64,000 bases of DNA from an uncultured Spirochaetota bacterium (GTDB taxonomy: Bacteria; Spirochaetota; Spirochaetia; SZUA-6; Fen-1364). The stretch covers positions 286,923-350,922 of the forward strand of contig CAVQAA010000010.1 in NCBI GenBank assembly GCA_963710335.1. The letters are read 5' to 3'. The translations under genes and the position numbers were made by a program. Below, piece by piece: positions 1 to 64,000 of the stretch; the stretch's first letter is position 1, and the number at the start of each line of letters is the position of its first letter. A model generated the notes under the pieces. The model was not told the DNA's origin. It saw nothing but the letters and a program-made list of their open reading frames with translations, and did no database searches.

Positions 1-670
1 CATAGACGCTCGGGGTCAGGTCGTCCGAGTACTTGATCTGCCGGATGATCACGTCGATGAGCTCCATCCCGTACTGCGGCATGATGGTCCTGGCTTCGTT
101 CAGCATCTCGATGGAGAGCGCGCGGCGCCCGACAGTGATCGGTTCATACTGGGTCTCGGCAAGCGTCGAGATGTTGCTCAAAGCCGCTGAGCTCTCAGCT
201 GATCCGGCCACGCTGGCCAGCGCATTGGTCCTCTTGATCTGGCTGATAATGTTGGAATCCCGCACCGCTTCCCGCAGCGGATTCTTCGAGATGATCTTTC
301 TCACCTCAGAGTCGATCACATCGTCCAGCCTTCCCTGCGCCTGCGTCATGGAACCGACCGACTCATAAAACTTCTTCGGGTCGGAGATGCGCCAGCGCGC
401 CGTGGTGTCCACCCAGATGAACTGGTTTTCCGAGGTGGGGATCCTCTGCGCGTCCCCGTCCCAGGACTGCACCTTCTTGGAGTATTTGACCACGCTTTCC
501 ACGAAGGGGACCTTGTACTTCAAGCCCGCTTGCGTCTCCACACGGACGATCCTCCCGAACTGGACCACCACGGCCTGCTCGCCCTCGGTCACGATGTAGT
601 AGGGACCGAGAAGGGAAGCGATGAGGAGGACAACGCCGATGATGACCAGGATGATGACAGTCCTTCTCAT
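1..670 (-). CDS. hflC: HflC, FtsH protease modulator (3' end runs off the window)
   Basis: Manual translation from ATG 670: MRRTVIILVIIGVVLLIASLLGPYYIVTEGEQAVVVQFGRIV...WDGDAQRIPTSENQFIWVDTTARWRISDP (SPFH domain). ATGA overlap with the hflK stop. Confidence 0.92.
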   Translation of the reverse strand, partial: MRRTVIILVIIGVVLLIASLLGPYYIVTEGEQAVVVQFGRIVRVETQAGLKYKVPFVESVVKYSKKVQSWDGDAQRIPTSENQFIWVDTTARWRISDPKKFYESVGSMTQAQGRLDDVIDSEVRKIISKNPLREAVRDSNIISQIKRTNALASVAGSAESSAALSNISTLAETQYEPITVGRRALSIEMLNEARTIMPQYGMELIDVIIRQIKYSDDLTPSVY

Positions 671-1746
671 TGTGAGCCTCCCTGCTGGTTCGTCGATTGC
701 GTGTCTGTCGAAGGAGCCGCCGGGGCAGGGGCCGGCGCGGCAGCCTGCACGGGGCCCTGCGGCGCAGTGGAGGCGGTGGGCGGCGACCCTGCGCCCATGC
801 TCTTCAAGGGAAGGAAGTTTTTCAGGCTCTTGTCGATGAGGTCCGTGCCATCCGCGTTGGCGAACACCCGGTCATACATCTCGTAGTACAGCCGCGTGCG
901 AACCACATCCGGCGCCTTTCTGTATTCCCCCAGGACCGCGTTGAACCGCGCGACGTCTCCTATTGCCTCGTTCACGCGCTGGATGGCATACCCCTGCGCT
1001 TCCTGGATGGTCTGCTCGGCCTGTCCGCTTGCCCGAGGGATGGACTGGTTGTACGCTTCCTTGCCCTCGTTGATCATGCGGCTCCTGTCCTGGATGGCCT
1101 TGTTCACGTCTTCGAAGGCGTCCTGCACGGATCCCTTCGGGGGGACGATGTTCTGAAGCTTCACCGTGGTCACCCGGATTCCAAGGCCGTAGGTCTTGTA
1201 GAGCTGGTTCATCATCTCCTGGCCCTGGAGCTCGATGTTCGCCCTCTCAGCTCCGATCACGTCGAAGATCGTGCGGTCCCCGACCAGCATGTTGATGATG
1301 GACTGGGAGATGTCCCGGATGGTCTTGTGCTGGTCCTGCACGTTGAAAAGCCATGCTCGCGCGTCGGTGATCTGGTACTGGATGATCCATTCCACGTCGA
1401 TGATGTTCAGGTCCCCGGTGAGCATGATGGACTCCGAGGAGTAATCAGCAGTCGAGAAGGTGGAGACGATGCCGGGCATTTCCGTCCTGAATCCGAACTC
1501 TTCCTTCAGGATCCTCTGCGTCGGTACGTTGTAATTCTTCTCCACGCCGAAGGGCACCTTGAAATGGAGGCCCGGCCCCACCATGCGGGAGAACTTTCCA
1601 AAGTTCAAAACCACGGCCTCTTCCTTCTGGTCCACCACGAAGAAGCTTGAAAACAGGAGGATGAGAGCCAGAACCACGCCGATGCCTATCAGAAGCAAGG
1701 CTGGCGTGAGCCTGCGGATCCCCTTTCCGGGGGTGACGTCTGTCAT
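667..1746 (-). CDS. hflK: HflK, FtsH protease modulator
   Basis: N-terminal TM, MLTGDLNIIDVEWIIQY, VQDAFEDV, IPRASGQA, RTRLYYE. Paired with hflC. SD AGGAG. Confidence 0.95.
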   Translation of the reverse strand: MTDVTPGKGIRRLTPALLLIGIGVVLALILLFSSFFVVDQKEEAVVLNFGKFSRMVGPGLHFKVPFGVEKNYNVPTQRILKEEFGFRTEMPGIVSTFSTADYSSESIMLTGDLNIIDVEWIIQYQITDARAWLFNVQDQHKTIRDISQSIINMLVGDRTIFDVIGAERANIELQGQEMMNQLYKTYGLGIRVTTVKLQNIVPPKGSVQDAFEDVNKAIQDRSRMINEGKEAYNQSIPRASGQAEQTIQEAQGYAIQRVNEAIGDVARFNAVLGEYRKAPDVVRTRLYYEMYDRVFANADGTDLIDKSLKNFLPLKSMGAGSPPTASTAPQGPVQAAAPAPAPAAPSTDTQSTNQQGGSQ

Positions 1747-1815
1747 AGAATCTCCTATCAGCGATATGCCTGCCCACTATAGCACAAACCGCGGAGAATA
1801 GTATGCTGCATTGCC

Positions 1816-3012
1816 ATGAAGCCAAGAACGCCCTTTGAGGTGCTTGTGGCCGCGGGCCGCCTGGGCATCACGTCATTCGGCGGACCCATAGCCCACCTCG
1901 GCTATTTTCACGCGGAGTATGTTGTCCGACGGAAGTGGCTGGATGAACGGAGCTACACTGACCTGGTTGCCTTGTGCCAGATGATCCCCGGTCCGGCCAG
2001 CAGCCAGCTCGGCATCGCCATCGGGATCGAACGGGCGGGACTCCCCGGCGGGCTTGCCGCATGGGCCGGTTTCACCCTTCCGTCGGCAATCGCGCTGGTT
2101 GTCTTTGCGCTGTTTGTTCACGGGTTCGGCGCGTCCGCGGCCGGATGGCTGCATGGCCTGATGGTTGTGGCCGTGGCGGTGGTAGCCCAGGCAGTGTGGA
2201 CAATGGCGCGCACCATGGCCGCCGACGCCCGGCGGGCTTCAATCGCATTCTCCGCCGCCATCGTCAGCATCGTCCTTCCTTCTTCCATCACCCAGGTCTG
2301 CCTCATTGTCGCAGGCGCGCTTGCCGGGCTGGCGTTCCTCACGACCTCCGCGGAAGAGGGTCCTTCCCAATCGGCAAGCTTTGGGGGACTCGCCCCGGCC
2401 GCGGCGCTCTCCTGCCTGGCTGCTTTCGGCGCTCTTCTTGTCGGCCTCCCGGTGCTCCGGGCGCTCACACACTCCCCGTGGGTTGCCGTTGTGGACAGCT
2501 TCTACAGAAGCGGCTCCCTGGTCTTCGGCGGCGGCCACGTTGTCCTGCCGCTTCTGCAGCGTGAGGTAGTCCCGCCCGCGTGGATGTCGAACGCGACTTT
2601 TCTAGCGGGGTACGGAGCGGCCCAGGCGGTGCCCGGGCCCCTTTTCACGTTCGCCGCTTACCTTGGCGCTGAGCTGAGTCAGGCGCCGAACGGCGTGGCG
2701 GGCGCGGCCATCGCCCTTTCGGCAATCTATCTTCCGTCCTTCCTTCTGGTCATCGGGTTGCTTCCATTCTACGGCCGGCTTCGAAGCCGGCAGGCGGTCC
2801 GCACCGCTCTTTCGGGCGTGAACGCCGCCGTGGTGGGGATACTCCTTGCAGCCCTCTACACCCCGGTTTGGACGAGCGCAATCGTGAACCCCGCCGACTT
2901 CGCGCTCGCGCTGGCGGCGTTCCTTCTGCTCATGGTCTGGAAGGTACGGCCCTGGATCATCGTGGTCGGTGGGGCGATTGCCGGCGAAGCGCTCAGTCTC
3001 TTGCTCACGTAA
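1816..3012 (+). CDS. chrA: Chromate efflux transporter (long-chain CHR)
   Basis: LGITSFGGPIAHLGYF, CQMIPGPASSQ, GSLVFGGGHVVLPLL, AQAVPGPLFTFAAYLG motifs. Confidence 0.93.
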   Translation: MKPRTPFEVLVAAGRLGITSFGGPIAHLGYFHAEYVVRRKWLDERSYTDLVALCQMIPGPASSQLGIAIGIERAGLPGGLAAWAGFTLPSAIALVVFALFVHGFGASAAGWLHGLMVVAVAVVAQAVWTMARTMAADARRASIAFSAAIVSIVLPSSITQVCLIVAGALAGLAFLTTSAEEGPSQSASFGGLAPAAALSCLAAFGALLVGLPVLRALTHSPWVAVVDSFYRSGSLVFGGGHVVLPLLQREVVPPAWMSNATFLAGYGAAQAVPGPLFTFAAYLGAELSQAPNGVAGAAIALSAIYLPSFLLVIGLLPFYGRLRSRQAVRTALSGVNAAVVGILLAALYTPVWTSAIVNPADFALALAAFLLLMVWKVRPWIIVVGGAIAGEALSLLLT

Positions 3013-3257
3013 GTGCGCACCTCGATGGTGGAGCAGGTGAAGCTGGTAACCACCACCTTGCCCCGCTGCGCGCTCTGGAGACTGTCGCCTGCCTGGAGAA
3101 CGTGATCGGCCGGGTCTCCAGTCTGGGTGACATGGAGGCACCCGGCAACACAGGCAAGCGAGACGGAGACCCGGGGAGGGTTGAAGCTGAGCGCTTCCCC
3201 TGGATGCAGGATCACACGGGCGCCCTGGCGCGATTCAGCTGGTATGTGCAGTTTCAT
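2856..3257 (-). CDS. DUF2917-like small cupin-type protein
   Basis: ATG 3257: MKLHIPAESRQGARVILHPGEALSF...LACVAGCLHVTQTGDPADHVLQAGDSL...GKVVVTS matches the DUF2917 pattern. Divergent from a MocR regulator. The tail overlaps chrA antisense. Confidence 0.75.
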   Translation of the reverse strand: MKLHIPAESRQGARVILHPGEALSFNPPRVSVSLACVAGCLHVTQTGDPADHVLQAGDSLQSAQRGKVVVTSFTCSTIEVRTYVSKRLSASPAIAPPTTMIQGRTFQTMSRRNAASASAKSAGFTIALVQTGV

Positions 3258-3431
3258 GCAGAGACCATACCCTTGGAGCGAGGTCAAAAAAAGAAACGGC
3301 ATGCGGAAAATCGTATGGTCACAGTTTGAACGCCGGGGCTGCTGTGCCCCTTGAATCGAGCGCTCCTGTGCCTTTCCTTTCGGGTGCCGTGTCGCGACTA
3401 TCTATGATATGTTTGCCGGGAGAGGCTCAAA

Positions 3432-4877
3432 ATGACGCTCTACGAGCAGGTTGCAAACCGCATTGAAGGCTTCATTTCCAAGGGGATTTACGAGCCGGGA
3501 GAGCGGCTTCCATCCATCCGGCGCCTTGCCGGCCAGCTGGGGGTGAGCATCAATACCATCCGGGAGGCGTACGGCCTCCTGGAAGACCGCAGAATCGCAC
3601 AGGCGCGCTCAGGGTCGGGCTATTTCGTGGCTCACCTGCCGTCCGGGACCGGCGCTGACCTTGCCCAGACTGTCGGGCAGCCTTCGCCTCAGCCGGTCAC
3701 CGTGGATGAGATCTCCTACCGCGTCTGCGAGGTGGTCGGGAACCCGCACCTCGTCAACTTGAGCGTCGCCGCCCCCCGCTCATCCCTCCTGCCCATGCGG
3801 CGGCTTGCGTCCCTTCATGCGCGAGCTTTGAGGAGGGATCCGGAAAGCTGTGTCGGATACAACACAAGCCCCGGTCGATACGCTCTTCGGCAGAACATCG
3901 CGAAGCGTCTTCTGGACGTCGGGTGCGCGGTGGCCGCTGATGAAATCACGATAACCTCGGGCTGTTTCGACGCCATTACGATCTCGCTGCTTGCCGCCTG
4001 CAGGCCCGGTGACACGGTGGCCATCGAGTCACCCGTGTTCTTTGCCTTCCTGCAGCTCCTTGCGGGACTGGGGCTCCGGGTGGTGGAGATCCCCTCTGCG
4101 TCCCGCACCGGGATGAACCTCGACGTCCTGGAGTTCACTCTGCGCAGGTATCCCGTTGCCGCGTGCATCACGGTGCCGAACTTCAGCAATCCCCTGGGAA
4201 GCCTGATGCCGGACGAGAACAAGGAGCGCCTGGTCCGCCTGGCCGCGGAGCACGGGGTTCCCATCATCGAGGATGACGTGTACGGCGAGCTGTATTTCAC
4301 GTCGGACCGTCCCCGGGTCCTTCGCTCTTTCGACACGGCCGGGAACGTGATCCTCTGCTCATCGTTCAGCAAGACGGTGGCTCCGGGCTACCGGATGGGG
4401 TGGGTGGTCGGCGGCAGGTATACCGACGCCATCCGCCGGGCGAAGATGATGACTTCAATCGCGCCGCCCTCTGTTTCCGAAGTGGGGATCGAAGAGTTCC
4501 TGGAAAGCGGCGGGCTGGATCGGACGCTTCGCGCTGCGCGTCGCGCCTACGAGGCTTCCATGGCGCAGGTGAGCGAAGCAATAATGAAGTATTTCCCGAA
4601 AGGCACGAAGGTGAGCCAGCCCCAGGGGGGACTCGTGGTATGGGTGGAGATGCCGGAGAACGTGGACAGCGTCGAGCTCTATCATTCCTGCCTTGCCAAA
4701 GGCGTTTCGATTGCGCCGGGGGTGATCTTTTCCTCGCAAGGCCGCTACCGCAACTTCATCCGCATACGCTCGGCGGAGTACTCACCCGTCGTTGACGCCG
4801 CGCTGGCTACTGTCGGCTCGATTGCCGGAGAGCTTGCCCGGAAAACGGAGCCCGTCCTGGAAGCCTCTGCGATGTGA
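3432..4877 (+). CDS. MocR/GntR-family PLP-dependent transcriptional regulator
   Basis: GntR HTH (LYEQVA..GERLPSIRRLA..VSINTIREAY) plus aminotransferase domain (NFSNPLG, IIEDDVY, SSFSKTVAPGYRMGW). Confidence 0.93.
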   Translation: MTLYEQVANRIEGFISKGIYEPGERLPSIRRLAGQLGVSINTIREAYGLLEDRRIAQARSGSGYFVAHLPSGTGADLAQTVGQPSPQPVTVDEISYRVCEVVGNPHLVNLSVAAPRSSLLPMRRLASLHARALRRDPESCVGYNTSPGRYALRQNIAKRLLDVGCAVAADEITITSGCFDAITISLLAACRPGDTVAIESPVFFAFLQLLAGLGLRVVEIPSASRTGMNLDVLEFTLRRYPVAACITVPNFSNPLGSLMPDENKERLVRLAAEHGVPIIEDDVYGELYFTSDRPRVLRSFDTAGNVILCSSFSKTVAPGYRMGWVVGGRYTDAIRRAKMMTSIAPPSVSEVGIEEFLESGGLDRTLRAARRAYEASMAQVSEAIMKYFPKGTKVSQPQGGLVVWVEMPENVDSVELYHSCLAKGVSIAPGVIFSSQGRYRNFIRIRSAEYSPVVDAALATVGSIAGELARKTEPVLEASAM

Positions 4878-4939
4878 GAAGCGCGCAGTGATCGCATACG
4901 TGTTCCGCCAGGTCTGGCCGGCTCACCGGGGGTAGTCTC

Positions 4940-5779
4940 GTGCTCCCTGACGGGATGGACCGACTGGCGCAATTGATGAAGGACCGACGGATCACCGTGC
5001 TGAGCGGCGCCGGACTGAGCACTGAATCCGGCATTCCTGATTACCGGGGACCGCGATCTTCGGCGCGCCGTACCCGGCCCATTTATTACAGGGAGTTCAT
5101 TGAAAATACTGCCGCCCGGACCCGCTACTGGGTGCGGAGCACGGTCGGGTGGCCGCGGGTGTCGGAGGCCAGGCCGAATCCGGGGCATGCTGCCATTGCG
5201 AAAATGGAGCGGTCCGGGTTGGTGAGCGGCGTGATCACGCAGAACGTCGACAGGTTGCACCAGGCCGCCGGGAGCCAAAACGTCGTGGAGCTGCATGGAG
5301 CCTTGGCGGAGGTAATCTGCCTGGCGTGCGGCGCAGTGGAGCACAGACAACAGCTGCAGGAGCGCATCCTTGTCCTGAATCCCGGCTGGGCCGAAGGGCC
5401 GTTCCGCGCAGCCGCCTCTGCGCCTGACGGAGACGCGCAGGTGGAGGTTCCCTCTGACGGGACTTTTCGAGTGCCGGCCTGCCTGCGCTGCGGAGGACTG
5501 CTCAAGCCTGATGTCATTTTCTTCGGGGAGAATGTCCCGCGCCCCCGGGTGGAGAAGGCTCTGGCCCTCCTGGCCGAAGGAGAGGTTCTCCTGGTCGTCG
5601 GCTCCTCCCTGGCGGTCTACTCGGGGTACCGGTTCGTCCTGCAGGCCAGCGAGGAGTCAAAGCCGGTCGCCATCGTCAATCTCGGACCGTGCCGCGGAGA
5701 TCCGCTTGCAACCGTCAGAGTAGAAGCGGCCCTCGGTGAAGCCCTGCCCCTTTTAGCCTCCATGATCGTTTCCGATTGA
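4940..5779 (+). CDS. cobB: NAD-dependent protein deacylase (sirtuin, class II/SIRT4-like)
   Basis: SGAGLSTESGIPDYRG, ITQNVDRLH, VELHG, two CxxC, LKPDVIFFGE, GSSL. Exact start uncertain. Confidence 0.9.
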   Translation: MLPDGMDRLAQLMKDRRITVLSGAGLSTESGIPDYRGPRSSARRTRPIYYREFIENTAARTRYWVRSTVGWPRVSEARPNPGHAAIAKMERSGLVSGVITQNVDRLHQAAGSQNVVELHGALAEVICLACGAVEHRQQLQERILVLNPGWAEGPFRAAASAPDGDAQVEVPSDGTFRVPACLRCGGLLKPDVIFFGENVPRPRVEKALALLAEGEVLLVVGSSLAVYSGYRFVLQASEESKPVAIVNLGPCRGDPLATVRVEAALGEALPLLASMIVSD

Positions 5780-5794
5780 GCGCATCGCTCATTC

Positions 5795-5823
5795 TTGACG
5801 GCCCCGGAGCCCCCGGATAGAGT
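5795..5823 (+). promoter_or_regulatory. sigma70 promoter of metG
   Basis: TTGACG-N17-TAGAGT, 11 nt before the ATG, no SD. Confidence 0.6.
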
Positions 5824-5834
5824 ACAACTCAATT

Positions 5835-8015
5835 ATGGAAAGACGCCTGATCACATCCGCGCTGCCCTATGTGAACAATATCCCCCACCTTGGGAACCTC
5901 ATCCAGGTGCTCTCCGCTGACGTGTTTGCGCGCTATTGCAGGCTTGCCGGGTATGAGACTCTGTACATTTGCGGCACCGACGAGTACGGCACGGCAACGG
6001 AAACCAAGGCACTGGAGGAAGGGGTCACCCCCCGCGAGCTGTGCGACCGCTACCATGCCGTGCACCGCGACATCTACCGCTGGTTCAACATCGCTTTCGA
6101 TCACTTCGGCCGCACGTCGGTGCCTGTGCACACGGAGATCACCCAGCACATCTTCCTGAAGCTCCACGAGAACGGTTACATCACCCAGCACATCCTGAGC
6201 CAGCCCTTCTGCGAGAAAGACCAGCGTTTCCTTGCGGACCGCTACGTCCTGGGGACCTGCCCGCATTGCGGCTACGCGGATGCCCGCGGCGACCAATGTG
6301 AGAACTGCGGCAAGCTGCTTGATCCCGCCGAGCTCATCGATCCCCGGTGCAGCGTGTGCGGGACCAAGCCGGTGGTCCGGGAGACCACGCACCTTTTTAT
6401 CGACCTCCTCGCGCTGCTCCCGAAGCTTCGCAACTGGATAGAGTCCGCCGCGGAGAAGGGTTTCTGGTCGCGCAACGCCGTGCAGATGACCTACGCATGG
6501 ATGCGGGACGGCCTGAAGGAGCGCGCCATCACCCGGGACCTGAAATGGGGCATCCCGGTTCCGCTGGACGGGTTTCGCAACAAGGTTTTCTACGTGTGGT
6601 TCGACGCCTGCATCGGCTACATCTCCATCACGGCGGAGCACACCCCGGAGTGGAAAAGCTGGTGGTACGCGCCGGAGTCCGTGAAGCTTTTCCAGTTCAT
6701 CGGCAAGGACAACATTCCCTTCCATACCGTGGTCTTCCCTTCGAGCCTGCTGGGGACGGGTGAGAACTGGACAACCCTGTTCCACATGTCCTCCACCGAA
6801 TATCTGAATTACGAGGGGGGCAAGTTCTCCAAGAGCAAGGGAGTCGGGGTTTTCGGGACCGACGCGAAGGAGACCGGAATCCCCGCTGACGTGTGGAGGT
6901 TCTACATCTTCTACAACAGGCCCGAGAGGTCGGATGCCCTGTTCACGTGGAAGGACTTCCAGGAGAAGGTGAACGCGGAGCTGATTGGCAACCTCGGCAA
7001 TCTGGTCAACCGCACGTTGCAGTTCGTCGGCAGGTTCTACGACGGGATCATGCCCCCGGGGACGCCGGATGAGGGCTTCTGGGAAGACGCCCGGAAAATC
7101 GAAGGAGAGATCGTGGGCCTGCTGGAGCGCGTTGAGCTCAGGGACGCGTTTCGAAGGATGTTCGCCCTCTCTTCCCTGGGAAACAAGCGTTTCCAGGATG
7201 GCGAGCCCTGGAAGGGAATCAAGGAAAACCCGCAGGCAACGGCCAGTCTCATCTGGAACCTCGTCTACCTGGTTCGCGACCTTGCCATCCTTGCAAGCTC
7301 CTACATTCCTCAGACCGCTGAAAGAATCGCCGCCATGCTGGGGCTCACGGAGCTCTCCTGGGCCGATCTGGGCTCATTGCGGGGCATAGAAAAAGTCCAT
7401 CGACCGGAGATTCTTTTTGCCAGGCTGGAAGACAAGCAGATCGATGAATTCCGGCAGAACTTTTCCGGCACGCAGAAGGAGCGGTTGGCGGCGGGAGCCG
7501 CGGAGGAAGCAGTCCGCGTGCCGACGCCCGCGGAAATTGCGTCGATGTTCCGGCAGAAGGTCGACCTGCGCGCGGCGAAGATCGTCGAGATCAGGCGCCA
7601 CCCCGACGCGGAGAAGCTGTACGTGGAAACGGTGGATCTGGGCGGTGAAAAAAGGACAATCGTCTCCGGCCTTGTTCCGCATTATAAGGAAGAAGAACTC
7701 CTGGGCCACACGGTGGTCCTGGTGGCCAACTTGAAACCGGCAACCCTTCGCGGCGTGGAGAGCCAGGGGATGCTGCTGGCCGCGCAGGAGGGCAAGACGG
7801 TGGAGGTCCTCTTCATCGACCATGCCCAGCCCGGAGAGCGCGTCATTCTGAAAGGCGGCCTCGCGGAAGCGGCTCCCGCCCAGATCGACATCGACACTTT
7901 CTTCTCCATGCCGATTGTCGCGGAGGGCTCACGCGTGCTGGTTGGGGACGCGGAGCTTGAATGCGCCGGCAAGGCAGTGGTGACCTCGAAGGTGGCGAAG
8001 GGCAGGGTGAAATAA
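5835..8015 (+). CDS. metG: Methionine--tRNA ligase with C-terminal tRNA-binding domain
   Basis: LITSALPYVNNIPHLGN, zinc knuckles, YVWFDA, KFSKS, Trbp111-like tail (HPDAEKLY, RGVESQGMLLAA). Confidence 0.97.
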   Translation: MERRLITSALPYVNNIPHLGNLIQVLSADVFARYCRLAGYETLYICGTDEYGTATETKALEEGVTPRELCDRYHAVHRDIYRWFNIAFDHFGRTSVPVHTEITQHIFLKLHENGYITQHILSQPFCEKDQRFLADRYVLGTCPHCGYADARGDQCENCGKLLDPAELIDPRCSVCGTKPVVRETTHLFIDLLALLPKLRNWIESAAEKGFWSRNAVQMTYAWMRDGLKERAITRDLKWGIPVPLDGFRNKVFYVWFDACIGYISITAEHTPEWKSWWYAPESVKLFQFIGKDNIPFHTVVFPSSLLGTGENWTTLFHMSSTEYLNYEGGKFSKSKGVGVFGTDAKETGIPADVWRFYIFYNRPERSDALFTWKDFQEKVNAELIGNLGNLVNRTLQFVGRFYDGIMPPGTPDEGFWEDARKIEGEIVGLLERVELRDAFRRMFALSSLGNKRFQDGEPWKGIKENPQATASLIWNLVYLVRDLAILASSYIPQTAERIAAMLGLTELSWADLGSLRGIEKVHRPEILFARLEDKQIDEFRQNFSGTQKERLAAGAAEEAVRVPTPAEIASMFRQKVDLRAAKIVEIRRHPDAEKLYVETVDLGGEKRTIVSGLVPHYKEEELLGHTVVLVANLKPATLRGVESQGMLLAAQEGKTVEVLFIDHAQPGERVILKGGLAEAAPAQIDIDTFFSMPIVAEGSRVLVGDAELECAGKAVVTSKVAKGRVK

Positions 8016-9065
8016 TCGAGGTCTTGCTCAGCCGCGCATCTCTCACGGATCTGGACTCTTCGGAGGAGCTCCTCCAGACCGGCTGGTGGGGCAGCTTCAA
8101 GCAGTCCCACGGCTGGCAGGCGCACCCATTCAACGTGACGGTGACAGGGCAGCGCGCGGCCGCCTTCGGGCTGCTCGTCCTGACGCGCACCTTGTTTCGA
8201 CGCTTCGTGATTGCTTACGTGCCTTTCGGGCCTGCGTTCGACCCCGCGTGCGACAGGGGCCGGTTTCTCTCTTTGCTGGCCCGGGCGCTTCGCAAGCACC
8301 TTCCCCGGCGCACCTTGTTTGTCAGGTTCGACCTGCCGTGGGAGAAATCTGGGGAGGAGCCGGGATGGGACGGCGGGAGCCCGAAGGTCCGGAAATCTCC
8401 CAGCGATATCCAGCCGCCCAACACCGTCGTGGTGGACATTTCCGGGCCGCTGGAGGGCGTGCTTTCGGCAATGAAGTCCAAGACCCGGTATAACGTGAGA
8501 CTTGCGGAGAAAAAAGGCGTCCTGGTGCGGGAGGAGGGAGACCAGAGTATGGATCCCTGGTACGCGATGTACCGGGAAACCGAGCCGGCGCGACAGGATT
8601 GCAATCCATTCGGCCTCGTATTACAAAGGCCTGTTCTCCGAGAGCCGGTCCTACAACGGGAAAGGGCCCGTCGTTTCCCTTCTCACCGCCAGGCACGAGG
8701 GGGATCTGCTGGCCGGCAATATCTGCATCTTCTGGAAGAAACGCGGCGTGTATCTCACGGGCGCCTCTTCCAATGCAAAGCGGAACCTCATGCCGACGTA
8801 CGCCCTCCAGTGGGAGGCCATCCAAAGGGCCAAAGCGGCCGGCTGCATCGAATATGACTTGTACGGCATCCCGCCAAAGCCGGATCCCGACCATCCCATG
8901 TTCGGTCTCTACCAGTTCAAGACTGGTTTCTCGGACAGGGTTGTCGAGCGCTGGGGAACCTGGGACGTCCCTTACCAGCCGGCTCTCTGCGCTTTGTATC
9001 GCGCAGCGGAAGAAACCCGCATGTTCTATTTCCGCTCCATGAAGAAGCGGCTGCGCCGCCGCTAG
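8012..9065 (+). CDS. FemAB/FemX-family peptidoglycan aminoacyltransferase, split by a +1 frameshift near 8580
   Basis: Frame 1: LLQTGWWGSFK, AYVPFGP, DIQPPNT, MKSKTRYNVRLAEKKGV. Frame 2: RDRIAIH, YLTGASS..RNLMPTYALQWEAI, YDLYGI, GLYQFKTGF. Start codon uncertain. Confidence 0.85.
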
Positions 9066-9145
9066 ACAGGCGACCCTGCAGGTCGCGGGCTGGCAGGCCT
9101 ATTCGCGGAGTATTTTTATGCTTATTTTTGCGAACGACAATCAGA

Positions 9146-9619
9146 ATGTCCTTGCGCTCTGAACGTCGCCAGGGAGGAATTGGCGTGGTCGTACAGCGCG
9201 TCCGGCGCGCGTGCATCGTTGGGTTTTTCGTCGTGGCCGCAGCCTGTTTCGCCGAACCGGCAATTCCGGACGGCTTCTGGCAGTCTGTGCTGCAGATCAG
9301 GGAGGGCGTCTCCGATTTCGGGGGCAGGAGCGTCGGTGCTTTTTTCAAGGACGTGCAGTTCCAGAACCTCGATCTTGCCAACGGGTCAAGCACCTCGTTC
9401 ACGCTGACGCCCAAGAGCTTTGACGGCTCCGAGGTGGTCCTGGAGTATTCCATCCTCACAAACGGCGTCGTGACGGAGTATTTCGACTTTCACTTCAGGT
9501 ACAAAGGCTCGGCGTCTGTCCTGTACAGGCTCTCCCGCGGGGAAGCCACGCTGGAAGGCTACGAACAGATGCGCAGGATAATGAAAGAGTTTTATCTTCC
9601 TTCTCTTGCCTCTCAATGA
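9146..9619 (+). CDS. Hypothetical exported protein
   Basis: Fills the gap between genes. Signal-peptide-like RVRRACIVGFFVVAAACFA. SD GGAGG suggests a start near 9185. Confidence 0.6.
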   Translation: MSLRSERRQGGIGVVVQRVRRACIVGFFVVAAACFAEPAIPDGFWQSVLQIREGVSDFGGRSVGAFFKDVQFQNLDLANGSSTSFTLTPKSFDGSEVVLEYSILTNGVVTEYFDFHFRYKGSASVLYRLSRGEATLEGYEQMRRIMKEFYLPSLASQ

Positions 9620-10308
9620 GGGGCAGCTCCCCGGGCAATGGTAGCGAACCGCCTCAGAATCTCATTGCCAAACGGCGTATCGATGATTGAGCTTCCTTCA
9701 GGAAGCCCTTCCTCCTTCACGTAGGCGCGCATGATCCCCGCATCGAACTCCGGATGAAACTGAACGCCCCAGGCGCAATCACCGACCCGGAATGCCTGGT
9801 TGCGATCCAGGGAGTTGAGGGCCAGGTGAATTGCGCCGGGCGGAAGGCTGAGCACGGACTGGGAATGGCTGAGGTGGACCTGGATCGTCCCGGGCAACCC
9901 TCCCAGGAGCCGGTCCCGGAAGGCGGCCTCAAGGAAGGTGACCTCCCTCGTCCCCATTTCCCGTCCGTTGGGATTGTACCCAACCGTGCCGCCAAGCGCG
10001 TGCGCCAGCAGCTGGTGACCGTAGCAGATCCCGAGTATCGGCGCGCCGTGTGATACGGCGCGGGCCAACCATGAGGCGGTCTGCTCGCTCCACTCCAGGC
10101 GATCGGTCACCATGTCGTGTGAGCCCGTGATCACGATTGCTCCGGCGTTTTCCGGCAGGGGAAGCGGCTGGCCGGCGGCAACGTCCACCACGTCAGCCTG
10201 CCCGACCGAAAGCCCCATACCTTCCAGGATCCAGTCCTCGAAATCACCTCGCCGGGACTTCAGGGAGGGCATCGTGTCCCCCGTCTTTATGATTGTCATC
10301 TTTGCCAT
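9613..10308 (-). CDS. Class I glutamine amidotransferase (GuaA-like, stand-alone)
   Basis: ITGS, LGICYGHQLLA, GVQFHPE catalytic triad. Confidence 0.9.
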   Translation of the reverse strand: MAKMTIIKTGDTMPSLKSRRGDFEDWILEGMGLSVGQADVVDVAAGQPLPLPENAGAIVITGSHDMVTDRLEWSEQTASWLARAVSHGAPILGICYGHQLLAHALGGTVGYNPNGREMGTREVTFLEAAFRDRLLGGLPGTIQVHLSHSQSVLSLPPGAIHLALNSLDRNQAFRVGDCAWGVQFHPEFDAGIMRAYVKEEGLPEGSSIIDTPFGNEILRRFATIARGAAPH

Positions 10309-10382
10309 GACTGCACGCTGTCTTCGTCCCCACTATAGCGAATTTCGCTGGATTGTGGTGACGTAAGTATGTTCTATTTGTC

Positions 10383-11612
10383 ATGAAGTGGATCGAAGGC
10401 TGGTACTTTTCCTACGCCCTGCTCGGTGCAGCCGCTTCGGGCATCCTCCCCGTTCTGCTTCCCCTTGTCGTGGCCGGCTCTCAGACTCCTTCCCAGGTGG
10501 GCCTCGTGATGGCGGCTTTCAGCTTCGGCGGCCTGACTGCGCCGTTGTGGGGAAGGCTGGCCGATCTGAGGAGGCTCCACAAAGTGCTTCTTGCTGGAGG
10601 CCTGGCCTGCACGGCATGCGCTTCTGCGGCGTTTCCCTTCATCCCCCCGCTATCCCTTCGCGTCGTTCTTGCTCTCCTTCAGGGGATCGGCATAGCAGCG
10701 GCCGCCACGACGGCAAACCTTTTCATCGTGGAGGCGCACCCGCGCTCCCAATGGGACGCCAGGATCGGATGGCTGCAGACTTTCTACGGTGCGGGTCAGG
10801 TGGGAGGCCTGCTCCTGGCTGGTTTTCTTGCACAGGCTGACTCCCGCGCGGGGTTGACGGCAGCCGGAGCGCTGACCGCCGTTGCAGTTCTTCCAGCTCT
10901 TCTGACTGCCCCCCGGCTCCCGATGCAGTCCACCGCGCGCAGGCCGGCGCTGACACACGCGGCACGTCACGCAGAGTGGCCGGCCGGCTCTCCCCAGCGC
11001 ATGTACCATCACCCCACCTCGGGAGCGTTCCGTCTCCTTGCCTCATCCGGGGGCGCATCTCTGGGACTCTTTCTGCTGGGCTGGTTTTTCAGCTTCGGGG
11101 GAAGCGCAGCTTTCTTTTCCCTGTACCCCATCATCATGCAGCGAACCTACGGCGTCGGTCCGGCGCTTTCCTCGGCCGGGTTTGCCGTCTCAGCGGGGCT
11201 CGGACTTCTCCTGTATGCGCCCTCGGGCAGATGGTCTGCACAGGGGCGCCCTGTCAAGGTGCTTCGCGCCGGGGTGGCCGTGCGCGCTGCAGCATATGCC
11301 CTCTTGGCGCTGCTGACTGTCTCCCATGCGCCAGAGCACGGATGGCCGGCCCTGGGAACATTCCTTGTCGTGGTTCTGGCGTGGTCAGCCCTGAGCGTGG
11401 CCGGCACGGCTTTGGTGGCGGAGATGTACGCCGGCCGCAAGAGCGAGGGTGAAGGCCTGGGCCTGTTCAACGCGGTGACCGCCCTTGCCGGGGTTGCGGG
11501 GTCCGTCGTCGGCGGCCTGTTGGCGGGCGCCTGGGGTTACAGCGCAATCCCTTTTGTGGCCCTCGGCGGAACGGTGGTCGGACTGTTGGTTCTTCTTGCC
11601 GGCCGTTTTTGA
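10383..11612 (+). CDS. MFS transporter
   Basis: About 12 hydrophobic segments and motif A (WGRLADLRR). Confidence 0.85.
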   Translation: MKWIEGWYFSYALLGAAASGILPVLLPLVVAGSQTPSQVGLVMAAFSFGGLTAPLWGRLADLRRLHKVLLAGGLACTACASAAFPFIPPLSLRVVLALLQGIGIAAAATTANLFIVEAHPRSQWDARIGWLQTFYGAGQVGGLLLAGFLAQADSRAGLTAAGALTAVAVLPALLTAPRLPMQSTARRPALTHAARHAEWPAGSPQRMYHHPTSGAFRLLASSGGASLGLFLLGWFFSFGGSAAFFSLYPIIMQRTYGVGPALSSAGFAVSAGLGLLLYAPSGRWSAQGRPVKVLRAGVAVRAAAYALLALLTVSHAPEHGWPALGTFLVVVLAWSALSVAGTALVAEMYAGRKSEGEGLGLFNAVTALAGVAGSVVGGLLAGAWGYSAIPFVALGGTVVGLLVLLAGRF

Positions 11613-11634
11613 GCAAAAGAGGAGGAGGTTCTCC

Positions 11635-12729
11635 ATTAAAGCTATCTGTCTTGTTCCGGGGACCACGGAGCTGAAGCTTGTCGACAGACCGCAGCCAGCA
11701 GTGAAAGCGGACGACGACGTGCTGGCCAGCGTCATCAGCGTGGGGATCTGCGGCACCGACCGGGAGGAAGCCTCCGGGGGCCGTGCTTTGCCCCCCGTGG
11801 GCGCCAAAGAGCTGGTCATCGGGCACGAAATGATGGCCAGGGTCGTGCAGACCGGAAAATCGGTCCAGCGGGTCAAACCCGGGGACCTGGCGGTCTTCAC
11901 GGTGCGCCGCGGCTGCGGAGCATGCCTGCCGTGCGCAATGAACCGCTCTGACATGTGTTTGACGGGAAACTTCAGGGAACGGGGGATCTGGGGCCTCGAC
12001 GGCTACCAGACGGAGCTCGTGGTGGACTCGGAGCGCTACGTGGTGCGCGTCCCGAAGGAGCTTGAAGGCACCGGGGTTCTCACGGAGCCTCTCTCCGTTG
12101 CTGAAAAGGCCATCGATGAAGCGGTGAGGATTCAGACCTCCCGGCTCCCCGAGTCTGCCGCCCGGCCGTACTGGCTTCACGGACGGCGCTGCCTTGTCGC
12201 CGGCCTGGGGCCCATCGGGCTTCTTGCGGCCATGGGGCTGCGTCTTCGCGGCGCGGAGGTGTACGGCCTGGACATCGTGGATGCGGCAGGCACCCGACCC
12301 GCCTGGCTTCGGCGTATCGGAGGGACCTACCTGGACGCCCGTATCACCTCACCGGGCGCCATGCAGGGCATGGAGCTGATCTTTGAAGCCACCGGCGTGG
12401 CCGCCCTGGAGTTCAACCTGCTGGACGCCCTGGGGCGAAACGGGATCTATGTCCTCACCGGGATTCCCGGCGGGGACCGGCCTCTTCAGCTGGAAGGCGC
12501 GGAGATCATCCGCAAGCTTGTCCTGGAGAACCAGGCCATGGTGGGAAGCGTCAATGCGTCACGCGACCATTTCCAGATGGCGGTGGACGACCTGGAGCAG
12601 GCGCAGACCATGTGGCCGGGTCTTGTGCAGGGGCTCATCACCGCGCGTCGGCCGTATGCAGAGTTCACGAAAGCCCTCTCGAGGCACGATCCTGACGAGA
12701 TCAAAGTGACCCTCGAATGGGGCCGGTAG
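11635..12729 (+). CDS. Zn-dependent glucose 1-dehydrogenase (MDR family), probable ATT start
   Basis: GICGTDRE, GHE, TVRRGCGACLPC..DMC, ERGIWGLDG, LTEPLSV, GLGPIG, GSVNA. SD GGAGGAGG lies 6 nt before ATT AAA GCT ATC. Confidence 0.88.
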   Translation: MKAICLVPGTTELKLVDRPQPAVKADDDVLASVISVGICGTDREEASGGRALPPVGAKELVIGHEMMARVVQTGKSVQRVKPGDLAVFTVRRGCGACLPCAMNRSDMCLTGNFRERGIWGLDGYQTELVVDSERYVVRVPKELEGTGVLTEPLSVAEKAIDEAVRIQTSRLPESAARPYWLHGRRCLVAGLGPIGLLAAMGLRLRGAEVYGLDIVDAAGTRPAWLRRIGGTYLDARITSPGAMQGMELIFEATGVAALEFNLLDALGRNGIYVLTGIPGGDRPLQLEGAEIIRKLVLENQAMVGSVNASRDHFQMAVDDLEQAQTMWPGLVQGLITARRPYAEFTKALSRHDPDEIKVTLEWGR

Positions 12730-12747
12730 AGAGAGGACAATTGGAGC

Positions 12748-15177
12748 ATGGAAGATTCCATGACATGGGCTCCCGGGTGGCCCGGGATCGAGCCCCGCTG
12801 GACATCGAGCGCGAAACAGGGAATCGGCTCGTCGCTGAGCCCTGCAAGCCGCGTCTCCTTCACGCTGAGCCACGGCATTTTGAACGAGATCTACTACCCC
12901 CGGGTGGACCGTGCGTGCACGCGGGACATGGGGATGATGGTGGCTTCCGACGACGGCTTCTTCTCGGAGGAGAAACGGAACGCCGCTCACCGCGTGTCCA
13001 TGCTGGCTCCCGGCGTGCCCGCCTACGCCCTTTCCAACATGTGCACGGCGGGACGGTACAGGATCGACAAGGAGGTCCTCACGGACCCGCAGAGAGAGAC
13101 GCTCCTCCAGCGGACCCGGTTCACGGCGCTCGCAGGACCCCTGTCCAGCTACCGCCTGTACGTGCTTCTTTCCCCGCACATCGGCAACAGGGGATCCGGG
13201 AACACCGGATGGGTCGGCGACTACAAGGGTGTCGGGATGCTCTTTGCCGAGCGTGACGGCACATGCATGGCGCTTGCCTGCTCGCGCCCGTGGCGAAACC
13301 GTTCCGTGGGCTTTGTCGGCTCCTCCGACGGCTGGCAGGACGTGAGCCGCAACAAGCGCATGACCTGGGCATGGGAGCGGGCGGAGAACGGGAACATCGC
13401 GCTGACGGCGGAGGTCGATATCGGGTCGCAGGACGGGGACTTCGTGGTGGCTCTGGGCTTCGGACGGAACGCGGCCGAGGCGGGAAACCGCGCGCTGGCC
13501 AGCCTTTCCGACGGGTTCGACCACGCAAGGCGCGGCTATATCGAGGAGTGGACGCAGTGGCAGGAGAGCCTCGCCTGGCAGGGGGAGGCGGGCAGCTCCG
13601 TGAGCCCGGAGCCATCGCCTGTCCCCGACTTGTTTCGAATCAGCACGGCGGTCATCCGCGCGCATGAAGCCAAAAACTTCCCGGGCGGGTTGATCGCCAG
13701 TCTCTCCATTCCCTGGGGCTTTGCCAAAGGGGACGACGACCTGGGCGGATATCATCTCGTGTGGTCCCGGGACCTCGTGGAAACCGCCGGGGGGCTTCTG
13801 GCAGCCGGTTGTCGCGAGACCCCGCGGAGAGTCCTCCATTATCTGCAATCCACGCAGGAAGCAGACGGCCACTGGCCGCAGAATATGTGGCTTGACGGCT
13901 CGGCGTACTGGCCGGGCATCCAGATGGATGAGACCGCGCTTCCCATCCTGCTGGTGGACCTTGCTCTGCGCGAGAAAGCCATAGACGACGGGGAGCGCGC
14001 GCGGATGTGGACCATGGTCAGGCGCGCGGCTTCCTTCATTGTCTGCAACGGCCCCGTCACGCAGCAGGACCGATGGGAGGAAGACCCCGGCTACTCGCCG
14101 TTCACCCTGGCGGCGGAAGTCGCGGCGCTCCTGTGCGCGGCGGATCTTGCCGAGGCGGAGGGAGAGAAGGGGACCGCGGAATACCTGCGGGATACCGCGG
14201 ACATCTGGAACGACGGAATCGAGCGCTGGATCTACGTCCAGGGGACGGAGCTTGCCGCGCAAGTAGGAGTGGAAGGCTACTACGTGCGGATTGCCCCGCC
14301 TGACGAGGCCGACGCATCCTCCCCGGCGGGCGGGTTCGTTCCCATCAAGAACAGGCCCCCGGGACAGGGAATGGAGCGCGCGTCTCATATCGTGAGCCCG
14401 GACGCCTTTGCGCTTGTTCGCTTCGGGCTTCGCGCGGCGACGGACGGCAGGATCCGAAACACGTTGAAGGTCATCGACGCCCTCCTGAAGGTCGAGACTT
14501 CCGTGGGCCCCGCATGGCACCGGTACAACGACGACGGGTATGGGGAAAAGGATGATGGCTCGGCGTTCGACGGAACAGGAATCGGCAGGGCGTGGCCTCT
14601 CATCACGGGAGAGCGGGGTCACTACGAGCTTGCCGCGGGCCGCACAGCGGAGGCGAGAAGGCTCTGCCGGGCCCTGGAGTCCTTTGCAGGGGATGGGGGA
14701 ATGCTCCCGGAGCAGATCTGGGACGCGACGGACATTCCGCTGCGGGAGCTCTACCGGGGGAAACCGACCGGCTCTGCAATGCCCCTGCTGTGGGCTCATG
14801 CCGAGTACCTGAAGCTGCTGCGCTCCATCAGGGATGGAAAGGTCTTCGACATGCCTGCCCAGACCGTGCGGCGCTACGCGGTGGAGAAAAGACAATCCCC
14901 GTATGCGGCGTGGCGCCTGAACCAGAAACGTCGAGCTGTCCCGTGCGGAAAGACACTGCGGGTCGAGCTGCTCCGGGAAGCCGTTGTCGGTTTCAGCTCC
15001 GACGGTTGGGCGCACGCCGGCGAGCTTTCCTCTCGTCCATCAGGCCTTGGCATGCATGTGGCGGACCTTCCCACAAAGGACATGGAAAGCGGCACGCACC
15101 TGGCGTTCACGGTGCGCTGGAAGGCCACGGGGAATGAGGAAAAGCCGGGGTTTTCCGTGCTTATCGGAGGGACATAG
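12748..15177 (+). CDS. GH15 glucoamylase/glucodextranase (glucan 1,4-alpha-glucosidase)
   Basis: APGWPGIEPRWTSSAK, GILNEIYYP, GGYHLVWSRD, QMDE, QQDRWEE, RYNDDGYGE, PEQIWD, SAMPLLWAHAEY. Confidence 0.92.
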   Translation: MEDSMTWAPGWPGIEPRWTSSAKQGIGSSLSPASRVSFTLSHGILNEIYYPRVDRACTRDMGMMVASDDGFFSEEKRNAAHRVSMLAPGVPAYALSNMCTAGRYRIDKEVLTDPQRETLLQRTRFTALAGPLSSYRLYVLLSPHIGNRGSGNTGWVGDYKGVGMLFAERDGTCMALACSRPWRNRSVGFVGSSDGWQDVSRNKRMTWAWERAENGNIALTAEVDIGSQDGDFVVALGFGRNAAEAGNRALASLSDGFDHARRGYIEEWTQWQESLAWQGEAGSSVSPEPSPVPDLFRISTAVIRAHEAKNFPGGLIASLSIPWGFAKGDDDLGGYHLVWSRDLVETAGGLLAAGCRETPRRVLHYLQSTQEADGHWPQNMWLDGSAYWPGIQMDETALPILLVDLALREKAIDDGERARMWTMVRRAASFIVCNGPVTQQDRWEEDPGYSPFTLAAEVAALLCAADLAEAEGEKGTAEYLRDTADIWNDGIERWIYVQGTELAAQVGVEGYYVRIAPPDEADASSPAGGFVPIKNRPPGQGMERASHIVSPDAFALVRFGLRAATDGRIRNTLKVIDALLKVETSVGPAWHRYNDDGYGEKDDGSAFDGTGIGRAWPLITGERGHYELAAGRTAEARRLCRALESFAGDGGMLPEQIWDATDIPLRELYRGKPTGSAMPLLWAHAEYLKLLRSIRDGKVFDMPAQTVRRYAVEKRQSPYAAWRLNQKRRAVPCGKTLRVELLREAVVGFSSDGWAHAGELSSRPSGLGMHVADLPTKDMESGTHLAFTVRWKATGNEEKPGFSVLIGGT

Positions 15178-15191
15178 GGCGCTGTCGAGCC

Positions 15192-15578
15192 CTACAGCGC
15201 GGCGATGACTTTCGTGAGCTTTGCCTTCACCTGTTCGGCAATGCCGGCCAGGCGCGGGTTGTCGACGGTCTTCATGGACGCCGCGGGGTCAATGGCGGCG
15301 GCTTCCACCTTTCCGTCCGCGGTTTCCTGGACAATGACGTTGCACGGGAGCAGGAGGCCTATTTTCTCCTCCACCTGCAAAGCCTGCCAGGCGAAGGGAG
15401 GATTGCACGCCCCGAGGATCCGGTAATTGCGGAAATCCACGTTCAGCTTCTTCTTCATGGTTTCCTTCACATCGATTTCGGTGAGCACGCCGAATCCTTC
15501 GCTGCCAAGGGCTTGCTTGACCCGGTCCAGGGCTTTTTCGAAAGGAAGGGAGAGGGTTTTCTGAATGTAATACTGCAT
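15192..15578 (-). CDS. DUF302 family protein
   Basis: GFGVLTEIDV, YRILGACNP, IGLLLPCNV. Confidence 0.9.
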   Translation of the reverse strand: MQYYIQKTLSLPFEKALDRVKQALGSEGFGVLTEIDVKETMKKKLNVDFRNYRILGACNPPFAWQALQVEEKIGLLLPCNVIVQETADGKVEAAAIDPAASMKTVDNPRLAGIAEQVKAKLTKVIAAL

Positions 15579-15644
15579 GAATCCTCCTGCATGGCCGGCC
15601 GCGCAGGCGCCGCCAACGCGCGGCGCCCGCCCATGGCCGTCAGC

Positions 15645-15815
15645 TCACGTCTTTGCCTGGACGTATTTCTTGGGATCTGCGTCGAAGGCCTTGGCGCACC
15701 CCTGCGCGCAGAAGAAATACTTTGTGCCCTCGTACCGCCTGTTCGCGGCGGCCGTTGCCGGGTCGATCATCATCCCGCACACAACGTCCTTGACCTTCGA
15801 TGGATCTGTGCCCAT
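15645..15815 (-). CDS. YHS/TRASH metal-binding domain protein (56 aa, absent from the ORF track)
   Basis: Manual translation: MGTDPSKVKDVVCGMMID...YEGTKYFFCAQGCAKAFDADPKKYVQAKT. SD GAGGAG. Confidence 0.9.
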   Translation of the reverse strand: MGTDPSKVKDVVCGMMIDPATAAANRRYEGTKYFFCAQGCAKAFDADPKKYVQAKT

Positions 15816-15825
15816 GTTCTCCTCC

Positions 15826-16107
15826 TCACCTTTCGAGATATTTCTCCAGTATCATGGTAATCTCGTCGATCTTTTCGCTTCCCTTGTCCGTCCTGACCGC
15901 CTCCTTCACGCACGTGTTCATGTGCTGCCTGAGGATGACGATGTTCGCCTTTTTCAGGAGCGCGATGGACGCATGGACCTGCTTGGAAACGTCGATGCAA
16001 TATCGGTCTTCGTCCACCATCCGAAGAATCGCGTCGATCTGGCCCCGCGCGGTCTTCAGCAGGTCAATGGCTTTCTGGCTGTCGTGACTCTCATGCTGCA
16101 TGTGCAT
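15826..16107 (-). CDS. csoR: CsoR-family copper-sensing repressor
   Basis: [24 protein letters not shown]...RQHMNTC (Cys-His-Cys Cu(I) ligands). Lies downstream of copA. Confidence 0.88.
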
Positions 16108-18589
16108 TCTCCCGTGCTCCCGCGGTCCTCTGGATCCTGAACCTGCGCAGCCGCAGCGCATTGCTCACCACCGATACCGAGCTCAGCGACATTGCGGCCG
16201 CCGCGAAGATGGGGTTGAGCAGCGGGCCGCCGAACACGTGCAGAAGGCCCGCGGCTATCGGGATGCCCAGCACATTATAGCAGAATGCCCAGAAAAGATT
16301 CTGCTTGATGTTGCGGATGGTCCCCCTGCTGAGCTGGATTGCGCCCGCGACGTCCGCGAGGTCGCTTCTCATCAGCACGATATCCGCGGACTCGATGGCG
16401 ACGTCGGTCCCGGACCCGATGGCGATCCCGATGTCCGCCTGGGCCAGGGCCGCGGCGTCGTTGATGCCGTCCCCCACCATGGCAACCCTGCGGCCTTGTT
16501 CCTGAAGCTTCTTCACCTCGGCGGCTTTTTGCTGCGGCAGCACCTCAGCCACCACCTTGTCCACCCCGACCTGCCGCGCGATGGCCTGAGCCGTCCTGGG
16601 GTTGTCACCTGTCAGCATCACGACCTGCAGGCCCATGTCGCGCAGCTTGCGGATGGCGCCGGCGCTCGACTCCTTGGGCACGTCCGCCACCGCGATGATT
16701 CCCGCGGGAGCGCCGTCGATTGCCACGAACATGGGGGTCTTGCCGTTTTCCGCGAACCGCGCGGACTCTTCAATGAGAGCGCCGAGGCTGATCCCCTTGC
16801 GGCTCATCAGCGTCTCGTTGCCCAGAAGGAGGGCCTTCCCGCCTATGCGCGCCTCGATCCCCTGGCCGGGAATGGCCTGGAACTTTTCCAGCGCCAGGAG
16901 GTTGAGCCCCCTGAGCTCGGCGCTCTGAACGATAGCATCCCCCAGGGGATGCTCCGAGCCCTTCTCAGCGGAGGCGGCAAGCTGCAGAAGCGCGTTCTCA
17001 TCCAGGCCGTTGGCCAGCGTGACGTCCGTCACCACGGGCCTGCCTTCCGTGACGGTGCCGGTCTTGTCCAGGACCACTGTCTGAACGCGATGCGTCGCTT
17101 CCAGGGCCGCTCCGCCCTTGATGAGGATCCCCTCTTCCGCGCCTTTTCCCGTGCCCACCATGATGGCCGTGGGAGTGGCAAGGCCCAGCGCGCATGGGCA
17201 GGCAATCACGAGCACCGCCGTGAAGATTGTCATGCTGAATGCGACGCTCTGTCCCGAGATGAGCCAGGCTGCCCCCGCCGCCAGGGCGATCAGGATCACG
17301 ATGGGCACGAAATAGCCCGAAACGACGTCCGCCAGCTGAGCAATGGGCGCCTTCGATCCCTGGGCCTGCTCGACAAGCTTGATGATCTGCGCAAGGGCGG
17401 TGTCGCTGCCCACGCGGGTGGCCCGGAAGGTAATGCTCCCGTTTTTGTTGATGCTGGCGCCCGTCACCTGGTCACCGGTTTTCTTCTCGACGGGGATGCT
17501 TTCCCCGGTCAGCATGGATTCATCCACCGAGGTGTAGCCGTCAATCACCTCGCCATCCACGGGCACTTTTTCGCCCGGACGCACGCGCAGGACGTCTCCC
17601 ACTTCGACCTCGGAGATGGGGATCTCGGTTTCCACTCCGTCGTGGATTACCGTTGCGGTCTTGGGCGCGAGCCCCATCAGCTTCTTGATGGCCTGGGATG
17701 TCTTTCCCTTTGAAACGGTCTCCAGCGTCTTTCCGAGCATGATGAGGGTCAGGATCACGGCGGCGGTTTCGAAGTAAAGGTTTTTCACCGCCTCCGCGTC
17801 TCCCATGGCTATGCGGACCGTGTTGAAGACGCTGTACAGGACCGCTGCCGCGGTCCCGATTGCGATCAGCGAATCCATGTTGGGCGCTCGGTGCCAGAGA
17901 GCTTTGATGCCGACTCGATAGAACCTGCTCCCCGCCACGATGGCAGGGATCACCAGGATGATCTGGGCAAGCGCGTAGCTGAACGGGAAGCGCATGGGAT
18001 CCAGGAACGACGGGAGAGGAATCCTCGCGCCGGGAATCATGTGCACGAGCGCCAGGTAGAGGAGCGGGACCGAGGCGGAAGCGGCAACGATGAACCTCGT
18101 CCACATGGTTCGAATCTCGCGCTGCTTGCGCTCGGCGTCGTGATCCGCCGTGTCGGTTGCATCGATCTCCCGGGGAGTGTAGCCGGCGTCGCTGATGGCC
18201 TTCTTGATTCCCGAAAGCCTGACCCTTCCGGGGTCATAGGTGACGTCCGCCTTCTCCGTGGCAAGGTTCACGGTGACGCTCGCCACACCCTCCAGCTTTC
18301 CGACGGCCTTCTCGATATGCGCGACGCAGGAGGCGCACGTCATTCCATCGACGGGAATCACGACATGCTTGGATGTCTCCGAGCGCTCAAGGCCGTACCC
18401 CGCGTCTTCCACGGCTTTTCGGACCACGTCGAATGACACCTGGCCTTCATCATATTCCAGATGCAGCTTTTCCGTGGCCAGGTTCACACTGGCGGCTTTC
18501 ACGCCCGGCAGCTTTCCCACTACCTTTTCCACGCGCGCGGAGCACGATGCGCAGGTCATCCCTGTCACCGGAATCTCTTCAAGCTTCAT
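16091..18589 (-). CDS. copA: Cu(I)-translocating P1B-type ATPase
   Basis: Two GMTCASC HMA domains, [32 protein letters not shown] and MSLSS. Start at ATG 18589. Confidence 0.96.
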
Positions 18590-18614
18590 TGCAGGCCTTC
18601 CCTTTCGCTCCCAG

Positions 18615-18674
18615 CCCTCCCCTGGTGGGGAGGGGTTATAAATACAAATTACCACTCCGTGCCCTGCGCGTCAA
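18615..18674 (-). promoter_or_regulatory. copA promoter with CsoR-type operator
   Basis: Minus strand TTGACG-N17-TAATTT. Perfect GC-rich inverted repeat CCCTCCCC-N4-GGGGAGGG at 18615-18634. Confidence 0.7.
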
Positions 18675-18686
18675 GGGCAGGACATT

Positions 18687-19343
18687 CTATGCGAACCACT
18701 CCCAGGTTCCCTGGCCGCCCGCGGCCTTCCTGGTGTAGTCCTGCTGAGCCTGGGCTTCCATCTGGTATGCTTCGTTCGCTATCCGAGCATTCTGAGCGGA
18801 AGGGGCCGCGGTGCCCACCGCCTGGATGACTTCCTGCGCTGTCCTCATGGCTGCAAGGGAATTACCGGAAGGGTAGCCCACGACAGGCTGCGCAAAGGAC
18901 GAAACAAAGGATCCGCCTGGTTGACTCGTGCCGTTCAGAGCCGAAAGGAGAGTGGAGGTTGTCCGGCCTGCCTGCTGGGCTTCCAGGAGCGGAGCGCTTG
19001 CTCGAGGCAGGTTGCCGGCGGCCAGGGGGCCTGCTGCAAGAGGTCCGTTTGCCAGAGGTCCGTTTGCCATACGGCCCGCTGCCCCGGCGAACGCCGGAGG
19101 AGTCGGTGGCTGGAACGCCATTTGATTCGGGCCCATGAGCGTGGAAAGCAGCGCGGACGTTTCTCTTCCGGTCTGCATAGCCTCCTGGAGCCGAAGGTTC
19201 GGCCGCTGCAAGGCGGCGGTGCCCGGAGCGTTGGCGGAAGTTGTATCTGGACCTTCCGTCGGACGGGCCGCCTGCTGGTCCTGCCTGCGAGGCGTTATCA
19301 GGTCCGGCCTGGGGTAAACACCGTTGATGGGCTCTATTGCCAT
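18687..19343 (-). CDS. Hypothetical low-complexity protein with an SprA-related-like C-terminus
   Basis: Purine-rich SD. Ala/Pro/Gln-rich with GPLA repeats. C-terminal AQEVIQA..APSAQNARIANEAYQMEAQA. Confidence 0.65.
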   Translation of the reverse strand: MAIEPINGVYPRPDLITPRRQDQQAARPTEGPDTTSANAPGTAALQRPNLRLQEAMQTGRETSALLSTLMGPNQMAFQPPTPPAFAGAAGRMANGPLANGPLAAGPLAAGNLPRASAPLLEAQQAGRTTSTLLSALNGTSQPGGSFVSSFAQPVVGYPSGNSLAAMRTAQEVIQAVGTAAPSAQNARIANEAYQMEAQAQQDYTRKAAGGQGTWEWFA

Positions 19344-19396
19344 GACACACCCTCTCTCCTAAAGATACCGCATTCCGGGAAAAAAAGTTGCTGTCC

Positions 19397-20389
19397 CTAT
19401 GTCACGAAGTGGCAAGCCACCCTGTGACCCGGAGAGATCTCCCTGAGCAGCGGTTTCTCGCTGCGGCAGATATCCTTCTCCCGGGGGCACCTGCCCGCAA
19501 AAGGACACCCAACAGGGGCCCGGGTGGCGTTGAACCGAGTTCCGACAGTCACGCCCCTGTCCGGTGCTTTTGCCCCGAGCCGGGGGATGGCGGAGTAGAG
19601 AAGCTGGGAGTAGGGATGGAGCGGGTTGCCGGCGATGTCGGCAGCCGGAGCCTCTTCCATGAGACTTCCCCCGTACAGGACACCGATGCGATCCGCCATG
19701 TACGAGACAACGGTGAGGTCATGGGCAATGAAGAGGATGCTCAGGCGAAACTCGTTCTTCAGGTCCACCAGGAGATTCAGGATCTGTCCCTGGATGGAAA
19801 CGTCCAGGGCGCTTACCACTTCGTCGCAGATCAGCGCTTTCGGATGGCTGAAGAGCGCTCGCGCAAGGGAGATGCGCTGGCGCTGGCCGCCGGAGAACTC
19901 CGAGGGCCTCCTTTCGAGGTCTTCCGCCCTCAACCCGACTGCCTCCATCACTTCCCGCGCCCGCTCGGCAAGCTGCCGGGGTCCCGCAGAACGTTCGGCA
20001 TACCTTGTCCCGGCCGTCAGGATCCGAAGCACGTCCATCCTGGGGTCCAGGGACGATGAAGGATCCTGGAATACATATTTGACATCAGAGCGGAACCTGT
20101 GGAGCAACCGCGGATCCCTCGAGCTGATCTCCCACTGTTCGCTGTCCGTGAAGTACAGGATTTTTCCCGAGGTATGGGGGAAAAGCTGCACCAGCGCTTT
20201 TGCGAAGGTCGTCTTTCCGGAGCCGGACTCCCCCACCAACCCGTACGTCTCCCCCCTGCGGATGTCGATGCTGACTCCGTTCACGGCCCAGACCCACCGG
20301 CTTGCCGAGGCAAAAAGGCCGGCGTCGAGCTTGTACACCTTCGTCAGGTCGTTTACGCGGATGATGGCGTCAGTGGTTTCAGCGCTCAC
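19397..20389 (-). CDS. oppF: Oligopeptide/dipeptide ABC transporter ATPase (OppF-like)
   Basis: GESGSGKT, FSGGQRQR, ICDEVVSALD, GCPFAGRCP..C..HRVACH. Confidence 0.92.
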   Translation of the reverse strand: MSAETTDAIIRVNDLTKVYKLDAGLFASASRWVWAVNGVSIDIRRGETYGLVGESGSGKTTFAKALVQLFPHTSGKILYFTDSEQWEISSRDPRLLHRFRSDVKYVFQDPSSSLDPRMDVLRILTAGTRYAERSAGPRQLAERAREVMEAVGLRAEDLERRPSEFSGGQRQRISLARALFSHPKALICDEVVSALDVSIQGQILNLLVDLKNEFRLSILFIAHDLTVVSYMADRIGVLYGGSLMEEAPAADIAGNPLHPYSQLLYSAIPRLGAKAPDRGVTVGTRFNATRAPVGCPFAGRCPREKDICRSEKPLLREISPGHRVACHFVT

Positions 20390-21378
20390 GTCTTTACTCC
20401 GGGGAAGATGCAGCGGTAGGTTCCAGTTCCCCCCGGCTCTTCACCCGTGCTTGCAAGGGGCGGAATGGCCAGGCGGCAGCGGTCCGTGACGAGCGGGCAG
20501 CGCGGCGCGAACGGGCACCCCGGCTCGTGGCGCGTGGGATCGGGAACGGATCCCTGGATGGATCGGAGCTTTTCGAGCTTATAGTGGCTCCCCCACGCCG
20601 GCAGCGCGTCAAGGAGCGCGCGCGTGTACGGGCTTCGAGGCTGGGAGAGCACGGCTCCCGCCGGCCCTTCTTCCAGGACAAGTCCGGCATACATGACGGC
20701 AATCCGGTCCGCAATCTGCCCCACCAGGGCAAGGTTGTGCGAGATGAATACCAGGGAAAGCCGGCGCCGCGCGCGCAGCTCGTCCAGCACCCCGATGATC
20801 TCCGCCTGGATCGTGACGTCCAGCGCGGTGGTGGGCTCGTCAGCTATCAGGAGCTCGGGATCGTTGGCCAGGGCCAGGGCAATCATGATCCGTTGAAGCA
20901 TCCCGCCGGAGAACTGGTGCGGAAAGCCTCTGAGGCGTTCCTCGGGCCGGGAGATGTGGACTTCCGTCAGCAATTGCACCGCCCTGCTCCTGCATTCCGC
21001 GGAGCTCAGGGAAGGGTTTTTTACCCGCAGCGTTTCCTGGAAGGTCCTGCCAATGTTGCAAATCGGATCAAAGGATCGGCTCGGCTCCTGGAAGATCATC
21101 GAGGCGACGGTCCCGCGCATGGCGCGAAGCTCCTCGGGCGCGAGGTGCCGCACGTCTTTTCCGTTGAGCAGGATGTGCCCATCCATCCGGGCGTCCCGGC
21201 CCAGGAGCCCCAGGGCTGCCAGGGCGCTCACGCTCTTGCCTGATCCCGACTCCCCGACGATCCCCAGGCACTCCCCGCGGCGAAGCGCGAGATCCACCCC
21301 GCGCACGGCCTGCAACGGGCCGCTTGCGGCCGGAAAATCCACCGTCAGGCCGCGCACGTCCAACACTGTCTCAGCCAC
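20386..21378 (-). CDS. oppD: Oligopeptide/dipeptide ABC transporter ATPase (OppD-like)
   Basis: GTG 21378. GESGSGKS, PHQFSGGMLQR, ADEPTTALDVTIQA. Confidence 0.92.
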   Translation of the reverse strand: MAETVLDVRGLTVDFPAASGPLQAVRGVDLALRRGECLGIVGESGSGKSVSALAALGLLGRDARMDGHILLNGKDVRHLAPEELRAMRGTVASMIFQEPSRSFDPICNIGRTFQETLRVKNPSLSSAECRSRAVQLLTEVHISRPEERLRGFPHQFSGGMLQRIMIALALANDPELLIADEPTTALDVTIQAEIIGVLDELRARRRLSLVFISHNLALVGQIADRIAVMYAGLVLEEGPAGAVLSQPRSPYTRALLDALPAWGSHYKLEKLRSIQGSVPDPTRHEPGCPFAPRCPLVTDRCRLAIPPLASTGEEPGGTGTYRCIFPGVKT

Positions 21379-22453
21379 GGCGGGTCTCCCTCCAGTTCGG
21401 GTCCGCGACGTCCCGGAGGAGCTCCCCCAGGAAATTGAACGCAAGGGCGATGATGATGAGGAACACGCCCGGGGTGAAGAGCCAGGGGAACTGGACGAGG
21501 TTCGTGATGGTGGTGGCATCCCGGCTGATCATGCTGCCCCAGCTGACCGCAGGGTCCACGATTCCCAGCCCGAGATAGGAGAGCGCGGTCTCTCCCAGGA
21601 TGAACCCGGGGATGCCGAGCGTGACGCTGATGATGAGGATGGAAGACATCTGCGGGATGATGTGCCGGAACAGGATGGCCCGCGCGGGCATGGACTCCAG
21701 CTCAGCGTTTGCCACGAAATCATTTCGCTTGATGGCGTGGACCATTCCCCGGATCATTCGAGCCGTTCCCGGCCAACCCACCGCGGAAAGGATCACGGTG
21801 ATGATTGCGTAGGACTGGCCTGTGTTCAGGTTGTTGCTCATGATGGAGCGGAGGAAGAGGATCAGGTACAGGCCGGGAATCAGGATGATGAACTCGGCAA
21901 GCCGCATGACAATCCAGTCCCAGAGCCCTCCGAAGTAGCCTGCCAACCCGCCCAGGAACAACGCGATGAAGAGCGACACTGCAACTGCCACGAACCCGAT
22001 GGTCAGGGAGATGCGGGAACCATACAGAAGCCTGCTGAAGATGTCCCTGCCCAGGTTGTCCGTGCCGAAGAGGAAGACCGGCTCAGCCCCTCCTGCCGGG
22101 TCCGCATACCTGCTGGTGCCGAACAGGTGATGCCGGAAGGGGATGATCCCCCAGAGCTTCTCCTGCGGGCCCACCGCAAAGAGAGTGACGGGCGTGTAGT
22201 GGCCTTCCAGGCCCGCGTACTCCCGGGTGAAGTCGTTGATCAGCACGAGGGTCTGCACCTGGGGTCGGAAGCCCAGGGTGGGCGAATACAGGAGGAGGGA
22301 AGGGGGCTGATCCGAATGGTTTGCAAACTGGTCGTTGGGTCCGTAAGGCGCCAGGAACTCTGCGAAGATCATGCCGAGGTAGAGGATGGCAAGGACGATG
22401 ATGGAGATGAGTGCGATCGGCCTTCTTCGCATTGCGCCCCAGAATCTCTTCAT
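21371..22453 (-). CDS. oppC: Peptide ABC transporter permease (OppC-like)
   Basis: FGTDNLGRDIFSRLLYGSRISL, ETALSYLGLGI..SWG. Confidence 0.92.
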   Translation of the reverse strand: MKRFWGAMRRRPIALISIIVLAILYLGMIFAEFLAPYGPNDQFANHSDQPPSLLLYSPTLGFRPQVQTLVLINDFTREYAGLEGHYTPVTLFAVGPQEKLWGIIPFRHHLFGTSRYADPAGGAEPVFLFGTDNLGRDIFSRLLYGSRISLTIGFVAVAVSLFIALFLGGLAGYFGGLWDWIVMRLAEFIILIPGLYLILFLRSIMSNNLNTGQSYAIITVILSAVGWPGTARMIRGMVHAIKRNDFVANAELESMPARAILFRHIIPQMSSILIISVTLGIPGFILGETALSYLGLGIVDPAVSWGSMISRDATTITNLVQFPWLFTPGVFLIIIALAFNFLGELLRDVADPNWRETRRG

Positions 22454-23532
22454 GCGCGAGAGTACCTGATCCGCGGGTCCACGAGCGCCAGGGCCACATC
22501 GGAGAGCAGCATCCCTACCAGGATGAGGAAGCTGATGAACATGATGTTTGTCATGACCAGATTGATGTCTTTCTGCATGACGGCTTCGTACATGAGCCGG
22601 CCGATCCCTGGATAGGAAAAGATGATTTCCAGGATCAGGGACCCGGAAAAAAGATCCGCAAGGAGGTTGGAGGAGCTGGTGATGAACGGGTTCATCGTGT
22701 TGCGAAAGGCATGGTTGAAGAGGATCCTGCGCTCGGAGATCCCGCGCGAACGCAGCGCCGTGATATAGGGCTGGCCCAGCTGGTCCAGCATCGTTGCGCG
22801 TATCAATCGGAGCGAGCCGCCGATTCCGCCCAGGAACGCCCCAATGAGCGGAAGGATGATGTGGTAGACGTAGGAGAAGGTGAATCCCAGCGGGTTGCCG
22901 TCGAAAGCCTCCGTCGGGTAGGCGGTCACAGGGAAGATCCCCGTTGTCGCGGCGAACATCTGGAGGAGGATGAGGAGGAGGATCCCGGGGAACGCGTTGA
23001 GGAACAGGCTGACGAACGCCACCACCGGGTCGATCCGCGATCCTGCCTTTGACGAAAAATAGATCCCAAGGGCGAACGAGATGATGGTGAGGAAAACCAG
23101 CTCAATGAGGTTGAGGATGATCGAGTTCAGCATCCGCGTGCCCACGAGGTAGAGCACGGGCGCCCGGGAGATGAGCGACGTGCCCAGGTCGTGCTCCACG
23201 AACACCTGGTGGAGCCAGTGCACGTATTGCACGTAAAAAGGCCTGTCCAGCCACAGGCGGTGCTTCGCTTCTGCAATCTGCGCTTCGGTCAGGGTGTTCG
23301 TGTTCGACTGGAAGCCACGGGTCTGGAGGATCTGGCTCCGCGCATAATTGTCCACGATGTCCCCCGGGGAGAGCGACATCAAGCCGAACACGCCCAGCCC
23401 CAGGAGGAACAGCATCAACACCATGGTGGTGAACCGACCTGCCAGGAACGTGGCAAGGGGATGCCGCTGGCGGAGCCTGGCAATGCTGAGCGGGGAGTGC
23501 GCGCGCGCGGTGCCGGCTCCGAGTGAGCTCAT
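22450..23532 (-). CDS. oppB: Peptide ABC transporter permease (OppB-like)
   Basis: SPGD, DLGTSL, HAFRN, EIIFSYPGIG, LVDPRIRY. Confidence 0.92.
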   Translation of the reverse strand: MSSLGAGTARAHSPLSIARLRQRHPLATFLAGRFTTMVLMLFLLGLGVFGLMSLSPGDIVDNYARSQILQTRGFQSNTNTLTEAQIAEAKHRLWLDRPFYVQYVHWLHQVFVEHDLGTSLISRAPVLYLVGTRMLNSIILNLIELVFLTIISFALGIYFSSKAGSRIDPVVAFVSLFLNAFPGILLLILLQMFAATTGIFPVTAYPTEAFDGNPLGFTFSYVYHIILPLIGAFLGGIGGSLRLIRATMLDQLGQPYITALRSRGISERRILFNHAFRNTMNPFITSSSNLLADLFSGSLILEIIFSYPGIGRLMYEAVMQKDINLVMTNIMFISFLILVGMLLSDVALALVDPRIRYSRA

Positions 23533-25361
23533 TGGGCCTTCAGGTAGACGTAGTTGAAGTCAGGCGCCCCAAGGGAGTCAGAGCGGACATTCCCCCACTT
23601 GTCGCGATACGCCCCAAAAGATACGGGGTAGACCGTGTACATGACGGGCACCTGGTCCAGGAGGATCCGCTGGTACTGGTCCCAGATCTTTTTGGCTTTC
23701 ACGGGGTCAAGTTCCGAGAAGCCCTGCCAGTATAGCTCGTCGACTTTGGCTTCCCAAGCCGTTGCGGGCTTGGGTTGAAGGGGATTCCATAAGTGAAGTG
23801 GCCCTATGGAGAGCCAGACGTTTGGACCTTCAAGGGGGAAGAAGTTGGAGCCCACAGAGATCATGACTGACTGCCAGTCGTACGCCTTGGTCAGGCTGTC
23901 CACAAGCTTCTGGAACTGGACCGGCTTCACGTTGAGCTTGATGCCGACTTTTTTCAGCTCATCCGCGTAAATGGTGGCGATGTCGATGCTCAGGTTTGTT
24001 TCTATGGGGACAGTCAAATCGTATTCTATTGGATGCCCCTCCGCATCCTGCATGAGACCCGAGGCATTCGGCTTGATCCCGATCTGCGCCAGGAGCTGCT
24101 TCCCGCGCTCGGGGTCGTAGGTGAACTGCTGCCTGATGGACGGATCGTAATAGGGATTCGGTTTTGCAAAGAAAGAGAGCTTGGGCTCGGCCAGTCCACG
24201 ATAGACCTCCTTGACCACCCTGTCCCGGTTGAAGAAGCAGCTCATGGCCTGGCGGAATGTGGTGTTGGAGAACCACTTCACATAGATCGGCTTCAGGTTC
24301 CTCGGGTTCTGGTTCCACGAGATGAATGAGGCGCCGAGGGAGGGACCGTTGTAATATACGGAGTAGTCCCGCGGGTTCTTCGTCACCATCTCGTCAAGGT
24401 CCTCAGGCCGCAGGTTGTAGCCGTCAAGCTCCCCGGCAAGGAACTTCAGCTTCTCCGTCTCCTGGTTGGGGACGATTTTCGTCTCGAATCTCTCGATATA
24501 GGGGATTTTCTGGCCGTAGTCGTCGGTCTTGAAGTAGTTCGGGTTGCGGACCAGGGTGACCTGGACGCCGGGCTTGTTCGACTCTATGTAGTAGGGCCCC
24601 ATGGAAGGTATGGTCCGTGGGTCTGTATTGATGGTCCAGAGGTTGAGAACCCCCTCCACGCCCTTCTCCTTTTTGACGGGTTCGAAAACATAACGCGGTC
24701 CGAAGTTCATGTTGCTGAAGTACTCGGGCATTGCGCAGATCCGGGGATAGTGCAGCACGAAACGTCTATCATCGATCTTTTCAATGTCGATGTGTTTTTT
24801 TTTGCCGTCAGGCATCAGTATGAATTGTCCCGCGTACCCCGAATGCTGGAATGCGGGGTCTCCCACGATCTTGTCGTACCAGAACACCACGTCATCCGAA
24901 GTCACCTTGACCCTGGTCTTCGGGTCCGCAAGCGTAGTCCAGTACAGGTCGTCGCGCAGCGTGAACGTGACATCCATGGTGCCCGCGGCATCTTTCACGG
25001 AGACCTGGTAGGAGGAAGCGACGAGGGGCTTCCATTGCTTCTTGTACGCGTCGTAGTCCAGAAGATAGCTGGAGAGGTTGTCGACAATTCCCGCGCTTTC
25101 GGCATCATAGACGGCAACCACGGGGTTGAATGTCTTCAAGTCATTGTTGAGGTTGTTTCGCCACGTCCCGCCTGGTTTGCCCTTCTCATAGGGAGCGACG
25201 CTCCCCGGCTGGTAGACGGTCTTCTTTAGGAGGTTGTCCTCCTGCTGTTTCTTCTGGAAATTGAGCTGGTCTTCCGAGATCTGCTTGACCCCGGGACCAC
25301 AGGCGGCAAGGAAAGCCAGGGCCGCCGACACTACAAACAGATGGAGCGGCAGTCTTTTCAA
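23529..25361 (-). CDS. oppA: Family 5 ABC substrate-binding lipoprotein (OppA-like)
   Basis: TTG 25361 after SD AGGAG. Lipobox AFLAAC, KTFNP, FTLRDDLYW, GPY, RNPNYF, FRQAM. Confidence 0.9.
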   Translation of the reverse strand: MKRLPLHLFVVSAALAFLAACGPGVKQISEDQLNFQKKQQEDNLLKKTVYQPGSVAPYEKGKPGGTWRNNLNNDLKTFNPVVAVYDAESAGIVDNLSSYLLDYDAYKKQWKPLVASSYQVSVKDAAGTMDVTFTLRDDLYWTTLADPKTRVKVTSDDVVFWYDKIVGDPAFQHSGYAGQFILMPDGKKKHIDIEKIDDRRFVLHYPRICAMPEYFSNMNFGPRYVFEPVKKEKGVEGVLNLWTINTDPRTIPSMGPYYIESNKPGVQVTLVRNPNYFKTDDYGQKIPYIERFETKIVPNQETEKLKFLAGELDGYNLRPEDLDEMVTKNPRDYSVYYNGPSLGASFISWNQNPRNLKPIYVKWFSNTTFRQAMSCFFNRDRVVKEVYRGLAEPKLSFFAKPNPYYDPSIRQQFTYDPERGKQLLAQIGIKPNASGLMQDAEGHPIEYDLTVPIETNLSIDIATIYADELKKVGIKLNVKPVQFQKLVDSLTKAYDWQSVMISVGSNFFPLEGPNVWLSIGPLHLWNPLQPKPATAWEAKVDELYWQGFSELDPVKAKKIWDQYQRILLDQVPVMYTVYPVSFGAYRDKWGNVRSDSLGAPDFNYVYLKAQ

Positions 25362-25444
25362 TTCTCGCACTCCTGTCTCTGAGCGTTTCCGCGCATGGCG
25401 CTTTCCGCCATGCGGTCCACTATATGATACAAAAGACAGGCACT

Positions 25445-26071
25445 TCAATGGAACGCGGCTGGAATGGGAAAGAAATGCTCGATCAGGGAGTCGATGTATG
25501 CCGCCCGCCCTTCCGAGCGGGAAAGGTCCACGCCGACGGCGTTCCTGAAAAGCTGCGGCAGGACCCCCGGCAGAAGGACAGCCGACACCATCTGCACCAC
25601 CTCGCTCCCGACTTCACGCACGCTCCTGTCAGGAAAGAGCACGGCCATTTCCCGGCTCACGGATGCCAGGAACCTCGCGAATCTGCGGAGGAATGGCGTG
25701 CGGGACGCGCCATTTGCGAAAGTGTCGTAAAGGTGCGCCTTGACGATGCCGGGGAACTTGAGCGACCCTTCGATCACCTCAATGAGAATGGAGCGGATCC
25801 GGGAGCGAAGATCACCGGTCCGCTCTTTGAGAAGCGCTTCCCAATCTCCGAATGCGTTTTCCAGCGTCACCGCCAGCGCCTCGGCCATGAGGGCGTCCTT
25901 GGACCTGAAGTAATAGCTGATGGCGGCGCTGTTCACGCCCGCCACCCCGGCAATGCTTCGGATGGTCACACCGTTCAGGCCGTCACGCTCGATGCAGGTG
26001 ATTGCCGCCTCGACGATCCGTTTCTGGACATCGCGGCTTGCGGGCTCTTTGTGTTCTTGCGCCTTCGTCAC
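25445..26071 (-). CDS. TetR/AcrR-family regulator
   Basis: RIVEAA..GVTIRSIAGVAGVNSAAISYYFRSKDAL HTH. GTG 26071 is the likely start. Confidence 0.9.
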   Translation of the reverse strand: MTKAQEHKEPASRDVQKRIVEAAITCIERDGLNGVTIRSIAGVAGVNSAAISYYFRSKDALMAEALAVTLENAFGDWEALLKERTGDLRSRIRSILIEVIEGSLKFPGIVKAHLYDTFANGASRTPFLRRFARFLASVSREMAVLFPDRSVREVGSEVVQMVSAVLLPGVLPQLFRNAVGVDLSRSEGRAAYIDSLIEHFFPIPAAFH

Positions 26072-26084
26072 ACACCGGATTGAA

Positions 26085-26981
26085 TCACATGGTTGAGACC
26101 TCTGCAACGGAAACCCCCGCGCCCTGGTGTGCGGACGCGCCGGATGCCTCAAGGTGATTTTCCATTCGCTGGGCCGCCTTCTGCCACCGGCCTCCGACCA
26201 GGCGAACGACGAGCCACCGGGGGGCAATGGCGCTTATCCGCCTGGCCAGCCGGTTGACCAGTCCGGGGATGATGATATCCCGGCCCCGAAGAGCCTGCCG
26301 CACTGCCAGGGCAGCCACGTTCTCCGGGTACCACGTCGTGATCCTTCCGAAAAATCCCTGCGCCTCGACCTGGTCCGCGCTGTCCCTGTTGGTCACCATT
26401 CCCGCCGGACAAAGCGCGCTCACCGAGACTCCCGTTCCGGCCAGCTCGTGCCGTATGGCGAGGGAAAAGTTGAGGATGAAGGACTTTGTCGCCGCATAGA
26501 CTGCCATGGACGGCATGGGATAGAAAGCAGCGAGGCTTGCAACGTTGATGATGGTGGCGCGCGCGCGGCGCCTCAGCTCGGGGAGGAGCAGGTAGGTGAG
26601 CTGCATGAGGGCCTGCACGTTCACATCGACAATCTCTGCAAGCCTTGCAAGAGGAGAGCCCTCGAACAGGGTGCAGCTTCCGGTGCCTGCATTGTTGATG
26701 AGCACGTCCACCTGGATGCCCCGGTTTCTGATCCACTCGATGAGCCTCTCCCGCGCCTCTCTGTCCGCCACATCCATGGGCAGGGAGTGCACCTCTATGC
26801 GGTAGACGCGCGCAAGCCTTTCCCCCGCCACTTGGACGCCGCTTTCGGGGAGATCCACCAGGACGAGGCTCCAGCCCCTTCGTGCCGCCTCCAGGGCGAA
26901 CGCGCTTCCCAGCCCGCCCGCCGCTCCCGTAATGAGAGCGCACCGCTTTTTTCCAGTCTTCATTGTTTTCTGCTCCTGCAT
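26085..26981 (-). CDS. Short-chain dehydrogenase/reductase (classical)
   Basis: TGAAGGLG, NNAG, NVAS, YAATK. Confidence 0.92.
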   Translation of the reverse strand: MQEQKTMKTGKKRCALITGAAGGLGSAFALEAARRGWSLVLVDLPESGVQVAGERLARVYRIEVHSLPMDVADREARERLIEWIRNRGIQVDVLINNAGTGSCTLFEGSPLARLAEIVDVNVQALMQLTYLLLPELRRRARATIINVASLAAFYPMPSMAVYAATKSFILNFSLAIRHELAGTGVSVSALCPAGMVTNRDSADQVEAQGFFGRITTWYPENVAALAVRQALRGRDIIIPGLVNRLARRISAIAPRWLVVRLVGGRWQKAAQRMENHLEASGASAHQGAGVSVAEVSTM

Positions 26982-27061
26982 GGGAATGTTTTCATGGCGG
27001 CGCCTGCCCGGCGGCCGCGCATCCTTTTCGACGACGCGGCGCCGGAAAACCCTTCAAGTAG

Positions 27062-27117
27062 TTTAATCATTATGATTAAATCAAATGATTGACAAGACGC
27101 AGGCCGGGTTGTATGCT
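27062..27117. promoter_or_regulatory. Palindromic operator overlapping a sigma70 promoter between divergent SDR genes
   Basis: Perfect TTTAATCAT-T-ATGATTAAA (27062-27080), second site AATCAAATGATT (27079-27090), TTGACA-N17-TATGCT (27089-27117). Confidence 0.75.
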
Positions 27118-27146
27118 CATTTCGTTCGCGGAAAGGAGGTCGAGGA

Positions 27147-28017
27147 ATGAGCAAGAGAGAAGGAATGGACGGGGCAGGCCGCGGAGTTCTTGTCACTGGC
27201 TGCTCTTCGGGCATTGGCCAGGCAACGGCGCTTGGCCTGGCTGAAAACGGTTTTACAGTGTTTGCCACGGTCCGTCGGGGAGTCGACTATGAGAGTCTGA
27301 TGTCGCGGGGAAACCCGGGACTTGTTCCGATTTTTCCCGTGGATCTGCGCAATCTGGAGCACATTCGGGCTTTGGCTTCGAAAGTCGAAAAGGAGCTGGC
27401 ATCACGAGGGCAGGCCGGGCTGTACGCCATCGTAAACAATGCCGGGGCGGGCTCCGTGGCCCCGCTGGAGCTCCTGGACCTTGAGGCGTTTCGCGGGGAG
27501 CTGGAAGCGCGGCTTCTGGGACCCGGTCGCACTTGCCCAGGCCCTGCTTCCCTCCCTGCGCCGGGGGCACGGCAGGCTTCTGTGGATCGCCACGCCGGCA
27601 CTCATCCCGATCCCTTTTGTCGCAAGCATCCACGCGTGTGATTTTGCCGCAAACTGCCTGACCCGCACGTTCGCCCTCGAGCTTGCCCCATGGGGGATCC
27701 CCAGCGTCTTCGTGCGCTGCGGCGGCATCCAGACCGCGGCGCCGGACAAGAACGCACGCCAGCTGGAAAGCGAGCAGGCGGGCTGGCCGGAAGATCGCAG
27801 GGCCCTCTACCAGGACGCGCTGGGGAAAGAGAAACGGGAGCTGGAGGCTTTCGACCTGAAGCGAAGCGAACCCTCGATCATTGCAGGCAAGGTCCTGGAG
27901 GCCCTGCTTTGCCAGAAGCCCAGGCGCGTCTACCGCGCCGGGTACATGTCAGGGGCGGGGGCCATCCTGGACCTGATGCCGCAGCCGCTTGTGGATTGGA
28001 TCATGTCCCGCCGCTGA
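27147..28017 (+). CDS. SDR-family protein with an atypical active site, split by a +1 frameshift near 27523
   Basis: Frame 1: TGCSSGIG, NNAG, APLE..LLGP. Frame 2 continues VALAQALLPSLRRGHGR..ELAPWGI. Confidence 0.8.
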
Positions 28018-28022
28018 TCCCG

Positions 28023-28967
28023 TCATTCATTTGCGAACGGCGTGTCGGTTGCAGGCAGCCGCGACAGGTCGTACGGCGTGGACTGGTAGACGTAGTAGTT
28101 GAGCCAGTTCGCGTACAAGAGATGGGCGTGAGAGCGCCACGTGACCAGCGGCTCGCGCTTCGGATCGTTGTCAGGAAAGTAATTCGCGGGAACTGCAATC
28201 GGCAGGCCCTTTGCGACGTCGCGGTCGTACTCCGCCTTGAGCGTGTGCCTGTCGTACTCCGGGTGGCCTGTGACGAACAGCATGCGGCCGTCCCGCGAGC
28301 AGGTCATGTACACCCCAGCCTCCTCGGAGATGGCCAGGAGCTTCAGGTCTTTCACGGCCTCGATGTCTTTTCTCCGCACCTCCGTGTGCCGGGAATGGGG
28401 CGCAAGAAAGCCTTCATCGAAGCCTCGCACGATCGGCTCGCTCGGCTCGAGGACCTCGTGGTGGAAAAGGCCGAACATCTTGGCCGGCAGGGGGTATTTC
28501 GGGACGCCGAAATGTCGATACATTCCCGCCTGGGCGCCCCAGCAGATGTGAAGCGTGGACCACACGCTTGTCCTGCTCCAGTCCATCAGGCGGACGAGCT
28601 CGTCCCAGTAGTCCACCTCCTCGAAGGGGAGCGTTTCCACGGGCGCTCCCGTGATCACCAGGCCGTCAAAGCGCTCACGCAGGACCCGGTCGAGGGGCTC
28701 GTAGAATGCGGCAAGGTGCTCCGGGGGCGTGTTCTTCGATTCATGGGTTTCCATCCGGATGAACGTGATGTCCACCTGAAGCGGCGTGTTGCCCAGCAAC
28801 CGAAGGATTTGTGTCTCGGTAACGATTTTCGTGGGCATCAGGTTGAGAACGGCAATGCGCAGCGGGCGGATGTCCTGATGGAGCGCCCTGTCCTTTGTCA
28901 TGACAAAGATGTTTTCCTGGGCGAGGGTTTTCCTGGCAGGCAGGTCATCCGGGATTCTTACTGGCAT
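28023..28967 (-). CDS. metA: Homoserine O-acyltransferase (MetA family, predicted acetyl-specific)
   Basis: [39 protein letters not shown]. Confidence 0.95.
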
Positions 28968-29037
28968 GCTGGCTCTCCTGTTCTCCGACTGGACCTATTC
29001 ATAGCGCCTAAGCGGCGCTGGTGGCAACCGGTTCACA

Positions 29038-29073
29038 AATAGACTACCATGATGATCGAATTGGTAGTATATT
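29038..29073. promoter_or_regulatory. Putative Rrf2 operator 1 (ACTAC-N16-GTAGT) between metA and DUF4395
   Basis: AT-rich inverted repeat, core 29043-29068. Closely matches the site upstream of metY. Confidence 0.65.
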
Positions 29074-29125
29074 GAGGGTGTGGCTCGACAGTCAAGAACT
29101 GAAGAGTCAAGCAGAGGAGAGAAAA

Positions 29126-29605
29126 ATGCCGGACGGGCTCGGGAAAGTCGACCATTCTTCGCTGAGGGTGAACCAGGCTGCAATCATCGTGCTTCTCCTG
29201 GTTGCCTTCATTGCCAGCGTCCCCTGGCTGGTAGCCGTCGTAGCAGTCGTGATGCTGGCCGGCTCGGCCGCGGGACGCCCCGGGTTCTTTTTCATCTATA
29301 CATGGCTGCTTCGCCCCGCGGGCCTGGTCAAGCCGGATTTGCTTGCAGATAACCCTGAGCCTCACAGGTTCGCGCAGGGCTTCGGAGGCGTTGTTGCGGC
29401 CGTGGCCGCGCTGAGCGCTCTGCTGGGAGCAGCGGTTTTCGGATGGGTCCTTGCCTGGCTGGTGATCGCGCTCGCCGCGCTGAACCTCTTTGCCGGCTTC
29501 TGCGCGGGCTGCGCCGTTTACTACTGGCTTCATCGACTGCAGGTGCCTGGCTTCTCGAAGAACCCGCCCTCGGGTGTGGTTCCCGGAATGAGGCCGCGAG
29601 CATGA
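29126..29605 (+). CDS. DUF4395-family membrane protein
   Basis: VD..LRVNQ, PHRFAQGFG, LAALNLFAGFCAGC. SD GAGGAG. Confidence 0.85.
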   Translation: MPDGLGKVDHSSLRVNQAAIIVLLLVAFIASVPWLVAVVAVVMLAGSAAGRPGFFFIYTWLLRPAGLVKPDLLADNPEPHRFAQGFGGVVAAVAALSALLGAAVFGWVLAWLVIALAALNLFAGFCAGCAVYYWLHRLQVPGFSKNPPSGVVPGMRPRA

Positions 29606-30015
29606 GCCTGCCGGAGCCGATTCTGAGACTCATCCTGGCGGCGGCCATCATCGCAGTCTCCCTTGCCGCGTGGGCCCTCGTGAGAGCCGTGGTTCTGGCC
29701 AGGGCAAGACGGGGCTCCGCCGGCCTTTCGGTTTTTCGTCCCGGCCTGCCGGGAATTCTTTACTTCACCACCCCGGATTGCATCACCTGCAAGGCGGCTC
29801 AACGTCCGGCGCTGAAAGACGTGGAAAAACGGCTTGAGGGCAGAGTCCAGGTGATCGAGGTCGATGCGGTTGACCAACCTGGCCTGGCAAAACAATGGAG
29901 CGTCCTGAGCGTGCCCACCACTTTCATCCTGGACCGTGACGGAACGCCGCGCCAGGTCAATCACGGCTTCGCCTCCACCGCGAAGCTGCTGAGCCAGTTG
30001 CAGAAGGTGGGCTGA
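29602..30015 (+). CDS. Membrane-anchored thioredoxin-family protein
   Basis: N-terminal TM, FTTPDCITC, SVPTT. ATGA coupling to the DUF4395 gene. Confidence 0.85.
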   Translation: MSLPEPILRLILAAAIIAVSLAAWALVRAVVLARARRGSAGLSVFRPGLPGILYFTTPDCITCKAAQRPALKDVEKRLEGRVQVIEVDAVDQPGLAKQWSVLSVPTTFILDRDGTPRQVNHGFASTAKLLSQLQKVG

Positions 30016-30046
30016 ACCGGCCGAACCGCCGCGGGCGAAAACTGCC

Positions 30047-30478
30047 TCAAATCTGGTAGTTGAGAATGCCCTCGCGCGCCCCTCGAAGCAGGGAATCCAG
30101 GGTTATCTTTTCCAACGCATCGTTCACTGCTTTTTCCAGGGTTCCCCACACTGAGTCAGCGGGGTGCATATACCCCGCATCGGCCCCTCGAGGCCCGCGC
30201 GGGTTTCCTGTTGCCGATATGTCCCCCTCGAGGGTCTGCACGATCTCGCGAAGCGTGATTGCGCGAGGATCCCGGGCAAGTGAATAGCCTCCGTGAGCCC
30301 CGCGAAAAGAGGTTACGAGGCTCACCCCGCGCAGGGGAATGACGAGCTTGCTGAGATATTTCTCGGATATTCCGTGAGTCTTTGCTATGTCCTTGAGGAA
30401 GACCGGCTCTCCCCCGTAGCGCAGGGCGAGCTCATACATGATCTTGAGCCCGTATTTGCTCCTCGTTGAAACGAGCAT
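30047..30478 (-). CDS. Rrf2-family regulator without cysteines (CymR-like)
   Basis: STRSKYGL, ISEKYL, RGAHGGYSLA. No Cys. Ends NYQI. Confidence 0.9.
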   Translation of the reverse strand: MLVSTRSKYGLKIMYELALRYGGEPVFLKDIAKTHGISEKYLSKLVIPLRGVSLVTSFRGAHGGYSLARDPRAITLREIVQTLEGDISATGNPRGPRGADAGYMHPADSVWGTLEKAVNDALEKITLDSLLRGAREGILNYQI

Positions 30479-30498
30479 GTCACTTTTACCCGGTGAAA

Positions 30499-30527
30499 AG
30501 GATAGCGTGCGGCGAAGCAGGAGTCAA
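30499..30527 (-). promoter_or_regulatory. sigma70 promoter of the Cys-less Rrf2 gene
   Basis: Minus strand TTGACT-N17-TATCCT. Confidence 0.6.
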
Positions 30528-30544
30528 CGAAGCTGCCTCCGAGG

Positions 30545-31745
30545 CAGCGTTCTCAGTTGAACTCTCTAAATAATTAAATGGTAGCCCTTTGTCTTGAGAG
30601 TGTTGATGTCTTCGTTTTCGATCTTCCAGCGCGTGCGCGCCGCCCGCATCAGCTCTTCTACATTCTGCTCGCTTACCTCATGACTGCCGATGCAGGCGGT
30701 ATGGAAGCTCGTTTTTCCATCCTCGCCGCTGATACTCAGCTCAGCCCAATTGACGTTGAGGCTGTCATCGGAGTTCCGCAGCCGCACGCCGTTTGCCCAG
30801 CGGTAGCGCCAACTCTGGTGCTTGCGCCCTGTCCAGTTTCGACGCTCCAGCCTGTGCACCTCACCGAGTTTGTCCAGGGAGCCGATCTCCTCGTACAAGT
30901 AGCGCTGTGAATCCTCTTTGGCAGTGAACAGGTAGCCCATGTCCGCATCCAAGACCTCCTGGATCAAAGGCTGTGTTGCGTACAGGGCGTCGCCCAACAG
31001 TGTGATGTCCAAGTCGCTGTAGAGGGGGGCGATCTCTGTAAGCCATCGGTGCGCCGCCCGTTGTTCGCAGTCTTGCTTGTCCGTGCCGTCCTGCGGGCGG
31101 ATAAACTCAGGCTGTAACGGGATGACGTGGGGCACCCCAGGAGCCACTACCGCCGCCATCACGACACTGTGTGTATACAGTGTGCGTCCGTCCTTGTGCC
31201 GCGCTACGCTGCATTGATCGCAGTGCAATTTCTCGGAACTGAAGTACCCTGTGCCATCCAGAGCCACCAACAAGGTGTTGCCCAAGGAACGGAACTTCTC
31301 CAGCGCTTTCTCCTTGATCAGATACTCGCTTGTCTGCTGGAACACAGGCCGCAGCAACTGTGGGTCCACCGCGTCCAGGTGAGCGCGGATATGGTTGTCG
31401 CTGGGTAAACGTTCCACACCAAAGAGCGTACGGCCGTTGTTGCGACCCTGCGCCTGCTCCATGAGCTGTTGGTGGGCGAGAAACGAGGGGCTTTGGCAGA
31501 AGAAAACGCCGAAGGCACCTCGGGCAATATCCATGATCGAGTACTGACGGTTCTTTCCCTGCCGTTGGTCTGGAAAGGTCGCAATGGCGCTTCCAAGGAA
31601 GTCCAGCAGCTTCTGGTAGACCCCCTCTTTCTCTACCGTCACTGGGGCCATAGTAGCGCCCAGCCATCCACAAGTCTAGTACTAGACGGATGTTACCGGC
31701 ATCTCCCTGGATAGCTAACCTCAAGGTTCAAACTGAGAACTGCTG
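30545..31745 (-). mobile_element. ISNCY-like insertion sequence, 1201 bp, with terminal IRs and a 9-bp target duplication
   Basis: Left end CAGCGTTCTCAGTTGAAC versus reverse complement of right end CAGCAGTTCTCAGTTTGAAC. CCTCCGAGG direct repeat at 30536-30544 and 31746-31754. Confidence 0.9.
30566..31651 (-). CDS. ISNCY-family DDE transposase, probably C-terminally truncated
   Basis: FPDQRQGKN, QSPSFL, PSDNHIR, ALDGTGYFSS..C..C, KQDCE, LGDALY, RTRWKIEN..NTLKTKGYHL followed by an abrupt stop. Confidence 0.88.
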   Translation of the reverse strand: MAPVTVEKEGVYQKLLDFLGSAIATFPDQRQGKNRQYSIMDIARGAFGVFFCQSPSFLAHQQLMEQAQGRNNGRTLFGVERLPSDNHIRAHLDAVDPQLLRPVFQQTSEYLIKEKALEKFRSLGNTLLVALDGTGYFSSEKLHCDQCSVARHKDGRTLYTHSVVMAAVVAPGVPHVIPLQPEFIRPQDGTDKQDCEQRAAHRWLTEIAPLYSDLDITLLGDALYATQPLIQEVLDADMGYLFTAKEDSQRYLYEEIGSLDKLGEVHRLERRNWTGRKHQSWRYRWANGVRLRNSDDSLNVNWAELSISGEDGKTSFHTACIGSHEVSEQNVEELMRAARTRWKIENEDINTLKTKGYHLII

Positions 31746-31816
31746 CCTCCGAGGGGAAGGCTTTACCAGGCAGCCGTTTGCGTTATACCCTGACGTCTAT
31801 TAAGGAGGAAGTAGCC

Positions 31817-32674
31817 ATGAATAAGAAGCGTTTTCTTCTTGCAGCCGGGCTGTTTCTTGCCGTCGCCGCCGCCGCGCTTGCCGAAGATCCCTGGATGGTC
31901 CTGCCCCCGACACCCACTCTGCCTGTTCCTGCAAGGAGCGGCTATGCCCCAGTCAACAGCGTGAAAATCTGGTATGCAGAGTTCGGCAGTGGCGCCCCGG
32001 TGGTCCTGCTGCACGGCGGCCTGGCCAACTCGAACTACTGGGGATACCAGGTGCGGGCTTTGTCGGACCGCTATCGTGTGATCGTCATGGACAGCCGGGG
32101 CCATGGCCGCAGCACCCGCGACGACAGACCGTTCGGCTATGACCTCATGGCATCAGACGTGATCGCCCTCATGGACTTCCTGAAAGTGCAGAAAGCGGCC
32201 ATCGTGGGATGGAGCGACGGCGCAATCCTTGGTCTTGATATTGCGATCAATCACCCGGAGCGGATCACGAAGCTCTTCGCATTCGCAGCCAACTCCGACC
32301 CCAGCGGCGTTGCCGACATTGGCCAGAGCGTGGTTTTCAACGCGTACATTGCCAGGGCGGAAAAGGAATACCAGAAGCTCTCACCCACTCCCACTCAGTA
32401 CAAGGAGTTCCTGGACCAGATAGGGAAGATGTGGGAGACCCAGCCCAATTTCACCAGGGAGCAGCTGAAGGGGATTCGCGTTCCCACCTGGATAGTGGAC
32501 GCGGATCACGATGAGGCCATCAAGCGGGAGAACACGGAGTTCATGGCCGCGCAGATCCCCGGCGCCGGCCTCCTCATCCAGCCCGGAGTGAGCCATTTCT
32601 CGTTCCTCCAGGACCCGCAGCAATTCAACGACGAGGTTCTGCATTTCTTGAGCTTTGTCCCGGTCATGCCCTGA
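31817..32674 (+). CDS. Exported alpha/beta hydrolase
   Basis: Signal peptide, LHGG, DSRGHGRS, GWSDG nucleophile elbow, HF. SD AAGGAGG. Confidence 0.9.
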   Translation: MNKKRFLLAAGLFLAVAAAALAEDPWMVLPPTPTLPVPARSGYAPVNSVKIWYAEFGSGAPVVLLHGGLANSNYWGYQVRALSDRYRVIVMDSRGHGRSTRDDRPFGYDLMASDVIALMDFLKVQKAAIVGWSDGAILGLDIAINHPERITKLFAFAANSDPSGVADIGQSVVFNAYIARAEKEYQKLSPTPTQYKEFLDQIGKMWETQPNFTREQLKGIRVPTWIVDADHDEAIKRENTEFMAAQIPGAGLLIQPGVSHFSFLQDPQQFNDEVLHFLSFVPVMP

Positions 32675-32698
32675 GGGGGGGAACTTTCAGTCGCGCCC

Positions 32699-32746
32699 TG
32701 CAGGGGAGCGGCCGTTTTCGGCCATCCCCTGCATTTACTACTTTTT
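32699..32746 (+). terminator. Putative intrinsic terminator
   Basis: TGCAGGGGA..GGCCG-TTTT-CGGCC..TCCCCTGCA stem followed by a T-rich tract. Confidence 0.55.
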
Positions 32747-32749
32747 CAA

Positions 32750-32818
32750 TTGACAAATCTCAGTCCAAGTGAAATTATACTACTAATACTATAGACATTG
32801 TAGTGATTCGTCACTACA
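32750..32818 (+). promoter_or_regulatory. metY promoter region with putative Rrf2 operator 2
   Basis: TTGACA at 32750. ACTAC-N16-GTAGT at 32779-32804. Hairpin TGTAGTGA-TTCG-TCACTACA at 32799-32818. Confidence 0.65.
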
Positions 32819-32832
32819 GATAAGGAGAGGGT

Positions 32833-34128
32833 ATGGGCGACAATAAAAGCTATAAGTTCGAGACTCTGGCGCTCCATGGAGGCCAGGTCGTGGATCCTGC
32901 GACGACATCGCGCGGCGTGCCCATCTATAGGACGAGCTCCTACGTATTCCCGACAACCGAGAGGGCGGCCAATCTCTTTGCCCTGAAGGAGCTGGGCAAC
33001 ATCTACAGCAGGATCATGAACCCCACCCAGGACGTTCTGGAGCAGCGCGTTTCCCTGCTGGAAAACGGTGCCGCATCCGTCGCGTTTGCCTCAGGCACTG
33101 CGGCTATCTTCAACGCCATCGTGACAATCATGTGCCAGGGTGATGAGATCGTTTCCGCCAGCAACCTCTACGGCGGCACGTACACGATGTTCGACGCCAT
33201 CCTGCCCACCCTCGGCATCACCGTGAAATTCGTGAAGCACGATAACCCGAAGAACTTCGAAAAGGCGATAACGCCCAAGACACGGGCCTTGTTCATCGAG
33301 ACCATTGGCAATCCCGTTCTTGATTTTACCGACATTGCAGAGGTGGCGAAGGTGGCCCATGCGCATGGGCTTCCCCTCATCGTGGATGCGACTTTCACCA
33401 CTCCGTACCTGTTGAAGACCATCGACCACGGCGCCGATATCGTCATCAACTCCCTGACCAAATGGATGGGTGGACACGGCACCGCGATCGGCGGAATCGT
33501 GACCGATGCGGCCCGGTTCAACTGGAAAGACAGCAAGTTCAAGCTTTTCAACGATCCGGACCCCAACTACCACGGCCTGAGGTGGGCGCATGACCTGCCT
33601 GCCCCGCTGGCGCCAGTGGCTTTTGCGCTGCGGCTCCGCACGGTTCCCCTTCGCAATCTTGGCGCATGCACGTCCCCTGACAACGCGTGGATATTCCTCC
33701 AGGGGATCGAATCCCTTCCCGTCCGCATGGAGCGGCATTGCACAAACGCCCTTGCGGTGGCCCAGTGGCTGAAAAAGCACCCCAAGGTGGAATGGCTGCG
33801 CTACCCCGGCCTCCCGGAAGACCCGACGTATACGGTGGCAAGCAAGTATTTGAAGAAGGGCTTCGGCGGCATGGTGGTGTTCGGAATCAAGGGCGGGAAA
33901 GCGGCGGGAGAGAAGTTCATCAACAGCCTCAAATTGTTCTCCCATCTTGCCAACGTGGGAGACGCAAAGAGCCTGGCCTTGCACCCGGCAAGCACTTCGC
34001 ATTCGCAGCTTAGCGAGGAACAGCAGCGTGAGAGCGGGCTGACCCCTGAGCTGGTGCGCCTGTCCATCGGTCTGGAGCACGTGGACGACATCAAGGAAGA
34101 TATTGAACAGGCCCTGAAACAAGGCTGA
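32833..34128 (+). CDS. metY: O-acetylhomoserine aminocarboxypropyltransferase (sulfhydrylase)
   Basis: [50 protein letters not shown]. Confidence 0.95.
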
Positions 34129-34141
34129 GGAGAGAAAAGGC

Positions 34142-35071
34142 ATGAATATCAAAGGGAATGTCCTGGAGTTGATCGGCAACACTCCCCTGGTCAGATTGAA
34201 CCGGGTGAACGAAGGCTCGAAAGCGGATGTCGTCGCAAAGCTTGAATCTCACAACCCGCTTGCCAGCGTGAAAGACAGGATTGCGCTGGCCATGATCGAG
34301 GACGCGGAGAAGCGCGGCCTCCTGAAAAAGGGAAGCGTCATCGTGGAGCCCACCAGCGGGAACACGGGCATCGGGCTGGCGTATGTCGCCGCGGTCAAAG
34401 GATACCGATGCATCCTGACCATGCCGGAGAGCATGAGCGTTGAGCGACGCAAGCTCTTGAAGGTCTTCGGCGCGGAAGTGGTCCTGACACCGGCGCCTCG
34501 CGGCATGGGAGGAGCAATCGAAAAAGCCCGGGAGATCCTGGACGCCACCCCGGATTCCTTCATGCCCCAGCAGTTCGAGAACCCGGCCAACCCGGAGGTC
34601 CACCGCAAGACCACCGCTGAGGAAATCTGGAAAGACACCGAAGGCAAGGTGGACATCCTGGTGTGCGGTGTGGGCACGGGAGGAACCATCACGGGGGTGT
34701 CCGAGTTCATCAAGAAAAGGAAGAAGGATTTTCGGTCCATAGCCGTGGAGCCGTCCAAGTCCCCTGTCCTCTCCGGCGGAAGCCCGTCCCCCCACAGGAT
34801 CCAGGGCATCGGCGCCGGGTTCGTGCCGGGCGTGTACAACAAAAGCCTGGTCGATGAAATCATCAAGGTGGACGATGAGGACGCGGGAAAGACCGCGCGC
34901 AGGCTTGCAAAAGAGGAAGGCATCCTGGTGGGCATATCTTCAGGCGCCGCGGCGTGGGCCGCGCTGGAGGTGGCAAAGCGCCGGGAAAGCGCCGGCAAGC
35001 TGATTGTGGTGGTGCTGCCGGACACCGGGGAACGGTACCTGAGCACCTGGCTGTTCGAGGACGGCGCCTGA
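34142..35071 (+). CDS. cysK: Cysteine synthase A
   Basis: [50 protein letters not shown]. Confidence 0.97.
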
Positions 35072-35074
35072 AAC

Positions 35075-35551
35075 ATGCCTTTCCAGATGTCCACGCGGGG
35101 CCGCTACGGGGTAAGGCTCATGGTGGCCCTTGCGCTGGCCTACGGCGGCAGGTCCAGCCTGCTCAAGGACATTGCCCGGCGTGAAGGGATATCGGAAAAG
35201 TACCTCGGCCAGATCGTCATTCCGTTGAAGACGGGAGGGCTTGTGGTCGCCCAGCGCGGCTCCCACGGGGGGTATTCACTTGCGCGGCCCCCGGAGGATA
35301 TAACGGTGCGTGATGTCGTTGAGGCCATCGAAGGCCGCATCGCCCTGGCGCCGTGCACCGGAGAGGCTGCCTCGGACCCGGAATGCATTGAAAGCCCGTC
35401 CGCGTGCGAGCGGGCAACCACGTGCGTCGTGACGCGCGTGTGGAAGAAGCTCCAGGAGGACATCGAGGAATCCCTGGCCTCCTTCACCCTGGCCGGCCTT
35501 GCGCGGCAGGCGCGGGAGCTGGAGGAAAGGTCCTCGAACTACGTGATCTGA
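35075..35551 (+). CDS. Rrf2-family regulator with four cysteines (IscR-like, potential Fe-S)
   Basis: STRGRYGVR, ISEKYL, RGSHGGYSLA, C-x8-C-x6-C-x5-C. Ends NYVI. Confidence 0.9.
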   Translation: MPFQMSTRGRYGVRLMVALALAYGGRSSLLKDIARREGISEKYLGQIVIPLKTGGLVVAQRGSHGGYSLARPPEDITVRDVVEAIEGRIALAPCTGEAASDPECIESPSACERATTCVVTRVWKKLQEDIEESLASFTLAGLARQARELEERSSNYVI

Positions 35552-35567
35552 CGGAGGTGCCTCGCCC

Positions 35568-36641
35568 ATGAAGAGGCGTGTGGTCGTTGGCCTGAGCGGG
35601 GGCGTGGACTCCTCCGTGGCCGCTTACCTGCTCAAGCAGGCGGGCCACGAGGTTGTCGGCGTCACCATGATGATATATTCCGGCACCCGGCCGGGAGTGC
35701 CGGGGGTGGATTCCTGCTACAGCCCCGGAGAAGGGGCGGACGTCGAGTACGCTGAATCAGTGTGCCGCACGCTGGGGATCCCGTACCGCACGCTGGATCT
35801 GAAAAAGGAGTTTCGCGCCTGGGTGCTGGACTATGCCCGCTCTGAATATCTTGCCGGCAGGACCCCCAACCCCTGCGTCCGCTGCAACCAGCTCGTGAAG
35901 TTCGGGCTCCTGGTGGACCGTCTCTCGCAGACGGCGGGGCTGGACTTCGACTCATTTGCCACGGGCCACTACTGCAGGGTTTTCCAGACCCCTGAGACCG
36001 GCCGGTTCGGCCTCCAGAAAGCCGCGGACCCGCTGAAGGACCAGTCGTATTTCCTCTGCATGCTCTCCCAGGAGCAGCTCTCACGGATCCTGTTCCCCCT
36101 GGGTACCTTTGCAAAGGCCGAGGTGCGAAGGATTGCGCGCGAGGCCGGTCTTTCCACCCACGACAGGCCGGAGAGCCAGGACTTTGCCGCCGGCGGTTAC
36201 CGGGAGGTCCTGGAGGCGCAGGAGAACGCGGGCCGCATCGTTGACCAGGACGGGAATGTGATCGGCTCCCATCGGGGGATCTGGGGCTACACGATCGGTC
36301 AGCGAAAAGGGCTTGGGGTCGGCGGTGGGGAGCCGCTGTACGTGACTGAGATCGACGCGAAAACCAACACGATCGTCGCGGGCCCCGAAACGCGACTGTA
36401 CCGCACCCGCCTTTCCGTCGGGTCGGTGAACTGGGTGAGCCGTGAGCGGCCCGAGGGCCCCATCAGGGTCGGCGCACGGATCCGCTATCGCAACCTCGAA
36501 GCGCCCGCGGTCGTTACCCCGCTGTCGGACGGCGGGGTAACGGTGGAGTTTGACCAGCCGCAGCGCGCGGTTGCGCGCGGCCAGATGGCCGTTTTTTATG
36601 ACGGAGACGTGCTCCTGGGCGGAGGCGCCATAGACGAATGA
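35568..36641 (+). CDS. mnmA: MnmA-family tRNA 2-thiouridylase (atypical cysteine pattern)
   Basis: GLSGGVDSSV, TPNPCVRCN, ATGHY, KDQSYFL, YTIGQRKGL. Has ESQDF in place of the usual ..ICF. Confidence 0.9.
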   Translation: MKRRVVVGLSGGVDSSVAAYLLKQAGHEVVGVTMMIYSGTRPGVPGVDSCYSPGEGADVEYAESVCRTLGIPYRTLDLKKEFRAWVLDYARSEYLAGRTPNPCVRCNQLVKFGLLVDRLSQTAGLDFDSFATGHYCRVFQTPETGRFGLQKAADPLKDQSYFLCMLSQEQLSRILFPLGTFAKAEVRRIAREAGLSTHDRPESQDFAAGGYREVLEAQENAGRIVDQDGNVIGSHRGIWGYTIGQRKGLGVGGGEPLYVTEIDAKTNTIVAGPETRLYRTRLSVGSVNWVSRERPEGPIRVGARIRYRNLEAPAVVTPLSDGGVTVEFDQPQRAVARGQMAVFYDGDVLLGGGAIDE

Positions 36642-37684
36642 GCATGGAGCGCGACGCAGCCGCGGATCTTCGCCGCTACTCGCGGCAGGTCCTGCTTCCC
36701 AAGATCGGTGCCGAAGGGCAGCGTCGGCTGGGAAGCTCCCGCGTGGTTGTGATGGGCGTGGGCGCCCTGGGGACCGCGCTTGCCTCCCTGATGGTGAGGG
36801 CGGGCTGCGGGACCGTGCGCCTGGTGGACCGCGACTTCATTGAGCTGGACAATCTGCAGCGTCAAACCCTCTTCGATGAGCAGGACATATCCGCGGGCCT
36901 GCCCAAAGCGGTGGCAGCGGCGGAAAAACTCCGCCGCGCCAACACCAGCGTGACGGTGGAGCCCATCGTGGCTGACGTGACGCCGGCCAACATCCTGCAG
37001 CTCATCCAGGGATGTCATGCCGTCCTGGACGGCCTTGACAACGTTGAGACGCGCCTCCTCCTGAATGACGCATGCCTGAAGACGGGCGTGCCGTGGGTCT
37101 ACGGCGCGGCAATCGGCATGACGGGAGCAACCATGCCTTTCATTCCCGGGCAGGGACCATGCTTTCGCTGCATCGTTCCCACGCAGCCCGCCCCCGGCGC
37201 CCTTCCCACGTGTGAGACTGCCGGAGTTCTGGGCACCGTGCCCCAGATAGTCGCGGCTTTCCAGGTCACCGAGGCAATCAAGCTTCTGACGGGCCATGAA
37301 GCCGACATCGTGCCCCAGATGAGATACGTGGACGCCTGGGCAGGGACCGTCGAGGCGCTGGACATTCGCAAGGGCGGGGAACCCTGCCCGGCGTGCGACC
37401 AGTCCCGGTTCGAGTTCCTGGAGGAGCGCAAAGCAGGTGGGAGCGCGAAGATGTGCGGCCGCACTGCCGTCCAGGTGGATCCGGGGAAAGTGGCAAGCCC
37501 TGATTTCCAGGCGCTCTCGGCAAGGCTTTCGGCGCTCGGGGAGGTCAGCTTCAACGCTTACATGCTCAGGTTCCGAACGGCGGAGAAGGAGATCGTTCTT
37601 TTTCCCGACGGACGGGCCATCATCAAGGGAACCGGGGACGAATCCGCCGCCCGGGCCCTTTACTCCCGCTTCATCGGTGCCTGA
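36638..37684 (+). CDS. ThiF/MoeB-family adenylyltransferase
   Basis: RYSRQ, GVGALG, DRDFIELDNLQRQ, PCFRC, PTCETAG, CPAC, FPDGRAIIKGT tail. Confidence 0.92.
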   Translation: MSMERDAAADLRRYSRQVLLPKIGAEGQRRLGSSRVVVMGVGALGTALASLMVRAGCGTVRLVDRDFIELDNLQRQTLFDEQDISAGLPKAVAAAEKLRRANTSVTVEPIVADVTPANILQLIQGCHAVLDGLDNVETRLLLNDACLKTGVPWVYGAAIGMTGATMPFIPGQGPCFRCIVPTQPAPGALPTCETAGVLGTVPQIVAAFQVTEAIKLLTGHEADIVPQMRYVDAWAGTVEALDIRKGGEPCPACDQSRFEFLEERKAGGSAKMCGRTAVQVDPGKVASPDFQALSARLSALGEVSFNAYMLRFRTAEKEIVLFPDGRAIIKGTGDESAARALYSRFIGA

Positions 37685-37701
37685 CAGCGGAAAAGGCGCT
37701 C

Positions 37702-38970
37702 ATGGATGCCGCTGCGGTTCGAAATGATTTCCCCGCACTCAGGACCCCCGGAGGTGAGCGGCCCCTTATCTACCTCGACAACGCGGCAACGACCCAGCGG
37801 CCAAGGCAGGTGCTGGAAACGATCACGTATGTCTACGAGCGGTCCAACGCGAACATTCACCGCTCGCCGCACGCGCTGGGCCGGGCGGCAACCGAGATGT
37901 ACGAGCAGGCTCATGCCGGGGTAGCGCGGTTCATCGGGGCGCGCAGTCCGCGCGAGATTGTTTTCCTTCGCAACACCACCGAGGCGCTGAACCTCGTTGC
38001 AGTCTCCTTGTGCCGCCCCGGGCCGCTTGCCTTTCGGCCCGGGGACCAGGTGATCATCACCATCATGGAGCATCACTCGGACTTCGTGCCGTGGCAGGCG
38101 ATGTGCCGCGAGGCCGGCCTGGACCTGCGGATCATCGGTCTTGGCGAGAACGGATCCCTGGACCTGCAGGAGCTTTCCTCCTCCCTGGGGTCGCGCACCA
38201 GGCTTGTGTGCTGCACCCATGTCTCCAATGTCCTGGGCACGATAAACCCGATAGCCGAGATCGCCGCGATGGCTCACGGGGCAGGCGCCCTTCTCTGCGT
38301 GGATGCCGCACAGTCGGTGCCCTGCATGCCGGTGAACGTGCAGGCCCTCGGCTGTGATTTCCTTGCCTTCTCGGGTCACAAGATGCTGGCCCCGTTCGGC
38401 GCGGGGGTGCTGTACGGAAGGGAGGAGCTCCTCCAGCAGATGCCTCCGTTCCTGTACGGAGGGGACATGATCGAAACCGTGACGGAAGCCGGGTCCACCT
38501 GGAACTCCCTTCCGTGGAAGTTCGAAGCGGGAACCCCTGACGTGGCAGCGGGCATTGCCCTGGGCGGGGCAACGGACAGGCGGACCGGCCACCGCCTGGT
38601 CGGCGCCGTGGACTACCTGGAGGGTCTGGGAATGGATGCGGTGCGGGCACACGAGACGGCGCTTCTGGACCGGCTGGTGAAGGGCCTGGGCCGGATTGCC
38701 GGCGTCAAGGTCACCGGGCCGTCCGACTGCGCGCAGAGGGCGGCGGCCGTTTCGTTCAGCGTGGAAGGAGCCGACCCGTTTGTTGTCGCGGAGCTTCTGG
38801 ACAACGAGGGAATATGTGTTCGCGCGGGCGGTCACTGCGCGTATCCTCTGGCTGCCCGGCTTGGCGTTGAAGGCACCGTGCGCGCAAGCCCATACATCTA
38901 CAACACTCCCGAAGAGATCGACATTTTTCTCGAGGTCACGGCGGACATAGTCCGCACCAGGCTTCGTTGA
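37702..38970 (+). CDS. Group II cysteine desulfurase (SufS/CsdA-like)
   Basis: YLDNAATTQ, MEHHS, DAAQ, SGHKML, KFEAGTP, RAGGHCA, RASPYIYN. Confidence 0.92.
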   Translation: MDAAAVRNDFPALRTPGGERPLIYLDNAATTQRPRQVLETITYVYERSNANIHRSPHALGRAATEMYEQAHAGVARFIGARSPREIVFLRNTTEALNLVAVSLCRPGPLAFRPGDQVIITIMEHHSDFVPWQAMCREAGLDLRIIGLGENGSLDLQELSSSLGSRTRLVCCTHVSNVLGTINPIAEIAAMAHGAGALLCVDAAQSVPCMPVNVQALGCDFLAFSGHKMLAPFGAGVLYGREELLQQMPPFLYGGDMIETVTEAGSTWNSLPWKFEAGTPDVAAGIALGGATDRRTGHRLVGAVDYLEGLGMDAVRAHETALLDRLVKGLGRIAGVKVTGPSDCAQRAAAVSFSVEGADPFVVAELLDNEGICVRAGGHCAYPLAARLGVEGTVRASPYIYNTPEEIDIFLEVTADIVRTRLR

Positions 38971-39041
38971 ACGCCGCTCCGTGACCATGGACAGCCTTCC
39001 CTGCCAACGCTACACTCCCGCTTGAGACAAGGAGACCGCGC

Positions 39042-40292
39042 ATGGCCGACAAACGGCTCCCGTTCACCCGGGACAAAATCGAGCAGATCGCAAAAACTCA
39101 CCCCACGCCATTCCACATCTATGACGAGAAGGCCATCCGGGGGAACGCCCGCGCGCTGAAGCAGGCATTTTCCTGGGCGGAGGGTTTTCGTGAGTTCTTT
39201 GCCGTCAAGGCTCTCCCCAATCCGCATATCCTTTCCATCATGAAGCAGGAGGGCTTCGGCGCGGACTGCAGCTCGCTCCCCGAGCTTCTCTTGTCGGACC
39301 GCGTTGGCCTGCGGGGGGAGCAGATCATGTTCACCTCCAACGACACGCCCGCCGGCGAATACGTGGAAGCGAAACGTCTCGGCGCCATCATCAACCTGGA
39401 TGACATCAGCCACATCGAGTTCCTGAAAAAGCACGCGGGAATGCCTGAGCTGATCTGCCTCCGTTATAACCCGGGTCCGCTCAAAGGCGGCAACGCGATC
39501 ATTGGCACTCCGGAGGAGGCGAAATACGGCTTCACCCGGGAGCAGCTTTTCGAAGGGTACCGAAAGGCGCGCCAGCTGGGCGCCACGCGGTTCGGCCTGC
39601 ACGCCATGATCGCATCAAATGAGCTGAGCCTCGACTACCACTGGGACACGGCGCGAATGCTTTTCGACCTGGCAGCCGATCTCTCGAAAGACCTCGGTAT
39701 CCGGTTCGAGTTCGTGAACCTGGGCGGAGGTTTCGGCATTCCCTACAAGCCCGAGCAGACGGCAATCGACTGGCAGGCTCTTTCCCGGGGGATCCAGGAG
39801 GCATACGAGGCCAAGGTCAAGGCCCGCGGCCTGCACCCGCTGAAAGTCTACATGGAGAGCGGGCGGGCAATCACCGGACCCTACGGATACCTGGTGAGCC
39901 GCGTCCTCCATCTCAAGCACACGTACAAAGACTACGTCGGGCTGGACGCGTGCATGACGAATCTTGCCCGGCCCGCTTTCTACGGCGCATACCACCATAT
40001 CACCGTGCTGGGCAAAGAGAACGTGACGGCCAGCCGGGTGTACGACGTCACCGGCTCGCTGTGCGAGAACAACGACAAGTTCGCCATCGACCGACCCCTG
40101 CCCCCCGTGGAGGAAGGCGACCTGATCGTGATCCATGATACGGGCGCGCATGGCTGGGCAATGGGCTCGAACTACAACGGCAAGCTGCGCTCCGCGGAGC
40201 TCCTGCTGCAGCCGGACGGCTCAGTCAGGCAGATCCGCCGGGCCGAGAGCGTGGAGGATTATTTCGCCACCTTGGAGTTTCCGTCAGCGTGA
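39042..40292 (+). CDS. lysA: Diaminopimelate decarboxylase
   Basis: TPFHIYDE, FAVKA, NLGGGFGIPY, ESGR, GSLCENND, GAHG..MGSNYN. Confidence 0.92.
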   Translation: MADKRLPFTRDKIEQIAKTHPTPFHIYDEKAIRGNARALKQAFSWAEGFREFFAVKALPNPHILSIMKQEGFGADCSSLPELLLSDRVGLRGEQIMFTSNDTPAGEYVEAKRLGAIINLDDISHIEFLKKHAGMPELICLRYNPGPLKGGNAIIGTPEEAKYGFTREQLFEGYRKARQLGATRFGLHAMIASNELSLDYHWDTARMLFDLAADLSKDLGIRFEFVNLGGGFGIPYKPEQTAIDWQALSRGIQEAYEAKVKARGLHPLKVYMESGRAITGPYGYLVSRVLHLKHTYKDYVGLDACMTNLARPAFYGAYHHITVLGKENVTASRVYDVTGSLCENNDKFAIDRPLPPVEEGDLIVIHDTGAHGWAMGSNYNGKLRSAELLLQPDGSVRQIRRAESVEDYFATLEFPSA

Positions 40293-41047
40293 GCGCCCCG
40301 GCGCGGTCTGGCTCCATCCTGAAAATCGTCCTGATCCCGCTGGCCTCGCTGTGCGTCATTGCAGGCGGGCTCCTGCTGTGGGCCACCTCGTCTCGAAGCG
40401 CAATGCCGGAAGCCCTGGCCGTGCTTGGCGGCACCACGGATGTTCGGGTCATCGCAAAGAAGTGGTGCGTGTTCGAGCCCACGACGAGCAAGCCGAAAGT
40501 CGGGCTTGTCATCTACCCCGCAAGCCGCGTGGACTGGCGGGCCTACGCCCCCCTTGCGCTTGCAATTTCCCTGAAGGGCTTCCTGGTGGTCGTCGTGCCC
40601 ATGCCGCTGAACCTGGCATCCCTGGATGCGGGGCGCGCCCGGTCGGTCATCCAGGAGTTCGGTCTCATCCGCTCATGGGCGATTGCCGGGCATGGGGAAG
40701 GCGGGGCAATGGCTGCTCGATTTGCCGCGCGTCACCCGCGCCTTGTCCGTGCGCTCATCCTGTGGGGCGCGCGGCCGGCGGCGGGAGACAATCTGGCCGC
40801 GGCAAGGATCAGCGTCATGTCGATCTCTGCAACGCTGGACGGTCTGGTGACGCCGCTGGTAGTCAGGGAATCCGCCTGGCTCCTCCCTGCGACGACGCGC
40901 TGGGTGACGATCCAGGGAGGGAACCACTCCCAGTTCGGCTGGTACGGCAGCCAGGAGAGGGACGGCAAGGCACTGATTTCCAGGACGGAACAGCAGGCGA
41001 AGGTTGTCCGCGCCACCGTGGAGCTCCTGCGCTCGATCGGGAACTAG
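40289..41047 (+). CDS. Alpha/beta-hydrolase-fold protein (Abhydrolase_5-like) lacking the catalytic Ser
   Basis: N-terminal TM, YAPLA, MPLNLA, GHGEGG, IQGGNHSQFGWYG. Confidence 0.8.
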   Translation: MSAPARSGSILKIVLIPLASLCVIAGGLLLWATSSRSAMPEALAVLGGTTDVRVIAKKWCVFEPTTSKPKVGLVIYPASRVDWRAYAPLALAISLKGFLVVVVPMPLNLASLDAGRARSVIQEFGLIRSWAIAGHGEGGAMAARFAARHPRLVRALILWGARPAAGDNLAAARISVMSISATLDGLVTPLVVRESAWLLPATTRWVTIQGGNHSQFGWYGSQERDGKALISRTEQQAKVVRATVELLRSIGN

Positions 41048-41106
41048 ATCGCGGCCCAGTCACAGCGGCGGAACCATCACGTTGAGCGCAAGGGGATGCC
41101 GGTTCC

Positions 41107-41604
41107 TCAGTCTCCCGACGGCCAGAGCGGAATCAGCGTCTGGACAAGCTTCTCCAGCCACTCCTGGTCCATGGAATCGAACCTCGATTTTTCCGGGCTG
41201 TCGATGTCCAGGACTCCCCGGACGGTCCCGTCTTTCATCACTGGCACGACGATTTCCGACCTGCTTGCGCTGTCGCAGGCAATGTGGCCGGGAAACTCAT
41301 GCACGTCGGGGACCAGCTGTGTTTTTCCGGACGCGGCGGCTGTGCCGCATACTCCCTTTCCAAGCGGGATCCGCGTGCACGCCGGAAGGCCCTGGAACGG
41401 GCCAAGGACCAGCTGTGAGCCCTCCTCCTGCCAGAGGTAGAATCCAACCCAGTTGATCCGATCAAGGCATTGCCTGAGGAGCGCGGCAATGTTGGCGAGG
41501 TTGGACGTCAGGGGAAGGTCCGTTTCCCACAACGATACCGCCTGTCGGAGGGCAAGCGCGTAGTCCTCCTCCCGATTGCCGCTGAATATGCTCTGGTGAA
41601 CCAT
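41107..41604 (-). CDS. msrC: GAF-domain free methionine-(R)-sulfoxide reductase
   Basis: NWVGFY, LGPFQGLPAC, GKGVCG, HIACD, SEIVVP, VLDIDS. Confidence 0.9.
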   Translation of the reverse strand: MVHQSIFSGNREEDYALALRQAVSLWETDLPLTSNLANIAALLRQCLDRINWVGFYLWQEEGSQLVLGPFQGLPACTRIPLGKGVCGTAAASGKTQLVPDVHEFPGHIACDSASRSEIVVPVMKDGTVRGVLDIDSPEKSRFDSMDQEWLEKLVQTLIPLWPSGD

Positions 41605-41662
41605 GGCTCCTCCGCTTTCGCATCGAGAAAAAGGGCATCCCAACCACAGGAGCCCATGGCAT

Positions 41663-42718
41663 TCAATCCGTCGAGACTCCCGCGGCTATCATGTCGCCGA
41701 TCTGGCTGGTGGAGAAACCCATCTTGCCGGCCGCCATGCTTTTCATCTTGCCGATGACAGCCATCGTGGATTTCTCGATGGCGGCAGCCGCTCCCCTCTG
41801 CCCGATCTGCTCCAGCATCATTGCGCCGGCCAGGATGGTGGCCACGGGATTGATGACGTTCTGGCCCGTGTACTTGGGAGCCGAGCCCCCGATGGGCTCG
41901 AACATGGAAACGCCCTTGGGGTTGATGTTCCCTCCGGCGGCAACGCCCATCCCGCCCTGGATGATGGCGCCAAGGTCCGTGATGATGTCACCGAACATGT
42001 TCTCCGTGACGATCACGTCGAACCATTCCGGGTTCTTTACCATCCACATGGTTGTGGCGTCGATGTGGGCGTAGTCAGGGGTGATGTCGGGATACTCTTT
42101 GGCTACTTCCATGAATGTCCGGTACCACAGGTCCTGCACGTACGTGAGGACGTTCGTCTTGCCGGCCATGGTGAGCTTCTTCTTCCCCGCCCGCTGGCGA
42201 GCAACCTCGAAAGCGAACCGGATGCAGCGCTCCACGCTCTTGCGCGTGTAGATCATCTCCTGGACGGCAACCTCGTCCGGGGTCCCTTTCTTGAGAAAGC
42301 CGCCTGCGCCGATGTAGAGCCCTTCCACGTTTTCCCGCACGATCACGAAGTCGATGTCCTTCGGTCCCTTGTTCGCAAGCGGCGTTTCGACGTTCGGATA
42401 GAGCTTCACGGGACGGAGATTGATGTACTGGTCCAGCTCGAAGCGCAGGCGAAGGAGGATCCCCGTTTCCAGGATGCCGGGCTTCACCTCGGGATGGCCA
42501 ATGGCGCCCAGGTAGATCGCGTCGAACCCCCGAAGCGTGCTCACCGCGTCATCCGGAAGGGTCACTCCGGTCTTGAGGTACCTCTCCCCGCCCCAGTCGA
42601 ACTGGGTAAAGGCAAGCGGGAAAGAAAAGACCTTCGATGCTTTCGTGAGGACCTTGATTCCTTCTCTGATGACTTCCGGGCCTGTCCCGTCGCCGGGAAT
42701 GACAGCGATCTTGCTCAT
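41663..42718 (-). CDS. leuB: 3-isopropylmalate dehydrogenase
   Basis: ATG 42718: IAVIPGDGTGPE, LRFELDQYINLRP, RENVEG, NMFGDIITD, MFEPIGGSAP. Confidence 0.88.
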   Translation of the reverse strand: MSKIAVIPGDGTGPEVIREGIKVLTKASKVFSFPLAFTQFDWGGERYLKTGVTLPDDAVSTLRGFDAIYLGAIGHPEVKPGILETGILLRLRFELDQYINLRPVKLYPNVETPLANKGPKDIDFVIVRENVEGLYIGAGGFLKKGTPDEVAVQEMIYTRKSVERCIRFAFEVARQRAGKKKLTMAGKTNVLTYVQDLWYRTFMEVAKEYPDITPDYAHIDATTMWMVKNPEWFDVIVTENMFGDIITDLGAIIQGGMGVAAGGNINPKGVSMFEPIGGSAPKYTGQNVINPVATILAGAMMLEQIGQRGAAAAIEKSTMAVIGKMKSMAAGKMGFSTSQIGDMIAAGVSTD

Positions 42719-42724
42719 GTGCGG

Positions 42725-42753
42725 ACAGTAGCTGCGCCGCCCCTTTCTGTCAA
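42725..42753 (-). promoter_or_regulatory. Leaderless sigma70 promoter of leuB
   Basis: Minus strand TTGACA-N17-TACTGT-N6-ATG. Confidence 0.7.
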
Positions 42754-43694
42754 CCGCGATCGCCGCCTGTGTCGCAACCGCCGCCTGGCGCGCGGCGCCG
42801 TTGCCCCTGCCGGGAGACCCGGCTGGCCTTGTCCGACCGGGAGAGGAGGGCGTTGATCGCAAGGCCCGCAAGCAGGACAAGCGTCCCGAAGAGCTTTCTT
42901 GCGTCGAAGACCCCGTCCGTGACGGCATCGATGACGAGGCCGGTCATCGCCTGGCCGCAGAACATGAGGAGCGTGGCGGAGAAAGCCGGCATGCGCGGGA
43001 AGACGATGTTGATTGCCGCCACCACGGCAACGCCCGTGATGCCCCCTCCAAGGGCCAGGAGCGGGCCAGCTGAGACCACCGCCCGGACCGCTGCACCGGC
43101 CGGTGGCCTTGCTACGGCAAGAATGAGAAGTACCGTCGCGAGGCCCGTGATGTAGTTGACGCGTGTGCTGCGAAAGATGCCCTTCCTGCGCCCCAGCTCC
43201 GAATTGAGAATGAACGTGAGACCGGGAAGGGCGCCCGAGGCAAGACCCACAAGCATGGCGGGGGCATCGGAGCGCCAGTTCCCCGCCATGATCCCCACGC
43301 CCACAACGGCCAGGGCTATGCCCGGGAGACTGCGCAAGGACAGGGGATATTTCTTCCTGCCCAGAAGGCCGGTGGCGTCCACCGCAACCGAAAACAATGT
43401 CTGGCCAAGAAGTGCAAGCGCCACGGCGAATGACGCGCCAAGGTTGGCGAAGGCATAGATGCTGGAGAAGACGGTCCACACTCCGACAAAGCCGCCAAGG
43501 TAATAATAAAAGGGAAGGCGGCCCGGCTGCGCCCTTTCCTGCCTCACCAGGAGGATCACGGAGACCGCCGTCAGCCCCACCAGGTGGATGACAACCGCGG
43601 CGACAAGGTTGCCGACGATTCCCGAGAATCGGCTGTTCACGTCGTTCATGAGGGTGATGACGGCGCCGATGAGCGGCGCCAGGGCGCTGTACAC
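42750..43694 (-). CDS. DMT-superfamily transporter (two YdcZ-like repeats)
   Basis: About 10 TMs with a duplicated pattern (YLGGFVG..LLGQ..D and LGGGITG..FCGQ..D). Confidence 0.82.
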   Translation of the reverse strand: MYSALAPLIGAVITLMNDVNSRFSGIVGNLVAAVVIHLVGLTAVSVILLVRQERAQPGRLPFYYYLGGFVGVWTVFSSIYAFANLGASFAVALALLGQTLFSVAVDATGLLGRKKYPLSLRSLPGIALAVVGVGIMAGNWRSDAPAMLVGLASGALPGLTFILNSELGRRKGIFRSTRVNYITGLATVLLILAVARPPAGAAVRAVVSAGPLLALGGGITGVAVVAAINIVFPRMPAFSATLLMFCGQAMTGLVIDAVTDGVFDARKLFGTLVLLAGLAINALLSRSDKASRVSRQGQRRRAPGGGCDTGGDRG

Positions 43695-43746
43695 GGGATG
43701 GACCTCCCTTCTCCTGCTCCCAGTATCCCGTTATGCTGTGTCATCC

Positions 43747-43766
43747 GATAGGACATATGTCCTATC
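43747..43766. promoter_or_regulatory. Perfect 20-bp palindrome, likely operator of the adjacent Crp-family regulator
   Basis: GATAGGACAT-ATGTCCTATC in the 93-bp divergent DMT/Crp gap. Confidence 0.75.
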
Positions 43767-43787
43767 TATGCCGGAAAGGAAACTCGC

Positions 43788-44498
43788 ATGACGACGGTAG
43801 GAAGTTATATTAGGCGGTATGCCCTGGACCGTCTTCTTTCGCCGGACCTCCTGCAAGCCCTGCGGCCCGTGCACCGGGAACCCGGTGATCTCATCATCCG
43901 GGCCGGGGACCCTGCCCGGGACCTCCTGTTTTTCGTGGAGGGACGCACCAAGGTTTACAGCGTGCTGGACAACGGCCAGAGCGTTCTCGCATCTTTCTAC
44001 AGGCCTTTCGATGTCCTGGGTGAAGTTGAGCTTTTCACCTTCAGGCGTTACGCGCTGAGCGTGGAGGCGCTCACAAGGACAGTCTGTCTGAGCCTCCCCG
44101 TGACGGCAATCAAGAAGGCGGCGGACCGCAATTCGCGTCTCTTCGCGTACCTGTGCGGCCGCCTGGGCGCGAAGCTGGCCGACCGGGTGGTCGCTGAGTC
44201 CATCAACCTGCGCTACCCCGTGGAGAACCGCCTGGCGAGCTACCTCATGGCGGCGACGGATGACGAGGGTTGGATGCTGGGCACGGACAATCTCGGTGAG
44301 CTGGCGGATTTTCTGGGAGCCAGCTATCGCCAGCTGGCCCGCGTGGTGCGCCTCTTCCGCGCCGAAGGCATCCTGGAGAGGAAAAGAGGCCGCATCCGCG
44401 TCCTTGAGAGGGCGAAGCTGGAGCCTCGGGCAAAGGAGCGGTACCTGGCGACCCCGGGCGGAAAACCGTCACAGGCTGCCTGGTGGGGCAGCCCGTGA
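43788..44498 (+). CDS. Crp/Fnr-family regulator (YeiL-like)
   Basis: cNMP-binding barrel (FFVEG, VLGEVE), YPVENRLASYL, ELADFLGASYRQL HTH. Confidence 0.88.
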   Translation: MTTVGSYIRRYALDRLLSPDLLQALRPVHREPGDLIIRAGDPARDLLFFVEGRTKVYSVLDNGQSVLASFYRPFDVLGEVELFTFRRYALSVEALTRTVCLSLPVTAIKKAADRNSRLFAYLCGRLGAKLADRVVAESINLRYPVENRLASYLMAATDDEGWMLGTDNLGELADFLGASYRQLARVVRLFRAEGILERKRGRIRVLERAKLEPRAKERYLATPGGKPSQAAWWGSP

Positions 44499-44510
44499 CA
44501 AGGTGACACC

Positions 44511-45716
44511 CTACATTCCCAGGAGTTTCCGGGTTGCCAGCTGATCCAGCCGGGCAATCTGCAATGGAGTGCCGTTGACCTTGTCATAGTCCACGGCCAC
44601 CTTGAGGATCTCAGCCGGGTCCCCCTGCTGAAGCGTCTTCGCGATTCCCGGCTCCCTGTCCCAGAGGGCGGTCATCATCTTTGTCATCTCGGCGTCAGCC
44701 CCCAGGTCATGGGCTTTTTTCTCCGCCAGCCTGTAGTTCTCCACGTTCTGCCGGATGAAATCCATTCGGATCCTGGTGCTGTTCTCCTTCCCGGGCGCCG
44801 TGTCCGTGCGCAGGATGTGGTTGTCGAACTCCGCGTGTCCCTGCCAGCCCATCCGATCCAGCAGCCAGAGGACCGCAACCATTTCCTTGATCCCATCCAT
44901 GCCGACGAGCATTGGCAGGTCATTATCGAACTGCCCGGGCTTCTGGTTGCCGACGTGGAGGAAGAATAGCTTCTGGGCCTGGACCGCCATGGCCACCGCA
45001 ACCTCGGCCGAGAGGCAGGTCATCCCCTCATGCTGAAGGACCTCGGGGTTCACCCCCCAGAAGCTTGGATCATTCAACATGGCAATGAGCCCCAGGGCAT
45101 GGCCCGTTGTGGGCACATACATCTCCCCGCGGGGCTCGTTGGGCTTGGGCTCGATGCTTCCGTGGCGAAGCGTGCCGTTCTGCTCTTTGGCGTAACGCTC
45201 CGCGAGGTTGAGCCCTTCGATGAGATAGCGGAACGTCCTTTCCCACGGCACGGAGAACTGGCATTCGAATCCGTCCCGGGCAACCCAGTACGTGAGGTAC
45301 TCCGCTCCAAGGAAATTGCCGATGCGGATGGTGCGCATCACCTTGCGGCCGGCCAGGAGCCGTACCTCGGGGTTTGGGTTGGTCAGCCCGCCGTTCCTGA
45401 ACAGCGGGTTGCCGTGGAGGCTGCAGGTGGCCATCGCGAACTTCAGCTCCGCTGCCTCCAGCTTCTCCTTGATCGTCCGCAGGGTCTTGGAGGCTGCGCT
45501 GGACGGGTCCAGGTCGTCTTCGGGGTGTTTCGGATCCCACGGCACAAGGTCGTCGTCATGGGCGGAGGTGAAATCGATCAGCTTCTCCTCCCGCGCCTTG
45601 CACAGAAGGTCGCAGACTTCCACGGACGAGATGCGATCCATGACGGCGGGCCCGAAAGGGTCTCCGACGGGGTTGGCGACGCACCAGAACGGCATGGAAA
45701 GTTTTCTGTTCTTCAT
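44511..45716 (-). CDS. Xylose isomerase-family protein (class I-like, divergent)
   Basis: GDPFG, AHDDDL, GGLTNP, YWVARDG, IEPKPNEPRG, GVNPE, FDND. Confidence 0.82.
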   Translation of the reverse strand: MKNRKLSMPFWCVANPVGDPFGPAVMDRISSVEVCDLLCKAREEKLIDFTSAHDDDLVPWDPKHPEDDLDPSSAASKTLRTIKEKLEAAELKFAMATCSLHGNPLFRNGGLTNPNPEVRLLAGRKVMRTIRIGNFLGAEYLTYWVARDGFECQFSVPWERTFRYLIEGLNLAERYAKEQNGTLRHGSIEPKPNEPRGEMYVPTTGHALGLIAMLNDPSFWGVNPEVLQHEGMTCLSAEVAVAMAVQAQKLFFLHVGNQKPGQFDNDLPMLVGMDGIKEMVAVLWLLDRMGWQGHAEFDNHILRTDTAPGKENSTRIRMDFIRQNVENYRLAEKKAHDLGADAEMTKMMTALWDREPGIAKTLQQGDPAEILKVAVDYDKVNGTPLQIARLDQLATRKLLGM

Positions 45717-46093
45717 CGGTTCTCTCCTTGTTTCCGGGACGGCTCGCACGTCTCGCAGGTGTTTGAATCGTTAAAGAGGATTCTGGACACGGAAAGGGAA
45801 TGGCCGCAGCGCACGCAGCGCAGGCGATACGGGAAGATGGCCCGCCGCTGCCATACAAGCAGGACGAGCGTGAGAAAGGCGATGGGGATGAGGTAGAGGT
45901 CCTGCAGGGAGAAACGGCTCAGGACCCACGTCAGGGCCCACACGGCCAGAAGGACAAGGGTGAGATAAAGGGTGCCGTTTCTCTTCTGTCCGGCGCGGTC
46001 GAGGCGCCGGCGCTGAAATAGATGGAAAATCCACACCGCGACAATGGGGACCAGTAAATAGCGCTGAAGGAAAGTGGATATGCTGCTTGTCAA
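45713..46093 (-). CDS. Small membrane protein with a C-terminal CxxC/CxxC zinc ribbon
   Basis: Three hydrophobic segments, then CVRC..CETC. ATGA coupling with the isomerase. Start uncertain. Confidence 0.65.
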   Translation of the reverse strand: MTSSISTFLQRYLLVPIVAVWIFHLFQRRRLDRAGQKRNGTLYLTLVLLAVWALTWVLSRFSLQDLYLIPIAFLTLVLLVWQRRAIFPYRLRCVRCGHSLSVSRILFNDSNTCETCEPSRKQGENR

Positions 46094-46119
46094 AAGGGCT
46101 CCGTAGGGTGCCCATTCTA

Positions 46120-47193
46120 ATGGGATGGAAAACGCCGGTCAATACGATATATCCTGCCGGCGTGGAGCCCCAGGCGGAGCAGACAGTACTGGTGAACGGC
46201 GGGGCGCGCGCGGCTTCGATTGAAACGGGCCGTCCGCTCCTGTTCGGGCTCATGTCCGCGGGGATCTATATTCCGTCAGCGTGCGGAGGCCGGGGCTCCT
46301 GCGGGCAGTGCAGGGTCCGTGTCAGCGCCGGCGCGCCCCCTCACAACGAGGTCGAACGCTCGCTGATTAGCGAAAAGGATCGCCATGGCGGCTTCCATCT
46401 CTCCTGCCAGGTCAAGGTCACCGACAGTCTCTCCATCGAGATTCCGCCCAGGCACTTTGCGGCTCGCCAGTACAGAGCGCGCGTCTCAGGACTTCGTGAC
46501 CTCACGGGAGACATCAGGGAAGTGACGCTGCAGCTGACCCATCCTGAGGAGCTTGTTTTTGTCGCGGGCCAGTACATCCAGGTTTTCCTCCCCGGCACGG
46601 AATCCACCCCTGAGCCGCTGTACCGGGCCTACTCCATGGCTTCCCCGCCCTCGTCGCCCCGCCGCCTGACCCTGATTGTGCGGCGCGAGCCCGGGGGTGT
46701 TGTTTCCCCGTACATCTGCGATAGACTTCGGGAAGGAGAGGAGCTGGCCGTCCGCGGGCCGTTCGGCGATTTCCGCCTGAGCGACAGCGCCCGGGAGATC
46801 CTGTTCGTTGCAGGCGGGTCCGGACTGGCTCCCGTGAGGAGCATGCTGTTGACCATGGCGGAGAAAGCGCGGCAGACTTCCCTCTCGGCGCGCAAGGCCA
46901 CTCTCTATTTCTCCGCACGCTCGAAAAAGGACCTGTTTCTCATGGATGAGCTTCACGCCCTTGAGGGGGTCCTGCCATTTCGTTTCGTCCCGGCGCTTTC
47001 CAATCCCGCTCCCGAAGAGGCCTGGGACGGGCAGAGGGGCGGAATCACGGCCGTCCTCAACCGGGGCCTGGACAGGCTGGTGGATCAGGAGGCATACCTG
47101 TGCGGGAGCGCGGGAATGATCGATGCCTCCATCCGGGTCCTTCGGGCCAAGGGGCTTCCCGACCAGAGGATTTTCTTCGACAAGTTTCTGTGA
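46120..47193 (+). CDS. 2Fe-2S/FAD/NAD(P) oxidoreductase (NqrF/oxygenase-reductase-like, soluble)
   Basis: SACGGRGSCGQC, LSCQ, GQY, RAYSMAS, GPFG, AGGSGLAP, YLCG, FFDKF. Confidence 0.88.
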   Translation: MGWKTPVNTIYPAGVEPQAEQTVLVNGGARAASIETGRPLLFGLMSAGIYIPSACGGRGSCGQCRVRVSAGAPPHNEVERSLISEKDRHGGFHLSCQVKVTDSLSIEIPPRHFAARQYRARVSGLRDLTGDIREVTLQLTHPEELVFVAGQYIQVFLPGTESTPEPLYRAYSMASPPSSPRRLTLIVRREPGGVVSPYICDRLREGEELAVRGPFGDFRLSDSAREILFVAGGSGLAPVRSMLLTMAEKARQTSLSARKATLYFSARSKKDLFLMDELHALEGVLPFRFVPALSNPAPEEAWDGQRGGITAVLNRGLDRLVDQEAYLCGSAGMIDASIRVLRAKGLPDQRIFFDKFL

Positions 47194-47210
47194 GGCGGCG
47201 AAAGTTTACT

Positions 47211-47238
47211 TTGACACACGCCGCGCATACTTTATAAT
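47211..47238 (+). promoter_or_regulatory. Consensus sigma70 promoter
   Basis: TTGACA-N16-TATAAT, followed by SD AGGAGGAGGAGG. Confidence 0.8.
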
Positions 47239-47272
47239 TGACCGAGGATCATGCAGGAGGAGGAGGCTAGAC

Positions 47273-48037
47273 ATGGCTGTACATCTGTATCTGTCTATGA
47301 TTCCGGAAGCTCTGATCGCCTCGATGCTCCCGCCGCTTGATTTCGGAGTTTATTACGCGGTGGGCACGGAAAAGAAGTCTCGAGGCCAGGCGCAGTTCTT
47401 CAGCGTTGACAGGAACTTCCCCAGCGACTACTTCCCGCTCTCGGAGATCGAGTCGCGCTGCGTGCCCCGGGCTGACGGACAGCCCAAGCACTCGGTCTAC
47501 CTCTCCGTGTACCGTGTGTTGGAGCATGTTCCCATCAAGGCAATCGGAAACCTCTATCTGGCCACGCGGGACGGCCGCGTGCTGGAGATTGCCCCGTCGA
47601 AGAGCCTGCCCTCTTTCTCCAGGGAATACCGCATGTACCAGGAGATCTGCCCGGTCATGCCGCGCGTGGTGAGCAGCCTGGATCCGCGCGAGTTTGCCAC
47701 ATTCATGACGGATCCCAAGCGAAGCATCCACGTGCCCGTCATTTTCTTCGCGGAGCTGGGCCTCGGGGAGCTTGCCAAAGACCCTGAGAACGGCAGCACG
47801 AAGAACCTCCCGTACAGCTCCATTGAGCACCTTCGGGGCTGCGTGAAAGAGCTGGGCACCCAGCCGCACAAGAGCACAAAGACCGTGGACCGCATCCCGC
47901 CGGTGGATTTCCCTTACCGCACGGTCCAGGACGGCTTCTACCTCGGCAACGGCAAGGAGCTCGTGTACTATCCCATGCCCTCCGAGCAGGAGCTGCAGAC
48001 CACTCACTATATCTGGTGGAGATCGGCTTCACTCTGA
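47273..48037 (+). CDS. Hypothetical protein with two internal repeats
   Basis: Strong promoter and SD. MAVHLYLSMIPEALIASML...WWRSASL. Typical codon usage. Confidence 0.85.
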   Translation: MAVHLYLSMIPEALIASMLPPLDFGVYYAVGTEKKSRGQAQFFSVDRNFPSDYFPLSEIESRCVPRADGQPKHSVYLSVYRVLEHVPIKAIGNLYLATRDGRVLEIAPSKSLPSFSREYRMYQEICPVMPRVVSSLDPREFATFMTDPKRSIHVPVIFFAELGLGELAKDPENGSTKNLPYSSIEHLRGCVKELGTQPHKSTKTVDRIPPVDFPYRTVQDGFYLGNGKELVYYPMPSEQELQTTHYIWWRSASL

Positions 48038-48070
48038 AAGGGGAGGGAGCGCGGGCACGCTCCAGGGGCA

Positions 48071-49249
48071 ATGAAGGAAGAGCTGGCGCTCTTCGGCGGC
48101 GAAAAAACGGCTCATGATCCTTTTCCCCCATGGCCGCAGTTCGCCGAGAAGACCTTGACGGAAGCCCTGGAGCCGCTGCGCACGGGGCGGGTGGGGTACT
48201 GGTCCGGCGGCCGCGGCCGTGAGCTGGAGGCGCGCTGGGCCCAGTGGGCAGGCGCCCGCCACGCCGTGTGCTGCGCCAGCGGGACAGCGGCGCTCCATGT
48301 CAGCCTGCTTGGCCTCGGGATCACGGACGGGGAGGTGATCGTGCCTTCCCACACGTTTGCCTCCACCGTGCTTGCCGTGGTCCACGCCGGCGCCCAGCCG
48401 GTATTCTGCGACACCTCGGAGGACGGCACCATTGACCCGCGCGCCGTGGAGCAGCTCATCACCGCGAGAACCCGGGCCGTGGTTGCGGTGCACCTCTACG
48501 GGACCGTGTGCGCAATGGATCGCCTCAAGGAGATTGCGGACCGCCGGGGGCTCAAGGTCGTCGAGGATTGCGCGCAATGCGTGGGGGGTGAGCTGAAAGG
48601 AAAAAAAGCGGGGACCCTGGGACACGCGGGCTGCTTCAGCTTCTCCCAGGGGAAGCACGTGTGCGCGGGGGAAGGCGGGATGATCGTCTGCGACGACGAG
48701 GCCACAGCCGGGGCCTGCCGGTCCCTCTGCGATTACGGAAGAGAACAGAACGCGGACGGGGACGGCGCCGCCCCGCCCCATGTGAAGGTCGGGTTCAACT
48801 ACCGCATGACCGAAATGCAGGCGGCCATCGGGCTTGCCGAGCTGGAAAGGCTGGACACCTGGAACCTCCCCCGCAGACGCGGGTATGCCAAGATCTATGA
48901 CCATGCCTTTTCCCAGCTCTACGGAGTGCGGAGCGTACCTTTCAACTCCGCGGAGAGGCGTAACGCGTACTGGAAGTACCCCCTCCAGCTGGACCTGGCA
49001 AAGCTGGCATGTGACGGGGAGGAGTTTCGCCGTTCCCTGGCAGCGGAAGGCATCCCGGAATGCGGCGCTCCGGCGCGTGAAGCTTATGACGAGCCGGCTC
49101 TCCGATCCTGGGGCCGTGGACACTGCCAGACCGCCGAGGACCTTCGGGCAAGGACCGTGCTGCTTGGTCTTCCACCCAGCTGGGAGAAGACGCACATCGA
49201 GACCTGCATCGCCGCAGTGAAAAAAGTCCTTCGAGTCTTTCGACGCTGA
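48071..49249 (+). CDS. DegT/DnrJ/EryC1/StrS PLP aminotransferase
   Basis: ASGTAALH, VPSHTF, VHLYG, EDCAQ, FSFSQGKH..GEGGM, GFNYRMTEMQAAIG. Confidence 0.92.
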   Translation: MKEELALFGGEKTAHDPFPPWPQFAEKTLTEALEPLRTGRVGYWSGGRGRELEARWAQWAGARHAVCCASGTAALHVSLLGLGITDGEVIVPSHTFASTVLAVVHAGAQPVFCDTSEDGTIDPRAVEQLITARTRAVVAVHLYGTVCAMDRLKEIADRRGLKVVEDCAQCVGGELKGKKAGTLGHAGCFSFSQGKHVCAGEGGMIVCDDEATAGACRSLCDYGREQNADGDGAAPPHVKVGFNYRMTEMQAAIGLAELERLDTWNLPRRRGYAKIYDHAFSQLYGVRSVPFNSAERRNAYWKYPLQLDLAKLACDGEEFRRSLAAEGIPECGAPAREAYDEPALRSWGRGHCQTAEDLRARTVLLGLPPSWEKTHIETCIAAVKKVLRVFRR

Positions 49250-49268
49250 AAGGAACAGGGAGAAACAC

Positions 49269-50057
49269 GTGAGGCACAAGGTCCGAGGAGTCGAGATAGA
49301 GGTAGTGCGGGCCAGGGCCGACGATGTGGCTGCGGAGATGGTTGCACCCGAGGAGCAGCTCCCGGGTGACACGGGCAGCCCTGATGATGAGCGCCCGGTG
49401 CGGGCGGCTTGCGCACGCGCCCTTGTGGAGGCGCAGGTGAGGCGGATGTCCTCCGTGGCGCTCCCCGCCTTCGGCGTTCGGCCGGGAGGCATATCGCTTG
49501 TGGCCGTCGCAAAGATCATGGTGCAGGAGGCCATACGCGTTGCCCGGGCCGGCCCTTCGAGCCTGCGCCGCATCACCCTGTGCCACCCGGATGAGCAGGG
49601 ATTCGAGACTTTCGCGCATGCTGCCAACGGCTACGTCAGGCATTTCCTTGACGTGCTGCTGTGGGGGCCTTTTCTCACGGTGGACGCAATCATCGAGGTT
49701 TCCGGCGGCATTGTCCTTGTGCAGCGCAGCAACCCTCCGCTGGGCTTCGCGCTGCCGGGCGGCTTTGTGGACTACGGAGAGACCCTTGAGGATGCGGTCC
49801 GCAGGGAGGCGCGAGAGGAAACTGACCTGGAGCTGCTGGACCTTGCCCAGCTGCATACCTATTCGGATCCGGCGCGCGACGCGCGGTTTCACACGGTGAC
49901 GACTGTCTTTACCGCCAGGGCGGATGGGACTCCGCGCGCGGGTGATGACGCCGCGGGCATCCGCGTGGCCACGCCGGCGGAGATCAAGGCGCTGAGCTTC
50001 GCCTTCGACCACGCCCAGGTCTTGAGCGACTACCTGGCCCGCAGGGAGGGGCTGTAG
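49269..50057 (+). CDS. Degenerate macro domain-NUDIX hydrolase fusion (ADP-ribose pyrophosphatase-like)
   Basis: SSVALPAFG..GG macro loop. Nudix box GGFVDYGETLEDAVRREAREETDL, YSDPARD.R.HTV, AGDDA, AFDH. Confidence 0.85.
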   Translation: MRHKVRGVEIEVVRARADDVAAEMVAPEEQLPGDTGSPDDERPVRAACARALVEAQVRRMSSVALPAFGVRPGGISLVAVAKIMVQEAIRVARAGPSSLRRITLCHPDEQGFETFAHAANGYVRHFLDVLLWGPFLTVDAIIEVSGGIVLVQRSNPPLGFALPGGFVDYGETLEDAVRREAREETDLELLDLAQLHTYSDPARDARFHTVTTVFTARADGTPRAGDDAAGIRVATPAEIKALSFAFDHAQVLSDYLARREGL

Positions 50058-50070
50058 GCCCTTTCCCTGG

Positions 50071-50715
50071 TCACTTCAGCGTGAAACGAATGGGATAGCG
50101 AAAGCGGACAGCTACCGACTGGCCGTTTGCTCGCGCAGGCGTTGTCACTACCCCCTCCAGCGCCTTGACTGCCGCCTCGGCAAAGCCGAAGCCGGGATCT
50201 TTCAGAACGACGACTTTCCGAATGACCCCGCCGCTGTCGATGTAAGCTCCACATACACGGTTGCTTCGATTCCCTGCCGGGCAGCAAGGGGCGGGTATTC
50301 GATGCGTGACAGCGCCTGCGCGGCAGGAAGAAACCCCACGTCCCGCCCCACCTTCGCGATCTCGTGAGAGGAAACCTTGCGGAGGCTCCGTGAGATGTTC
50401 TGGATGGCGCCCGCGTCCACCGTGAGGACCCCGCTGGCCGCAGCATCGGCACTCAGCGCGAGAAAATGCCTGGTCTCCCGGTAGCCTTCGTAGAAAAGTA
50501 CGGCAAGAGGTCCGGGTTTTAGCCCGACCAGCCGGGCTTCGACCGCGCTGAACTCCTTCACTTCCCAGAAAAGCTCGGTAGACTCACGGGTGTTCCGCTT
50601 CAGAAAGCTCAGCTGCAAGCTTCTGAATGATCACGGCCCACGACCTTATGGAGAAGACGACCAGGATTGCAAACACGCCCAGAATAACGGGACGCATCGT
50701 TGGATTCGACGACAT
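50071..50715 (-). pseudogene. Frameshifted TonB C-terminal-domain gene
   Basis: IEYPPLAARQGIEATVYVEL / frameshift at 50244 / IDSGGVIRKVVVLKDPGFGFAEAAVKAL..PARANGQSVAVRFRYPIRFTLK*. A signal-like N-terminus lies in another frame, with a break near 50633. Confidence 0.75.
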
Positions 50716-50844
50716 TGCGATTGCAGCGCACAACACGCCCGCCCTTACGACGGTCCGCAGTCCTATCCAGGGAGAGCACGGCTGAAGCCAGGGGCCGGCA
50801 GACGTGAGAAGACTCGACGGGCGAACCCTTCCGTTGACTCGGAT

Positions 50845-51927
50845 TCAACCCTCGTACTCGGCGCAACTGGAACGGATGGTCAGCTTAGGAGATACGAGGA
50901 TATGCTTTTTCTGCTTGTTTCCATTCGCGACTTCGAGCAGCAATTCAGCCGCCTCCCTGCCGATCTCGAATGAAGCCTGGTGAACGGTTGTCAGCGGTAT
51001 GGGATGGAGGCTTAAATCCAGGATGTCGTCAAAGCCTACGACGCTTATGTCCCCGGGAATGGAGATGCCCTCGTTCAACAGTCTCCGTATGAGGAAAACG
51101 GCCATGGAATCGTTCGCACAGAACAGCGCTGTTACCTTCTTCTGAGCAAGGGAATCCATGAGCGAGTGCGCCAGGTCTTCGAGATTCGCCGAGATCCAGA
51201 TGAGACCGGGATTTTCTTCGATACCTGCATCCCGCAGGACTGCCTTGTACCCGGCAAGGCGCTCCTGGATGGAAGTGATCTCGAGGGGAAGATAGGAGAT
51301 GAAGCCGATCTTCCGATGGTGGAGTGAAACGAGGTGCTTGACGGCCAGCACCGCGCCGTAGAAGTTATTCGTGGCAACGACGTTTGTATCGACCCACGGG
51401 ATATACCGGTCCATGAGAACGAACGGCGCTTCCTCCTCCGCCAGCTTTTCATAGAACGTATCCAGCTTGAATGGGTTTGTCGGATAGATGAGCAAACCGG
51501 CTGTGCCACTCTCAAATGCCTGGCGGACGATGGCCTGCTCGTTGCCGACATCGTTCTGCGCATCCTTGATGACAGTCAGGTAGCCACGAGCATCCAGGAC
51601 GTTCTGGACGCCTTTGAGGATATTGAAAATGATGGTGTTGCCCATCTTGCTGTTCAGCAGGTCGTAGCCCTCGTAGACGAGGTAGATGATCCGGGAATTG
51701 CTTCCGGGAGCCGTCGAGCTGACGAAACTTCCCTTGCCCCGGATCCTGTTTACGCGACCCTCGGCAACAAGCTCGTGAAGCGCCCTCTTGATGGTAATCG
51801 TGCTGACCTTGTATCTCGCTGCCAGTTCTGCCTCGCTGTCGAGCTGGTCGCCGGCCCGAAGCACCTTATCGTAGATCAGTCTCTGGATGTCGAGTTTGAT
51901 AGCTTCGTATTTGGGCGTCTTTGGCAT
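50845..51927 (-). CDS. GntR-HTH / LacI-type sugar-binding regulator (AraR-like)
   Basis: PKYEAI..SEAELAARYKVSTITIKRAL..RGKGSFV, FCAND, DISVVGFDD, LTTVHQ. Confidence 0.92.
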   Translation of the reverse strand: MPKTPKYEAIKLDIQRLIYDKVLRAGDQLDSEAELAARYKVSTITIKRALHELVAEGRVNRIRGKGSFVSSTAPGSNSRIIYLVYEGYDLLNSKMGNTIIFNILKGVQNVLDARGYLTVIKDAQNDVGNEQAIVRQAFESGTAGLLIYPTNPFKLDTFYEKLAEEEAPFVLMDRYIPWVDTNVVATNNFYGAVLAVKHLVSLHHRKIGFISYLPLEITSIQERLAGYKAVLRDAGIEENPGLIWISANLEDLAHSLMDSLAQKKVTALFCANDSMAVFLIRRLLNEGISIPGDISVVGFDDILDLSLHPIPLTTVHQASFEIGREAAELLLEVANGNKQKKHILVSPKLTIRSSCAEYEG

Positions 51928-51959
51928 TGTCTTCGCTCGGCCCTTCCAGGCCACCGGCA

Positions 51960-52270
51960 CTGAACGAATATATTCGCGTTCGCAAGTGAATATCAAGTAG
52001 CGCAAATCCGGTTGAATTGACCATATCAAAATATATTTAGCTAAAATATATATAGTAATTGATATTTTCAATACATGACTTGGAAATTGCATATGAAATT
52101 TGTTATAACTAATTGTAATATAAATAAATATATGGCAATACTCACACTGTCTTACGGCTCGTTATCCTGGTTGGCTGCTTTAAAACCCTTGTCATTAGCA
52201 ATTTGCAAAATATATACAATAACAGTTGCAAAGAATATTGTGATACTATATAATAACGCCGCAAAGTATA
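51960..52270. promoter_or_regulatory. Very AT-rich divergent promoter region
   Basis: Sharp compositional break with many TATA/ATAT tracts, including GTTATAAC and TATAAT. Confidence 0.6.
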
Positions 52271-52298
52271 GAGCGCCATTCCGGAAAGCGAGGTCTTT

Positions 52299-55200
52299 GT
52301 GGACAAGATAGCATCCCGGCTGGAGGACATTGTCTTTCGTCTCAACGCAAAGAAGAACCGGCTGCTCGCTTATGAAAACCTGAGTGATTGGGGATTGATC
52401 CGCGGCGAAGGGGAGAAGTGGAAGACTCCCCCCTCCGCGAAGGATGCCAGGGAAACGGCATCGATCCGGATCTCGTGGGCCTCCGGACAGGAAGACGTGT
52501 GGTTTGTAAAAGACGTGGTCCTTCCCGATGGCGTCGAAGGTCTGGAAACAGTCGGCGCCAGGGCGGAGTTGCTTCTGATGATGACCATAGGAGCGGAGGT
52601 CTATGTCGACAGGGCCCTGAGGATTAAGGAGCCGTACTGGGCCAGCAGCGTCCACCTTCCGGTCCTGCTCAGCGAGAAACTTTCTCCGGGAAGCCGCTTC
52701 GAGCTAGCCATTCACACTTTCAAGGGTGACGGCTTCGGGGTGTTTGCGCAGTCTCGGGTCCGAATTACTGCGGTCGACGAAGCCGCAATGGAGCTCGAAA
52801 AGTGGTGCCAGGAGCTCGTCTTTTTCTCACGTCTCATCGCCTGGAACAGGGTGCCTCGGAGGGCGGAATCGAGCTTTTCCCGCGCCCTGGAAACGATCGA
52901 TCTGCAGGGTCTCGAGCGCAACGACTGGGCGGTGTTCCGCGGATCCATGGAGAAAGCTCGCGGTGAGCTGATGCCCTTCCAGGCTGAATCAAAGAAGTTC
53001 GTGAGTTACGTTGTGGGGCATGCCCACATCGACATGAACTGGCTCTGGACGTGGGACGAGACCGTAGAGACATGCCGCAGGGACTTTTCCACGGTGGACA
53101 CGATCATGGGGGAGAACCCCGACTTTCACTTTTCGCAGAGCCAGGTGGCTGTCTACCAGGCAACCCAGGCCTCGGATGCGCAGCTGTTCTCGCGGGTACG
53201 CGAGCGGGTCAAAGGCGGCAGATGGGAGATGACTGCGGCTACGTGGGTGGAAGGAGACCTCAACATGGCTTCGGAGGAATCCCTCGTCCGCCAGATTCTC
53301 TATTCCGGGTATTACACGCAAAAGGAGCTCGGCGTCGTACCCGATATCTGCTGGGAGCCTGACACCTTCGGGCATCCGGCAACCCTCCCGCAGGTCCTCG
53401 CGAAGAGCGGCATCAAGTACTACTACTGCACCAGGGGCGGCAAGGGCGATCCCTTGTTCTGGTGGAAAGCCCCTGACGGATCGAAAGTCATGGTGTTTTG
53501 CGATCCCTACTTCTACAACGGTGAAATCAACAGCAGTGAAATCGTCAACGGAAATATCGATCTTTTCGAGCGCTACGGTCTGACAGGGAATCTCTTTGTA
53601 TACGGAGTCGGCAACCACGGCGGCGGTCCGACCCGCCACGATCTTGGGAGCGTTGTGCGTCTGAATGACGACTCCCTGCTGCCGGAGGTGCGCTGCGCAA
53701 AGGCGGCGGATTTCTTCGCGTCCGCGGACGGGGCAAAGCTGCCGGTGATCCAGGACGAGCTGAACCCGTACTGGACCGGATGCCTGACGACGCACGGTGA
53801 CGTCAAGAGAATGCATCGCCTGAACGAGATATCAGTGATTGAGGCAGAGTTCGCGTGCACGCTTGCCGCCCTGCTCGGGCACGCGTACCCGGCGCCCGCG
53901 CTCCAGGCGGCCTGGCGCGATATCTGCTTCAACCAGTTTCATGACATCGTCTGCGGCTGCGCCATCCATTCCACCTATGAGAGATCGCAGGCCGAGCTCT
54001 CTCGGGTTCTGGAAAAAACGAAAGCGATCAAAGACTCGGCTTTCGATTTCGTGGCAAGTCGAATCAAGGTCGCCGGGCGCTCGATCGCCGTTTTCAACTC
54101 GCTGAGCTGGGAACGCGTGGACCCGGTGGAGCTCGATCCTGCGCCGCTTGGGATGGCCCCGGATAAGTCGTATGTCGCGACGGGCCCCGACGGGGAGAAG
54201 AGAGCCGTTCAGATAGCTCAGGGCTCTGCCGTGTTCATGGCGAGAGTCCCTGCATGCGGCTACTCGGTCTACCGGATCGAGGAAGGGGAGGCGGCCGGAG
54301 ACTCGTATCTTTCGGCTTCGGAAAAAGATCTCGTCCTTGAAAACGAGCTCGTGCTGGTTCAGATTCATTCCGACTCGGGCGCGGTGGTCCGCCTGTACGA
54401 CAAGGTGGCGCACAGGGAGCTTGCGCCTCTTCTTCCGGACCAGAAGAGCCATCGCGAGTTCAAGGAGATCCTGGGAGATATCAATGTTCTGCAGGTCCTC
54501 ACCGAGCAGCCGCACACGATGGCGGCCTGGAACATCGGAAGCATCATGGAGGTCCGCAACCTTGTGAAGGGCTGCACCGCGCGGCTGGTGGAGAGCGGGC
54601 CGGTGCGCGCAGTGATCCGGACAACGCGCACTTACAAGTCGTCTGCAATCACCCAGGACATCATCCTGCACGCGGGCGGCAGGCGGATCGACTTTAAGAC
54701 GGTCGTCGACTGGCAGGATCCGGGAAACGCAATCGAAGGGATGCCGATGCTCCGCGCCTCCTTCACGCCGAAGCTCGCCGGTACCCGGGCGACATTCGAG
54801 ATTCCATTCGGAAGCATTGTTCGAAATGCAGACGGCCAGGAAATGCCAGCGCTCCGTTGGGTCGACATTTCTGAAGAAGACTACGGTGTGAGCATCCTGA
54901 ACAACTGCAAATACGGACACAGCGTCGAGGGGAATACCATCAGGCTCACCCTGCTGCGCTGCTCCTATGAGCCCGATACGCGGTCTGACATCGGAGGCCA
55001 CGAGTTCACGTATTCGCTGTACCCGCACCAAGGCGACGCTCACCGGGCCCTGGTATTCAGAAAAGCGCGCGAGCTGAACCATCCCCTTCACCCCCTCGCG
55101 GCGCACGGTACAGCAGAGGTGCTGCCCGCAAGCCTGAGCATGCTGAGACTAGAGCCGGAAAACATGATGCTGACCACCACAAAGGCAACGGAAGCCGGGT

Positions 55201-55448
55201 GGGAAAAGCTCAGCCAGAGAACCGACGCCGCCCGGTTCGAGATGACCCTCAGGGCGTTCGAGACCGCCGGCAGGATGACGACCTGCACGATCCAGCTTCC
55301 GTGGAAGACGATCGAGGCATGGGAAGTCGATATGCGGGAAAATGAGCAACGGAAGCTCACGGTGGGCAAATCAGGCATCGTACGCTTCACTGCGGCTCCG
55401 TACGAGATCAAGACCCTCAAGCTTCTCGTTGAGAGAGGCTCCCTGTGA
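52299..55448 (+). CDS. GH38 alpha-mannosidase
   Basis: GHAHIDMNWLW, WVEGD, WEPDTFGH, YGVGNHGGGP, NQFHDI, FEIPFG, LNNCKYG, LTLLR. Confidence 0.93.
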   Translation: MDKIASRLEDIVFRLNAKKNRLLAYENLSDWGLIRGEGEKWKTPPSAKDARETASIRISWASGQEDVWFVKDVVLPDGVEGLETVGARAELLLMMTIGAEVYVDRALRIKEPYWASSVHLPVLLSEKLSPGSRFELAIHTFKGDGFGVFAQSRVRITAVDEAAMELEKWCQELVFFSRLIAWNRVPRRAESSFSRALETIDLQGLERNDWAVFRGSMEKARGELMPFQAESKKFVSYVVGHAHIDMNWLWTWDETVETCRRDFSTVDTIMGENPDFHFSQSQVAVYQATQASDAQLFSRVRERVKGGRWEMTAATWVEGDLNMASEESLVRQILYSGYYTQKELGVVPDICWEPDTFGHPATLPQVLAKSGIKYYYCTRGGKGDPLFWWKAPDGSKVMVFCDPYFYNGEINSSEIVNGNIDLFERYGLTGNLFVYGVGNHGGGPTRHDLGSVVRLNDDSLLPEVRCAKAADFFASADGAKLPVIQDELNPYWTGCLTTHGDVKRMHRLNEISVIEAEFACTLAALLGHAYPAPALQAAWRDICFNQFHDIVCGCAIHSTYERSQAELSRVLEKTKAIKDSAFDFVASRIKVAGRSIAVFNSLSWERVDPVELDPAPLGMAPDKSYVATGPDGEKRAVQIAQGSAVFMARVPACGYSVYRIEEGEAAGDSYLSASEKDLVLENELVLVQIHSDSGAVVRLYDKVAHRELAPLLPDQKSHREFKEILGDINVLQVLTEQPHTMAAWNIGSIMEVRNLVKGCTARLVESGPVRAVIRTTRTYKSSAITQDIILHAGGRRIDFKTVVDWQDPGNAIEGMPMLRASFTPKLAGTRATFEIPFGSIVRNADGQEMPALRWVDISEEDYGVSILNNCKYGHSVEGNTIRLTLLRCSYEPDTRSDIGGHEFTYSLYPHQGDAHRALVFRKARELNHPLHPLAAHGTAEVLPASLSMLRLEPENMMLTTTKATEAGWEKLSQRTDAARFEMTLRAFETAGRMTTCTIQLPWKTIEAWEVDMRENEQRKLTVGKSGIVRFTAAPYEIKTLKLLVERGSL

Positions 55449-55566
55449 AGAACAGAGAAATGCAGGTCTTCCCGCGGAAGGGAGGTGAAAGATATCAGGA
55501 CAGGAAGGGCCTGCGCGGCGTGGAGTTGATCGAGAAAAGAAACACCTGAATGGAGGAGGCAACGCT

Positions 55567-56859
55567 ATGAAAAGGATGATGGCGTGCTTTGGCGCGATGG
55601 CTTTCATTTTGGCCGTGGCACCTGGATGGGCCGCTGACCAGATGGAGCTCAAGGTCGTCCTGCATCCCGACTGGGGTCCTACGGGCAACAACCTGGCGTG
55701 GACTGGCAAGCCAAGCGCCCTGTACAGGCTGGCATTCGCCAAGTTCAACGAGAAATACCCCAACATCAAGATCGTCGGGGAGGAGATCCTTGGGGATACG
55801 GAAGGAAGAGACAAGTACCTGCTTGCCGCACGTCAGGGAAACCCGCCCGACGTGATGGGGATCGATGGGTTCTGGGCGGCCGCCTTTGCCAGCATCGGAG
55901 CCCTTGTACCCCTGGACAACCTGCTGCCCAAGGAGCTGCTGAGCGACTATTACGATGCGTTCAAGTTGAAGTATGGCGGCAAGATCATCTGCCTGGTTCC
56001 GGGCACGGACTTCAACTCCATGCTCTGGTATCGGAAAGACCTCTTTAAAGAGGTCGGCCTGACGAAGCCTCCTGAGAACTGGAACGAGCTGAGGGAGTAT
56101 GCGCGAAAGCTCACACGGAACGGCAGATACGGCCTTGCCCTCAGCGGGCAGAAAAGCGAGCTGACCACGGTGACTGTCCTTGGTTTCTATTGGCAGGGCA
56201 GCGACAAGTTCATGAACGATGACGGCACTCCGGCGTACAACAACCAGGCCAGCCTGGACGCCTTCAAGTTCTTTGCCGATCTCTACAAGAACAAGTGGTT
56301 GCCGCCGGAGACGATCAACGACGGGTATGCCGAAACCCAGCAGCTATTCTTCACCGACAAGGTCGCTATGATGCTGCACGGGTCCTGGCTTAAGAGCAGG
56401 ATGGATGAGCTGGCGCCGAATCTGAAGGGGAAAATCGGGCTTGCGCCGAATCCCCGCGATCCGCGGACCGGCAACTGGGGACAGAACTCAGGCGGGTGGG
56501 GCATCGCCGTCACGACCAAGGACCCGGCAAAGCAGGAGGCTGCGGCCTACCTCGTTTCTCTCATCGCAGGGCTCGACAAGAACATCTACCGGGAATGGCT
56601 GCATGAAGTAGGCAACATTCCCACCACAAAGTCGGCCGCCGCTGACCCCTCCTTCAGGGCCACGGAGTGGGACCGTACCGTGATGGACAACCTCAAGTAC
56701 AGCCACACACGGCCGGTGAACGCGCTGTATCCGGATGCCTCTCTTGAATGGGCCCAGGCTTTCCAGGAGACCCTTCTCGGCGCAGACCCGCAGAAGGCGC
56801 TCGCGGGGGCAGTCCAGCGCGCAGTGCAGATCGGGAAAGACAAGGGGTTGCTTCAGTAG
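55567..56859 (+). CDS. Sugar ABC transporter substrate-binding protein (CUT1)
   Basis: Signal peptide, KYPNIKI, PPDV, LWYRKDLF, PPENWNEL, GGWG. Confidence 0.9.
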   Translation: MKRMMACFGAMAFILAVAPGWAADQMELKVVLHPDWGPTGNNLAWTGKPSALYRLAFAKFNEKYPNIKIVGEEILGDTEGRDKYLLAARQGNPPDVMGIDGFWAAAFASIGALVPLDNLLPKELLSDYYDAFKLKYGGKIICLVPGTDFNSMLWYRKDLFKEVGLTKPPENWNELREYARKLTRNGRYGLALSGQKSELTTVTVLGFYWQGSDKFMNDDGTPAYNNQASLDAFKFFADLYKNKWLPPETINDGYAETQQLFFTDKVAMMLHGSWLKSRMDELAPNLKGKIGLAPNPRDPRTGNWGQNSGGWGIAVTTKDPAKQEAAAYLVSLIAGLDKNIYREWLHEVGNIPTTKSAAADPSFRATEWDRTVMDNLKYSHTRPVNALYPDASLEWAQAFQETLLGADPQKALAGAVQRAVQIGKDKGLLQ

Positions 56860-56873
56860 CCCGGTTCGTGATA

Positions 56874-56898
56874 GCCAGGGGGCAGGTTGCCCCCTGGC
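56874..56898 (+). other. Stem-loop after the substrate-binding protein gene
   Basis: GCCAGGGGGCA-GGT-TGCCCCCTGGC, an 11-bp perfect stem with no U-tract. Confidence 0.6.
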
Positions 56899-56922
56899 GC
56901 TCCTGGTGGGGTGAGATGGAAG

Positions 56923-57795
56923 ATGCGGACAAGCAAGTATTCAGTGTTTTTTACGCCGGCATTTGTTTTCCTGGGACTTTTCACGTTCGTTCCATTGGCG
57001 TACATGCTAGGAATCGCGTTTTCGAATGCCAGCCTTGTCACGCTTCGCTGGAGATACGTCGGGCTGCAGAACTTCTTCCGTTTCTTCACCAATCCGGACG
57101 CCGGTCTTGTGCTCGCGAATACGCTGAGGTACGTGGCAATCGTCATCTTTTTCCAGTTCGTGATCGGCTTTCTCTTCGCGCTTCTCCTGAACTCGCTCCC
57201 GGCAAGCCGGCTCATCAAGAGCGTCATCGGAGCGGTTCTTTTTCTTCCTTGGATCTTTTCTGACGTCATAGCCGTCGGGGCCTGGAAATGGATGTTCAAC
57301 GACACGTACGGGATGGTCAACTACTACATCACTCGCCTTGGACTCCCGGAGGTCGGGTGGTTTTCAGATCCGCGCGTAGCTCTCTACACGCTGATCATGC
57401 TCAACATTTGGAAGGGATATCCGTTTTCCATGGTTCTCGAGCACGCCGGTCTGCAGACCATCCCCGCCGAGGTGACTGAAGCCGCGAAAATCGACGGGGC
57501 CGGCAGCTTCAAGACCCTCGTGTACGTCAAGCTTCCCCTGATGCGTTATATCATCCTGAGCAACCTCATCCTCATCACGATCTACACTTTCAACCTTTTC
57601 AATCTTGTCTATGCCGCAACGCAGGGCGGTCCCCTGCACCGGACGGAGATCATCGGCGTGTACATGTACAACGAGGCGTTCAACACGTCACGGATCGGCT
57701 ACAGTGCGAGCATTGCCATGGTCATGACGGCGTTCAACACCATCGCGGCGTTAGTCTACCTGGCCCTCCTGAGGAACAGGCGGGCAGCGGCGTGA
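56923..57795 (+). CDS. Sugar ABC transporter permease
   Basis: VGLQNF, WKWMFN, EAAKIDGA. Confidence 0.9.
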   Translation: MRTSKYSVFFTPAFVFLGLFTFVPLAYMLGIAFSNASLVTLRWRYVGLQNFFRFFTNPDAGLVLANTLRYVAIVIFFQFVIGFLFALLLNSLPASRLIKSVIGAVLFLPWIFSDVIAVGAWKWMFNDTYGMVNYYITRLGLPEVGWFSDPRVALYTLIMLNIWKGYPFSMVLEHAGLQTIPAEVTEAAKIDGAGSFKTLVYVKLPLMRYIILSNLILITIYTFNLFNLVYAATQGGPLHRTEIIGVYMYNEAFNTSRIGYSASIAMVMTAFNTIAALVYLALLRNRRAAA

Positions 57796-57811
57796 AGGGG
57801 CGGGAAGAGCA

Positions 57812-58648
57812 ATGAAGGTGCGACGTGGCGGGTTTTCCGTCATCGCATGGCTTCTGATTATCATGGCGATGCTGTTCGCCATCATCCCTATTGCGTGGAT
57901 CATGATCTGTTCGATTCAGCCTGACAGCGCTCTGTATACCTATCCGCCCAAATGGTTGCCCCGCAGCATCGACCTTTCCAACTACCTCATGGTCCTGACG
58001 CGCACCAGCATACCCCGCGACATGCTCAACAGCCTCATCGTCTGCGCCTGTGCGGTGCTCCTGGGCCTTTTCTGCAGTTCGCTGTTCGCCTACGGCCTTT
58101 CACGAAGCCGCTCCCGGCACAAGGGCGGCATCATGCTGACCATCCTGATCGCTCAGATGATTCCTCCCATCATCCTCATCCTGCCCCTCTACCTGCTGAT
58201 GTACGAGATGCATCTCCTGAACACGTACGTCTCCCTGATCCTCGTCTATGCCACCCAGATCATGCCCCTCAGCGTCATCATGCTCACGGGCTTCTACGAC
58301 TCCATCCCGCAGGCGCTGGACGAGTCGGCCCACATCGACGGGTGCAACAGGTTCCAGATCTTCTTTCTGCTGTTCCGACTGGTCGTGCCCGGGTTGGCTG
58401 CAATGGCGGTCCTCGGGTTCGTGATCGTGTGGAACGAGTTCATTGTCTCTCTGACGCTGATCTCTGAAAGCGTCAAGAAGACCTACCAGCTTGGTCTCTA
58501 TGATCTCATGGTCAACATTACAACGCACTACATGCGATACGGGATCTTCAACGGCGCGGCCATGCTCGGGCTGATCCCGATGCTGATTGCCTACATGTTC
58601 TCAAACAAGTTCTTCATTGCGGGTCTCACCGAGGGTTCCGTAAAGTAG
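57812..58648 (+). CDS. Sugar ABC transporter permease
   Basis: ESAHIDG, WNEF, GLTEGSVK. Confidence 0.9.
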   Translation: MKVRRGGFSVIAWLLIIMAMLFAIIPIAWIMICSIQPDSALYTYPPKWLPRSIDLSNYLMVLTRTSIPRDMLNSLIVCACAVLLGLFCSSLFAYGLSRSRSRHKGGIMLTILIAQMIPPIILILPLYLLMYEMHLLNTYVSLILVYATQIMPLSVIMLTGFYDSIPQALDESAHIDGCNRFQIFFLLFRLVVPGLAAMAVLGFVIVWNEFIVSLTLISESVKKTYQLGLYDLMVNITTHYMRYGIFNGAAMLGLIPMLIAYMFSNKFFIAGLTEGSVK

Positions 58649-58897
58649 CGGGCGGCCGTCATGTCCTCCAGATGCCACCCGCTTGCTCGGGAGGAGCTTC
58701 AGGTTGAGGTTTGCCGGCAATCTCGCGGCTGTAGTTCGAGTCTGCCGTTCTTCTCGCAGTGCAACCGAAAGCAGAGGTGCGCGGGCAATCCACAGACTGA
58801 CAGAGAGCGTCATCCCTTTGCGTCCTGCGTTGTGAATGACGAATGCCTTATGTGTTTTGGCTTTTTCTGCCCCAGGGCGGCTTTTCGGCCACACCCG

Positions 58898-59713
58898 CTA
58901 CGAGCGCGCGGCGGGGCCGCCCTCGCTTTCCTTGGCTAGAGGATTGATTCCCAGCCGGGTCAGCGCAAAATCATAGCGCACAGGATCGTCAGGACGGAGC
59001 TCCGCAAATCCCCGAGTGATCTCCAAGGCTGTTTTCAGGTTGGGCTGGCGGCGCCGGGTGAGCCCTATCCTTGCGGCTATCCGAAAAAGGTGAGTGTCCA
59101 GGGGAACGACGAGAAGCGCGGGTGACGCGCATGTCCACGGGCCCAGGTCCACGGCATCACGGCGCACCATCCATCGAAGGTACAGGTTGAGCCGCTTGCA
59201 TGCGCTGCCGTCCTCCGGTGAGGAAAGAAGGCTTGCGCATGCATCCGCCCCGCCCGCGAAACCCCGAAGGCGTTGGACGAACTCGGTGAGGGCCGAAAGG
59301 ATGGAATCATCCCTTCTGCCAAGTCCGGCCGCGAACATTCGTTCGAGACTGCCGTGCGTTTCCACGGAGCGCTTGATTCCCACCAGGAGGGATGAGACTT
59401 CACTTCCGGCGCTGAACCTGTGCTTGAAGTCGCCAAACAGATGGAGTATTTCCCTCGGTTTCGAGCGCTCGACGAAGGACCGGGGGCTGCCGAGCCGGCT
59501 CATTACTTTCCGGATGCTTGCCAGGATCTGCGTCACGCGACCGTACGCAAGGCAGGCGGCGATGAGACCCGCTATCTCCTGGTCCAGCGGGTCCTTGTAA
59601 TCGTAGAGAATCTCCAGAGGATCTGGGTGAACGTACTCCCTGCGGTTGTATGCGTCGTACAAGGCATCCAGTCGGTCCTTCAGTCCGGCCGGGCCGACCG
59701 TTGCCCGGGAAAT
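58898..59713 (-). CDS. TIGR02757/DUF2400 family protein (start uncertain: ATT 59713 or TTG 59662)
   Basis: HPDPL, LAYGRV, FKHRF, SACKRLNLYLRWMVR, PLDTH, DDPVRYDFAL. Confidence 0.88.
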   Translation of the reverse strand: MSRATVGPAGLKDRLDALYDAYNRREYVHPDPLEILYDYKDPLDQEIAGLIAACLAYGRVTQILASIRKVMSRLGSPRSFVERSKPREILHLFGDFKHRFSAGSEVSSLLVGIKRSVETHGSLERMFAAGLGRRDDSILSALTEFVQRLRGFAGGADACASLLSSPEDGSACKRLNLYLRWMVRRDAVDLGPWTCASPALLVVPLDTHLFRIAARIGLTRRRQPNLKTALEITRGFAELRPDDPVRYDFALTRLGINPLAKESEGGPAARS

Positions 59714-59715
59714 CG

Positions 59716-62391
<2,676 letters not shown>

Positions 62392-62459
62392 GTGGAGTGC
62401 ATAATAACAAAAGAAGGGAGCAGTGTGCTATAGTGAGGAGTGAGCGTCCGGAGGCGCCT

Positions 62460-63071
62460 GTGGAGAGATCAAAAGGCTCAGGTCTCTTTGTTTTGCTCTT
62501 TCTCGGCTTGCTTGCCGGGTGCGGCAACGCAGGCAACGCCGCCAATCCGACAAGCACCGACTCCCTCAGCTTTTCCATCGACGCGTTCCCGGATGCGACG
62601 ATCGATGTCACTTTGAATGTTGTCAATTCCGTGACTCTGGCCTCACTGTTCAACCAGGCCTACCCGGGGCAGGTCACGCCTTTTTCGGCCAGCTGTTCAT
62701 ATCCGGCCGCAACAGCCAACGTCAGCATGTCGGTGAAGTTTCATCTTCTCGGCTCGGCAGCGCTTCGCAATGGAACCAACACGACGGCGGGGACCACCTT
62801 GACAGACGGGAGCGCAGCCTTCACGAGCTATACGCTTCCCCTTTTCGTCGTGGACAATCCGACAAGCCCGACGGTCATTGCCGACGTCACCGCCGCAACG
62901 GCAACGACCCTGACTCTGGCCACTGCTTTCCCCGCGGGCGCGTATTATCTTTTTCAAACGAAGCAGATGGGCGGATTGATCACCTGGACAGAGGCCGGCG
63001 CCAGCACGTTTCCGGTTTTCTGCAACGACGACACGCTGGGAACCGTGCAACTGTCCATCAACAACCTGTAG
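62460..63071 (+). CDS. Hypothetical Thr/Ala-rich lipoprotein
   Basis: GTG after SD GGAGG. Lipobox LFVLLFLGLLAGC. Confidence 0.72.
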   Translation: MERSKGSGLFVLLFLGLLAGCGNAGNAANPTSTDSLSFSIDAFPDATIDVTLNVVNSVTLASLFNQAYPGQVTPFSASCSYPAATANVSMSVKFHLLGSAALRNGTNTTAGTTLTDGSAAFTSYTLPLFVVDNPTSPTVIADVTAATATTLTLATAFPAGAYYLFQTKQMGGLITWTEAGASTFPVFCNDDTLGTVQLSINNL

Positions 63072-63075
63072 AGCA

Positions 63076-63104
63076 TTGACAGCGCTTCCCGGCCTCCCTA
63101 CTAT
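63076..63104 (+). promoter_or_regulatory. Near-leaderless sigma70 promoter of ribokinase
   Basis: TTGACA-N17-TACTAT, 8 nt before the ATG. Confidence 0.7.
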
Positions 63105-63112
63105 TCGAGGCA

Positions 63113-64000
63113 ATGGATGGCAGAGTGCTGGTCTTCGGAAGCATCAACACCGACCTGACCGTGTACGTCGACAAGCTGCCCCATCCGGGAGAAACGGTGA
63201 CGGGCGGGACGTGGGACAGCTTCCCCGGCGGAAAAGGCGCCAACCAGGCAGTGGCTGCCGCCAGGGCCGGAGCGGACGTTGCAATCTACGGCTGCCTTGG
63301 AGATGATGGATTCGGCAAGGACAGGCTGGCCAGCCTTGCCGCAACGGGCATTTCCACCGCGGGAGTGCGCGTGCGCGCAGGAGCGCGCTCCGGGGTTGCG
63401 CTCATCATGGTAGACGCCGAAGGTGAGAACTCCATTGCGGTTGCCCCGGGCGCCAACATGCAGTTTGAGGCAGAGGGGGTGGAAATCCCCGCTGTTCCCG
63501 CCGGTGAGGCCTGGGTGGCCCTTTTTCAGAATGAAATTCCCCGGCAGACCACGGAGGCTCTCATCAGAAAGACCCGGCAGGCCGGGTGCATTGTGATGTG
63601 GAACATCGCCCCGACAATCGGCCGTCGCCCGGGAAAGGAAATCCTTGGCTTTGTCGATTATCTGGTCTGCAACAAGAACGAGATCCAGGCCCTTGTCGGA
63701 GGGGATGAAAGCGTTGAGAGCCAGGCCAAGGTCCCGCTTGGCTGGGGCGTGAAGAATGTCATCGTGACGCTGGGAAGGAAGGGGAGCTTTCTGCTGAACG
63801 GGTCGGGCGCGCACCGCCAGGAGGCCTACCCGGTGGAGGCAGTGGATGCCGTGGGCGCAGGAGACTGCTTCTGCGGAGTCCTTGCAGCTTCTCTTGCCTC
63901 AGGCAGCCCCGTGGAGGCCTCTTTGCGCCTTGCCTCGGCTGCCGCGGCCATCTCTACCACCCGGCGCGGCGCGCAGCCCTCCATGCCCGCGCGAGCTGAG
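63113..64000 (+). CDS. rbsK: Ribokinase (3' end runs off the window; absent from the ORF track)
   Basis: Manual translation: MDGRVLVFGSINTDL..PHPGETV..PGGKGANQAVAAARAG..GENSIAVAPGAN..DAVGAGDCFCG. Confidence 0.93.
   Translation, partial: MDGRVLVFGSINTDLTVYVDKLPHPGETVTGGTWDSFPGGKGANQAVAAARAGADVAIYGCLGDDGFGKDRLASLAATGISTAGVRVRAGARSGVALIMVDAEGENSIAVAPGANMQFEAEGVEIPAVPAGEAWVALFQNEIPRQTTEALIRKTRQAGCIVMWNIAPTIGRRPGKEILGFVDYLVCNKNEIQALVGGDESVESQAKVPLGWGVKNVIVTLGRKGSFLLNGSGAHRQEAYPVEAVDAVGAGDCFCGVLAASLASGSPVEASLRLASAAAAISTTRRGAQPSMPARAE

Follow-up and report, generated by a model that had tools for sequence, protein, structure and literature searches.

In Bacillus subtilis, the gene of the Rrf2-type regulator CymR presumably lies directly before yrvO-mnmA. 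The cysteine desulfurases of this organism are described as dedicated ones, with yrvO located upstream of mnmA (PMC5372745). The C-terminal tail of Staphylococcus aureus CymR (...GYMFYI) is reported to insert into CysK (bioRxiv 10.1101/2024.09.19.614015). In Clostridium perfringens, the Rrf2 protein Cpe1786 is given as 50% identical to CymR and 37% to IscR, and its operon as up-regulated 3- to 6-fold upon cysteine limitation (PMC2940859). As for MnmA itself, the Thermus C-type enzyme is described as Fe-S dependent, and the holo form of the E. coli enzyme as working with sulfide in vitro (PMC7025502, PMC8053098). The last cysteine (Cys200 in T. thermophilus, Cys199 in E. coli) is a cluster ligand or a persulfide carrier and is essential in both types studied.

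We analysed a 64,000-nt stretch of DNA (the window) from an uncultured spirochaete. Genes were identified from ORF calls together with Pfam and NCBIfam profile searches. The features of the locus are the following.

28023 to 28967, - strand: metA, homoserine O-acetyltransferase (PF04204, 463 bits; NF047918 MetA_acetyl, 488.2 bits, cut-off 460.5)
29021 to 29605, + strand: DUF4395 membrane protein (PF14340, 101.7 bits)
29043 to 29068, no strand: candidate operator 1, a perfect palindrome in the metA/DUF4395 divergent region
29443 to 30015, + strand: membrane-anchored thioredoxin-like protein with CITC (PF00085, 32.5 bits; translation)
30047 to 30478, - strand: Rrf2a regulator (PF02082, 111 bits)
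30566 to 31651, - strand: transposase-like ORF (weak DDE matches below the cut-offs)
31778 to 32674, + strand: alpha/beta hydrolase with no assigned role (PF00561, 83 bits)
32750 to 32778, + strand: predicted sigma-70-type operon promoter (TTGACA-17-AATTAT, TG before the -10; 10 of 12 matches)
32779 to 32804, no strand: candidate operator 2, the same palindrome with 2 mismatches
32833 to 34128, + strand: metY, O-acetylhomoserine sulfhydrylase (TIGR01326, 604.6 bits, cut-off 495.1)
34142 to 35071, + strand: cysK, O-acetylserine sulfhydrylase A (TIGR01139, 475.7 bits, cut-off 350.95)
35075 to 35551, + strand: Rrf2b, the in-operon Rrf2 regulator (PF02082, 125 bits)
35568 to 36641, + strand: mnmA (NF001138, 388.7 bits, cut-off 284)
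36638 to 37684, + strand: thiF/moeB-type E1-like adenylyltransferase (PF00899, 244.9 bits; NF009123, 319 bits, below cut-off 510)
37702 to 38970, + strand: SufS2, class-II (SufS-family) cysteine desulfurase (TIGR01979, 494.1 bits, cut-off 475.1)
39042 to 40292, + strand: lysA-like decarboxylase (TIGR01048, 293.2 bits, below cut-off 297.9)

By the ORF calls, metY-cysK-rrf2-mnmA-thiF-sufS form a single compact run on the + strand with successive gaps of 13, 3, 16, -4 and 17 nt, the start of thiF overlapping the stop of mnmA by 4 nt. The first-pass annotation had described this run, with gaps of at most 17 nt or overlaps, and had put metA, DUF4395-thioredoxin and a second rrf2 upstream of it; the coordinates confirm both. 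The probable true start of DUF4395 is the ATG at 29127, preceded by GAGGAGAG and kept in relatives, and that of the thioredoxin-like gene is near 29599. The product of the metA enzyme, O-acetylhomoserine, is used by MetY. Between Rrf2a and metY lie the transposase-like ORF and the hydrolase gene, both absent from the earlier description. The former, of which an 83% copy is present on contig C15 and which was not found in the loci of the four closest relatives, is a strain-specific insertion parting Rrf2a from the metY promoter; the hydrolase gene was detected in one of four close relatives (L014). The lysA-like gene, a downstream neighbour conserved in relatives, starts 71 nt after sufS2 and may have its own promoter, predicted at 38988-39016.

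Only two sites in the genome carry the 26-bp palindrome ACTACCA-N12-TGGTAGT, one at each of the predicted promoters of metY and metA. The metA promoter is predicted at 29095-29066 on the - strand, with operator 1 overlapping its -10, and operator 2 is located directly 3' of the -10 of the operon promoter, 29 nt ahead of the metY ATG. A weight matrix built from 17 sites, these two among them, gave 38.8 for operator 1 and 41.0 for operator 2, against 18.5 for the site ranked next in the genome and 14.7 for the best one in the reversed genome, which bears out the earlier claim that the metA/DUF4395 gap shares an operator-like motif with metY. The palindrome was present in four of the five metA regions tested (this genome and three of four relatives) and visible by eye in the fifth. 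Upstream of metY it was present in all 13 loci tested (this genome and 12 relatives), and it is kept there also in relatives whose loci are without Rrf2a.

Neither Rrf2 protein attains the CymR equivalog cut-off of 195 (98.7 and 110.2 bits), CymR (NF047409, 110.2 bits) being the best NCBIfam match of Rrf2a. Rrf2a has no cysteines and ends in ...NYQI; Rrf2b has Cys94, Cys104, Cys111 and Cys117 and ends in ...NYVI. This aromatic-x-Ile tail is of the kind that CymR of S. aureus uses to plug CysK, and was found in 28 of 29 Rrf2 proteins of such clusters (Val in 1 of 29). Cys94, Cys111 and Cys117 align with a conserved C-x6-C-x5-C in distant clusters, which suggests that they are Fe-S-type cysteines; to our knowledge, these are absent from Bacillus CymR, a point against the regulon reading proposed below. 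CysK scores as a canonical CysK and not as CysM in NCBIfam. The single CysE-like gene of the genome, outside the window (171 bits, below the cut-off of 210.65), encodes a protein ending in ...GEGI, a CysK-binding-type tail.

We consider it fairly probable, judging from these sequence features, that in this spirochaete of peat or soil the locus constitutes a sulfur-status regulon of a CymR-like type. One repressor site would act at the -10 or start of two promoters, that of metA, with DUF4395-thioredoxin divergent, and that of metY-cysK-rrf2b-mnmA-thiF-sufS2, from which transcription perhaps extends into lysA. The repressor would be Rrf2b, possibly Rrf2a too, and the tail of Rrf2b would dock in the CysK active site in the fashion of CymR. 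When sulfide is short, O-acetylserine would build up, the repressor would be released and the operon derepressed, and an Fe-S cluster on the three conserved cysteines of Rrf2b might provide a second input. CysK and MetY, acting on acetyl esters, would convert sulfide directly to cysteine and homocysteine. The non-Fe-S sulfur trafficking module of the cell would be co-expressed with them: SufS2 may pass cysteine sulfur to MnmA for tRNA s2U34, and to ThiF/MoeB for MoaD and other ThiS-like carriers, in line with the Bacillus logic of one desulfurase per acceptor. A tRNA 2-thiolation enzyme, ThiF/MoeB and an extra desulfurase are thus predicted to stand under one repressor with the cysteine and homocysteine synthases. 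Of the readings offered by the first-pass annotation, the best fit is its second alternative, in which tRNA thiolation is tied to sulfur status.

SufS2 lies outside the suf operon and shares 49.5% identity with the SufS encoded in sufCBDS (contig C21). The desulfurase pairings of the genome are sufCBDS, nifS-nifU, a class-V enzyme with ThiI and another with an AIRS/SelD-like protein; SufS2 adjoins ThiF and stands by MnmA. As SufS2 is of class II and no SufE/CsdE-type acceptor was found in the genome, direct sulfur transfer from it is an assumption. This, like the missed CymR cut-off, counts against the regulon reading. The window holds no ThiS/MoaD, cysE or sulfite reductase gene, as was noted at first; the genome has three ThiS/MoaD genes, the one CysE-like gene and no NIR_SIR family match, the last of which agrees with direct sulfide use.

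The mnmA gene is the only one in this 97%-complete genome, and a single mnmA was found in 24 of 25 genomes of the same family; therefore it is not the paralogue it had been taken for. When aligned to 2DER, the protein carries Cys50 and C103xxC106 and no counterpart of E. coli Cys199, which counts against the SufS2-to-MnmA step since the persulfide-receiving cysteine of the E. coli scheme is missing. It has no cysteine beyond residue 164, the place of the last one being taken by a loop 3 residues shorter (...ESQDFAAGGY), and its set of tRNA-binding domains is complete. It belongs to a coherent class of 65 of the 142 nearest cluster representatives, in which only Cys50, Cys103 and Cys106 are invariant. 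This large class is apparently undescribed and outside the published D-type/C-type scheme.

In a sample from another phylum, a NifS-like neighbour was present in 1 of 18 loci with this class versus 8 of 12 canonical ones (Fisher p 6e-4, with kin counted and hence not independent), so the class may not take desulfurase sulfur at all. It is possible, though on the sequence evidence rather doubtful, that a [4Fe-4S] cluster on the three invariant cysteines binds hydrosulfide on its free iron, the sulfur source being environmental or metabolic sulfide, and that SufS2 serves ThiF only. Such an MnmA would travel with the sulfide-consuming MetY, CysK, HcyBio and Thi4, and in one locus (L031) a gene of this class sits between Thi4, LarE and HcyBio plus NIL-ferredoxin. 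The cysteine pattern, the genome without a sulfite reductase match and the Thermus and E. coli data cited above are also in its favour. However, the present genome, family f41 and G003 do have a desulfurase gene one or zero genes away from mnmA, and the first-motif cysteines equivalent to Cys50 are described as dispensable in Thermus MnmA (PMC7025502).

Of 80 loci retrieved by means of MnmA, 14 contain metY-cysK-rrf2-mnmA, each with a spirochaete title, and the linkage to cysK/metY is conserved in three other spirochaete families as well. The first-pass annotation had named a sole mnmA and an unconserved linkage as findings that would speak against it: the gene is the only one, but the linkage is conserved. 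The mnmA-thiF pairing is found in three spirochaete families. That the linkage of mnmA, thiF and sufS2 to metY-cysK is a chance gene order without function is improbable. Gene content downstream of mnmA does vary among relatives: most members of the family have no thiF-sufS2 next to mnmA, and family f52 has mnmA-thiF without sufS, both of which also count against the regulon reading. Against chance, three families keep the gene order with proteins that are 43-46% identical, the spacing is tight with its 4-nt overlap, one predicted promoter with operator precedes the run, and analogous Firmicutes operons are reported to respond to cysteine limitation (PMC2940859).

ThiF is encoded by the only ThiF-family gene of the genome and scores 231 bits to TIGR02356 (ThiF/MoeB) versus 46.8 bits to TcdA (cut-off 304). 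It has an extra C-terminal domain of ∼90 aa with a near-invariant Cys273, PDB matches ending at residue 256. Because moaA-moaD-moaE is present elsewhere in the genome, MoeB is needed, and ThiF, as the sole E1, is required for MoaD anyway. This weakens the quite improbable proposal that SufS2 loads ThiF and that the thiocarboxylate of a ThiF-made ThiS/MoaD-like carrier is the direct donor to MnmA, which would make the system an MnmA-based bacterial counterpart of TtuC-TtuB-TtuA or Uba4-Urm1-Ncs6. For it are the mnmA/thiF overlap, the missing persulfide-accepting cysteine of MnmA, two orphan GG-ended carriers in the genome, and the finding that in all six other Spirochaetota genomes with this ThiF type, outside its own family, the gene directly preceding thiF is mnmA; in the sample from another phylum, 3 of the 18 loci with this class had a ThiF-like neighbour versus 0 of 12 canonical ones. 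However, this MnmA type also occurs in four related genomes, 92-96% complete, in which no ThiF-family match exceeded the cut-off, no GG-ended carrier gene was found in any cluster examined, and the only carriers found in the two f52 genomes searched adjoin MoaE or ThiE genes (one context read). Among 80 metagenome loci, this ThiF type adjoins mnmA in only 2, and has a desulfurase-like gene downstream in 18.

Least credible is the first alternative of the earlier annotation, in which the MnmA-like enzyme, ThiF and the desulfurase make a protein thiocarboxylate or similar donor for CysK/MetY (CysO-CysM or HcyS-MetY type): the thiF gene is here linked to those of MetY and CysK, 5 of the 80 metagenome loci have a ∼70% identical CysK close to this ThiF type and 3 have an Rrf2 gene directly upstream of it, but the route is unsupported since no carrier or JAMM peptidase gene was found in the window, CysK is canonical and a CysE-like gene is present elsewhere, relatives with such a route have a separate typical cluster (L130: CysM-like, JAB and a ThiS-ThiF-rhodanese fusion), using cysteine sulfur for making cysteine is circular, and MnmA, the only one, has all its tRNA-binding domains.

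Returning to the regulon reading, we compared the locus with known systems. It resembles TtuA-TtuB-TtuC of Thermus and Ncs6-Urm1-Uba4 in tying a PP-loop thiouridylase with three cysteines to an E1-like enzyme that would also serve thiamin and Moco carriers, as TtuC does. It differs from them in having no linked carrier, in its thiouridylase being MnmA and not TtuA/Ncs6, and in relatives that have the same MnmA type without ThiF. Like the C-type (CC-CxxC-C) MnmA described from T. thermophilus, the spirochaete enzyme has a PP-loop, a CxxC in the helix after TPNP, a three-domain build and cysteine in the first motif, here one invariant residue instead of a dispensable CC (PMC7025502); its class lacks Tt Cys200. 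In E. coli csdA-csdE/tcdA(csdL), a class-II desulfurase likewise adjoins a ThiF-family enzyme linked to tRNA modification, according to PMC5372745, whereas the spirochaete enzyme scores as ThiF/MoeB and not TcdA, and no CsdE/SufE was found.

The kind of locus had been put forward as a candidate undescribed one. However, Bacillus cymR-yrvO-mnmA, with its CymR-CysK complex, and C. perfringens cpe1786(rrf2)-iscS-iscU-trmU are already on record; what stands of the first-pass reading is the conserved unit and the shared operator with its predicted co-regulation, and not the paralogue, the CysK/MetY feed or the novelty of kind. The Clostridium operon also has Rrf2, desulfurase and MnmA/TrmU genes adjacent, but includes IscU and is the Fe-S assembly system as described (PMC2940859), whereas in the spirochaete sufCBDS and nifS-nifU are elsewhere and ThiF, MetY and CysK are included. 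In Bacillus, a cysteine-metabolism regulator of the Rrf2 type is likewise encoded next to a desulfurase and mnmA (PMC5372745, PMC3519770, PMC6522883), and that desulfurase is reported as dedicated to MnmA (PMC5372745), a role only proposed for SufS2. The aromatic-x-Ile tail and a CysK inside the regulon recall the CymR-CysK complex reported from B. subtilis, B. cereus and S. aureus. Unlike in Bacillus, Rrf2b has Fe-S-type cysteines and scores below the CymR cut-off, the desulfurase is of class II (SufS-type) instead of IscS-like and is placed after ThiF, metY, cysK and thiF share one predicted transcription unit, another palindrome forms the candidate operator, with a regulon apparently limited to two promoters, and MnmA is of another class. 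The arrangement is a variant of the one known from Bacillus and Clostridium, and its unexpected part is the MnmA class.

The ORF listing and the family scans agreed that every gene named in the first-pass annotation is present in the window (contig C10, 286923-350922) of G000, an uncultured Spirochaetota genome (5.4 Mb, 27 contigs, 97% complete, 8% contamination) whose nearest public relatives are metagenome-assembled Spirochaetia and Spirochaetota genomes. The features, with coordinates referring to the window, are the following.

metA, - strand
29043-29068, operator on the metA/DUF4395 side, a perfect palindrome
29021-30015, + strand, DUF4395 membrane protein and membrane-anchored CxxC thioredoxin-like protein, divergent from metA at the operator-bearing region
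Rrf2a, - strand, cysteine-free Rrf2 regulator
30566-31651, transposase-like ORF, between Rrf2a and metY
alpha/beta hydrolase, also between Rrf2a and metY
32779-32804, operator on the metY side, with two mismatches
metY, cysK, Rrf2b (the in-operon Rrf2 regulator), mnmA, thiF and SufS2 (a SufS-family desulfurase), all + strand

The genes of the + strand run are spaced by intergenic gaps of 13, 3, 16, -4 and 17 nt, and lysA follows 71 nt further on. None of the four closest relatives has the transposase-like ORF, of which an 83% copy lies on contig C15; this insertion parts the divergent regulator Rrf2a from the operon that it probably once faced. The DUF4395/thioredoxin-like pair would belong to this small regulon too, with no obvious role in it, and possibly acts in the uptake or handling of a sulfur compound.

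The operator-like motif said to be common to the metY and metA/DUF4395 regions was recovered in both, as ACTACCA-N12-TGGTAGT. Bare half-sites at up to two mismatches are not rare (3 matches in the genome versus 7 in the reversed genome). A 26-position weight matrix was built from 17 sites located 5' of metY and metA in G000 and its relatives; the G000 metY/metA sites, both of which are among these 17, scored 41.0 and 38.8, while the next G000 site scored 18.5 and the reversed-genome maximum was 14.7. By these scores, the full matrix sets the two putative operators clearly apart from the rest of the genome. The operator lies directly after the -10 of the predicted metY promoter (TTGACA-17-AATTAT) and overlaps the -10 of the predicted metA promoter on the opposite strand, which is a repressor-type position at both. 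It was found 5' of metY in all 13 loci that were tested, one of G000 and 12 of relatives. Control by a riboswitch or a T-box was rejected, as a window-wide Rfam scan gave no family at gathering score.

Both regulators have the Rrf2 winged-helix domain (PF02082; 125.3 bits for Rrf2b and 111.2 bits for Rrf2a), and both missed the NCBIfam CymR equivalog cut-off of 195 (98.7 and 110.2 bits); an Rrf2 score of 88.5 bits likewise fell short of the IscR equivalog cut-off of 207.55. Rrf2a has zero cysteines. Rrf2b has Cys94, 104, 111 and 117, three of them clustered after the start of the dimerisation helix, and Cys94/111/117 line up with a C-x6-C-x5-C in the Rrf2 proteins of distant clusters, a pattern that we take to be typical of Fe-S Rrf2 proteins of the IscR/NsrR type. 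The C-terminal tails, ...NYVI in Rrf2b and ...NYQI in Rrf2a, share N-Y-x-I as a sequence feature, and an aromatic-x-Ile end is present in 28 of 29 Rrf2 proteins from these and related clusters, with Val in the remaining one. According to a 2024 preprint, Staphylococcus aureus CymR holds CysK through its C-terminal peptide ...GYMFYI in the active site, where the terminal Ile replaces the substrate (10.1101/2024.09.19.614015). As cysK lies three bases 5' of rrf2b, and in view of the tails, a CymR-CysK mechanism would be the natural reading for the operon regulator. A third Rrf2 paralogue of G000 (contig C25:359573-359974) has four cysteines and an aromatic-x-Ile end (...QDFCI), and the end of a fourth, on contig C21, is not aromatic-x-Ile (...VTSCS).

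The proposed linkage of mnmA to cysK and metY is kept in relatives. The order metY-cysK-rrf2b-mnmA was observed in 14 of the 80 loci fetched with MnmA, these 14 being spirochaete-titled and with MnmA identities down to 54%, and three further loci (L024, L027 and L035) keep it in part. The thiF-sufS pair lies between mnmA and lysA in four loci only (L014-L017); other members of the genus have a different ThiF elsewhere in the genome. In one close relative (G016:C29:84275-85307, locus L138), the thiF orthologue is split in two and has an in-frame TGA, which means a pseudogene or an error of the assembly. Two loci of the same genus, L130:7328-10202 (genome G023) and L131 (genome G015), hold genes for a CysM-like protein, a JAB peptidase and a fusion of three domains, ThiS-ThiF-rhodanese (482 aa); the L130 cluster is the classical compact thiocarboxylate cysteine route and is absent from G000.

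In a phylum-wide search of 401 sampled genomes, this ThiF type was found in seven, G000 counted, and the other six come from two other families. In all six, mnmA lies immediately 5' of thiF with an Rrf2 gene further 5', and in three of them sufS lies 3' of thiF. CysK is nearby in the four whose loci were retrieved whole, and the three from family f41 also have a close homologue of MetY (54-74%) there. Identities to the window proteins are 43-46% for MnmA, 44-51% for ThiF and ∼45% for SufS. As the order is kept at such low identities (43-51%), the linkage is old or was repeatedly selected. A recent insertion of thiF-sufS2 peculiar to the closest relatives was rejected as the sole reading, because the same mnmA-thiF(-sufS) order occurs in these two additional spirochaete families. 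Downstream of sufS in the f41 clusters, one genome has FdhD and another has a TusA-domain protein and a Se/S-carrier-like protein (L148:10772-11569, L149:4777-5600); these genes may be further sulfur-transfer clients. MoaD and MoaE were found in all four of the other genomes searched. The two genomes of family f52 have no full ThiF-family gene besides the linked one (one has an extra 20-bit match), and the two f41 genomes have two more over the cut-off.

The operon ThiF (PF00899, 244.9 bits) has GVGALG, which we take to be the nucleotide-binding Gly motif, and the pairs C175xxC178 and C250xxC253, presumably marks of ThiF/MoeB; C175 and C250 are invariant in the ThiF alignment, and C178 and C253 are nearly so. 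PF00899 was its sole Pfam match, so that a C-terminal rhodanese domain of the MoeZ/Uba4 type is absent. Instead, there is an extra C-terminal domain of ∼90 aa (93 residues) with a near-invariant Cys273, for which we found no Pfam or PDB match; the best scores of a protein atlas search were ≤0.89, to unnamed clusters. A TcdA-like tRNA dehydratase was ruled out by the family scores. SufS2 scored 494.1 bits with TIGR01979 (cut-off 475.1) and contains SGHKM and GGHCA, presumably the PLP-Lys and active-site Cys motifs of SufS. It is located outside the suf operon; sufCBDS, with its own SufS, is on contig C21. Of 80 metagenome loci with a ThiF of this type, 18 have a desulfurase-like gene 3', three have an Rrf2 gene directly 5' and five have CysK nearby, and mnmA is adjacent in only two. 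The counts of 18/80 for the desulfurase and 2/80 for mnmA indicate that ThiF and the desulfurase form a more general module, which MnmA joins in spirochaetes.

The genome holds one ThiF-family gene. A search for its ThiS/MoaD-type substrates identified three GG-ended carriers, all outside the window and none linked to the operon: one in moaA-moaD-moaE, the second flanked by a 2-hydroxyacid dehydrogenase gene and a KDPG-type aldolase gene, and the third by a BNR/sortilin-like protein. ThiG gave nothing beyond a 30-bit partial match, and neither the NIR_SIR sulfite reductase nor the SufE family had any match in G000. A CysE-like gene, also looked for, scored under the cut-off (171 bits) and ends ...GEGI, and three TusA-like genes were found. 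Class-V desulfurase-like genes occur in sufCBDS, in nifS-nifU, with ThiI, with an AIRS/SelD-like protein and as SufS2; by this layout, each is paired with a likely client. Also outside the window, L095:9043-10711 (contig C21, ∼469.7-471.4 kb) encodes a CdhD-like protein having C-terminal membrane helices and NVWCAAGK, a stretch we take to be the hgcA-type motif, followed by a 2x[4Fe-4S] ferredoxin. The pair looks like hgcAB of mercury methylation; a MarR-like and an orphan ThiS-like gene lie just 5' of it.

The 'MnmA paralogue' of the first-pass annotation is the only mnmA of G000; among 25 genomes of the family, an MnmA match occurs in 24 and a second full-length one in none, so the term paralogue is wrong. 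The protein scored 388.7 bits with NF001138 (cut-off 284) and 332.3 bits with TIGR00420 (cut-off 236.95), and its three-domain build is complete (PF03054, PF20259 and PF20258). It is the putative s2U34 synthase and the sole MnmA homologue of the genome; a TtcA-like PP-loop gene scored below the cut-off. The PP-loop SGGVDSS spans residues 10-16, of which S10, G11, G12, D14 and S15 are invariant in the MnmA alignment, and TPNPCVRCN supplies Cys103 and Cys106, a C-type version of the [D/C]xxC motif (counterpart of Escherichia coli Asp99/Cys102). The last catalytic or ligand cysteine (E. coli Cys199, Thermus thermophilus Cys200) is absent: Ala207 is aligned there, three residues are missing from the loop, and no cysteine occurs beyond residue 164. 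Family relatives, distant clusters L147-L150 and genomes G003, G013, G019 and G024 show the same absence. The protein thus does not follow the C-type scheme CC-CxxC-C (Shigi 2020), as its first motif is the single Cys50, the CxxC is present and the last C is missing. The AF2 model is confident (pLDDT 95.9) and contains two isolated strands of three residues each, 49-51 and 205-207. Cys164 (DQSYFLC) was rejected as a substitute ligand, since it is Tyr/His in distant clusters and shows no enrichment in the class; its apparent invariance in the family relatives arose from the search pattern, DQSYFLCM.

We surveyed this class, meaning MnmA proteins with no equivalent of the last cysteine, among the best 150 cluster representatives of a search across 1.84 billion proteins, 142 of which span both motifs. 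The ...SQDF... stretch without the last Cys was found in 65 of the 142, one of which a stricter pattern moved to canonical, and all 65 keep the Cys at position 50. A first-motif Cys is missing altogether in 15 of 69 canonical representatives versus none of the 65 class members (Fisher p 3e-5, the sequences being kin and not independent). Only cysteines 50, 103 and 106 are class-invariant. FastTree placed 64 of 67 class sequences on one side of a split whose deep support is weak (SH 56), and a single origin appears likely. In the literature consulted (PMC7025502, PMC8053098 and PMC11784392, a review of December 2024), the types of MnmA are C-DxxC-C, CC-CxxC-C and a variant without the first motif, and the last Cys counts as essential, either as a ligand or as the carrier of a persulfide. 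Full-text literature searching returned no account of an MnmA class without the last Cys, which does not prove its absence from the literature.

A tentative proposal, which we rate as rather unlikely, is that these proteins constitute a third class of s2U34 synthase in bacteria, C-CxxC, hitherto undescribed, in which the invariant Cys50 would replace Cys199/Cys200 as the third [4Fe-4S] ligand and the sulfur would come from sulfide or a donor other than a loop-relayed persulfide. If true, this would explain why the class travels with MetY/CysK, HcyBio, Thi4, LarE and ThiF rather than with an IscS/NifS-type desulfurase, and the dispute over an Fe-S or a persulfide mechanism of MnmA could naturally be tested on it. 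The MnmA proteins lacking the Cys at the heart of both current mechanisms are a large and coherent set, and work on one of them could settle whether the chemistry needs the Cys199 persulfide.

Three observations on the sulfur donor point in different directions. The layout of one desulfurase per client and the position of SufS2 would favour SufS2 as the donor of MnmA, for which the dedicated YrvO-MnmA pairing is a precedent (PMC5372745). In a second phylum, sampled through genome G425, 18 of the 30 best MnmA loci belong to the class and the other 12 are canonical; within 1.5 kb, 1 of 18 versus 8 of 12 have a NifS-like gene, LarE (TIGR00268) is near in six versus two, and a ThiF-like gene in three versus none. 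This suggests that the class usually does not rely on a partner desulfurase. In locus L031, mnmA lies among Thi4, LarE, HcyBio and NIL-ferredoxin genes, a neighbourhood that would fit sulfide-type chemistry. A PP-loop gene of the LarE family (TIGR00268, 315-342 bits) was repeatedly seen directly beside mnmA, in two phyla (L031:1842-2681, L150:5970-6836 and 8 of the 30 loci L254-L283); tblastn of G000 found no LarE-family homologue. A ThiF-made thiocarboxylate cannot be the obligatory donor, because four relatives (92-96% complete) have the MnmA class but no ThiF-family match over the cut-off. The sulfur route into CysK/MetY suggested earlier, of the thiocarboxylate type (CysO-CysM-Mec-MoeZ or HcyS-HcyD-HcyF-MetY), was not borne out, as neither the window nor the related clusters contain a linked carrier or JAMM peptidase.

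The operon would work like the Firmicute cymR-yrvO-mnmA and CymR-CysK arrangement, and it resembles the rrf2-iscS-iscU-trmU operon of Clostridium perfringens, which is induced by cysteine limitation. By this analogy, a sulfide-dependent anaerobe would couple s2U34-dependent translation accuracy and molybdenum-cofactor sulfur to cysteine supply through one repressor, and the CymR-CysK logic would extend past Firmicutes and include a regulator with the look of an Fe-S sensor as well. Unlike the Firmicute systems, the spirochaete operon joins the module to metY-cysK and contains the sole ThiF/MoeB; its desulfurase is of class II, its regulator has both a CymR tail and Fe-S cysteines, and its MnmA belongs to another class. 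Therefore, the kind of system is known and the variant is new, the MnmA class being its undescribed part, worth pursuing and more useful to specialists than the operon itself.
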